This document shows positions 1-40,189 of a DNA stretch of 40,189 nt, one piece after another. The DNA is taken from IMG/VR virus record IMGVR_UViG_3300045988_065743; one strand, 5' to 3'. A program made the position numbers and the translations under genes. The DNA comes from a virus. How positions within the stretch are numbered: position 1 is the stretch's first letter; each line of letters starts with the position of its first letter. The notes beneath the pieces are model-generated. The model did not search any database. It was given only the letters and a program-made list of their open reading frames with translations, and had not been told where the DNA came from.

Positions 1-33
1 CTGTCAGACTTTATGCGGGGTGACGCAACATGA
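1..33 (+). CDS. 3' end (LSDFMRGDAT*) of the zinc-ribbon protein gene; duplicate of 40071-40103
   Basis: In-frame continuation of the ORF ending at 40103; present here only because of the terminal overlap. Confidence 0.8.
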   Translation: MSDFMRGDAT

Positions 34-119
34 GCGAGAACGGAGGAAAAGGAATGCTTAAATCATTTGATGATCTTGTAAAACTGGATGTGCGCCCTTA
101 CTGCGATGTGCGGGACGCA
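1..119. repeat. Terminal overlap, copy 1 (identical to 40071-40189)
   Basis: By eye, ctgtcagactttatgcggggtgacgcaacatgagcg...gtgcgggacgca is identical at both ends of the window. Confidence 0.95.
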
Positions 120-698
120 AAGGACGAAAGTGGGAAATTGATTAAAGTCCCCTATCTGAGCTGGGCAAAGTGCGTGAAACTCCTGCACGACAACGGCGCG
201 GAATCCGTTTGGTATGCGCCCGTTGAATGCCCGGAAACAAAGACATATCTTTGGCCGCAGGCAAAAGTAGTCACGAGCAAGGGGCGGGAAACCGAGTGCT
301 GGTTTGTGCGGGTACTGATCCACATTGACGGGATGGAATACACCTATGACACCCCCTTGCTTAACGGATCGCTTGTTGTATACACCGATACGCTAAACCA
401 ACTACGCATAAACAATGCGCTGGCGAGAGCGTTTGTGAAAGGCGTGGCCATCCGCACGGGGCTTGGATTTGACTTGTGGGCGGAGGGAGATTCCGACGAT
501 GGCGAGGACGATTTGAGCCGCCATAGCATTTGGGCAATCAAAGAGCGGCTGGAAAGGCTCATCACCATCAAGGAAAAGAACGGCCTTGACCACCGCGATT
601 TGCTGGCCAGTGTTGGCATTAGCGACAAGCAGTTAAATAGCCTTATGGGTTATTTTGCAACGATTGACAAGCTTGAAAAGGCGGTCAGCAAGCTATGA
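30..698 (+). CDS. Single-strand annealing protein, Sak/DUF1071 (Rad52-like) family
   Basis: 222 aa. PYLSWAKCVKLL and NNALARAFVKGVAIRTGLGFDLWAEGD match the YLSWA and GLG..L..GED hallmark blocks of Sak-type annealases. Acidic tail. ATGA-coupled to an exonuclease gene. Confidence 0.8.
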   Translation: MSENGGKGMLKSFDDLVKLDVRPYCDVRDAKDESGKLIKVPYLSWAKCVKLLHDNGAESVWYAPVECPETKTYLWPQAKVVTSKGRETECWFVRVLIHIDGMEYTYDTPLLNGSLVVYTDTLNQLRINNALARAFVKGVAIRTGLGFDLWAEGDSDDGEDDLSRHSIWAIKERLERLITIKEKNGLDHRDLLASVGISDKQLNSLMGYFATIDKLEKAVSKL

Positions 699-1282
699 TA
701 CGGAACCACGATAGGAGCGGATGGTTTGGCGCGTCGGACACGGCCACGATTATGGGATCTTGGGACACAGAAACATTCCGCAGATGGTGGGCGGTAAAGC
801 TTGGTATTCGGCAAGACCATTTTTCCAATGCGGCGATGCAGGCCGGGACAGCATACGAACACAAGATACTGGATGCCGCGAATGTCCAAACGAGAGATAG
901 GCAGATTAAAGTGCGCCGTTTGCGGCTGCGTGTGAATTACGACGGGGAAACCAACGACATGATACACGAGGTCAAAACGCACAGCAAGCCCGTTTTTAAG
1001 GTCACCAAGGGATATTGGATGCAGTGCCAAGCGGAGATGTACGCCAGCGGTTGCGGAATCTTTAGAGAGCGGAAAGCCTGCCAAATCATCGCATATCGGA
1101 TGACACCGGCGGAATACGAGAATTTTTTCCTTCCGATCGACATGAACAGACTTTCCGCCCACAAGGTCGAGTATGACAGCGAGTGGGTGGAATCGCAGTA
1201 TCTCCCACGCCTGCGATATTTGGCGAAATGCTTAAAGCGCGGGAAGTGGCCGCAGTCAGAGGAGGTAATATGCAGCAAGTAA
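695..1282 (+). CDS. YqaJ-like (lambda Exo-type, PD-(D/E)XK) recombination exonuclease
   Basis: 195 aa. N-terminal GASDTATIMG motif and a D...EVK block (NYDGETNDMIHEVKT). Directly follows the annealase. Confidence 0.75.
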   Translation: MIRNHDRSGWFGASDTATIMGSWDTETFRRWWAVKLGIRQDHFSNAAMQAGTAYEHKILDAANVQTRDRQIKVRRLRLRVNYDGETNDMIHEVKTHSKPVFKVTKGYWMQCQAEMYASGCGIFRERKACQIIAYRMTPAEYENFFLPIDMNRLSAHKVEYDSEWVESQYLPRLRYLAKCLKRGKWPQSEEVICSK

Positions 1283-1830
1283 CCGTTGATGCCGTGCGGT
1301 GGCAGCAGGACAGCGATGGGGCGTGGCTGTGCCTGCGTGTACAGTCCCCCGCCTCTGCAATGGCCATCTGCGATGAGATGCAGCCGGACAAGCAGTATGT
1401 GGCGCAGATTAAACGCAAGGGCAGAAGCCTTGACGCAAATGCTTATGCGTGGGTTTTGCTGGATAAATTGGCGGCACACTATGGGATTCCGAGGAACGAT
1501 GTGTACCGGGAAGAAATCAAGAGCATCGGTGGCGTGAGCGATGTTGTGTGCATGGTATCAAAGGCGGCAGATGATTTCTGCCGAAAATGGGAATCCAAGG
1601 GAACGGGCTGGATGGCCGAGCAATGTCCGAGCAAAATTCCCGGCTGCGTGAATGTGACCGTCTGGTACGGCTCCAGCACCTACGATGTGGAACAGATGAG
1701 CCGCCTTATCGACCAAATTGTTTCCGATTGCAGGGAAGTAAACATCGAGACGCTGACCCCGCAAGAGCTGGATTCCCTGAAATCTCGCTGGGGCGAAGCC
1801 CAGCCGCTGGGGGGTGATAAAGGTGACTGA
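1270..1830 (+). CDS. NinB/Orf-like recombination mediator (family assignment tentative)
   Basis: ATG at 1270 follows AGAGGAGG. KGRSLDANAYAWVLLDKLA resembles the RSLDQN..LW core of lambda NinB. The C-terminal ...LKSRWG is also NinB-like. Confidence 0.5.
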   Translation: MQQVTVDAVRWQQDSDGAWLCLRVQSPASAMAICDEMQPDKQYVAQIKRKGRSLDANAYAWVLLDKLAAHYGIPRNDVYREEIKSIGGVSDVVCMVSKAADDFCRKWESKGTGWMAEQCPSKIPGCVNVTVWYGSSTYDVEQMSRLIDQIVSDCREVNIETLTPQELDSLKSRWGEAQPLGGDKGD

Positions 1831-2104
1831 CGAGAGACGGTGTTTCCTGTGCGGCAGAAATGGCGCAAGTGACCCGCTGGAGCGGCACCACATCTTCGGT
1901 GGGGCATACCGAAACAAAAGCGAGAAATACGGCCTTGTGGTGTATCTCTGCGGCGATAAGTGCCACAGGAACGGTGGGAACGCTGTACACCGCAACGGGA
2001 ATCAAATGCGCCTGCTGCGCCGATATGGTCAGTTAAAGGCCATGCGGGAGCAGGGCTGGACGGAAGATGACTTCCGGCGAGAATTCGGGAAAAGCTATTT
2101 GTAA
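1814..2104 (+). CDS. Small zinc-binding HNH-like protein
   Basis: 96 aa with CFLCG...ERHHIFGG...LCGDKCHRNGGNAVH (CxxC, HH, CxxxCH). GTG start at 1814; GTG at 1823 is also possible. Confidence 0.45.
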   Translation: MIKVTDERRCFLCGRNGASDPLERHHIFGGAYRNKSEKYGLVVYLCGDKCHRNGGNAVHRNGNQMRLLRRYGQLKAMREQGWTEDDFRREFGKSYL

Positions 2105-2115
2105 GGAGGAAAAAG

Positions 2116-2493
2116 ATGGTAAACAGAATGATTTTGCAGGGGCGGCTTTGCTCTGACCCCGAACGCAGAGCCACACAGAACGGGACAACGGTGTGCAGCT
2201 TCCGCGTGGCGTGGAGCGAGAAGGTAAAGGACAGAGAAACAAAGCTGTTCCTCCCCTGTGTGGCATGGCAGGGAACGGCAGAGCTGATCTGCACCCACTT
2301 TACCAAAGGCAAGGAGATCATCGTGGAGGGCAAGCTCTCCAGCCGGGATTATGAGGACAAGGCCGGCAACAAGCGCACCGTGGTGGAGCTGACTGCTGAC
2401 AAGGTGCATTTCTGCGGCAGCAAGGACGCTACGCAGAAGCCTACACAGACCTTCACGGAGATTTCCGAGGAAGACGTCGATTTGCCGTTCTAA
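2116..2493 (+). CDS. ssb: Single-stranded DNA-binding protein
   Basis: 125 aa with an OB-fold SSB signature (MVNRMILQGRLCSDPERR...TKLFLPCVAW...VEGKLSSRDYEDKAGNKR) and an acidic C-terminal tip EEDVDLPF. Strong RBS. Confidence 0.9.
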   Translation: MVNRMILQGRLCSDPERRATQNGTTVCSFRVAWSEKVKDRETKLFLPCVAWQGTAELICTHFTKGKEIIVEGKLSSRDYEDKAGNKRTVVELTADKVHFCGSKDATQKPTQTFTEISEEDVDLPF

Positions 2494-2509
2494 TTGGAGG
2501 TGACGAGGG

Positions 2510-2683
2510 ATGACATTTGACGCGATTATTCACGATGCCGACAGCCTCCGAGACGCACTTTCCGATTCTCTTACTAACAATGTCTTACGAATTGATAATC
2601 TTTCGGAGGAGGATGCAGGGCAGTTAGCCAGCATTTTTACGGATCACGGAATCGGTATTTGCCTACTTCCGCGCAAGGAGTAA
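2510..2683 (+). CDS. Hypothetical small protein (57 aa)
   Basis: ATG at 2510 lies behind GGAGGTGACGAGGG. The ORF MTFDAIIHDADSLRDAL...LLPRKE fills the gap between ssb and the HNH gene. It is below the ORF-track cutoff. Confidence 0.45.
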   Translation: MTFDAIIHDADSLRDALSDSLTNNVLRIDNLSEEDAGQLASIFTDHGIGICLLPRKE

Positions 2684-2687
2684 GTGC

Positions 2688-3149
2688 ATGGCGGATATGA
2701 CATACATCAAGCTGTTCATCGATTACTTAGATGCGATAGAACCGCTCGGTGACGCAGAGAGGGGGCGGCTTTTCACTTCCTTGTTGGTTTATGCAAGGAC
2801 GGGCGAAGCCCCGCAGCTCGGCGGGAACGAACGGTTTTTATTCCCGATGATGCGGGCGCAGATCGACAGGGACAAGCCAAAATACAAGCGAGGAGAAAAC
2901 CACCCAAACTGGAAAGGCGGGATAACACCGGAAAACCAGAGAGAACGCGGTAGCTCAAAATACAGTAACTGGAGAAAGGATGTCTTTTCTCGGGATAATT
3001 ATACTTGCCAAATTTGTGGCATAAAAGGAGGAAAGCTGAACGCACACCATATAAAGCATTGGTCGGCATGCAAGGAACTACGGTTTTCTGCGGAAAATGG
3101 AATTACCCTCTGCGAATCATGCCACAAACAGATACACAGGAGAAAATGA
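2688..3149 (+). CDS. HNH endonuclease fused to a copy of the replisome-organizer N-terminal domain
   Basis: The C-terminus NYTCQICG...LNAHHIKHW...ENGITLCESCHKQIH is an HNH motif. The N-terminal ~60 aa (LGDAERGRLFTSLLVYARTGE...FLFPMMRAQIDRD) is paralogous to the start of the next gene. Confidence 0.8.
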   Translation: MADMTYIKLFIDYLDAIEPLGDAERGRLFTSLLVYARTGEAPQLGGNERFLFPMMRAQIDRDKPKYKRGENHPNWKGGITPENQRERGSSKYSNWRKDVFSRDNYTCQICGIKGGKLNAHHIKHWSACKELRFSAENGITLCESCHKQIHRRK

Positions 3150-3152
3150 GTC

Positions 3153-3773
3153 ATGGGGAAATGCTATGTCAAGGCTTATTATGACTGGATTGAGCAAACA
3201 GCCGCTTTGTCAGATGCCGAGCGAGGGAGACTATTTATCGCCGTACTGGAATACGCGCGGTCAGGTCTTGAACCAAAACTCGACGGGCGAGAAGGCATTC
3301 TGTTTCCGGTATTCCGAGCCACATTAGACCGAGATAATAAAATTTCAGAAACCAATTCAAAAAATGGTTCGCTTGGCGGGCGCGGCAACAAAGCGTACGA
3401 AAGCGAACGAAAGCGAAATAAAGCGACCGAAAGCGAACAAAAGGCTACTAAAGACAAAGACAAAGACAAAGACAAAGACAAAGACAAAGACAAAGACAAT
3501 AGCGCGTCGCCGTTTGAATCGTTTTGGGCGGCATATCCCAGAAAAGTCGGAAAGCAGGCCGCAAAGAAAGCATTTTCCAAGGTTTCCGTGCCGGTTAAAA
3601 CGCTTATCGATGCCGTCAACAGTCAGAAAAACAGCGAACAGTGGCGCAAGGATAACGGTCAATACATCCCAAACCCAGCCACATGGCTGAATCAAGGCCG
3701 ATGGGATGATGTGCTGACGGAGGCCGGAGCGCAACCAACGAAGGAGGAATACCATGTCGGAACATGGCTGTGA
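3153..3773 (+). CDS. Replisome organizer / DnaD-like replication initiation protein
   Basis: N-terminal LSDAERGRLFIAVLEYARSG domain, a (KD)8 linker, and a C-terminal FESFWAAYPRKVGK...IPNPATWLNQGRWDD block common in phage replication proteins. Sits just upstream of the loader. Confidence 0.65.
   Translation: MGKCYVKAYYDWIEQTAALSDAERGRLFIAVLEYARSGLEPKLDGREGILFPVFRATLDRDNKISETNSKNGSLGGRGNKAYESERKRNKATESEQKATKDKDKDKDKDKDKDKDNSASPFESFWAAYPRKVGKQAAKKAFSKVSVPVKTLIDAVNSQKNSEQWRKDNGQYIPNPATWLNQGRWDDVLTEAGAQPTKEEYHVGTWL
3390..3449 (+). repeat. Five to six tandem 10-bp iteron-like repeats (AAAGCGAACG consensus) inside the organizer gene; candidate ori
   Basis: aaagcgtacg aaagcgaacg aaagcgaaat aaagcgaccg aaagcgaaca aaaggctact, an exact 10-bp register. 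Confidence 0.6.
3450..3497 (+). repeat. (AAAGAC)x8 hexanucleotide tandem repeat encoding (KD)8
   Basis: Eight perfect copies were counted directly. In frame within the organizer CDS. Confidence 0.95.
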
Positions 3774-4422
3774 CATCTGCGGCGGGCTTGGCTACACCGT
3801 CCGGCGCACGGAAAACGGCGAGCTGGTGAGCAGCACTTGCAAATGCGAGATCATCCGGCAAAACAGAATTCGCATGGAGCGTTCCGGGCTGGCCGGTATG
3901 CTGGATAACTGCACATTCGAGGCATTCCAAACACGGGAGTATTGGCAACAGGCCGCAAAGCAAGCGGCGGAGAAGTATTTGACCGACTGGAAGGGCAAGT
4001 GGTTTTTCGTCGGCGGCTCTCCCGGAACTGGGAAAACCCACCTGTGTACGGCGATTTGTGCCAAGCTGATGGACGGCGGAATCCCTGTCCGGTATGTGCA
4101 ATGGCGGGGAGATATTCCGGCAATCAAGGCAAAAGTAAACGATGCGGAAGCATACGCCGAAGCCATGCACCCGCTGAAAACCGTCCGTGCGCTTTATATC
4201 GACGATTTTCTAAAGGGCAGCGTTACAGATGCCGACAAAAACATCGCCTTTGACCTGCTGAATGCCCGGTACATTGACCCGGATGCAATCACGATCATCT
4301 CCACGGAGTTGACCATTGACCGCATTTTGAGCTGGGATGAAGCCATCGGCAGCAGAATCAACCAGCGGGCGAGGGATTATATGCTTAACATCGGGAAAAA
4401 GCAGAATTGGAGGCTGAAATGA
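3754..4422 (+). CDS. DnaC/IstB-like AAA+ helicase loader
   Basis: 222 aa. Walker A GGSPGTGKTHL, Walker B ALYIDDF, and an N-terminal CxxC...CKC zinc motif. RBS AGGAGG. Confidence 0.85.
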   Translation: MSEHGCDICGGLGYTVRRTENGELVSSTCKCEIIRQNRIRMERSGLAGMLDNCTFEAFQTREYWQQAAKQAAEKYLTDWKGKWFFVGGSPGTGKTHLCTAICAKLMDGGIPVRYVQWRGDIPAIKAKVNDAEAYAEAMHPLKTVRALYIDDFLKGSVTDADKNIAFDLLNARYIDPDAITIISTELTIDRILSWDEAIGSRINQRARDYMLNIGKKQNWRLK

Positions 4423-4425
4423 TTG

Positions 4426-5835
4426 ATGGGGAGAACGGAGATGAAGCACCTCGGCGATATTACGAAAATCAACGGCGCAGAAATTGAAATCGTGGATGTT
4501 ATAACGGGCGGCTCGCCGTGCCAGGATTTGAGCATTGCAGGAAAACGCACTGGATTGGCGGGAGCGCGAAGCGGCCTGTTTATGGAGCAGGTACGCATCG
4601 TAAAAGAAATGAGAGCGGAGGACAAACGGAATGGACGGACAGGTGACATGGTCCGACCTCGGTTTCTCGTTTGGGAGAACGTTGTCGGAGCATTCAGCAG
4701 CAACAAAGGAAAAGACTTCGCAGCCGTGCTGGAAGAAATTGCGCGTATTGCACAACCAGGATTTTCTCTATCTGAACTGCCGGAAAAGTGGAAATGGACA
4801 AAAGCAGGAGCCATTGACGGTGATGGGTGGTCTATCGCTTGGCGAACTCATAACGCTAAATGCTGGGGAAAAACCATCCGAGACAGCCGTACAGGAAATG
4901 TTATCTGTCTGGGGACCCCACAGCGTCGCCGAAGAATCTCGGTTGTCGCAGATTTTGGAGGTGAATCCGCTGCCCAAATACAATTTGACCGCGAAAGCGT
5001 GTCTGGGCATCCTGCGGAGAGCGGAGCGTCGGGGGAAAGACTTGCAGAAGCTGCTGAAAGCGGTTTTAATCCGGCAGTCGCAAGGAGCCTTACCGCAAGA
5101 GCGGACGGAAGCCCCTGCGCCGACAGAGGCCCCAATAATGACTGCGCACCTGCATTGACTGCAGCGGCTGGCATGAGTGGGAACAATCAGCCAGTAGTGG
5201 CTATCCCCATCAACGACAAAGCCACCAGATGGCAGGGCGGTGGAGAGAGCCGCAACCACGATGGAAGCGGCAACGGTCTTGGCATCGGCAAAGAAGGCGA
5301 CCCATCACCCACACTGACCGCTGGCGACCGCCACGGGGTAGCATATATCTCAGGGTTTGACGGCTACAATGGCGGCCTGACCGGTGATGTCGCATCCACG
5401 ATTGGCATCAACTGCGGAATGTCCACTGGGCGAAGTGGCGTTATGGAACTATCTGCCAATGAGAATGGCGGAATGGCGCAGAACATGGTCGCGCGACGCC
5501 TTACCCCGATGGAGTGCGAACGGCTGCAAGGTTTCCCGGACGGATGGACCGACATCGGCGAGTGGCGCGACAGCAAGGGAAAGCTGCGCAAGCCGAGCGA
5601 CAGCCCGCGCTACAAGGCACTGGGTAACTCCATCGCCCTGCCCTTCTGGGATTTCCTGGCAAAGCGTATCAGTGCGCAATATCTTCGCCCTGTTACGATG
5701 GGGAGCCTGTTCGACGGCATTGGCGGCTTTCCGCTGGTGTTTGAGCGGCACAACGGCAAGGGCACGGCACGCTGGGCAAGCGAGATCGAGGAATTTCCTA
5801 TCGCCGTGACGAAACTGAGATTTGGGGAGGATTGA
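4426..5835 (+). CDS. DNA (cytosine-5)-methyltransferase, circularly permuted (motif order IV-VI-VIII-TRD-IX-X-I-II)
   Basis: Motif positions: GGSPCQDLS 4507-4533, VWENV 4669-4683, QRRRR 4921-4935, RLTPMECERLQGFP, YKALGNSIALP 5611-5643, MGSLFDGIGGF 5698-5730, WASEIE 5773-5790. The start is ambiguous (TTG 4423, ATG 4426 or ATG 4441). Confidence 0.8.
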   Translation: MGRTEMKHLGDITKINGAEIEIVDVITGGSPCQDLSIAGKRTGLAGARSGLFMEQVRIVKEMRAEDKRNGRTGDMVRPRFLVWENVVGAFSSNKGKDFAAVLEEIARIAQPGFSLSELPEKWKWTKAGAIDGDGWSIAWRTHNAKCWGKTIRDSRTGNVICLGTPQRRRRISVVADFGGESAAQIQFDRESVSGHPAESGASGERLAEAAESGFNPAVARSLTARADGSPCADRGPNNDCAPALTAAAGMSGNNQPVVAIPINDKATRWQGGGESRNHDGSGNGLGIGKEGDPSPTLTAGDRHGVAYISGFDGYNGGLTGDVASTIGINCGMSTGRSGVMELSANENGGMAQNMVARRLTPMECERLQGFPDGWTDIGEWRDSKGKLRKPSDSPRYKALGNSIALPFWDFLAKRISAQYLRPVTMGSLFDGIGGFPLVFERHNGKGTARWASEIEEFPIAVTKLRFGED

Positions 5836-5836
5836 C

Positions 5837-6136
5837 ATGACCACATTACGCATGATTCCCGGCATTACATACACCCGGAAAAACCTTGAAGCGCTCACCG
5901 GTATGACGGACAGAGCGAACAGGCACATGATCCGAGCGCAGCGGCGGCAGGGGGTGCCCATTGTGGCTCTGCCGGATGGAGGGTATAAACTGGCGGAGAC
6001 GGACGAGGAGAAGAAGATGCTCCTTGCCATGTACCGCAAGCGGGCGCTGGACGAGCTGGCCACATACAGCATGCTTGCAAAGGCTATGCAGGTGGATGGG
6101 CAGATGGAGGTGGCGGGAGATGGAACGGCGGTTTAA
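5837..6136 (+). CDS. Hypothetical small protein, possibly winged-helix
   Basis: ATG at 5837 behind GGGGAGG; 99 aa. Basic/helical core (RANRHMIRAQRRQGVPIVALPDGGYKL). Overlaps the next gene's start. Confidence 0.5.
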   Translation: MTTLRMIPGITYTRKNLEALTGMTDRANRHMIRAQRRQGVPIVALPDGGYKLAETDEEKKMLLAMYRKRALDELATYSMLAKAMQVDGQMEVAGDGTAV

Positions 6137-7199
6137 CACTCCGTTGACGAACGAGGCTGCCAAGAAATTGCTATCCCTTGATTTGGATGACAAGATCATC
6201 ACCAGCGTTGAGAAACTGGATGAGTGGTACACCGCGTGGGGCGGACAGTGTTATGTCAGCGTCTCTGGCGGCAAGGACAGCACGGTGCTGGCGTATCTGG
6301 CGGCGTGGTACCTGTCGAGCTTCAGGACACCGCCGTGGGAGCTGAACTTGGTGTTTGTGAACACGGGGCTGGAATATCCAGAGATACAGAAGTTCGTGAA
6401 TGAGCACGCCGCGTGGCTGCGGAGAGAGTTTTCTCACGTGACTGTCAATCTTGTACGCTTGCGTCCGAAGATGAACATCCGGCAGGTGGTGACGAAGTAC
6501 GGGTACAGCATCATCGGTAAAGAAGTAGCGCACCGGATAGAAACCGCGCGGCGTTCACCAGATAGCCGAAGTATGAAGCTATTGCGTGGGGAAGTCTTAC
6601 GCACCGATGGGGAAAAGAGCATATACAACTGCGAAAAGTGGGAGCATTTGCTTTCGGCTCCATTCCTCATATCCGACAAGTGTTGTGGAATTATGAAAAA
6701 GTCCCCGGCAAAGAGCTATGAGCACCGAGCAGATGCCAAACCCACGACGGCAACAATGGCGGAGGAAAGTCTTCTGCGGATGCAAAAATGGCGCGAAACC
6801 GGCTGCAACGCCTTTGAAGGAAGGCGCCCGATGGGAAAGCCCATGAGCTTTTGGACGGAGCAGGACGTACTACGGTTTATCGTAGATCGGCATATCCCTA
6901 TCGCAAGTGTCTACGGCGATATCGTAGCCAGTGACGGCGAGAACGACTATGCGGAAACGCTGATCGACTGCAAGCTGCATTGCACGGGTTGCCAGCGCAC
7001 GGGGTGCATGTTCTGTGCGTTCGGCGCTCATCTTGAAAAAGGCGAGAACCGATTTGAGCGCATGAAGCACACGCACCCGAAGCACTACGACTTTTGCATC
7101 GGCGGCGGGGCTTACGATCCTGCTGACGGGATGTGGAAGCCAACTGAAAAGGGGCTTGGCTACGCCAGAGTATTGGACTACATCGGAGTGAGGTATTGA
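6120..7199 (+). CDS. PP-loop ATP pyrophosphatase, PAPS-reductase-family protein with a C-terminal Cys cluster
   Basis: Start chosen at ATG 6120 (RBS GGAGGTGG). SVSGGKDST PP-loop. C-terminal CKLHCTGCQRTGCMFC cluster. Confidence 0.75.
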   Translation: MERRFNTPLTNEAAKKLLSLDLDDKIITSVEKLDEWYTAWGGQCYVSVSGGKDSTVLAYLAAWYLSSFRTPPWELNLVFVNTGLEYPEIQKFVNEHAAWLRREFSHVTVNLVRLRPKMNIRQVVTKYGYSIIGKEVAHRIETARRSPDSRSMKLLRGEVLRTDGEKSIYNCEKWEHLLSAPFLISDKCCGIMKKSPAKSYEHRADAKPTTATMAEESLLRMQKWRETGCNAFEGRRPMGKPMSFWTEQDVLRFIVDRHIPIASVYGDIVASDGENDYAETLIDCKLHCTGCQRTGCMFCAFGAHLEKGENRFERMKHTHPKHYDFCIGGGAYDPADGMWKPTEKGLGYARVLDYIGVRY

Positions 7200-7200
7200 G

Positions 7201-7398
7201 ATGACGGTATACATGCGAGTGAGCCGGGACAAGTACGAGCTGCCGGAGGCGGTGTCCGATTCCATCATTGAGCTTGCCAATATGTGCCATATTAACTGGC
7301 GCTCTATCTACAAGGCAGTATACAACAGCGGCAGACGGTACAAAGGACGGCCCGGCTATGTGGCGGTGTCCATCGAGGAAGGGGAGGAAGATGATTAA
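7201..7398 (+). CDS. Hypothetical protein (65 aa)
   Basis: RBS-preceded ORF packed tightly between neighbours, with an acidic tail EEGEEDD. Confidence 0.5.
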   Translation: MTVYMRVSRDKYELPEAVSDSIIELANMCHINWRSIYKAVYNSGRRYKGRPGYVAVSIEEGEEDD

Positions 7399-7771
7399 GA
7401 TAACTATCCCGATGCCGCCCGTCACAAAGAAGAACTCTATGCGGATCGTGCGCAACAGAAAAACGGGGAAGCGGCGTATCATGCCGTCCCAGCAGTATAT
7501 GGACTACGAGGCGGAAGCTTTATGGCACTGCAAAAGGGCCAGAGTGCAGCGCCCCATTGAGGAGCCTGTGGAGGTCAAATGCCTGTTTTATATGCCTACC
7601 CGGCGGCGAGTGGATTTGACAAATCTGCTGGAATCCATCGACGATGTGTTGGTAAGTGCCGGTGTGCTCAAGGACGACCACAGCGGCATTATCGTTAGCC
7701 ACGACGGGAGTCGGGTGCTGTATGACAAGGATAACCCCCGGACGGAGGTGTACATAGCCGACTATGAATGA
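7391..7771 (+). CDS. rusA: RusA-family Holliday junction resolvase
   Basis: ATG at 7391 behind GGGGAGGAAG. IPMPPVTKKNSMRIV...RRRVDLTNLLESIDDVLVSAGVLKDD fits the RusA pattern (PPS.N ... DldN..K...D.l...g...DD). Confidence 0.8.
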   Translation: MIKITIPMPPVTKKNSMRIVRNRKTGKRRIMPSQQYMDYEAEALWHCKRARVQRPIEEPVEVKCLFYMPTRRRVDLTNLLESIDDVLVSAGVLKDDHSGIIVSHDGSRVLYDKDNPRTEVYIADYE

Positions 7772-8348
7772 TTTTGATTACGACTGCATGCAGAAAAAAC
7801 GCATAGCGATGGGTGCATTTGCTCACATCAACAGGAAACGCGGCGGGTGTTCGCTCCCCAGCGACACCCTCACCGAAAAGCAGAGGAAGGAGAAAAATGG
7901 AGAAGTGAAAAGCTATAATATCACGCGGCCTATGCCGTGGCATGAATTTAAGGCTATGCCGGAGGATCTGAAGCGCGAGTTTTTCCGCAACATGCAATCT
8001 TTCGGTGGAACGGCCAAATGGCTGGCGGAGGAAATGAACGCTTGTGATGCAACGATACGCCGCGAGGCGGAATTAGTAGGTGCGCCATTCCGGCGCGGTG
8101 GAAGAAACGCGGAGATGTGGCAGCGTAAAATCATGGAGTGGGCTAATGCGGATGCGGTGGACATACATACGGTGGATGCGCAGAGCGAGGAGCACGCTGC
8201 CAACGATGCACCGCCGAAAGCAGACAAGCCGCAGATGGGCGCAAAGCTGTTGCATGCCCGGCTGGAGATGAGCGGTGACCGGGAATCCCTGCTTGCAAAC
8301 CTACGGGTATTGCTGCCGGATGAAGGGCAGGTGACGGTGGAATGGTGA
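7764..8348 (+). CDS. Hypothetical protein (194 aa), possibly DNA-binding
   Basis: Overlaps the rusA stop. No catalytic motif recognised. Confidence 0.5.
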   Translation: MNDFDYDCMQKKRIAMGAFAHINRKRGGCSLPSDTLTEKQRKEKNGEVKSYNITRPMPWHEFKAMPEDLKREFFRNMQSFGGTAKWLAEEMNACDATIRREAELVGAPFRRGGRNAEMWQRKIMEWANADAVDIHTVDAQSEEHAANDAPPKADKPQMGAKLLHARLEMSGDRESLLANLRVLLPDEGQVTVEW

Positions 8349-8791
8349 AAAGAAGCGTGTTAATCGCGGCGCTGCTTGTAGCAATCTTGGGGACCTTGGG
8401 CATTGCGTCTGCCACAGAAAACAGCGGGCAAACGCCGGAGACTGTAGTTGCACCGCCGGTGGTGGTTCTGCCCAGCGATGAGCCGCAGGAGACCCAGGAG
8501 ACGCGGACGTGCGTGTTTACCGTCACGGCGTACTGCCCCTGTGAAAAATGCTGTGGGGCGTACGCAAATGGCTATACAGCCACCGGCGCAAAAGCCACGC
8601 AGGGCGTGACGGTGGCCGCAGATCCTGCCGTGCTGCCGATGGGCACGGAGATACAGATAGATGGCCATACATACACCGTGCAGGACACCGGCGGCGCTAT
8701 TAAAGGCAACCGGCTGGACTTGTATTTTGACAGCCACGAGGACGCACTCCAATGGGGGGTGCGGGAAAAGATCGTGAGGTGGGCCGAATGA
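8342..8791 (+). CDS. Secreted 3D-domain (MltA/RlpA-like double-psi barrel) cell-wall-binding or lytic protein
   Basis: Signal-like N-terminus (VLIAALLVAILGTLGIASA), then TVTAYCPC...GYTATGAKATQGVTVAADPAVLPMGTEIQIDG..YTVQDTGGAIKGNRLDLYF, the 3D-domain signature. Confidence 0.8.
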   Translation: MVKRSVLIAALLVAILGTLGIASATENSGQTPETVVAPPVVVLPSDEPQETQETRTCVFTVTAYCPCEKCCGAYANGYTATGAKATQGVTVAADPAVLPMGTEIQIDGHTYTVQDTGGAIKGNRLDLYFDSHEDALQWGVREKIVRWAE

Positions 8792-8988
8792 AAAGCCCCT
8801 GCGTAAAAGATTGCCCGGACAGGCTCCCCTGCGGGGCCTGCCGGAAGAACTGCGCGGCGTTCCGGGCGTATGAGGCCCAGCGGCTGGAGGAAAAGCCCTG
8901 GGTGGATCAAGCCAACACCGCCGCACGGGAACGCTATGTGCGGCAGAGCGCGAGGTTTGCAAAGGCCGGGAAACGACATATGAAATAG
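8788..8988 (+). CDS. Small Cys-rich protein (66 aa)
   Basis: ATGA overlap with the upstream stop. SPCVKDCPDRLPCGACRKNC cluster. Confidence 0.5.
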   Translation: MKSPCVKDCPDRLPCGACRKNCAAFRAYEAQRLEEKPWVDQANTAARERYVRQSARFAKAGKRHMK

Positions 8989-9000
8989 GAGGTTGACAAT

Positions 9001-9324
9001 ATGGATGCCGTAAAATTTTTGCAGGAACGAAATCGGATGTTTTTGAGCGGATGGGCCACTCCGAGCATTGGGCTGGAGGATGATTTTGACCCGGTTATGG
9101 CGGTTGAAATCGTCGAAAAGTGGAGCAAGCAGCATCCGCGTAAGACGCGGCAGAGCGTATTTCTGGAGCAATATCCTGAGACACAGATAGATGATAACGG
9201 CGTGTTGGGCGTATGCCCCGCCCCAATTTTTCATTCACATAGGACGGATGGAGGCAGATGTATAGACATCAACAGGAAATGCACTGATTGCCGCCGCGAG
9301 TTCTGGATGCAGGAGGTGGAGTGA
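9001..9324 (+). CDS. Hypothetical protein (107 aa) with C-terminal Cys motif
   Basis: RBS AGGAGG. RCIDINRKCTDCRREF. Confidence 0.55.
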   Translation: MDAVKFLQERNRMFLSGWATPSIGLEDDFDPVMAVEIVEKWSKQHPRKTRQSVFLEQYPETQIDDNGVLGVCPAPIFHSHRTDGGRCIDINRKCTDCRREFWMQEVE

Positions 9325-9325
9325 A

Positions 9326-9469
9326 ATGACAAAACAAGAAGCTGCTGCTATGTTAGTGCAGTTGTATGCAGACTACTCTACCTTGTGTGAAAAATATGGG
9401 TGGCCTCCCAGTGATGGAATGCCAGAGGCAGTAGCAATAGCTGTGCAGTCGTTGCAGGAGGTGGAGTGA
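9326..9469 (+). CDS. Hypothetical small protein (47 aa)
   Basis: ATG at 9326 behind AGGAGGTGGAG. Ends at a TGA that overlaps the next start. Below the ORF-track cutoff. Confidence 0.4.
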   Translation: MTKQEAAAMLVQLYADYSTLCEKYGWPPSDGMPEAVAIAVQSLQEVE

Positions 9470-9744
9470 TGGAACGAATGACAGAAAAGCACTATCTTGG
9501 CACAGACCATTACATAAAGTGTTCTGGTAACTGCAATGTGGACATGGATTGCATAGATTGCCCATCGTTTGACTGTCTGGTTGAACGCCTCGCCGCCTAC
9601 GAGGACACGGGGCTGACGCCGGAGGAAGTGACCGCACTTCAAAAAGATTGGAGCGACCGTTGCACGGTGACAACCCCTCTGGCGGCTATGAGTGGACATT
9701 TTGTGGCCATTGAGAACGGGGGTGTCAACGATGCGGCTGATTGA
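9469..9744 (+). CDS. Small Cys-rich protein (91 aa)
   Basis: ATG at 9469 (TGATG coupling, RBS GGAGGTGGAG). KCSGNCNVDMDCIDCPSFDC. Confidence 0.5.
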   Translation: MERMTEKHYLGTDHYIKCSGNCNVDMDCIDCPSFDCLVERLAAYEDTGLTPEEVTALQKDWSDRCTVTTPLAAMSGHFVAIENGGVNDAAD

Positions 9745-9967
9745 TGCGGATGCGGTGAAATTCAATTTCCAGTACGGTCGTGACGATAACGGCATTCTAG
9801 TGGTACGCTGCAAGGACTGCAAGCACTATCGCAACTACCCAAACGGTTTGTGTTACCTACATACGGAGCCAAAGACAAATGCCCGTGGGTATTCCGGCGA
9901 TGCGGTGTGTGTAGAGCCGGAGGACTTCTGCTCCTACGGCGAACGGAAGGAAGGTGCGGAATGTTAA
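9731..9967 (+). CDS. Small Cys-rich protein (78 aa), LIDADA-type N-terminus
   Basis: MRLIDADAV... start typical of small phage proteins. RCKDCKHY...LCYLH...VCVEPEDFC. Confidence 0.5.
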   Translation: MRLIDADAVKFNFQYGRDDNGILVVRCKDCKHYRNYPNGLCYLHTEPKTNARGYSGDAVCVEPEDFCSYGERKEGAEC

Positions 9968-10068
9968 TTTGCACTTGCCCTAACGAGCTGGAATGCCCCG
10001 CATTATTATCAGATGTGGTGTGTTTTCCGTGGTGCGAATATCTGGAGGACGGTGACGGCGATGATTGA
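9961..10068 (+). CDS. Tiny Cys-rich ORF (35 aa), uncertain
   Basis: ATG overlaps the upstream stop. RBS AAGGAAGG. CTCPNELECP...CFPWC. Confidence 0.3.
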   Translation: MLICTCPNELECPALLSDVVCFPWCEYLEDGDGDD

Positions 10069-10204
10069 TGAATGCAAGTGGATGCAAGACGAGGTTTGCG
10101 TCAACGCAGATTGCCCGCTGTGCTGTGATTTTTGCCCTGTGGCAGATACAGCCGGTGTGTGCCGGTACGAAGAGAGAGGTGACAGAGATGCTTCGGAGAG
10201 TTAA
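10061..10204 (+). CDS. Small Cys-rich protein (47 aa)
   Basis: MIDECKWMQDEVCVNADCPLCCDFCPVADTAGVC: 8 Cys in 47 aa. Confidence 0.4.
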   Translation: MIDECKWMQDEVCVNADCPLCCDFCPVADTAGVCRYEERGDRDASES

Positions 10205-10481
10205 CGGGCGGCCGATTCCGAATAATCCGGCCAAAGCCTACGAGGTGGGCAGGCTGGATGGCACAAAACAATGCATGGATAACGTGTCCTGTGTGCTGCT
10301 GGACAAGTGCGGATTCCATGTGCGGGAGGAGACGGCGGACAGCCACGACACCATGAGCATTGAGTATCTGCAAAAGTGCCTTGTGGAGCTGGTGGAGGCC
10401 AAAAACAACGGATATATCAAGATGGCTGACATAGAAAAGGCCCTGCAAGGCGAATATAAGATGGTAAACAGCGCGGAGTAA
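10188..10481 (+). CDS. Hypothetical protein (97 aa)
   Basis: Internal ATG at 10188 was chosen because the upstream part of the ORF overlaps the previous small gene. Confidence 0.45.
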   Translation: MLRRVNGRPIPNNPAKAYEVGRLDGTKQCMDNVSCVLLDKCGFHVREETADSHDTMSIEYLQKCLVELVEAKNNGYIKMADIEKALQGEYKMVNSAE

Positions 10482-10491
10482 AGGAGGGCAA

Positions 10492-10956
10492 ATGAGCAAA
10501 AAGGCGACACTGCCTTATGATGTGCGGTTGGAGTGCATTGCTTATGTGCGTGGATATCCGCGCCGGGTGCGGGCGTATCGCGAGGCTCGGGCGGAGATCT
10601 TGGGCGGTACGCATAGCGCTACGGAGGGCATGCCAACTGGATCGGGCGCTGGTAGGCCCGCCGAGAGTAAGGCGGAGCAGCTGGCCGCCATAGAGCGATG
10701 GCCGGAGACGCAGAAGATGCTTGCGGTGGAATACGCTATAGACCGCTGCGGCAGAGATATCGGCAGCGATACAATCCGGCGGCAGCTAATATATGGCATT
10801 ATGCGCAACTGCCAAGGCAAGCACAAGTATGCCCGTAATCGGATCGTGATTCCCGGGATTAGCGAGGCAACATTCAGCCGCCGGAAGGAAAGATTCCTGC
10901 ATGATATAGCGAAATATGCAGGGTTACTCGTGAAAGGTGATACAGATTCCACTTAA
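10492..10956 (+). CDS. Candidate late-gene transcriptional activator (sigma-70 region-4 / RinA-ArpU-like)
   Basis: Last gene before the packaging module. C-terminal HTH-like GISEATFSRRKERFLHDIAKYAG. Assignment rests on position plus a weak motif. Confidence 0.4.
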   Translation: MSKKATLPYDVRLECIAYVRGYPRRVRAYREARAEILGGTHSATEGMPTGSGAGRPAESKAEQLAAIERWPETQKMLAVEYAIDRCGRDIGSDTIRRQLIYGIMRNCQGKHKYARNRIVIPGISEATFSRRKERFLHDIAKYAGLLVKGDTDST

Positions 10957-11423
10957 TGATGTGCTACAATAGGTACAGTGGATGATAGGACATGGTCATC
11001 CACGCGATTTCCCAATCATCACTTTTCCTCCCTTCTATGCGCCGCCGGTATTGGGCGCACCTTCTGGCACCGAAAGGTCATACCGGCACAAACAGCCTGT
11101 AGGGAAACCTATGGGCTGTTGCTATATGCGGCGTCCAGATGGAATAGAGATGGGATGGCTATAGACAACATCCCAAATCTTGCGTGGCTCAAAACCGCGC
11201 CGCCGCTCCAAAAGCGGAGAGCCGCTGCCGTGGGCAAATGGCATAGCGCCTGCCCGGAAGTGCGGCTATACCGTTCAAAAGTGGACGGGGAAAAGACATT
11301 GCCCCCTGCGGGCAAACTGTGTAACCCATGTTTGAGAGCTTCCAGAAGGCCGCATGGGAGGGGAAAGACTGTTACTGTAGCCAAGGGGTGGGGGCTGGTA
11401 GCAAAACGAAAGGAAGTGAGCGT
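10957..11423 (+). promoter_or_regulatory. 467-nt ORF-poor, hairpin-dense leader upstream of terS, with an extended -10 (TGcTACAAT, 10962-10970)
   Basis: Stems at 10978-11003, 11044-11087, 11093-11118 (11 bp, GAAA loop), 11151-11175 and 11182-11200. Possible long-range pairing 11023-11032 / 11357-11366. Confidence 0.5.
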
Positions 11424-11837
11424 ATGGCTGGCGGAGCGCCGAGAAAATGGAAAAGCGTAAAGGCAATGCAGGAGGCAATTGACGCTTACTTCAAAGAGTG
11501 TGAGGGTGAGCCGTTTGTCGGCGATGACGGCTGTGCTGTGCGCGATAAGTACGGCATGCCGATTATCATCAATGCAAAGCCGCCGACAATCACAGGGCTT
11601 GCATTGGCACTTGGATTCACAGGGAGACAAGCGCTGCTGGATTATCAAGCAAGGCCAGAGTTTGCGGACACGGTTACGCGCGCGAAGTCCCGCTGCGAGG
11701 AATACGCCGAATCTCGGCTCTACGACAAAGACGGTGCGAACGGCGCGAAGTTTTCACTTGGCTGCAATTTTGGGTGGCGTGAAGTGAACGAGACAAAAAT
11801 AAGCACGGATTCCGTCAAGGTGGTTATTGATGTCTGA
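11424..11837 (+). CDS. terS: Terminase small subunit
   Basis: 137 aa immediately upstream of and overlapping terL. HTH-like PPTITGLALALGFTGRQAL. C-terminus typical of the phage small terminase family. Confidence 0.75.
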   Translation: MAGGAPRKWKSVKAMQEAIDAYFKECEGEPFVGDDGCAVRDKYGMPIIINAKPPTITGLALALGFTGRQALLDYQARPEFADTVTRAKSRCEEYAESRLYDKDGANGAKFSLGCNFGWREVNETKISTDSVKVVIDV

Positions 11838-13068
11838 TATTCTCTTGTCAGAAAAAATCGGCTCGGCGTTCTACGATGTGGCGCATGATGTGTTCCGCCA
11901 CGGTCACACGCACTACGATTTCAGCGGTGGTCGAGGGTCACTGAAGTCCTCCACGGTGTCTGTACTTGTCCCCCTGCTGCTGATAAACAATCCGGGGACA
12001 CACGCGCTGGTGCTGCGTAAGGTGGCAAACACCATCCGTGACAGCGTGTACGCACAGTATATCTGGGCAATCGGTGAGCTGGGTATGGCGGCGTATTGGG
12101 AAGCGAAGGTTTCTCCGATGGAACTGATTTATAAGCCTACCGGGCAGAAGATCATGTTCCGCGGTGCTGATGACCCGATGAAGATCAAGTCTATCAAGGT
12201 GCCGTTTGGCTATATCGCCGTGACGCACTTTGAAGAAAAAGACCAGTTTGCCGGTCGTGCCGAGATACGAACGATTTTGCAATCGACCATGCGCGGTGGA
12301 TCGAAGTATTGGAACTTTGAAAGCTACAACCCGCCGATAAGCCGCGATAACTGGGCGAACAAGGACAGCCTGGAAGAACGCACAGACAGGCTGTGCCACA
12401 AGTCAACGTACTTGCAAGCCCCGCCAGAGTGGCTGGGTGAGCAGTTTTTAGCGGAGGCGGAACATCTCAAGGCCACGGACGAGAGAGCGTACCAGCATGA
12501 GTATTTAGGTATTCCTGTGGGTACGGGCGGCAACGTGTTTGACAACCTGGAGCTGCGGGAAATCACTGACGAGGAAATGTCGCACTTCGACCACATCTAC
12601 CAAGGCGTGGACTACGGCTGGTTCCCTGACCCCTTTGCTTTTATCCGGCTGCATTACGACAGAGCGCGGGAGACTATCTATTTGATGGATGAGATATACC
12701 AAAACAAGCTCACAAACGAGGCAAGCGGGAACATCATCATTCAGCGTGGATATAAAGACGCATATATTACCTGCGACAGCGCGGAACCTAAAAGCGTAGC
12801 AGACTACCGCGCTATGAGCCTTCCGGCAAAGGCGGCGGTCAAAGGCCCCGGCTCTGTTGACTATGGTATGAAGTGGTTGCAGCGGCGCAAGATCGTCATA
12901 GACCGGAAACGCACACCAAACGCATACAATGAGTTTGTAAATTACGAATACGACCGAAACAAAGACGGAGATATTATCAGCGGCTACCCGGATGAGAATA
13001 ACCACTTGATAGATGCCACCCGGTACGCCGTTGAGCGCATTTCCCGTCGGATGGGAGTTATCGCATGA
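11830..13068 (+). CDS. terL: Terminase large subunit (PBSX/Terminase_3-like)
   Basis: 412 aa. Walker A-like FSGGRGSLKSS. A C-terminal nuclease block with acidic residues. Followed by the portal gene with an ATGA overlap. Confidence 0.9.
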   Translation: MSDILLSEKIGSAFYDVAHDVFRHGHTHYDFSGGRGSLKSSTVSVLVPLLLINNPGTHALVLRKVANTIRDSVYAQYIWAIGELGMAAYWEAKVSPMELIYKPTGQKIMFRGADDPMKIKSIKVPFGYIAVTHFEEKDQFAGRAEIRTILQSTMRGGSKYWNFESYNPPISRDNWANKDSLEERTDRLCHKSTYLQAPPEWLGEQFLAEAEHLKATDERAYQHEYLGIPVGTGGNVFDNLELREITDEEMSHFDHIYQGVDYGWFPDPFAFIRLHYDRARETIYLMDEIYQNKLTNEASGNIIIQRGYKDAYITCDSAEPKSVADYRAMSLPAKAAVKGPGSVDYGMKWLQRRKIVIDRKRTPNAYNEFVNYEYDRNKDGDIISGYPDENNHLIDATRYAVERISRRMGVIA

Positions 13069-14498
13069 GCAATGACGCAGTTATCAGAAAACTGAATGAG
13101 TTAGGTTATTCCACCATCACCGAAGCGTTTTACAGCAAAGTGGTGGAGTGGAAAAGCTGGTACCAGGGCAACGTGAAAGGTTTCCACAGCTACCGTGTCC
13201 GAAACGGCGAGAGCATGGTCAACTGCAAGCGGTATTCTCTCGGCATGGGGAAAAAACTGTGCGAGGATTGGGCGAACTTGCTGATGAACGAGAAAGTCAA
13301 GATCACCCTTGAAGAGCAGAAGGAACAGGAGTTCATCGACCGTGTTCTGACCGAGAACAATTTCACGGTCAAGGCGAACGAGATGCAAGAAATGAAGTCC
13401 GCGCTTGGCACGGTGGCCTATATCCCGCGCGTCGTCGGGCAGGAGATCAACGAGGGCGGCGAGATCGTCCCCGGCAATGCATCAGGCATCATTCTGGACT
13501 ATGTGACTATTGAGAACATTTACCCGCTGGCATGGCAAAATGGCTTTATCAGCGAGTGCGCGTTTTCCTCCGTTGTGACGCACAACGGCCACGCTTACCT
13601 GTATCTCCAAATCCACCACAAGGGCGAGGGCGGAAGCTACATCATCGACAATCGCATTTACCGTTATGATAACGAAATGCTGTCTGATGAGCAGCTTGCC
13701 AATGTCAAAGGCTTTGAGAATATCCCGCCTGTGGTATATACCGGCAGCGACAAGCGGCAGTTTGTTATTGACCGGCTCAACATTGCCAACAATTTCAACT
13801 ATCTGCTTCCGACCGGCATTGCAGTGTATGCAAACGCTATTGACGTGCTACAAGGCGTGGACATTGCGTACGACAGCTATGTAAATGAGTTCCGGCTGGG
13901 CAAAAAGCGAATCATGGTCAAGCCGTCTGCAGCAAAGTATCTGGACGGTGAGCCGGTATTCGACCCATCTGATGTGGCGTTTTATGTGCTTCCGGAGGAT
14001 GTGAGCGACGGCGCTGTTATTACACCCATCGACATGACCCTGCGGACAGCGGAGCATAACACGGGCATCCAAGACCAGCTCAATATCCTGTCCAGCAAAT
14101 GCGGCTTCGGCGAGACCTATTACCGTTTCGACGGCGGCAGCGTAGCGACTGCCACACAGGTCATCAGCGAGAACTCCACCATGTTCCGCACCATCAAAAA
14201 ACACGAGATCATCTTGGAGCAGGCATTGAAGGAGCTGTGCCGCATTCTGCTTCGGCTGGGCAACACGGCCATGAACGCTGGGCTGAATGAGGGTGTGGAA
14301 ATCTCCATCGACTTTGATGACAGCATCATTGAAGACAAGCAAACCGACTTTTCCCGCGATATGCAGCTTCTCAGTGCGGGCATTATAAACGATTGGGAGT
14401 TCCGCATGAAATGGATGAATGAGGACGAGGCGACCGCAAAGGCGGCACTACCGAAGATGCAGGAAATGACGACCGAAGGACAAGAGGAGGTAGAGTAA
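13065..14498 (+). CDS. Portal protein (SPP1 gp6-like)
   Basis: 477 aa. Position after terL, with the size and acidic C-terminus typical of siphovirus portals. Confidence 0.85.
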   Translation: MSNDAVIRKLNELGYSTITEAFYSKVVEWKSWYQGNVKGFHSYRVRNGESMVNCKRYSLGMGKKLCEDWANLLMNEKVKITLEEQKEQEFIDRVLTENNFTVKANEMQEMKSALGTVAYIPRVVGQEINEGGEIVPGNASGIILDYVTIENIYPLAWQNGFISECAFSSVVTHNGHAYLYLQIHHKGEGGSYIIDNRIYRYDNEMLSDEQLANVKGFENIPPVVYTGSDKRQFVIDRLNIANNFNYLLPTGIAVYANAIDVLQGVDIAYDSYVNEFRLGKKRIMVKPSAAKYLDGEPVFDPSDVAFYVLPEDVSDGAVITPIDMTLRTAEHNTGIQDQLNILSSKCGFGETYYRFDGGSVATATQVISENSTMFRTIKKHEIILEQALKELCRILLRLGNTAMNAGLNEGVEISIDFDDSIIEDKQTDFSRDMQLLSAGIINDWEFRMKWMNEDEATAKAALPKMQEMTTEGQEEVE

Positions 14499-15037
14499 TG
14501 GGCGGCAGAGGCGGATCCGGTGGCGGAATTGGAGCCGGAGAATCTGTGCGTGGGCGCGGTATGAGCTTTGCACGGTTTTTGTCAGAGCAGGATATTAACC
14601 GAGCAAACGCTGCGTCTGTCACTGATATGGGCGATATTATCAGGCACACATTTGAGCGCAACGCTGCTGAAATCAATGGGCTTGAGCTGTCGGACGCTGA
14701 AAAGAAAGACGCAGTAAAGCAGATGGCAGCTCTCGCAACAACGGCACTAAAAACGGCGGCAGGAGCAGTCAATCCTTACGCAAGCGGGCCTGCGCGCCTG
14801 ACAACGGCGCAGAAAACAGGAAGCGCCGCAGACAGAGCTGCAAGAGCGCGCGGTGAAATGGATAGCTACATGCGGAAATTGCGTGACCAGTCCAGTAAAA
14901 ACCGCAAAGCAGCAGAAAACAAGGCGTTTTCCAATGCCTTTGTAACAGCACAAAAGTCCGGCGCGTTGGAAGTTACGGTAAACGGAAAGAAATACCGCAG
15001 GGCTAACAAGCGCAGCGGTACATGGAGACCTGTTTAA
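14498..15037 (+). CDS. MGGRG-leader protein 1 (179 aa, helical, basic C-terminus); candidate virion cargo
   Basis: TAATG-coupled to the portal gene. N-terminus MGGRGGSGGG is shared with the ORFs at 15037 and 16154. Confidence 0.6.
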   Translation: MGGRGGSGGGIGAGESVRGRGMSFARFLSEQDINRANAASVTDMGDIIRHTFERNAAEINGLELSDAEKKDAVKQMAALATTALKTAAGAVNPYASGPARLTTAQKTGSAADRAARARGEMDSYMRKLRDQSSKNRKAAENKAFSNAFVTAQKSGALEVTVNGKKYRRANKRSGTWRPV

Positions 15038-15423
15038 TGGGCGGACGCGGCGCAAGTAGCGGCATGAGCGAAAAGGGCAAGCCTTACGGGAGCGAGTTTA
15101 GGACGCTTCTAAAAGCTGGGAACGTAAAGTTTGTAAAGCAAAATGCGGCATTGAACGCAAAAGACCCATTGGAAACTATGACCAAAGGGCGCATTTACGC
15201 AACGATAAACGATGAGGGCAAAATAAATGCAATCAGCTATTACGGTGCAGATGGAAAGCGCGTAAAAACAATTAATCTCTTACATAGCCACGAACAATTC
15301 AAGGGAGAGCACACGCACATCGGGTATTATCACGATGAGGGCGGCACAAGGGGCTTGACTGCGGATGAAAAGAAGTTGGTTGCATTCGTAAAAAAGGCCT
15401 GGTATAATAGGCATAGCAAGTAG
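15037..15423 (+). CDS. MGGRG-leader protein 2 (128 aa) with a His-rich HSH...GEHTH motif
   Basis: TAATG-coupled to the previous ORF. N-terminus MGGRGASSG. LLHSHEQFKGEHTHIGYYHDE may bind metal. Confidence 0.6.
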   Translation: MGGRGASSGMSEKGKPYGSEFRTLLKAGNVKFVKQNAALNAKDPLETMTKGRIYATINDEGKINAISYYGADGKRVKTINLLHSHEQFKGEHTHIGYYHDEGGTRGLTADEKKLVAFVKKAWYNRHSK

Positions 15424-15487
15424 TCGTATAGGGTGATTACACCGTGACTGCGGGAACTCCGGTTAGAATCCGGGCGCTTGCTATGCC
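15410..15487 (+). other. 78-nt Y-shaped structured element closed by a perfect 11-bp stem, with a T-arm-like hairpin
   Basis: ggcatagcaag (15410-15420) pairs with cttgctatgcc (15477-15487). Inner hairpins at 15422-15449 and 15458-15474 (CCGG-TTAGAAT-CCGG). Spans the stop codon of protein 2. Confidence 0.5.
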
Positions 15488-15500
15488 GTAAGGTACAGAA

Positions 15501-24538: not shown

Positions 24539-24566
24539 ATTATGACTAAAAAATGCAAAAAGTCAA
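24539..24566 (-). promoter_or_regulatory. Sigma-70-type promoter of the moron
   Basis: Minus strand reads TTGACT - 16 nt - CATAAT, followed by the RBS and ATG. Confidence 0.6.
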
Positions 24567-24584
24567 GCGAAATGAGGTGATTCA

Positions 24585-26870
24585 ATGGCGGATGGGTCTG
24601 TCGTGGTGGAAGTAAACGTTGACGACAAGCAGGCGCGAAAAGAGCTCAATGCACTTACAAGGAAAATCTCTGGTTTATCTGAAAAACTAAATGATCTGGA
24701 AAGAGAAAAGCTCCCGCTGGTAGAGCAGTCGGCACAGCTCGGCGCAAATCTCGATGCGGCAAAAGCAACTCTTGAACATATGAAAAGCGGAGCGGAATTT
24801 TTTACATCCGACTCGATTGCAAACCAGCAAGCACAAGTGAACGCCATGCAGAAAGAGTTTGATTCGGCGGCGTTAAAGGTGGAAACGATCAATGCAAAAA
24901 TCAACAAAACCGCTGCGTCTCTTGACAATGCAAAGAGAAAAGCGGGAGAACTTAGTGGGCAGCTTGCTGGAGCAAAAAATGGCACAAGAGAGTTGTCCCC
25001 CGCTGCAGAGGAAGCCGGGAAGCGATTCACAAAGCTTGGAAACCGAATCAAGGGGCTTGCAAGGCGTGTGTTTGTTTTTACGCTGATTACAGCCGCGCTG
25101 CGCAAAATCAGGGAGTATATGTGGTCGGCAATCCAGACAAACACCGATGCAATGGCAGCGGTTGCCAAGCTTAAAGGTGCGCTGCGTACACTGGCCCAGC
25201 CGATTGTAAACATCGTTATCCCGGCGTTTACGCTACTCGCAAACGTGCTTACAACGGTGGTAAATACAGCTGCTCGGCTGCTATCTGCACTGTTTGGAAA
25301 CACTCTTGCATCTTCTCAGAAAGCGGCTGAAAGCCTTTATGACCAGCAGAAAGCGATTGATGGTGTTGGTTCTGCCGCGAAGAAAGCCAGTAAATATCTG
25401 GCACCTTTTGATGAGCTGAACACAATGAACGGAGATTCCGATAGCTCGGGAGGGGAAAGTGCAAGCGGTGGAATCGCACCGGATTTCACAAGCACAGTCA
25501 GCAGCGGATTGACTGCCGTTGCAACCTTGTTTACCGGAATCGCCCTTCTTGCATTGGGCGCAGTGTTGACTTTTTCTGGCGCAAATATACCGATCGGAAT
25601 TGCTCTGATGGTTGCTGGTGCGCTGGCGGTATATGGCGCCGCCTCCGAAAATTGGGGTCTTATTGCAGAAACTTTGCAAGGATCACTTGCGGTTATAGTG
25701 ACTATTGTAGCCGGAGCTTTGCTTGCCCTTGGCATAATCCTTGTTATGACAAGCGCAAACATCCCGCTTGGAATTGGCATGATTATAGCTGGCGCTGCAT
25801 CTTTGGCCGCCGTTGTTGCCGTCAACTGGGATACCATAACAGGGTTTATAAGTGACAACATAGATGTAATTGCCGGTATTGTTGGAGCCGCCTTCCTTGT
25901 ACTTGGCGCCATACTTGCTCTTTCAGGCGCAAATATTCCGCTCGGAGTAGGATTGCTTTTGGTTGGCGCTGCATCTTTGGCGGCATCTGCAACCGTTAAT
26001 TGGGAAGCAATCCAAAACGCAATAAAAGGGCCTATTGGCGCAGTAACTGCAATTTTGAGCGGCGCGTTGCTTGTGCTTGGCGCCGCATTGCTGTTTACTT
26101 TTGCAAATGTCCCTCTTGGCCTTGGGCTTATGGCTGCTGGAGCGGTTGGGCTTGCGACGGCGATTGTTCCAAATTGGGACAGTATTACGCAGGCGCTGCA
26201 AGGTCCACTGGGAAAAACCCTTGCCATGATAGGCGGGTTTCTTGTGATACTCGGCCTTATGCTACTCTTTACGGGCGTTGGTATCCCGCTTGGTATCGGG
26301 TTGCTGCTGGCTGGCGGCGCAAGCTTGGCCGCTGCGATCGCGCCAAACTGGAATTTTATCACAGACAAAATAAAGGGCGTATGGCAGAAAATCAAAGATT
26401 TCTGGAACGCTAAAATTGCTCCTATTTTTACAACGCAATGGTGGCTTAACTTGGGGAAAAACATCATGAATGGTTTGATTACCGGAGTTGAAAAAGGCAT
26501 TAACTGGGTGCTTGGCGGTGTAAGTGACCTCGTAAATGGCATCACAGGAATGATAAACAAAATCCCTGGTATCAACATCAAAAAAGTTGACTGGGGAAAT
26601 GTGCACATTCCCCGCCTTGCCCAAGGCGCTGTTATCCCTGCAAACCGCGAGTTCTTGGCGGTGCTGGGCGACCAGAAGCACGGCACAAACATCGAGGCAC
26701 CAGCTGATTTGATCCGCCAGATCGTCCGAGAGGAAGTCGGACAAGCATCCGGAAGCACCCATGTGACCATTGTGCTGGACAGCGTGGACGGGAAGAAACT
26801 GTTCGATGCTATCGTCAAGGAGAACAATTCTGTGATTCGCGCAACTGGTGCAAGCCCTTTGAAAGTGTAA
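24585..26870 (+). CDS. Tape measure protein
   Basis: 761 aa. N-terminal coiled coil, a central Gly/Ala-rich hydrophobic repeat region, and the conserved C-terminal end. Lies in the TMP slot. Confidence 0.85.
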   Translation: MADGSVVVEVNVDDKQARKELNALTRKISGLSEKLNDLEREKLPLVEQSAQLGANLDAAKATLEHMKSGAEFFTSDSIANQQAQVNAMQKEFDSAALKVETINAKINKTAASLDNAKRKAGELSGQLAGAKNGTRELSPAAEEAGKRFTKLGNRIKGLARRVFVFTLITAALRKIREYMWSAIQTNTDAMAAVAKLKGALRTLAQPIVNIVIPAFTLLANVLTTVVNTAARLLSALFGNTLASSQKAAESLYDQQKAIDGVGSAAKKASKYLAPFDELNTMNGDSDSSGGESASGGIAPDFTSTVSSGLTAVATLFTGIALLALGAVLTFSGANIPIGIALMVAGALAVYGAASENWGLIAETLQGSLAVIVTIVAGALLALGIILVMTSANIPLGIGMIIAGAASLAAVVAVNWDTITGFISDNIDVIAGIVGAAFLVLGAILALSGANIPLGVGLLLVGAASLAASATVNWEAIQNAIKGPIGAVTAILSGALLVLGAALLFTFANVPLGLGLMAAGAVGLATAIVPNWDSITQALQGPLGKTLAMIGGFLVILGLMLLFTGVGIPLGIGLLLAGGASLAAAIAPNWNFITDKIKGVWQKIKDFWNAKIAPIFTTQWWLNLGKNIMNGLITGVEKGINWVLGGVSDLVNGITGMINKIPGINIKKVDWGNVHIPRLAQGAVIPANREFLAVLGDQKHGTNIEAPADLIRQIVREEVGQASGSTHVTIVLDSVDGKKLFDAIVKENNSVIRATGASPLKV
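25536..26405 (+). repeat. Five tandem 174-bp (58-aa) repeats within the TMP
   Basis: The (S/T)GANIPLG landmark recurs at exact 174-nt spacing (25578, 25752, 25926, 26100, 26274). Each unit reads ...LxLGxxLxxSGANIPLGxGLxxAGAxSLAAxxxxNWxxI... Confidence 0.85.
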
Positions 26871-26879
26871 GGTGTATGA

Positions 26880-27254
26880 ATGGATGTACTGAAAATTAAG
26901 AAGAACGATGGAACAAGTGTCGTTCCTCCAACACCCGCCGAACTGGAATGGAACCTATCAGATCTTGATGGGGATAATACTGGCAGAAACCAAAGCGGGA
27001 ACTTGTTCCGTGACCGAGTAGCCGTAAAGCGAAAAATAAAATGCACATGGCTGCCGATGGACGGGGCGAATATGTCTAAGTTGCTATCTGCCGTGACAGA
27101 CCCCTTTTTTGAGCTTACATACCCTGATGCGTTAGATGGGAAAAACAGAACAATCACCTGCTATGTGGGTGATCGTTCTGCTCCTATTATGCGCCCCAAC
27201 AATGATGGCGTATGGTTGTGGGGACAAATTTCCATGAACTTCATCGAGAGGTGA
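26880..27254 (+). CDS. Small distal-tail-type protein (assigned by position)
   Basis: 124 aa, directly after the TMP. Confidence 0.45.
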   Translation: MDVLKIKKNDGTSVVPPTPAELEWNLSDLDGDNTGRNQSGNLFRDRVAVKRKIKCTWLPMDGANMSKLLSAVTDPFFELTYPDALDGKNRTITCYVGDRSAPIMRPNNDGVWLWGQISMNFIER

Positions 27255-27257
27255 GCC

Positions 27258-29048
27258 ATGCATACTGTAACAGACGCATTTAACGCCGCGTGTTCTGCAC
27301 CGGGGCGTGAAATCACCAGCAAGGTAAATTTCAACGGTACGACAGACCTTCCGGCATCGGAGATACAGGAGATCGTTGTCACGGAGCCGTTTGGCTCCTC
27401 AGACGGCGTGACCATCGGAGCGACGTTTTCCAGTCAGTGCAAGGTCGTGGTTTACAAGCAGACCCCCGCCTTGCAGCTCTCCGGCGGAAATTTTATCCCT
27501 TACGCGGGGATCAAAGTAAACGGCACGGCACAGTTTGTGCCGAAAGGCAAGTTTTATATCCCCGCCGACGGCGTGGAACAATCCGGCAAGTTATGGCTCA
27601 CCATTACGGGCTACGACCGCATGGCGGGGCTTACAGCGGACTATGTGCCTACCGTCGCATTTCCGGCCACGCCTGCGCAGGTTTTGACAGATGTTTGCAC
27701 ACAGGCCGGAGTGACGTCGCCCACTGTGGAGCTGCCCGACATCCAAATCGCGGCAGCCTATACGGGTACGCTGCGGGAACAGCTTGGCTGGCTGGCCGGT
27801 CTTATCGGCTGCAACGCAAAATTCGACGCCACCGGAAACCTTGTGTTCTGCTGGTACGCCGACACTGGCTTGACCCTTGGCTGGGATGTCCAGCACATGA
27901 ACGGACTGGAGCTGACCGCAGATGGCGCATTTACCATCAATAGCTTGCTTACCGGCACGGAGGACAACCCCATCAGTGTGGGCAGCGGCGCGGGGATCGT
28001 CGCAACCAACCCGTACATGACCGAGGATGTCGCCGCAGATGTGTTTGCTAAAATCTCCGGCAAACAGTTTATGCCCTGTAAGCTCAAATGGCGCGGCAAC
28101 CCCGCCGTGGAAGCGGGAGACAGCGTTACTGTGACTGGTCTGGACAAAAAGGCGCTGACTGTCTATGTCATGGAGCAGCGCTTGACGGTAAAGGGCGGCA
28201 TGTCGGCGGAAACTACTTGCTACGGCACGGAGGACGCCGAATACGCCATAAAATCCCCTACAGAGCGAAAATTCCAGCAGAAGTATCAAGACATTTTTAA
28301 ATCGTTTCAAGAGGCCACTGAAAAAATCATCGGCGCCAAGGGCGGATATTTTGAGATAACCTATGATGCAGACGGCTACCCTACCGGATGGACATTGCGC
28401 GACACCGCGACCGTTGAGGATAACACCAAAATGTGGATCATGTCCACCGGCGGTCTGGGCTTTTCGCAGGACGGCGGGAAAACCATCAGCAAAGTCGCCC
28501 TCACAATGGACGGCGAAATTGACGGTTCTGCTTTGGCGATTGGGTCTGTGACACAAGATGCAGTTTCTGGCCTATCACAGCAATTCTCCGTAATGGATGG
28601 GGAGATAAACTCCAAGATCAGCAAGACCGAAGCGACAAGCAGTTTTGCGGGAAAGTCCGAATTTGAAAATCTCACAAAAACAACGGAAGCGGCGATAAAA
28701 GCAAATTCAGAATCTATTACGCAAAATTATTCCGAAATCAAAGAGCTTTCGGACAAAATCGCCGCCACCGAGGGTTATATCAAAACCGGCAAAATCGCCG
28801 AGGACGAGAACCAAAACCCCATATATGGTGTCGAGGTCGGTCAGACAACGGACGACTTGGAATTCTCGGTTTTTGCCCGTTTTACGCCCGGAAAGCTGTC
28901 GTTTTACGACGGAAACGGAAATGAGATCAGCTATTTTTCCGGGCAAAAACTCCACATCAAGGAAGCTGTTGTGCTGAATGCCATGAATCTTGGCGGATAT
29001 GAGATCAGTACGAAAAAAGGATTGACATTTAAGTGGGCAGGACGGTGA
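27258..29048 (+). CDS. Tail tip / baseplate hub (Tal-like) protein
   Basis: 596 aa, second gene after the TMP, with a coiled-coil C-terminal part. Confidence 0.6.
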   Translation: MHTVTDAFNAACSAPGREITSKVNFNGTTDLPASEIQEIVVTEPFGSSDGVTIGATFSSQCKVVVYKQTPALQLSGGNFIPYAGIKVNGTAQFVPKGKFYIPADGVEQSGKLWLTITGYDRMAGLTADYVPTVAFPATPAQVLTDVCTQAGVTSPTVELPDIQIAAAYTGTLREQLGWLAGLIGCNAKFDATGNLVFCWYADTGLTLGWDVQHMNGLELTADGAFTINSLLTGTEDNPISVGSGAGIVATNPYMTEDVAADVFAKISGKQFMPCKLKWRGNPAVEAGDSVTVTGLDKKALTVYVMEQRLTVKGGMSAETTCYGTEDAEYAIKSPTERKFQQKYQDIFKSFQEATEKIIGAKGGYFEITYDADGYPTGWTLRDTATVEDNTKMWIMSTGGLGFSQDGGKTISKVALTMDGEIDGSALAIGSVTQDAVSGLSQQFSVMDGEINSKISKTEATSSFAGKSEFENLTKTTEAAIKANSESITQNYSEIKELSDKIAATEGYIKTGKIAEDENQNPIYGVEVGQTTDDLEFSVFARFTPGKLSFYDGNGNEISYFSGQKLHIKEAVVLNAMNLGGYEISTKKGLTFKWAGR

Positions 29049-29052
29049 TAAC

Positions 29053-30987
29053 ATGGCATCGAGCGGTATCGTAAAAACTAACACGGTATATGACTCCTAT
29101 TTCTGGGTGAAATGGGAGCTGGCCGGTCAGGATATTGCCGGCAATAAATCCACCATCAGCTGGTCGTGCGGCATTACACCTGGGCATCAGTTCTATTCCA
29201 ACGCTGTAAAAATGTCCGCCGTTGCCATCAATGGCGTGACGGTGTACGCCGGTGGGACGTACTCCAACATCACCGACTACAAGGAACGCACCCTCGCTTC
29301 CGGCACCCTGACCATCGCCCACGATTCGGACGGCAGCAAGACCTTCACGGTGGCGGCCTTCAGCGGGCAGGTGTGGAAGGACAGCGGCTATCTGACGGCC
29401 ACGGCGGCGGCGCAGAGCTTTGCGCTGCCCACCATTCCCCGCGCTACCGTGCCGGTAATTGGCGCGGTAGTCATGGGGCAAACCGTAACCATCGGCCTGC
29501 CCCGCGCAGTGCCGAGTTTTACCCACACCCTGACCTATACTTTCGGCTCAGCCTCCGGCACCATTGCCGAGGGCGCGGGCGCAGAAGCGCAATGGGCGGT
29601 GCCCTATGACCTTGCCGCGCAGATCCCCAACAGCGCCACCGGCACGGGTACGCTGACATGCAAGACCTACAGCGGCAGCACCCTCATAGGCACACAGGCG
29701 GTCACATTTACTGCCACGGTGCCCAGCAACAGCACCACGCAGCCCAGCGACACCCTCGCCGTGTCGCCCGTCAGCTCTTTGGCGGCGCCGTTTAATGGGC
29801 TGTACATCCAAGGCCGCACCAAGGCCAAGATCACCCACACCGCCAGCGGCAAATATGGCGCGACCATCAAATCCTATGCGGCCACGGTGGACGGGCAGAC
29901 CTACACAGGGCAGGCGCCTACCACGGACATTTTGGCGACCCCTGGCACGCTGACGATCACCGGCACGGCCACCGACAGTCGCGGCATCATCGGCACGGCG
30001 CTTGCGTCCATCGCGGTGCTGGCCTACACGCCGCCCTCTGTGGAGCGCAACACATCCACGGACGCCCTTGTCTGCGCACGCGCACTTGCTAACGGCACAC
30101 TGGACGATGACGGCACATTGCTCTATGTAGCATGCAGCCGCAAGTTTTCTGCCCTAAACGGCAATAACGGCGCCTCGGTGCAAGTCCGCTATAAGGCCGA
30201 GTCCGGCGAGTGGTCTGATTGGGTCACATTTTTGTCCGAAAGCACAAGCGGCGATAACTATGCCGGCGTCATTGCAGGCATAACGCTGGCGGTGGAATCC
30301 CCGTATGCCATTGAGCTGCGCGCGGTGGACAAGCTGGGCGAATCCGGCGGATCGCTGTCTTTTGCCGTCCCTACCTCTGAGGCGACTGTAGACTTGGGCG
30401 AGGGCGGCAACTCTCTGGGCGTTGGCCGCCGCGCCCATGTGGGCACGGAAAAACGGCTTGACGTTGCATGGAACTCAAATTTTGAAAAAGATGTCAGGGT
30501 AGACGGAGATTTGTTTGTGAGCGATTTGACATCCCTTAAAGCCGCGTTGGTGGACATTTTTCTGCCTGTGGGGAAAGTTTACATTTCGGCTGATCCGACC
30601 AGCCCCGCAGAGCTTTTCGGCGGGACGTGGGAGCGGCTGGAGGACGTGTTTTTACTGGCGGCGGGCGCGAAGCATGCGGCGGGCAGCACCGGCGGCGAGG
30701 AAAAGCACACGCTTACAGTAGGAGAGATGCCAAGCCACGGAAATCACTTGATGCAAGGAAGAATGTACGAAGAACTGGCTGAGAACGCATCAAATGATAG
30801 CAGCTACCGTAGTAATACGTTGTATTTACCTAAGACCGCTTTCGCATCAACGGGCAATATTAATAGAGGGTGGAAAGATTGGAACGGAGGGGAAATGTAT
30901 CCGGCAGGAACACTAAAAGGCGGAGGGAATTCCCACAACAACATGCCGCCCTATCTGGCGGTTTACACTTGGAAACGGATTGCATAA
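29053..30987 (+). CDS. Tail fibre / receptor-binding protein (DUF859-like N-terminus, tail-collar C-terminus)
   Basis: TLTIAHDSDGSKTFTVAAF (DUF859-type). C-terminal GGEEKHTLTVGEMPSHGNH...GGGNSHNNMPPYLAVYTWKR is the collar-domain signature. Confidence 0.75.
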   Translation: MASSGIVKTNTVYDSYFWVKWELAGQDIAGNKSTISWSCGITPGHQFYSNAVKMSAVAINGVTVYAGGTYSNITDYKERTLASGTLTIAHDSDGSKTFTVAAFSGQVWKDSGYLTATAAAQSFALPTIPRATVPVIGAVVMGQTVTIGLPRAVPSFTHTLTYTFGSASGTIAEGAGAEAQWAVPYDLAAQIPNSATGTGTLTCKTYSGSTLIGTQAVTFTATVPSNSTTQPSDTLAVSPVSSLAAPFNGLYIQGRTKAKITHTASGKYGATIKSYAATVDGQTYTGQAPTTDILATPGTLTITGTATDSRGIIGTALASIAVLAYTPPSVERNTSTDALVCARALANGTLDDDGTLLYVACSRKFSALNGNNGASVQVRYKAESGEWSDWVTFLSESTSGDNYAGVIAGITLAVESPYAIELRAVDKLGESGGSLSFAVPTSEATVDLGEGGNSLGVGRRAHVGTEKRLDVAWNSNFEKDVRVDGDLFVSDLTSLKAALVDIFLPVGKVYISADPTSPAELFGGTWERLEDVFLLAAGAKHAAGSTGGEEKHTLTVGEMPSHGNHLMQGRMYEELAENASNDSSYRSNTLYLPKTAFASTGNINRGWKDWNGGEMYPAGTLKGGGNSHNNMPPYLAVYTWKRIA

Positions 30988-30997
30988 GGAGATCATC

Positions 30998-31252
30998 ATG
31001 ACCGACACCATCATTGTAGCCCTCATCACCGGCGGACTGTCTCTGCTGGGGGCAATTATCACCAGCAACAAGACCACCCGGGGTGTACAGGCCAAGCTTG
31101 ACACGCAGCAGGCTGTCACCGACACGAAGCTGGAGGAGCTGACCCGGGAGGTGCGGGAACACAACAATTTCGCCCGCCGTGTGCCGGTGATGGAGGAGCA
31201 AATCAAAGTCATTAACCACCGGATCGCCGATCTGGAACAAACCCATCAGTAA
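30998..31252 (+). CDS. N-terminally membrane-anchored coiled-coil protein (lysis-associated, XhlA-like?)
   Basis: 84 aa. TM segment IIVALITGGLSLLGAIIT followed by heptad-like helices. Upstream of the holin. Confidence 0.45.
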   Translation: MTDTIIVALITGGLSLLGAIITSNKTTRGVQAKLDTQQAVTDTKLEELTREVREHNNFARRVPVMEEQIKVINHRIADLEQTHQ

Positions 31253-31295
31253 TTTTGTGTTGTGCCCGATTTGGGCACGGAAAGGAGCAAAAACC

Positions 31296-31511
31296 ATGAA
31301 AATCCCCAACAAGCTGTACGACATTCTCAAGTGGGTGGTCATTATCGTGCTGCCCGCCGTAGCGACGCTGTATGCTGCCCTGTCCGCCGTGTGGGCGTGG
31401 CCTTACTCCGAGGAGGTCGTGACCACCATCACCGCCGTGGATACCTTCCTCGGCGCCGTGCTGTGCATCTCCGCAGCCACTTATAACAAGGGGGGCAATG
31501 ACAATGCCTAA
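31296..31511 (+). CDS. Holin (Dp-1/phi LC3-like)
   Basis: 71 aa. LYDILKWVVIIVLPAVATLYAALSAVW...TFLGAVLCISAATY gives two TMs. Overlaps the endolysin start. Confidence 0.7.
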   Translation: MKIPNKLYDILKWVVIIVLPAVATLYAALSAVWAWPYSEEVVTTITAVDTFLGAVLCISAATYNKGGNDNA

Positions 31512-32172
31512 GGTCTATCTGTCCCCCAGCAATCAGACCGACAACCGCTATGCCTACGGCAACACCACCGAGGCAGAGCAGTGCGGCCGCATCGCCGAGG
31601 CGTGCCGTGCGGCCTTGGAGCGCAGCGGCGTGACGGTGAAGCTGGGGCACATGCCCTCCATGCAGGAAAAGGTGCGGGAGTCCGATGCATTTGGCGCGGA
31701 GCTTCACGTTCCCATCCACACCAACGCCTTTAACGGCAAGGTCACGGGCACACGAATGTTCTGCTTCAACCAGAGCGGCGAGGGCATGAAGGCCTGCAAG
31801 GCTATCTTTGCCCGCCTGGCCCCGCTGACCCCCGGCACCAGCGAAAACATTCGGGTGGATGCGTCCCTGTACGAAGTACGGGCACCCAAAGCCCCTACGG
31901 CGTACATTGAGTGCGAGTTCCACGACAACGCCGAGGCGGCCAAGTGGATCGTGGAGAACACCGAACTTATCGGCGAGGCCATCGCCCGCGGCATCTGCGA
32001 CTACTTCGGCGTGACCTACAAGGAGAAGGAGCAGCCCAAGCCCGCCGAGCCTGTCGCTACCGACAAGCTCTACCGCGTTCAGGTGGGCGCGTTCGCCAAC
32101 CGCGAGAACGCTGAGAGGATGCTCCGGCGACTGAAGGACGCAGGGTTTGAGGGGTACATCCGAGAGGGGTAA
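31498..32172 (+). CDS. Endolysin: N-acetylmuramoyl-L-alanine amidase (Amidase_3-like) with a C-terminal SPOR domain
   Basis: VYLSPSNQ...HVPIHTNA...ECEFHDN metal/amidase blocks. C-terminal YRVQVGAFANRENAERMLRRLKDAGFEGYI is a SPOR signature. Confidence 0.8.
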   Translation: MTMPKVYLSPSNQTDNRYAYGNTTEAEQCGRIAEACRAALERSGVTVKLGHMPSMQEKVRESDAFGAELHVPIHTNAFNGKVTGTRMFCFNQSGEGMKACKAIFARLAPLTPGTSENIRVDASLYEVRAPKAPTAYIECEFHDNAEAAKWIVENTELIGEAIARGICDYFGVTYKEKEQPKPAEPVATDKLYRVQVGAFANRENAERMLRRLKDAGFEGYIREG

Positions 32173-32264
32173 AACAAACCCACTGGAGGGCGCAGAGGAT
32201 ACCGATACGCCGACCTCGCGCTCGTGCATAAAGCATCCGCACCTCCACGGCTATTTTTTTGTGT

Positions 32265-32510
32265 ATGAACAGAAACCACAAGGCCGTAAGGGATTTTCTG
32301 TCAAATCTGCCGCCGAAACGAGCCGTTGCTTTTGTTGATTCTTTTTTGCTTCCTGACAATGAAGCGATGGTGGTTATAGAATGCGATGTGCGCCGCAAAA
32401 GTTGCGTACAGGTATCTATGGAGCGGAATATGTCCGTTGAAACCGTAAAGCGGCACAGATGCAGAGCGTATCATAAAATTGCACAAGAACTATTTATCCC
32501 CCTGCCTTAA
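32265..32510 (+). CDS. Small sigma-70 region-4-like HTH protein (81 aa)
   Basis: VIECDVRRKSCVQVSMERNMSVETVKRHRCRAYHKIA resembles region 4.2. No convincing RBS. Confidence 0.4.
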   Translation: MNRNHKAVRDFLSNLPPKRAVAFVDSFLLPDNEAMVVIECDVRRKSCVQVSMERNMSVETVKRHRCRAYHKIAQELFIPLP

Positions 32511-32527
32511 CCGGCGGGGGGATTTTT
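32498..32527 (+). terminator. Rho-independent terminator
   Basis: cccccTgcc-ttaacc-ggcGggggg: 9-bp stem followed by aTTTTTgcTTTTT. Confidence 0.7.
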
Positions 32528-32602
32528 GCTTTTTCTGACACTTTTCAGGCACTTTCTGGTGCCTGTTTTTTTGTACCATAAAAGCAGAAAGAAGGTGGCA
32601 AA

Positions 32603-32740
32603 ATGTACGAACGGCTTATAGCCTGCGGTTACACGGAGCAAATGGCAAGGGATATTTTGACCTTGTTCCAAGACCCGGAAGAATTGCGGATATATGTATA
32701 TTTTGCCGAACTGTTTTGTAAAGAAAGGACGGTATGTTGA
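32603..32740 (+). CDS. Hypothetical small protein (45 aa)
   Basis: ATG behind AGAAGGTGG. MYERLIACGYTEQMARDILTLF... Overlaps the next start. Confidence 0.4.
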   Translation: MYERLIACGYTEQMARDILTLFQDPEELRIYVYFAELFCKERTVC

Positions 32741-33132
32741 TGGCATTTAATCCTTATTATCAGAATCCATATCAGCCGATGGGATATAACGGCCAGTACG
32801 GAAATTATGCCCCCCAGAACGCCGCAGGAGCCACGCAAGCGTTTGCGTGCCAAATTACAAGGGTAAACGGTAGAAACGGCGCAGAGGCTTTCAGAATGGC
32901 CCCAAACAGCTCCATTCTGCTGATGGATGAAAACGACCCCATTGTGTGGATGAAACAGACGGACGGCGCCGGGTATGCAACGGTAACGCCTTACACGGTT
33001 TCTCCGTATCAGGATACCCCGCCTGTGGATGTAAGCAGTCTGGAAGAACGCGTAAAGAGATTGGAGGACACAATCAATGGCAAATCCAATGATGCAAATG
33101 CTGATGGGAAGCGGAAGCCGAAAGCCGAATAA
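32734..33132 (+). CDS. Cargo protein with a Q/N/Y/P-rich N-terminus and a compact beta-type domain
   Basis: 132 aa. NPYYQNPYQPMGYNGQYGNYAPQN, then ITRVNGRNGAEAFRMAPNSSILLMDENDPIVWMKQTD. Confidence 0.55.
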   Translation: MLMAFNPYYQNPYQPMGYNGQYGNYAPQNAAGATQAFACQITRVNGRNGAEAFRMAPNSSILLMDENDPIVWMKQTDGAGYATVTPYTVSPYQDTPPVDVSSLEERVKRLEDTINGKSNDANADGKRKPKAE

Positions 33133-33295
33133 CCCCCTTGCGATGGTGGCAGAGTTCCGAAAATTTGCTGCCGGCATGACCCCGCAAAAAGCACAGCAGG
33201 AAATCGAGCGGTTACTAACTTCTGGGCAAATGAGCAAAGAGCAGTTTGCCGATTTGCAGAAACAAGCAAAGGACTTTATGCAATTCCTAAAATAG
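33077..33295 (+). CDS. Hypothetical helical protein (72 aa)
   Basis: RBS GGAGG 9 nt upstream. Overlaps the previous ORF by 56 nt. Confidence 0.45.
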   Translation: MANPMMQMLMGSGSRKPNNPLAMVAEFRKFAAGMTPQKAQQEIERLLTSGQMSKEQFADLQKQAKDFMQFLK

Positions 33296-33345
33296 GCCGG
33301 GTCGACACGGTTTATTTATAAAAATTTATGAAAGGAGTTTTCCAC

Positions 33346-33957
33346 ATGGAGAACGGTATGTCTCTTAGCGATATCGCCGCTGTGACGCGCGGTACAAACG
33401 AAGAAAACGGCTGGGGCTCCGGCTGGTTTCTCATCGTTGTTCTGTTCCTGTTCATGTTCGGTTTCGGCGGCAACGGCTGGAATCGGCAGGGTGAGTTCGG
33501 GCAGTTCGCTACCGCTGCCAGCCAGCAGGAGATTCTCTTCGGCCAGCAGTTTGGGCAGCTCAACGACCGCCTGACCAACATCGGTAACGGCATCTGCAAT
33601 CTCGGGTACGAGATGCAGGGCGGCATCGGGCAGTTGGGCAAGGAGATGGCTTTGGCGCAGAACGGCACCAACATGACCATCATGCAGACGGGCAACAGCA
33701 TCCAGAGCCAGATGGCGCAGTGCTGCTGCGACACCCAGCGGGCCATTGATGGCGTAAACGCCAACATCGAGGCCAAGTTTGCCGCTTTGGAGAAGTCCCA
33801 GCTTGAGCAGCGAATTGCGGAGCAGTCCGCCCGCATTGCCAGCCTTGAGATGGATAACCGGATGTATGGTGTGGTGCGCTATCCCAACGGCTACACATAC
33901 AACGCCGGTAATTCCCCCTTCTGCGGCTGCAACAGCTGCTGCGGCGTAAACATCTGA
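33346..33957 (+). CDS. Cargo membrane protein: Gly/Trp/Phe-rich TM, Q-rich coiled coil, Cys-rich tail
   Basis: ATG at 33346 behind AAAGGAG. GWGSGWFLIVVLFLFMFGFGGNGW, QCCCD, and C-terminal SPFCGCNSCCGVNI. Confidence 0.6.
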   Translation: MENGMSLSDIAAVTRGTNEENGWGSGWFLIVVLFLFMFGFGGNGWNRQGEFGQFATAASQQEILFGQQFGQLNDRLTNIGNGICNLGYEMQGGIGQLGKEMALAQNGTNMTIMQTGNSIQSQMAQCCCDTQRAIDGVNANIEAKFAALEKSQLEQRIAEQSARIASLEMDNRMYGVVRYPNGYTYNAGNSPFCGCNSCCGVNI

Positions 33958-33990
33958 CACAGAACGATAGGCCCCTTTTGGCCGGGTTAT

Positions 33991-34016
33991 GGGCGGGGCT
34001 GGTGTCCCGCCCTTTT
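33991..34016 (+). terminator. Rho-independent terminator
   Basis: gggcggg-gctggtgt-cccgccc followed by TTTT. Confidence 0.7.
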
Positions 34017-34038
34017 AGTTTAGAAAGGAGATTTTACA

Positions 34039-34440
34039 ATGTCTTGCAAATCTGCGATTTACACTGCTATGCAGACCCCCACGGAGGTTGCCGTAAATGG
34101 TGTTATCCCTCTGGGCAGTCTTATCCGCCGCTATGGATGTGATATTTCTTTGAACGGAAACGCTGTCAATATCGTTGGCAAAGGATATTATGATGTCGAT
34201 GTGTCCATCACTGTATCCCCCACGGCGGCAGGGACGGTCACTGCAACGCTCATCAAGGATGGCGTGGTTGTTCCCGGTGCGACAGCTTCCGCAAATGCTG
34301 CGGCTGGCGCGCCTGTTGCGCTGGCATTCCCCGCTCTTGTGCGTCAGGCGTGTTGCGCATCCGGCTCTGCGCTGTCGCTGGTACTGACTGGCGCGGCATC
34401 CACAGTTAGTAATGTTGCCCTCCGGGTACAGCGCATCTGA
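34039..34440 (+). CDS. Beta-rich cargo protein reminiscent of exosporium BclA-CTD/BxpB-type (TNF-like) domains
   Basis: 133 aa, RBS AAAGGAG. GKGYYDVDVSITVSPTAAGTVTATLIKDGVVVPGATA...LSLVLTGAASTVSNVALRVQRI. The family call comes from memory of the pattern only. Confidence 0.35.
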   Translation: MSCKSAIYTAMQTPTEVAVNGVIPLGSLIRRYGCDISLNGNAVNIVGKGYYDVDVSITVSPTAAGTVTATLIKDGVVVPGATASANAAAGAPVALAFPALVRQACCASGSALSLVLTGAASTVSNVALRVQRI

Positions 34441-34452
34441 TGGAGGTGTCGG

Positions 34453-34764
34453 ATGAAAGTTATTGAGAAATTGGAAAATTTTATCGATAGCGAGATCCAC
34501 GATGCAGAAGTATATGCAAAGTGCGCCCTAAAATACAAGGAATCCGACCCCACGCTTGCGAAACTGTTTTACGATTTGTCCACGGAAGAAATGCGGCACA
34601 TGGATTTGCTACATGGAGAAGTTGTCCGCCAGATTGAGCAGTATCGCAAGGCAAATGGTGAACCGCCCGCCTCCATGCAGGCTATCTATGATTATCTGCA
34701 CGAGAAGCAAATCGACAAAGCAAAGGATGTAAAGAGCTGCCAAAGCATGTATCGCAATGGGTAA
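34453..34764 (+). CDS. Small ferritin/rubrerythrin-like helical protein
   Basis: 103 aa, RBS GGAGGTG. EEMRHMDLLHGE (ExxH) and an upstream acidic helix (DSEIHDAEVYAK). Confidence 0.4.
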   Translation: MKVIEKLENFIDSEIHDAEVYAKCALKYKESDPTLAKLFYDLSTEEMRHMDLLHGEVVRQIEQYRKANGEPPASMQAIYDYLHEKQIDKAKDVKSCQSMYRNG

Positions 34765-34779
34765 ATATCGCCCGAAAAG

Positions 34780-34799
34780 TGATAGTAATTTGATAGTAA
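34780..34799 (+). promoter_or_regulatory. Direct repeats TGATAGTAA x2; candidate integrase arm-type sites in attP
   Basis: Copies at 34780-34788 and 34791-34799, 11 bp apart. Confidence 0.35.
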
Positions 34800-34812
34800 C
34801 CCAAACGATACG

Positions 34813-34899
34813 GCGCAGTATAGCGTAACATTTACGCAAGAAAAACACCAATAAATACCGTGTTATACCGATTTATTGCAACAATATACTGCGCTTTTT
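34813..34899 (+). other. Three-way-junction-like structured element ending in a T run (attP arm structure or small RNA)
   Basis: Perfect 10-bp stem gcgcagtata / tatactgcgc. It encloses hairpins gcgtaa-cat-ttacgc and aataaat...atttatt, then TTTTT. Confidence 0.4.
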
Positions 34900-34911
34900 G
34901 AACTGGCTTAC

Positions 34912-34958
34912 GCCTTTTAAGCAGGGTGTCCGGGGTTCGAATCCCCGACGGGGCACCA
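34912..34958 (+). tRNA. 3' half of a tRNA-Lys(UUU) gene (anticodon loop to CCA): attP core, not a complete tRNA
   Basis: CTTTTAA loop, GCAGG stem strand, GTGTC variable loop, CGGGG-TTCGAAT-CCCCG T arm, ACGGGGC-A-CCA. No matching 5' half upstream. Integrase is adjacent. Confidence 0.7.
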
Positions 34959-34960
34959 GA

Positions 34961-34999
34961 AAAAGCCTTGAAACACAACGGTTTCAAGGCTTTTTTCTT
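34961..34999. terminator. Bidirectional rho-independent terminator (tRNA side and integrase side)
   Basis: An 11-bp stem agccttgaaac / gtttcaaggct, flanked by an A run and a T run. Confidence 0.75.
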
Positions 35000-35007
35000 T
35001 TGACCGA

Positions 35008-36099
35008 TTATTTATTTGTTAGTAACGAGTTAGTAACGGCGGTCACCAGTGTTTCTGCGTCTATGTGGGTGTAAATGTTTGCCGTGGTGGAATAATCGGC
35101 GTGTCCGAGTATTTTTTGCAGCATTTCCGGGGCAAGACCTTCCTTGACCGCTCTCGATGTGTAGGTGTGGCGGGTAGAGTGCGGAGTTTTGCGCTCAATA
35201 CCCAGCCTGTCAAGGAGCGGGTAAAAATCGCGCCTGCGGAAGTTTGCCGGGACTTTTTGCCCATCGTACCCGGACAAAAGCAAATCGCCGGTGGCATGAC
35301 TGGCAAAGTAAGCAAAATACTGTTTCCCTTCCGGGCGAATGGGGATAATCCTATTTCTGCCCGCCTCGGTTTTCTCCCCGCCTACAACATAATCCCCGTG
35401 ATAGTCTGCCAAGGGCAGAGAGAACAATTCCCCAATCCGCATACCCGTTGCCAGCAGCATCAAGACGATTTTCGCTGTATCGCTGTTGTCACGCTCCAGC
35501 TTTTGGATATCTTCCGCCGTGAAGATGTCCTTTTCTTTTTTGACATTCTCCGGCAGATGCACGAACTTTGCAAAATTTGTCGTGCATATTTCCTCCCGGA
35601 TTGCCCAATTCGACATTTGCGTTATCAGCTGCTTGTACTTGTTTACGGTTGAATGGCTCTTGCCCATGTGCGGGTCAAGTACGTCCTGGAAGTCTGCCGT
35701 GCGGAGGTCACGGAACTTTTTGCTATGCAACGGAGCAAAAACCTTGTAGGCCGTGTTATAGGAATCAATCCCCTGCTTGCCGATCTCCTTGTAATGCTCC
35801 TCTTTCCACGCATCAAAGACTTCCGCAAAGGTCATATTATACCGCTCCGTTAAGATTTTTCCGTTCAACCGCTCCAAAGCGTCCAGAGCGTCCGTTTTGC
35901 GCTCATAGTGCCCAATAATCACTTTGTTTTTTGCGGCCACCCAAGGCGATTTTCTACGCCCCGCCAGTTTGTATACAGTTCCGGTGCCGTTTGCCCGCTT
36001 CAATGCTTTTCGCCGCTCTGTTACCTGTTTTTTGCCACAGAGATGGCAATATACGGCGCCCGGGACAAGAGCTGTTCCGCATTTAATGCAGTTGCTCAT
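35008..36099 (-). CDS. int: Tyrosine integrase with an N-terminal zinc ribbon
   Basis: Start at the MSNCIKCG...CHLCG Met (36099). Catalytic region ...ATGMRIGEL...HSTRHTYTS...LGHADYSTTANIYTH (R..HxxR..Y). Confidence 0.9.
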   Translation of the reverse strand: MSNCIKCGTALVPGAVYCHLCGKKQVTERRKALKRANGTGTVYKLAGRRKSPWVAAKNKVIIGHYERKTDALDALERLNGKILTERYNMTFAEVFDAWKEEHYKEIGKQGIDSYNTAYKVFAPLHSKKFRDLRTADFQDVLDPHMGKSHSTVNKYKQLITQMSNWAIREEICTTNFAKFVHLPENVKKEKDIFTAEDIQKLERDNSDTAKIVLMLLATGMRIGELFSLPLADYHGDYVVGGEKTEAGRNRIIPIRPEGKQYFAYFASHATGDLLLSGYDGQKVPANFRRRDFYPLLDRLGIERKTPHSTRHTYTSRAVKEGLAPEMLQKILGHADYSTTANIYTHIDAETLVTAVTNSLLTNK

Positions 36100-36676
36100 T
36101 TTCTGCTTCCTCGCCTTGTTTGGATTTTTTGCCCGCCGCAAGAGTGGACAATAGCACGGATGTAAGTACGCCGATTCCCAACGCCAAAAGCGCAATGGCA
36201 ATCCATGCAATCGTACCGGCTGTCCTGGATCGGATTAGGCCTTCGTCCTGCACACGGTAATCAAGCGCCACATACCATGTAACTATACCCAGCAGGATAG
36301 CGGACAGCAGCGATGTGATATACAGCATCGTGCGCTGCCGCCTTGCTTTTTTCTTCTGCTCCTCTGCTGATTTGGACAGTTCATCGTATGCGCCCTCTAT
36401 CCGTGCAAGGCGCACATCCTCGTCATGGACTTGCTGGAGCTGCTTGATTTGGTCTTGCGCCAAAACAATCTCCTCAATTCCAAAGTAACGGTCAATGGAC
36501 ACCCCCAGCACCTTGCAGATTGGCCCGGCTGCATACACGCCCGGTGCTTTGGATGTGGATGCAAAGAAATTGTTGACGCTGGACAAAGGCACACCGGATT
36601 GGTCTGCTATCTCCTGCGCCGTGATGTGCTGTTCCAGTTTTGCGTCCCGGCAAGTGTCCTGCAACGATTTCTCCAT
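36083..36676 (-). CDS. Membrane-tethered XRE-type HTH protein (HTH, coiled coil, 2 TM)
   Basis: ITAQEIADQSGVPLSSVNNFF...ICKVLGVSIDRYFG HTH. TMs at MLYITSLLSAILLGIVTWYVAL and IAWIAIALLALGIGVLTSVLL. Overlaps the int start. Confidence 0.7.
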   Translation of the reverse strand: MEKSLQDTCRDAKLEQHITAQEIADQSGVPLSSVNNFFASTSKAPGVYAAGPICKVLGVSIDRYFGIEEIVLAQDQIKQLQQVHDEDVRLARIEGAYDELSKSAEEQKKKARRQRTMLYITSLLSAILLGIVTWYVALDYRVQDEGLIRSRTAGTIAWIAIALLALGIGVLTSVLLSTLAAGKKSKQGEEAENEQLH

Positions 36677-36728
36677 GTTTTATTGCCTTCTTCCCCTTTT
36701 TCGGGCATAGCCCGCATTATTTTGCAAA

Positions 36729-36742
36729 CCCCAAATTTGGGG
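36729..36742. promoter_or_regulatory. Perfect 14-bp palindrome CCCCAAATTTGGGG flanked by the 11-bp direct repeat CCTTTTTCGGG
   Basis: Palindrome at 36729-36742. Direct repeats at 36695-36705 and 36749-36759. Lies in a divergent intergenic region. Confidence 0.5.
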
Positions 36743-36892
36743 ATATTGCCTTTTTCGGGATTGCACCGCCCGATTTGTTTTTGATATGGTGGCTGTGCAA
36801 ACGATAAGCCGATAGGCGATTCGTGGGCAAAACCCTCCCTGTCCGGTGCGGGGATGGGGAGGGTTAGAACAAAATTTCTATTTTCTACGATT

Positions 36893-36916
36893 TTGTTGCA
36901 CAAAAGTGTGCAACAA
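36893..36916. promoter_or_regulatory. Operator-like inverted repeat TTGTTGCACA-aaag-TGTGCAACAA
   Basis: Perfect 10-bp arms just upstream of the + strand small genes. Confidence 0.5.
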
Positions 36917-36966
36917 ACGCCGTGTTTGGGGGTATAGATGAAAACACTTTAACGGAGGCCATACAA

Positions 36967-37119
36967 ATGATGACTTTTTTTAACGAATGTGATATAATGA
37001 ATCAAACATCTGTACGGGAACGGTTGAAAGCGGAAATCACGACGCTGACAGACCGCCAGGCTGAATATGTATTAAGGAGGTTGCAGGATGTTCAAGACAA
37101 GAAAGCAGTTAAAGGATGA
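36967..37119 (+). CDS. Hypothetical small protein (50 aa)
   Basis: ATG at 36967, 10 nt after GGAGG. Start uncertain: the ORF-track GTG at 36922 is also possible. Confidence 0.35.
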   Translation: MMTFFNECDIMNQTSVRERLKAEITTLTDRQAEYVLRRLQDVQDKKAVKG

Positions 37120-37378
37120 AATTAGAAGACTGAATATCGAGCTTTCCGAAGAAAGACGCAAGACCCGTGTGTCCGCATTTATTGAATCCTCCGGGCTTCC
37201 ACAATGCAAAAGCCTTGCGTGTGCGGATTGCATCCATGTTGTTTATCGGCGGTCTATTCGTGGTGACTATTATATAATAGGCTGCGGCAAAAACAATCCG
37301 TGCGACGACTACGAAAAAGACCCTGCCGCCAGTTTGGCAGCTAATCAAGCAATGCAGCAACCGCAATGGCGGTTGTAA
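37088..37378 (+). CDS. Hypothetical protein (96 aa), coiled-coil N-terminus and Cys-rich C-terminus
   Basis: Strong RBS AAGGAGG. CKSLACADCIH...GCGKNNPC. The 3' end converges on and overlaps the minus-strand gene. Confidence 0.55.
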   Translation: MFKTRKQLKDEIRRLNIELSEERRKTRVSAFIESSGLPQCKSLACADCIHVVYRRSIRGDYYIIGCGKNNPCDDYEKDPAASLAANQAMQQPQWRL

Positions 37379-37661
37379 TCGCATACGGCACCCAAAACAT
37401 AAGTAGCTCTTTCCTGTGCTGTTCTATGTAGCCGCTCCCCAGTATCGTAATACGCCAATACTGAACGCCGTCATGGACGGTTCCATTTTCGCTTATTGAC
37501 TCCCCTATGCTGTAAAAATCAATCAGGCCTTCTTTTGCAAGGAACGAAGTGTATCTGTTTAGTATGTGATCGTCCTTGATTCCGACAAAACTATCTGCTT
37601 CGCCTCGGGTCATATCCTTTTTGTATAAGGCTTTTAGCAGCCGATATGCAGTCTTTTCCAT
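37341..37661 (-). CDS. Winged-helix-like protein with a C-terminal TM anchor (106 aa)
   Basis: Start at MEKTAYRLLKALYKK (37661), 1 nt after the repressor stop. C-terminal FWVPYAITTAIAVAALL. Confidence 0.55.
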   Translation of the reverse strand: MEKTAYRLLKALYKKDMTRGEADSFVGIKDDHILNRYTSFLAKEGLIDFYSIGESISENGTVHDGVQYWRITILGSGYIEQHRKELLMFWVPYAITTAIAVAALLD

Positions 37662-37662
37662 A

Positions 37663-38001
37663 TTACAGCACCCTCTTAGCTTCCAGTACAATGCCCAATA
37701 GCTTCTCGCATTGCTCATCGGTCAAACCATCAACTGCATCAAGCAACGCTTTCCGTGCTGCGCTCAATCCCTCGGCATTTATGCCGGGGGCTTTTTTTAT
37801 GCCCGGGTCGTCCGTTCCTGCCAAAAACAAATCCGGTGAAACGGCGAAATAATCCGCAATTTTCTTTATCGTTGTTGGCCTTGGAATCGCTCCGCATTTC
37901 CACGAAGTAACAGACCCAGACGATAGGGCGAGTTCTTTTGCAACTGCGTTTGGCGATACTCCACGCTGTGCGCATAGGCCGACAAAGACTGACCAAAACA
38001 T
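37663..38001 (-). CDS. cI-like XRE-family repressor (no S24 peptidase domain)
   Basis: 112 aa. RGVSPNAVAKELALSSGSVTSWKCGAIPRPTTIKKIADYFAVSPDLFLAG HTH. Divergent from the cro-like gene. Confidence 0.75.
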   Translation of the reverse strand: MFWSVFVGLCAQRGVSPNAVAKELALSSGSVTSWKCGAIPRPTTIKKIADYFAVSPDLFLAGTDDPGIKKAPGINAEGLSAARKALLDAVDGLTDEQCEKLLGIVLEAKRVL

Positions 38002-38020
38002 AAAATAATACTCCTGAAAA

Positions 38021-38091
38021 TTGTGAGATTATCCAAAAGTGAGAAAAATGAGATTTTCCTATTTACAAAATGAGAAATATGAGGTATCTTT
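38021..38091. promoter_or_regulatory. Operator/promoter cluster: five direct TGAGA(A/T) boxes and a candidate rightward promoter TTTACA-17-TATCTT
   Basis: TGAGA at 38024, 38040, 38049 and 38071; TGAGG at 38080. TTTACA at 38062-38067; TATCTT at 38085-38090. Confidence 0.45.
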
Positions 38092-38097
38092 ATATCA

Positions 38098-38661
38098 GGC
38101 CCACCGAAAAAGGGTACAAAAACACCAGCCCCCACGAAAGCGGCTTTTAACAATTTCTTTTGGCGAAGGTATTGTACCGCAGTTTTTGTGGAGTGTCAAG
38201 TGTGAAACCTCATGAATATGAGTTTTCGGTGGGCCTTGACTGCGGCGGGGATAGAAAAACCGCCTGCGGGCTGTTTCCGCAGACGGTATTCCCCCAAATT
38301 TGTTCACCAGAACACCCTTGCAACCTTCCGCACTGTCGGCGTGAGTTTGATACCTGCTTCACTGCATGACCCGACAGTTGCAAGCTGCGTTTTTTTACAC
38401 GCTTCACTGCGTGGACGCTTGCCGGTTCTACGATAGGTACACGATGAAACAGCCGTGCTTCTTGGGGGTGTCGCTCACTTTTGCGGGATGGGTTCCGCAA
38501 AGCCCATTTGCATCACGCCGTGTCCCCACGGTCTGGAACGGGCAAGGTCAAAAGTTTGGTCAAAAGGCCACCTCCTTTGATTTGCCACACGGGCTATCAG
38601 GAGAGTACCACATTTCCCCGCCGCAGTCAATGAAATCTCACATATAAGGAGGGAAGACAAT
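38098..38661 (+). ncRNA. About 560-nt ORF-free, highly structured leader or ncRNA between the switch operators and cro
   Basis: Perfect 13-bp long-range stem 38098-38110 / 38223-38235, many mutually exclusive hairpins, and anti-SD CCTCCTT (38571-38577) complementary to the cro RBS AAGGAGG (38646-38652). Confidence 0.45.
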
Positions 38662-38880
38662 TTGACATTGAGAGAAATGCGGGATAGAGCAAATCTTTCC
38701 TGCACACAGGTAGGCAAGAAGCTGTTTGTTGACCAGTCCTGCGTAAGACATTGGGAATACGGAGATTGGGCACCGGCACGGAAGTATTACAAGAAAATGG
38801 CAAAACTGTACGGCGTGTCGGAGGAGGAGATCAAGGCTGCTGCGGAAGCTATCCGGGCAGCGAACAAGGAGGAACGATGA
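38662..38880 (+). CDS. Cro-like XRE-family HTH regulator
   Basis: TTG start 9 nt after AAGGAGGG. LSCTQVGKKLFVDQSCVRHWEYG HTH. 72 aa. Confidence 0.7.
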   Translation: MTLREMRDRANLSCTQVGKKLFVDQSCVRHWEYGDWAPARKYYKKMAKLYGVSEEEIKAAAEAIRAANKEER

Positions 38881-39074
38881 TTAAGACGATGACGATGCAA
38901 GAGTGCATGGATCACCTTCGGGCGCATGGACTGAGCATTTCGCAAGACACGCTGGCGAACGGGATTGAACAGGGTGTGTATCCTTTTGGCCTGTGCGTTA
39001 TCGGAGGGAAACGGCGTGTTTTTCAGATTTTCCCCAATCTGCTGGACAAGTGGATTGCGGAGCGGGAGGAGTAA
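38877..39074 (+). CDS. Small HTH protein (excisionase/MerR-like?)
   Basis: ATGA-coupled, 65 aa. MTMQECMDHLRAHGLSISQDTLANGIEQG. Confidence 0.45.
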   Translation: MIKTMTMQECMDHLRAHGLSISQDTLANGIEQGVYPFGLCVIGGKRRVFQIFPNLLDKWIAEREE

Positions 39075-39076
39075 AC

Positions 39077-39175
39077 ATGGACGGTTACACATTGACGATG
39101 GTCATCATCGGGGCCGCAACGGTAAGCTATTGGTTTGTGCGGTTGTTGGACAAGCTGGATAGACCAGGCAAATAG
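39077..39175 (+). CDS. Tiny single-TM protein (32 aa)
   Basis: RBS GGGAGGAG. MDGYTLTMVIIGAATVSYWFVRLL. Confidence 0.35.
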   Translation: MDGYTLTMVIIGAATVSYWFVRLLDKLDRPGK

Positions 39176-39195
39176 TAAATTGGGAGGAAATCGAG

Positions 39196-39786
39196 ATGAA
39201 AGCGTGCAAGGGATTTGATAAAAATTTGAGGTGCCGAGGCTTCCGGTATGAGGTCGGCGGCGAGTACACGGAGGAAACCGCAGAGCTGTGCAATCGCGGA
39301 CCCCACGCCTGCGAGAACCCGCTGGACACGCTACGCTACTATAGACCTGGCGATAGCCGGTACTGCGAGGTGGAGATTGAGGACAACGGACAGCGTAGCA
39401 GCTATGACAGCAAGGTTTGCGGCAAACATATCAAGATCGGTGCAGAAATCGGGCTAAAAGGCGTTATCAACGCCGCCGCATCGGGCTGGAGTGGCAACGC
39501 CGCCGCATCGGGTGAGAGGGGCAACGCCGCCGCATCGGGTGTGAGGGGCACGGCTGCTGTGACTGGCCGGCATGGAAAAGCATCCGCGATTGGCAAGCAG
39601 TGCGTCGCCGTTGCATGGGGCCGAGATAGCCTTGCAAGAGGCTCTGTGGGCAACTGGATTGTGGTATCGGAGCGTGACGATGATGGCAACATCATCGATG
39701 CCAAAATCGCAAAGGTTGACGGCGAAGCCATTAAGGCAGACACATGGTACAAACTGACACACGGCGAGATTGTGGAGGCGGAGTGA
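39196..39786 (+). CDS. DUF7666-like phage protein with an internal 9-aa (GNAAASGxx) repeat tract
   Basis: N-terminus KACKGFDKNLRCRGFRYEVGGEY...LCNRGPHACENPLD typical of the family, then repeats. RBS GGGAGGAAA. Confidence 0.6.
   Translation: MKACKGFDKNLRCRGFRYEVGGEYTEETAELCNRGPHACENPLDTLRYYRPGDSRYCEVEIEDNGQRSSYDSKVCGKHIKIGAEIGLKGVINAAASGWSGNAAASGERGNAAASGVRGTAAVTGRHGKASAIGKQCVAVAWGRDSLARGSVGNWIVVSERDDDGNIIDAKIAKVDGEAIKADTWYKLTHGEIVEAE
39469..39549 (+). repeat. Three near-identical 27-bp tandem repeats (plus ~2 degenerate copies downstream)
   Basis: aacgccgccgcatcggg(c/t)(t/g)... repeated at 39469, 39496 and 39523. Confidence 0.85.
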
Positions 39787-40103
39787 TGTTTGTATGTGAA
39801 TACTGCGGAGCGGCGTTCCGGGAGCCAGATCGCATGGAGGACAATTCCCCGGAATATGGAGACTGTCCCATTTATTTCTGCCCGGAGTGCGGAGAAGAAA
39901 TTGGCCTGGAAGAAGCGGACGGCTGCCCGGAGTGCCACGGCTGGAAGCGCATGAAGGATGCCATGTGCCACAAGTGCCAGCTGGCCACGGTGAGCAATTT
40001 CAGACTTGCGAATCGCGGATTCAGCCGGATTCAGCTGGACTACATAAGCGACTTGTCAGAGGGCGAGTATCTGTCAGACTTTATGCGGGGTGACGCAACA
40101 TGA
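39786..40103 (+). CDS. Multi-zinc-ribbon protein (105 aa)
   Basis: CEYCG...CPECG...CPECHG...CHKCQ. TGATG-coupled upstream and ATGA-coupled to the Sak gene across the circle junction. Confidence 0.6.
   Translation: MFVCEYCGAAFREPDRMEDNSPEYGDCPIYFCPECGEEIGLEEADGCPECHGWKRMKDAMCHKCQLATVSNFRLANRGFSRIQLDYISDLSEGEYLSDFMRGDAT

Positions 40104-40189: not shown

Follow-up and report, generated by a model that had tools for sequence, protein, structure and literature searches.

A phage gene in the 40,189-nucleotide stretch of viral DNA analyzed here (IMG/VR record IMGVR_UViG_3300045988_065743; below, the window) encodes a C5-cytosine methyltransferase (C5-MTase) with the motif order III-IV-VI-VIII-variable region-IX-X-I-II. 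On the alignment evidence, this circular permutation is real, exact, and unit-length. The protein is very probably a functional, single-chain orphan enzyme of a temperate Caudoviricetes phage of gut Clostridia (Oscillospiraceae-type hosts) and a natural permutant cut between motifs II and III. Activity is inferred, and no biochemical or methylome data are available for any family member.

The C5-MTase ORF occupies positions 4441 to 5835 on the plus strand (464 amino acids plus a stop codon at 5833 to 5835). Alternative in-frame starts are found at TTG 4423 and ATG 4426, the latter giving a 469-residue numbering. The sequence GGGGAG (4428 to 4433) lies 7 nt 5' of ATG 4441, and most homologues of the protein start with M[KVIR]H[LYF]GD. 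The gene is located in the replication module, between genes for a DnaC-like loader and a PAPS-reductase-like protein, with no endonuclease adjoining it; terminase, portal, capsid, and integrase genes are also present in the window. The features of the ORF are as follows.

4447 to 4464, plus strand: motif III (HLGDIT), now N-terminal, aligned with M.HhaI residues 56 to 62; G5 and D6 nearly invariant
4507 to 4533, plus strand: motif IV (GGSPCQDLS) with catalytic Cys27; G24, P26, C27, and Q28 invariant (n = 88)
4669 to 4683, plus strand: motif VI (VWENV); E79 and N80 invariant
4864 to 4911, plus strand: subfamily-specific insertion of ∼16 residues, WG-KTIRDSRTGNVICL-GTPQRRRR, in the motif VII/VIII interval
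4921 to 4962, plus strand: motif VIII (QRRRR) and the next strand (ISVVADFGG); Q161, R162, R163, and R165 invariant
4963 to 5493, plus strand: variable, target-recognition region with repeated T(L/V)-type modules and low pLDDT
5494 to 5547, plus strand: motif IX (RRLTPMECERLQGFPDGW); R352, T355, P356, and E358 invariant
5611 to 5643, plus strand: motif X (YKALGNSIALP); G395, N396, and S397 invariant
5644 to 5697, plus strand: fusion linker (FWDFLAKRISAQYLRPVT) from the old C terminus (motif X helix) to the old N terminus; Class B and H-like relatives have a homologous counterpart
5698 to 5736, plus strand: motif I (MGSLFDGIGGFPL), the FxGxG AdoMet loop, now near the C terminus, aligned with M.HhaI residues 14 to 26
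5773 to 5790, plus strand: motif II (WASEIE) with the acidic residue for the AdoMet ribose; E448 invariant, strand at residues 443 to 447
5791 to 5835, plus strand: helix (EFPIAVTKLRFGED) and stop codon, ending exactly where the canonical sequence goes on with M-K-H-L-G-D

The positions assigned in the original prediction to GGSPCQDLS, VWENV, QRRRR, YKALGNSIALP, MGSLFDGIGG (from 5698), and WASEIE were all correct. The last segment also contains GGGGAGGA, the ribosome-binding site of the following gene (ATG 5837). The ∼16-residue insertion is present in the A1 consensus and missing from the A2 consensus, was modeled with a pLDDT of ∼62, and looks like a degenerate copy of the motif VIII segment. 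The modules of the variable region are SLTARADGSP, PALTAAAGMSGNNQP, SPTLTAGDRHGV, and ASTIGINCGMSTGR.

Membership in the C5-MTase superfamily was clear from profile searches. Pfam PF00145 matched with 113.7 bits (cutoff, 22) in three stretches, the best of which began at profile position 45-46, and TIGR00675 matched with 106.3 bits (cutoff, 100.65). In phmmer alignments to PDB sequences (469-residue numbering), M.HhaI 14-55 (motifs I and II) aligned with query residues 425 to 468, M.HhaI 56-112 (motifs III and IV) aligned with residues 7 to 63, and M.HhaI 235-320 (motifs IX and X) aligned with residues 316 to 417. Because residues 14 to 55 of M.HhaI are matched at the C terminus and residues 56 to 112 at the N terminus, the breakpoint is M.HhaI 55/56. 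When the last 45 residues were put first, a single contiguous Pfam stretch resulted (profile positions 5 to 131; 126.5 bits). The split and reordered profile match that had been anticipated was thus obtained, and the C-terminal FDGIGG/WASEIE block was verified as motifs I and II. The permutation itself had been recognized correctly, but its break had been placed between motifs II and IV; the cut lies between II and III, since motif III (HLGDIT) is N-terminal. The catalytic motifs IV (PCQ Cys), VI (ENV), and VIII (QxRxR) are all present, as are the AdoMet-binding residues F424-G426-G428/G429, E448, D6, and G395-N396, which are invariant or nearly so. The canonical linear order from I to X is not met, and the window protein is a C5-MTase by fold and motifs that stands outside the canonical topology class.

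The predicted structure was in agreement with this assignment. AlphaFold2 was run with an 88-sequence alignment (an earlier run with 47 close homologues, pLDDT 40.5, was discarded) and gave a model with a pLDDT of 70.8, a pTM of 0.68, and core values of >90. The C-terminal strand-helix-strand-helix unit that carries motifs I and II (residues 420 to 461) had a pLDDT of 94 to 98, as did the motif I strand (residues 420 to 423), and a helix was modeled in the linker region at residues 400 to 411. The recognition region was modeled with low confidence (pLDDT, 25 to 47). The best Foldseek match was M.HhaI (E value, 3.7e-8; probability, 1.0; rmsd, 1.8 to 3.0 Å over 167 to 180 columns), followed by M.MpeI, M.HaeIII, DRM, and DNMT1. 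By this model, the window protein has the C5-MTase three-dimensional fold. The Foldseek alignment is limited to the colinear N-terminal half of the protein; that strand 1 packs beside the core sheet is an inference drawn from the confidence values and the secondary structure rather than from coordinates.

Could the order be an artefact, produced by misassembly, by a chimeric contig, or by the collapse of a canonical gene repeated in tandem? Metagenome assemblies can misjoin repeats and duplicated genes, and the two junctions rest here on the assembly alone. Against this, the permuted order was observed in 118 of the 120 closest protein clusters and in at least 114 of 149 representatives of 50%-identity clusters, with common ends (start, M.HLGDI; end, WASEIE.FPIAVTK.RF..). 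These relatives were drawn from JGI, ENA, NCBI, and Logan assemblies, independent metagenomes among them, and a protein identical to the window methyltransferase was found on four contigs of up to 41 kb. Colinear matches occur in the isolate genomes of Gemmiger sp. An87, Intestinibacillus massiliensis, and Faecalibacterium tardum, and two cultured, independently sequenced Faecalibacterium phages (FP_Toutatis and Lelie) have the permuted order too. On both sides, the next gene lies tight against the ORF and has a ribosome-binding site of its own. Since the same order recurs in hundreds of independent assemblies, in isolate genomes, and in cultured phages, misassembly is excluded; an artefact is effectively refuted already, and we give it virtually no credence. 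It is also very improbable that the gene is a decaying remnant of a rearranged methyltransferase that has lost its DNA-methylating activity, or that it now serves a noncatalytic role. Orphan prophage methyltransferases are often pseudogenized, and frameshifts or internal deletions were found in several related loci (P0121, P0122, P0131, L023, L053, and L062). Yet none of the catalytic and AdoMet residues varies among 88 sequences with identities as low as 49%; L423, F424, G426, G429, F430, and E448 of the C-terminal unit are among these fixed positions. Codon position 3 in the motif I-II region had an entropy of 1.3 to 1.8 bits, compared with 0 to 0.3 for positions 1 and 2 at the motif I core, and the codon-position pattern revealed strong purifying selection in motifs IV, IX, and I-II. 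Moreover, the 464-codon ORF is intact, and the engineered equivalent (see below) is fully active. Because the gene is broken into two or three frames in about one-fifth of related loci, some copies may be inactive or work as split enzymes.

Relatives with other topologies indicate how the permutation may have arisen. Canonical relatives with ∼70% identity read M..(T)MGSLFDGIGGFPL..WASEIE.FPI.VTK.RFP(D/E)M.H(V/L)GDITK. The window protein begins at an internal Met of this canonical sequence and ends with ..VTKLRFGED, and in the canonical relatives its two ends abut exactly, as expected from the earlier proposal that the ORF starts precisely where its own C-terminal block stops. The H-like relatives P0303 and P0282 share the X-to-I fusion linker, their II-to-III junction is unbroken, and they thus represent another phase of the same circle. 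An origin by tandem duplication and truncation, as originally proposed, is supported by the canonical and H-like relatives. Tandem gene copies would have fused in frame, joining X to I; the front copy would then have lost I-II and the back copy everything past II, with a preexisting internal Met becoming the new start. The suggestion that the Met of TMGSLFDG is a retained ancestral initiator is weak, as the family consensus there is Leu (ATLGSLFDG). Relatives with the same order and unpermuted relatives were both found, but redundant intermediates with motifs I-II at both ends were not seen among 269 proteins. A quick neighbor-joining tree of the III-VIII core (304 sequences) left the monophyly or single origin of the permuted (Class B) forms unresolved under biased sampling; canonical, H-like, and B forms were interleaved at 60 to 80% identity.

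The topology corresponds to Class B of Slaska-Kiss et al. (2018), in which the N terminus lies between motifs II and III (PMC5944983). The Class B definition (a new N terminus between II and III and fused old termini) is met by the window protein. Engineered Class B versions, cp62M.MpeI and cp58M.SssI, were active and were the most active among all permutants tested, and activity was likewise seen in M.HaeIII permutants with a start between II and III (Peisajovich et al. 2006, as summarized in PMC5944983). Directed-evolution and design studies found the II/III cut to be the best-tolerated permutation. In nature, however, the 2018 survey of REBASE contained variable-region permutants only and stated that Class B is missing, and a 2025 classification recognized just two m5C topologies. 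From such surveys came the view that splits within the AdoMet-binding subdomain are avoided in nature, perhaps because they weaken cofactor binding. We found no natural Class B enzyme in the searchable literature. To that extent, the claim of a new topology holds among natural enzymes; it does not hold for the fold, since Class B has already been engineered, in active form, in M.HaeIII, M.MpeI, and M.SssI.

Like the window protein, the engineered Class B enzymes run from III through X to I-II with the N terminus in the II/III loop, and the old C terminus (motif X helix) is fused to the old N terminus (motif I). They are, however, laboratory constructs of CG- or GGCC-specific enzymes, whereas the window protein belongs to a large natural family with a native ∼18-residue linker and a long modular recognition region. 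M.BssHII, M.Alw26I, M2.Eco31I, M.Esp3I, and M2.BsaI (zeta, Type H, or topology F) are natural permutants in which motif X also precedes I. These enzymes are cut in the variable region, with IX-X before I-VIII and both domains intact, while the window protein is cut inside the AdoMet-binding half of the large domain; its motifs IX and X come after VIII and precede only I-II, and it is not of the zeta/Type H form. The H-like relatives P0303 and P0282 fall in the same clade as the window protein. Plant DRM2/DRM enzymes likewise combine rearranged C5-MTase motifs with a preserved fold (PDB 4onj and 7l4c were among the Foldseek matches). Their motifs VI-X precede I-V. This order is not met by the window protein, in which III and IV precede VI, and DRM enzymes further differ in being eukaryotic, in their cut point, and in their independent origin.

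Canonical members of the same clade, such as Javan105 (Streptococcus phage; QBX13763.1), the C5 domain of P1 Dmt, and split alpha/beta forms (L001), are 33 to 70% identical to the window protein. Motifs GSLFDGIGGFPL, WASEIE.FPI.VT, HLGDITK, GSPCQDLS, VWENVPGAFSS, GVPQRRRRI.LVADFGG, RRLTP.ECERLQGFPDGW, and YKALGNS are common to both. These members differ in running from I to X, with some divided into two ORFs past motif VIII, but they share with the window gene a modular recognition region of the same kind and a nested ORF in the +1 frame. M.SPRI, M.Phi3TI, and M.Rho11sI of Bacillus phages are, like the window protein, orphan phage enzymes; their several short T(L/V)-type tandem modules between VIII and IX presumably resemble those described here. 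In these enzymes the motif order is canonical and multispecificity has been demonstrated, whereas for the window protein multispecificity is only inferred.

The nested +1 ORF was missed in the earlier reading of this DNA. Its features are as follows.

4617 to 4622, plus strand: ribosome-binding site GGAGGA, 8 nt 5' of the nested ATG (4631)
4631 to 5158, plus strand: nested overlapping ORF, +1 frame, 175 codons, recognized by its shortage of stops, by selection specific to the frame, and by an ATG with a ribosome-binding site
4943 to 5077, plus strand: conserved C-terminal domain of the nested ORF (LSQILEVNPLPKYNLTAKACLGILRRAERRGKDLQKLLKAVLIRQ), where codon-position entropy switches frame

A +1-frame stop (TGA, 4610 to 4612) lies just before the GGAGGA site. 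Between 4943 and 5077, amino acid selection acts on the +1 frame and not on the methyltransferase frame (frame A); at +102 nt, amino acid identity was 0.67 in the +1 frame and 0.24 in frame A. Both frames are constrained over ∼18 codons. Stops in the +1 frame are underrepresented between −80 and +50 codons relative to motif VIII (64 to 65 loci), and the ORF boundaries are consistent (medians of 85 codons upstream and 67 downstream). An ATG occurs near the 5' end in ∼74% of loci, often with AGGAGA or GGAGGA 8 to 9 nt before it. Base composition was ruled out as the cause of the open frame, because +1 stops occur at 3 to 12 per 100 codons elsewhere in the same genes, the +2 frame is not depleted, and the ORF persists in Streptococcus phages with 36 to 38% GC.

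The nested peptide was found in 137 phage records, including P1-like dmt, always inside C5-MTase genes, with 58% mean column identity across phyla. The carriers are phages of Clostridia, Streptococcus, Vibrio, and Mycobacterium as well as P1-like phages, and the methyltransferase genes that contain it may be canonical, split, or permuted. The C-terminal consensus is LSQ(I/V)LE..P.(K/R)Y(Y/F)LS.(K/R)AC.GIL(R/K)RA..R.K.LP..L..AL. Searches of Pfam, PHROGs, and PDB with the single sequence and with a profile gave no significant relative of this domain; the strongest match was weak (phrog_16143, "DNA methyltransferase"; E value, 0.004). A homology search with the 52-residue +1 peptide recovered 25 unannotated short ORFs (63 to 91 amino acids) and no unrelated protein family. 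No report of an overlapping gene in phage C5-MTase genes was found in the searchable literature.

A precedent is M.EcoHK31I, which has an alpha chain and a beta chain made from another frame inside the alpha gene (PMC2836561). The window gene is similar in being a C5-MTase gene with a second, overlapping protein-coding frame; a polypeptide encoded in another frame inside the methyltransferase gene is what 4631 to 5158 provides. The EcoHK31I beta chain is a 61-residue product that includes motif IX and maps to the interval from motif VIII to motif X. By comparison, the nested ORF has 130 to 175 codons, covers motifs VI-VIII plus 60 codons, contains no known methyltransferase motif (motif IX is in the main frame), and occurs in many phage lineages. 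By analogy with M.EcoHK31I beta, the conserved nested ORF may encode an accessory or small subunit, or else a regulator.

Slightly short of an even chance is given to clade-wide dual coding over ∼150 codons, in which the methyltransferase gene would also encode an unannotated, conserved protein of 130 to 175 amino acids, an essential small subunit or regulator that has been overlooked even in P1 dmt. A related proposal, that activity requires the nested product as a small second subunit, as M.EcoHK31I requires its overlapping beta chain, or that the family is a two-polypeptide enzyme of which the single chain is one interchangeable arrangement, is a possibility that we consider unlikely on present evidence; it is compatible with, not exclusive of, a single-chain permuted enzyme. 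Since the LSQILE..KYYLS segment is specified by the nested ORF and is absent from the main frame, the complete enzyme may comprise more than the single chain. In line with a second subunit, the ORF is conserved under selection specific to its frame, is equipped with an ATG and a ribosome-binding site, and occurs across phyla always within C5-MTase genes, and in six loci the +1 ORF continues into TRD-IX-X(-I-II) while frame A stops, amounting to an alpha/beta split. The proposal is weakened by the absence of any recognized methyltransferase motif (such as the motif IX of EcoHK31I beta) and of any Pfam, PDB, or clear PHROG relative of the nested protein, by a translation route that is not established (the 5' ATG is found only in ∼74% of loci), and by the lack of evidence for interaction between the two proteins. 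Programmed ribosomal frameshifting into the +1 frame, which would give a shorter isoform with the N-terminal catalytic part and an LSQILE..RRGK.LP tail, is less likely still. Such a fusion is hard-wired in ORF 2501-3106 of FP_Toutatis and in P0339, P0153, and P0166, and the 5' ATG of the nested ORF is not universal, but no conserved slippery site or stimulator was identified, and the stop depletion that starts at a fixed place ∼85 codons upstream, followed in most loci by an ATG, often with AGGAGA or GGAGGA before it, points to initiation. A single obligatory shift from frame A to +1 at the RRRR codons was ruled out, because conservation of frame A extends 18 codons further and the +1 frame is already maintained open over the preceding 85 codons. 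Since both frames are constrained over ∼18 codons, two products are made under either mechanism.

For the permuted methyltransferase itself, the favored account is that of a single chain. The N-terminal part would supply motif III, the catalytic Cys loop (IV), ENV (VI), and QxRxR (VIII); the variable region would provide target recognition, with IX and X next. From the motif X helix, the ∼18-residue linker would lead to strand 1, the FxGxG loop, helix A, and strand 2 (motifs I-II), and this unit would complete the Rossmann-type AdoMet pocket from the C-terminal end. The recognition region varies greatly in length (whole proteins among close relatives span 464 to 738 amino acids); its T(L/V)-type modules repeat, it was modeled poorly, and no specificity data are available. 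The likely role would be to methylate DNA of the phage, and of the lysogen, with the modular recognition region specifying one or several short target sites; protection from host restriction by this methylation is likewise an inference.

C5-methyltransferases are a textbook case of the evolution of topology by duplication and truncation. A large and diverse natural family with the II/III cut removes the apparent constraint against splitting the AdoMet-binding subdomain and offers natural material for tests of the cofactor-affinity hypothesis, and the canonical and H-like sisters in one clade provide a natural series against which permutation by duplication can be examined. Annotation is affected as well: these abundant gut-phage enzymes will be mishandled by software that looks for motif I at the start or sorts methyltransferases by topology. 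The nested ORF, if translated, would be among the most widely conserved same-strand overlapping phage genes and could change the understanding of enzymes such as P1 Dmt. If the dual-coding reading is true, the window would hold a natural Class B permutation and an old, widespread overlapping gene together.

The C5-cytosine methyltransferase gene is an unbroken ORF with three possible starts.

TTG 4423, ATG 4426 or ATG 4441 to stop 5833-5835, + strand: methyltransferase ORF

Judged from sequence, ATG 4441 is probably the conserved start, because GGGGAG lies 7 nt upstream and nearly all homologues start M[KVIR]H[LYF]GD. Residues are numbered from this ATG (464 aa), except in the M.HhaI alignment, which is numbered from ATG 4426 (469 aa). 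The Pfam profile PF00145 (cut-off, 22 bits) matched the protein at 113.7 bits in three stretches, the best from profile position 45-46, and the TIGR00675 cut-off was likewise passed. In phmmer alignments with PDB chains, M.HhaI 56-112 (motifs III-IV) corresponded to residues 7-63, M.HhaI 235-320 (motifs IX-X) to residues 316-417, and M.HhaI 14-55 (motifs I-II) to residues 425-468. When the last 45 residues were put first, the N-terminal Pfam match became a single stretch (profile 5-131) and the total was 126.5 bits. Because the Pfam stretches, the M.HhaI alignment and the de-permuted score agree, we read the motif order as III-IV-VI-VIII-variable region-IX-X-I-II. The circular permutation advanced in the original prediction is confirmed by the Pfam profile positions and the M.HhaI alignment, and each motif coordinate proposed there was correct. 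The break had been placed between motifs II and IV, which is wrong; by the M.HhaI alignment, the cut lies between II and III. The internal Met of TMGSLFDG had been taken for a kept ancestral initiator, but the family consensus at that position is Leu.

An insertion of ~16 residues, KTIRDSRTGNVICL (4864-4911), lies between motif VII and QRRRR; it is a feature of the window's subfamily and resembles a decayed second copy of the motif VIII segment. The last codons, GGGGAGGATTGA (5824-5839), also form the ribosome-binding site of the next gene (ATG 5837), so that the C-terminal G-E-D is constrained.

In a conservation alignment of 88 sequences, with identity down to 49%, the invariant positions were exactly the functional ones.

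G24, P26, C27, Q28: motif IV
E79, N80: motif VI
Q161, R162, R163, R165: motif VIII
R352, T355, P356, E358: motif IX
G395, N396, S397: motif X
L423, F424, G426, G429, F430: motif I
E448: motif II

Near motifs IV, IX and I-II, codon-position entropy was 1.2-1.9 bits at position 3 and 0-0.6 bits at positions 1 and 2 of the cores, the signature of single-frame purifying selection. AlphaFold2 reached a pLDDT of only 40.5 with a shallow alignment; a broader alignment gave a pLDDT of 70.8 and a pTM of 0.68, with values over 90 in the catalytic core and an unresolved recognition region (186-340). The modeled C terminus (strand 420-423, helix 429-438, strand 443-447, helix 451-461; pLDDT 94-98) is predicted, without inspection of coordinates, to be the strand 1/helix A/strand 2/helix B unit that opens canonical enzymes. 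Foldseek against the PDB ranked M.HhaI first (E 3.7e-8, rmsd 1.8-3.0 Å over 167-180 columns), followed by M.MpeI, M.HaeIII, DRM and DNMT1. The structural comparison thus supported M.HhaI as the best match but covered only the colinear half, as expected of a sequential aligner.

The same start, end and motif order were found in 118 of the 120 closest 90%-identity clusters (464-738 aa; JGI, ENA, NCBI and Logan assemblies), so that relatives sharing the permuted order, as sought, do exist. Four contigs, the longest 41 kb, carried the identical protein. With E<=1e-30 as the limit, HMMER found 2,335 proteins in an exhaustive scan covering 1.84 billion cluster representatives; of the 149 best-matching representatives from 50%-identity clusters, at least 114 had the window order, five an H-like order (IX-X-I...VIII) and four the canonical order. 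Colinear matches occurred in 80 GTDB genomes, mainly Oscillospiraceae, Ruminococcaceae, Lachnospiraceae and Christensenellales MAGs, and in the isolates Gemmiger sp. An87, Intestinibacillus massiliensis Marseille-P3216T and Faecalibacterium tardum CLA-AA-H175. The window order was also present, as two overlapping ORFs, in FP_Toutatis and Lelie, both cultured phages of Faecalibacterium. This recurrence in independent assemblies, isolates and cultured phages rules out an artefact. Three short database proteins (P0121, P0122 and P0131; 197-238 aa) have internal deletions, running from VI or VIII straight to IX or X and then I-II; each is probably either a deletion derivative or a product of assembly collapse.

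Slaska-Kiss et al. 2018 made permutants of M.MpeI and M.SssI, of which Class B (cp62M.MpeI and cp58M.SssI), with the new N-terminus between II and III, was the most active, cp62 being comparable to wild type (PMC5944983). The active M.HaeIII permutants of Peisajovich et al. 2006 likewise begin between II and III, and the 27 natural permuted enzymes in a REBASE scan were all cut in the variable region (PMC5944983). In a December 2025 classification preprint, m5C enzymes fall into just two topologies, C (canonical) and F (zeta, including M2.Eco31I), and no natural Class B enzyme was reported in searchable papers citing the 2018 study. The window protein shares the II/III cut with engineered Class B enzymes but is natural and abundant. 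The topology had been put forward as new; it is new only for natural enzymes and is not a new fold, since it was already engineered. On sequence and model evidence alone, we consider it very likely that the window protein is a genuine C5-methyltransferase with a natural Class B permutation, and one that is probably active.

A synthetic "de-permuted" N-terminal query retrieved many canonical-order relatives of ~70% identity, which read M..(T)MGSLFDGIGGFPL..WASEIE.FPI.VTK.RFP(D/E)M.H(V/L)GDITK...; the enzyme of Streptococcus phage Javan105 has the same layout. The window protein starts at what is an internal Met of these relatives and ends ...VTKLRFGED, so the permutation departs from unit length by no more than one or two residues. 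Two H-like proteins, P0303 and P0282, have the order TRD (the target-recognition region)-IX-X, the same X-to-I linker, I-II, the canonical II-III junction, then III...VIII-TRD, and are another phase of the same circle. Such a phase is a prediction of the duplication-and-truncation model, and the proposal of tandem duplication followed by truncation is strengthened accordingly by these two proteins. The X-to-I fusion linker is shared by the H-like permutants P0303, P0282, P0351, P0362 and P0371 (TRD-IX-X-I-II-III...VIII-TRD); as these belong to the same clade, at least three topologies coexist among close relatives. The search for intermediates recovered unpermuted relatives, but no protein with motifs I-II at both ends was found among those examined. 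A quick tree did not resolve a single from a multiple origin.

The methyltransferase gene also carries a conserved overlapping ORF, missed in the original prediction.

4617-4622, + strand: GGAGGA, ribosome-binding site 8 nt before ATG 4631
4631-5158, + strand: nested ORF in the +1 frame, 175 codons
4943-5077: conserved C-terminal domain of the nested ORF, LSQILE..P.PKY.LSAKAC.GIL.RA.RRGK.LP..L..AL

Its translation matched the tails of database proteins. We aligned 63-65 non-identical related loci, ungapped, at motif VIII. From nt -30 to +27, position 3 of the methyltransferase frame (frame A) was most variable (~1.05 versus 0.13-0.48 bits); from +27 to +81 all three codon positions were constrained; from +81 to +135, frame-A position 1, equivalent to +1 position 3, was most variable (1.39-1.58 versus 0.44-0.72 bits). 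At +102 nt, frame A had an amino-acid identity of 0.24 and the +1 frame one of 0.67. Between -80 and +50 codons, +1-frame stops fell from 3-12 to 0-0.9 per 100 codons; +2-frame stops were at 1-8 per 100 throughout. The ORF limits were consistent (median 85 codons upstream and 67 downstream of motif VIII). The upstream stop is a TGA within the codons for K-E-M-R, and an ATG lies within a few codons of it in about three-quarters of loci, often with AGGAGA 9 nt upstream. Under the nested C-terminal domain, the methyltransferase frame is only a poorly conserved linker. Read in the +1 frame, the insertion at 4864-4911 repeats a segment of the nested protein (GEKPSETAVQEMLS / GPHSVAEESRLS).

The nested ORF is not tied to the permutation, being found in canonical, split and permuted relatives. 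It occurs in the canonical enzymes of Streptococcus phages Javan105 (131 codons, ATG start) and Javan422, both in the range of 36-38% GC, in Vibrio phage 234P10 and, as a 163-codon open frame offset +1 within dmt, in P1-like phage JL22; none of these four GenBank records annotates it as a separate gene. A tblastn search with a 46-aa consensus as query recovered 137 phage records that contain it (hosts Vibrio, Mycobacterium, Escherichia, Pseudomonas, Caulobacter and others). In nearly all of them it lies beneath a gene annotated as a (cytosine) methyltransferase or as dmt/dam-type; in a few, the label is hypothetical protein or there is none. In the related DNA loci it was located as follows.

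L083, 485-880: nested ORF
L084: nested ORF
L087: nested ORF
L088, 2159-2650: nested ORF

Of the 65 loci, 52 have a frame A that continues for 230 codons or more, giving a single-chain enzyme plus a discrete nested ORF. In six (L001 6001-8104, L023, L033, L039, L045 and L046), frame A stops 41-109 codons past motif VIII and the +1 ORF runs 341-513 codons more through TRD-IX-X(-I-II), an alpha/beta split into two ORFs overlapping by ~150 codons. About 12 of the 65, FP_Toutatis included, have the III-VI part and VII-VIII in different frames (GTDB examples are L024, L032, L037, L059, L067 and L071). In FP_Toutatis (L002, 2501-3912), ORF 2501-3106 encodes III-VI and then a nested-frame peptide, and ORF 2884-3912 encodes VIII-TRD-IX-X-I-II. 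Proteins P0339, P0153 and P0166 pass from motif VI directly to the nested frame, with no motif VIII. These proteins and the frame-displaced loci could equally represent split enzymes, genes that depend on frameshifting, pseudogenes or errors in the sequence.

The nested protein had no Pfam, PDB or clear PHROG relative, and literature searches found no paper describing the ORF. The closest known case is M.EcoHK31I: a second frame of its alpha gene encodes the beta chain, which activity requires (PMC2836561). Motif IX is present in that beta chain and absent from the nested protein. The nested product may act as a subunit or as a regulator, or have some other role, and could arise through either internal initiation or frameshifting.

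The ~40-kb window represents a temperate phage or prophage.

2688-3149: HNH endonuclease
3153-3773: replication initiator
3754-4422: DnaC-like helicase loader
5837-6136: small ORF after the methyltransferase
5961-7199: PAPS-reductase-like gene (phrog_424), downstream of the methyltransferase after the small ORF
7268-7771: RusA
11827-13068: large terminase
13065-14498: portal
19246-20460: major capsid protein
35008-36210, minus strand: integrase

ORFs 2688-3149 and 3153-3773 share a homologous N-terminal domain (both phrog_16304; ...DAERGRLF...YAR(T/S)G...), fused to an HNH nuclease in the first and to a replication-initiator domain in the second; on sequence grounds the pair looks like a local duplication. 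The replication-initiator ORF (3153-3773) also contains a (Lys-Asp)n low-complexity run, KDKDKDKDKDKDKD (~3480-3530), from a short tandem DNA repeat. PAPS-reductase-like genes in phages are often linked to DNA modification modules. By analogy alone, the recognition region of the methyltransferase may resemble the recognition domains that multispecific Bacillus phage enzymes carry in tandem. No endonuclease adjoins the methyltransferase on the window gene map, which makes it an orphan within the replication module. Orphan methyltransferases usually serve self-protection against host restriction, and we infer that the window methyltransferase guards against host restriction.
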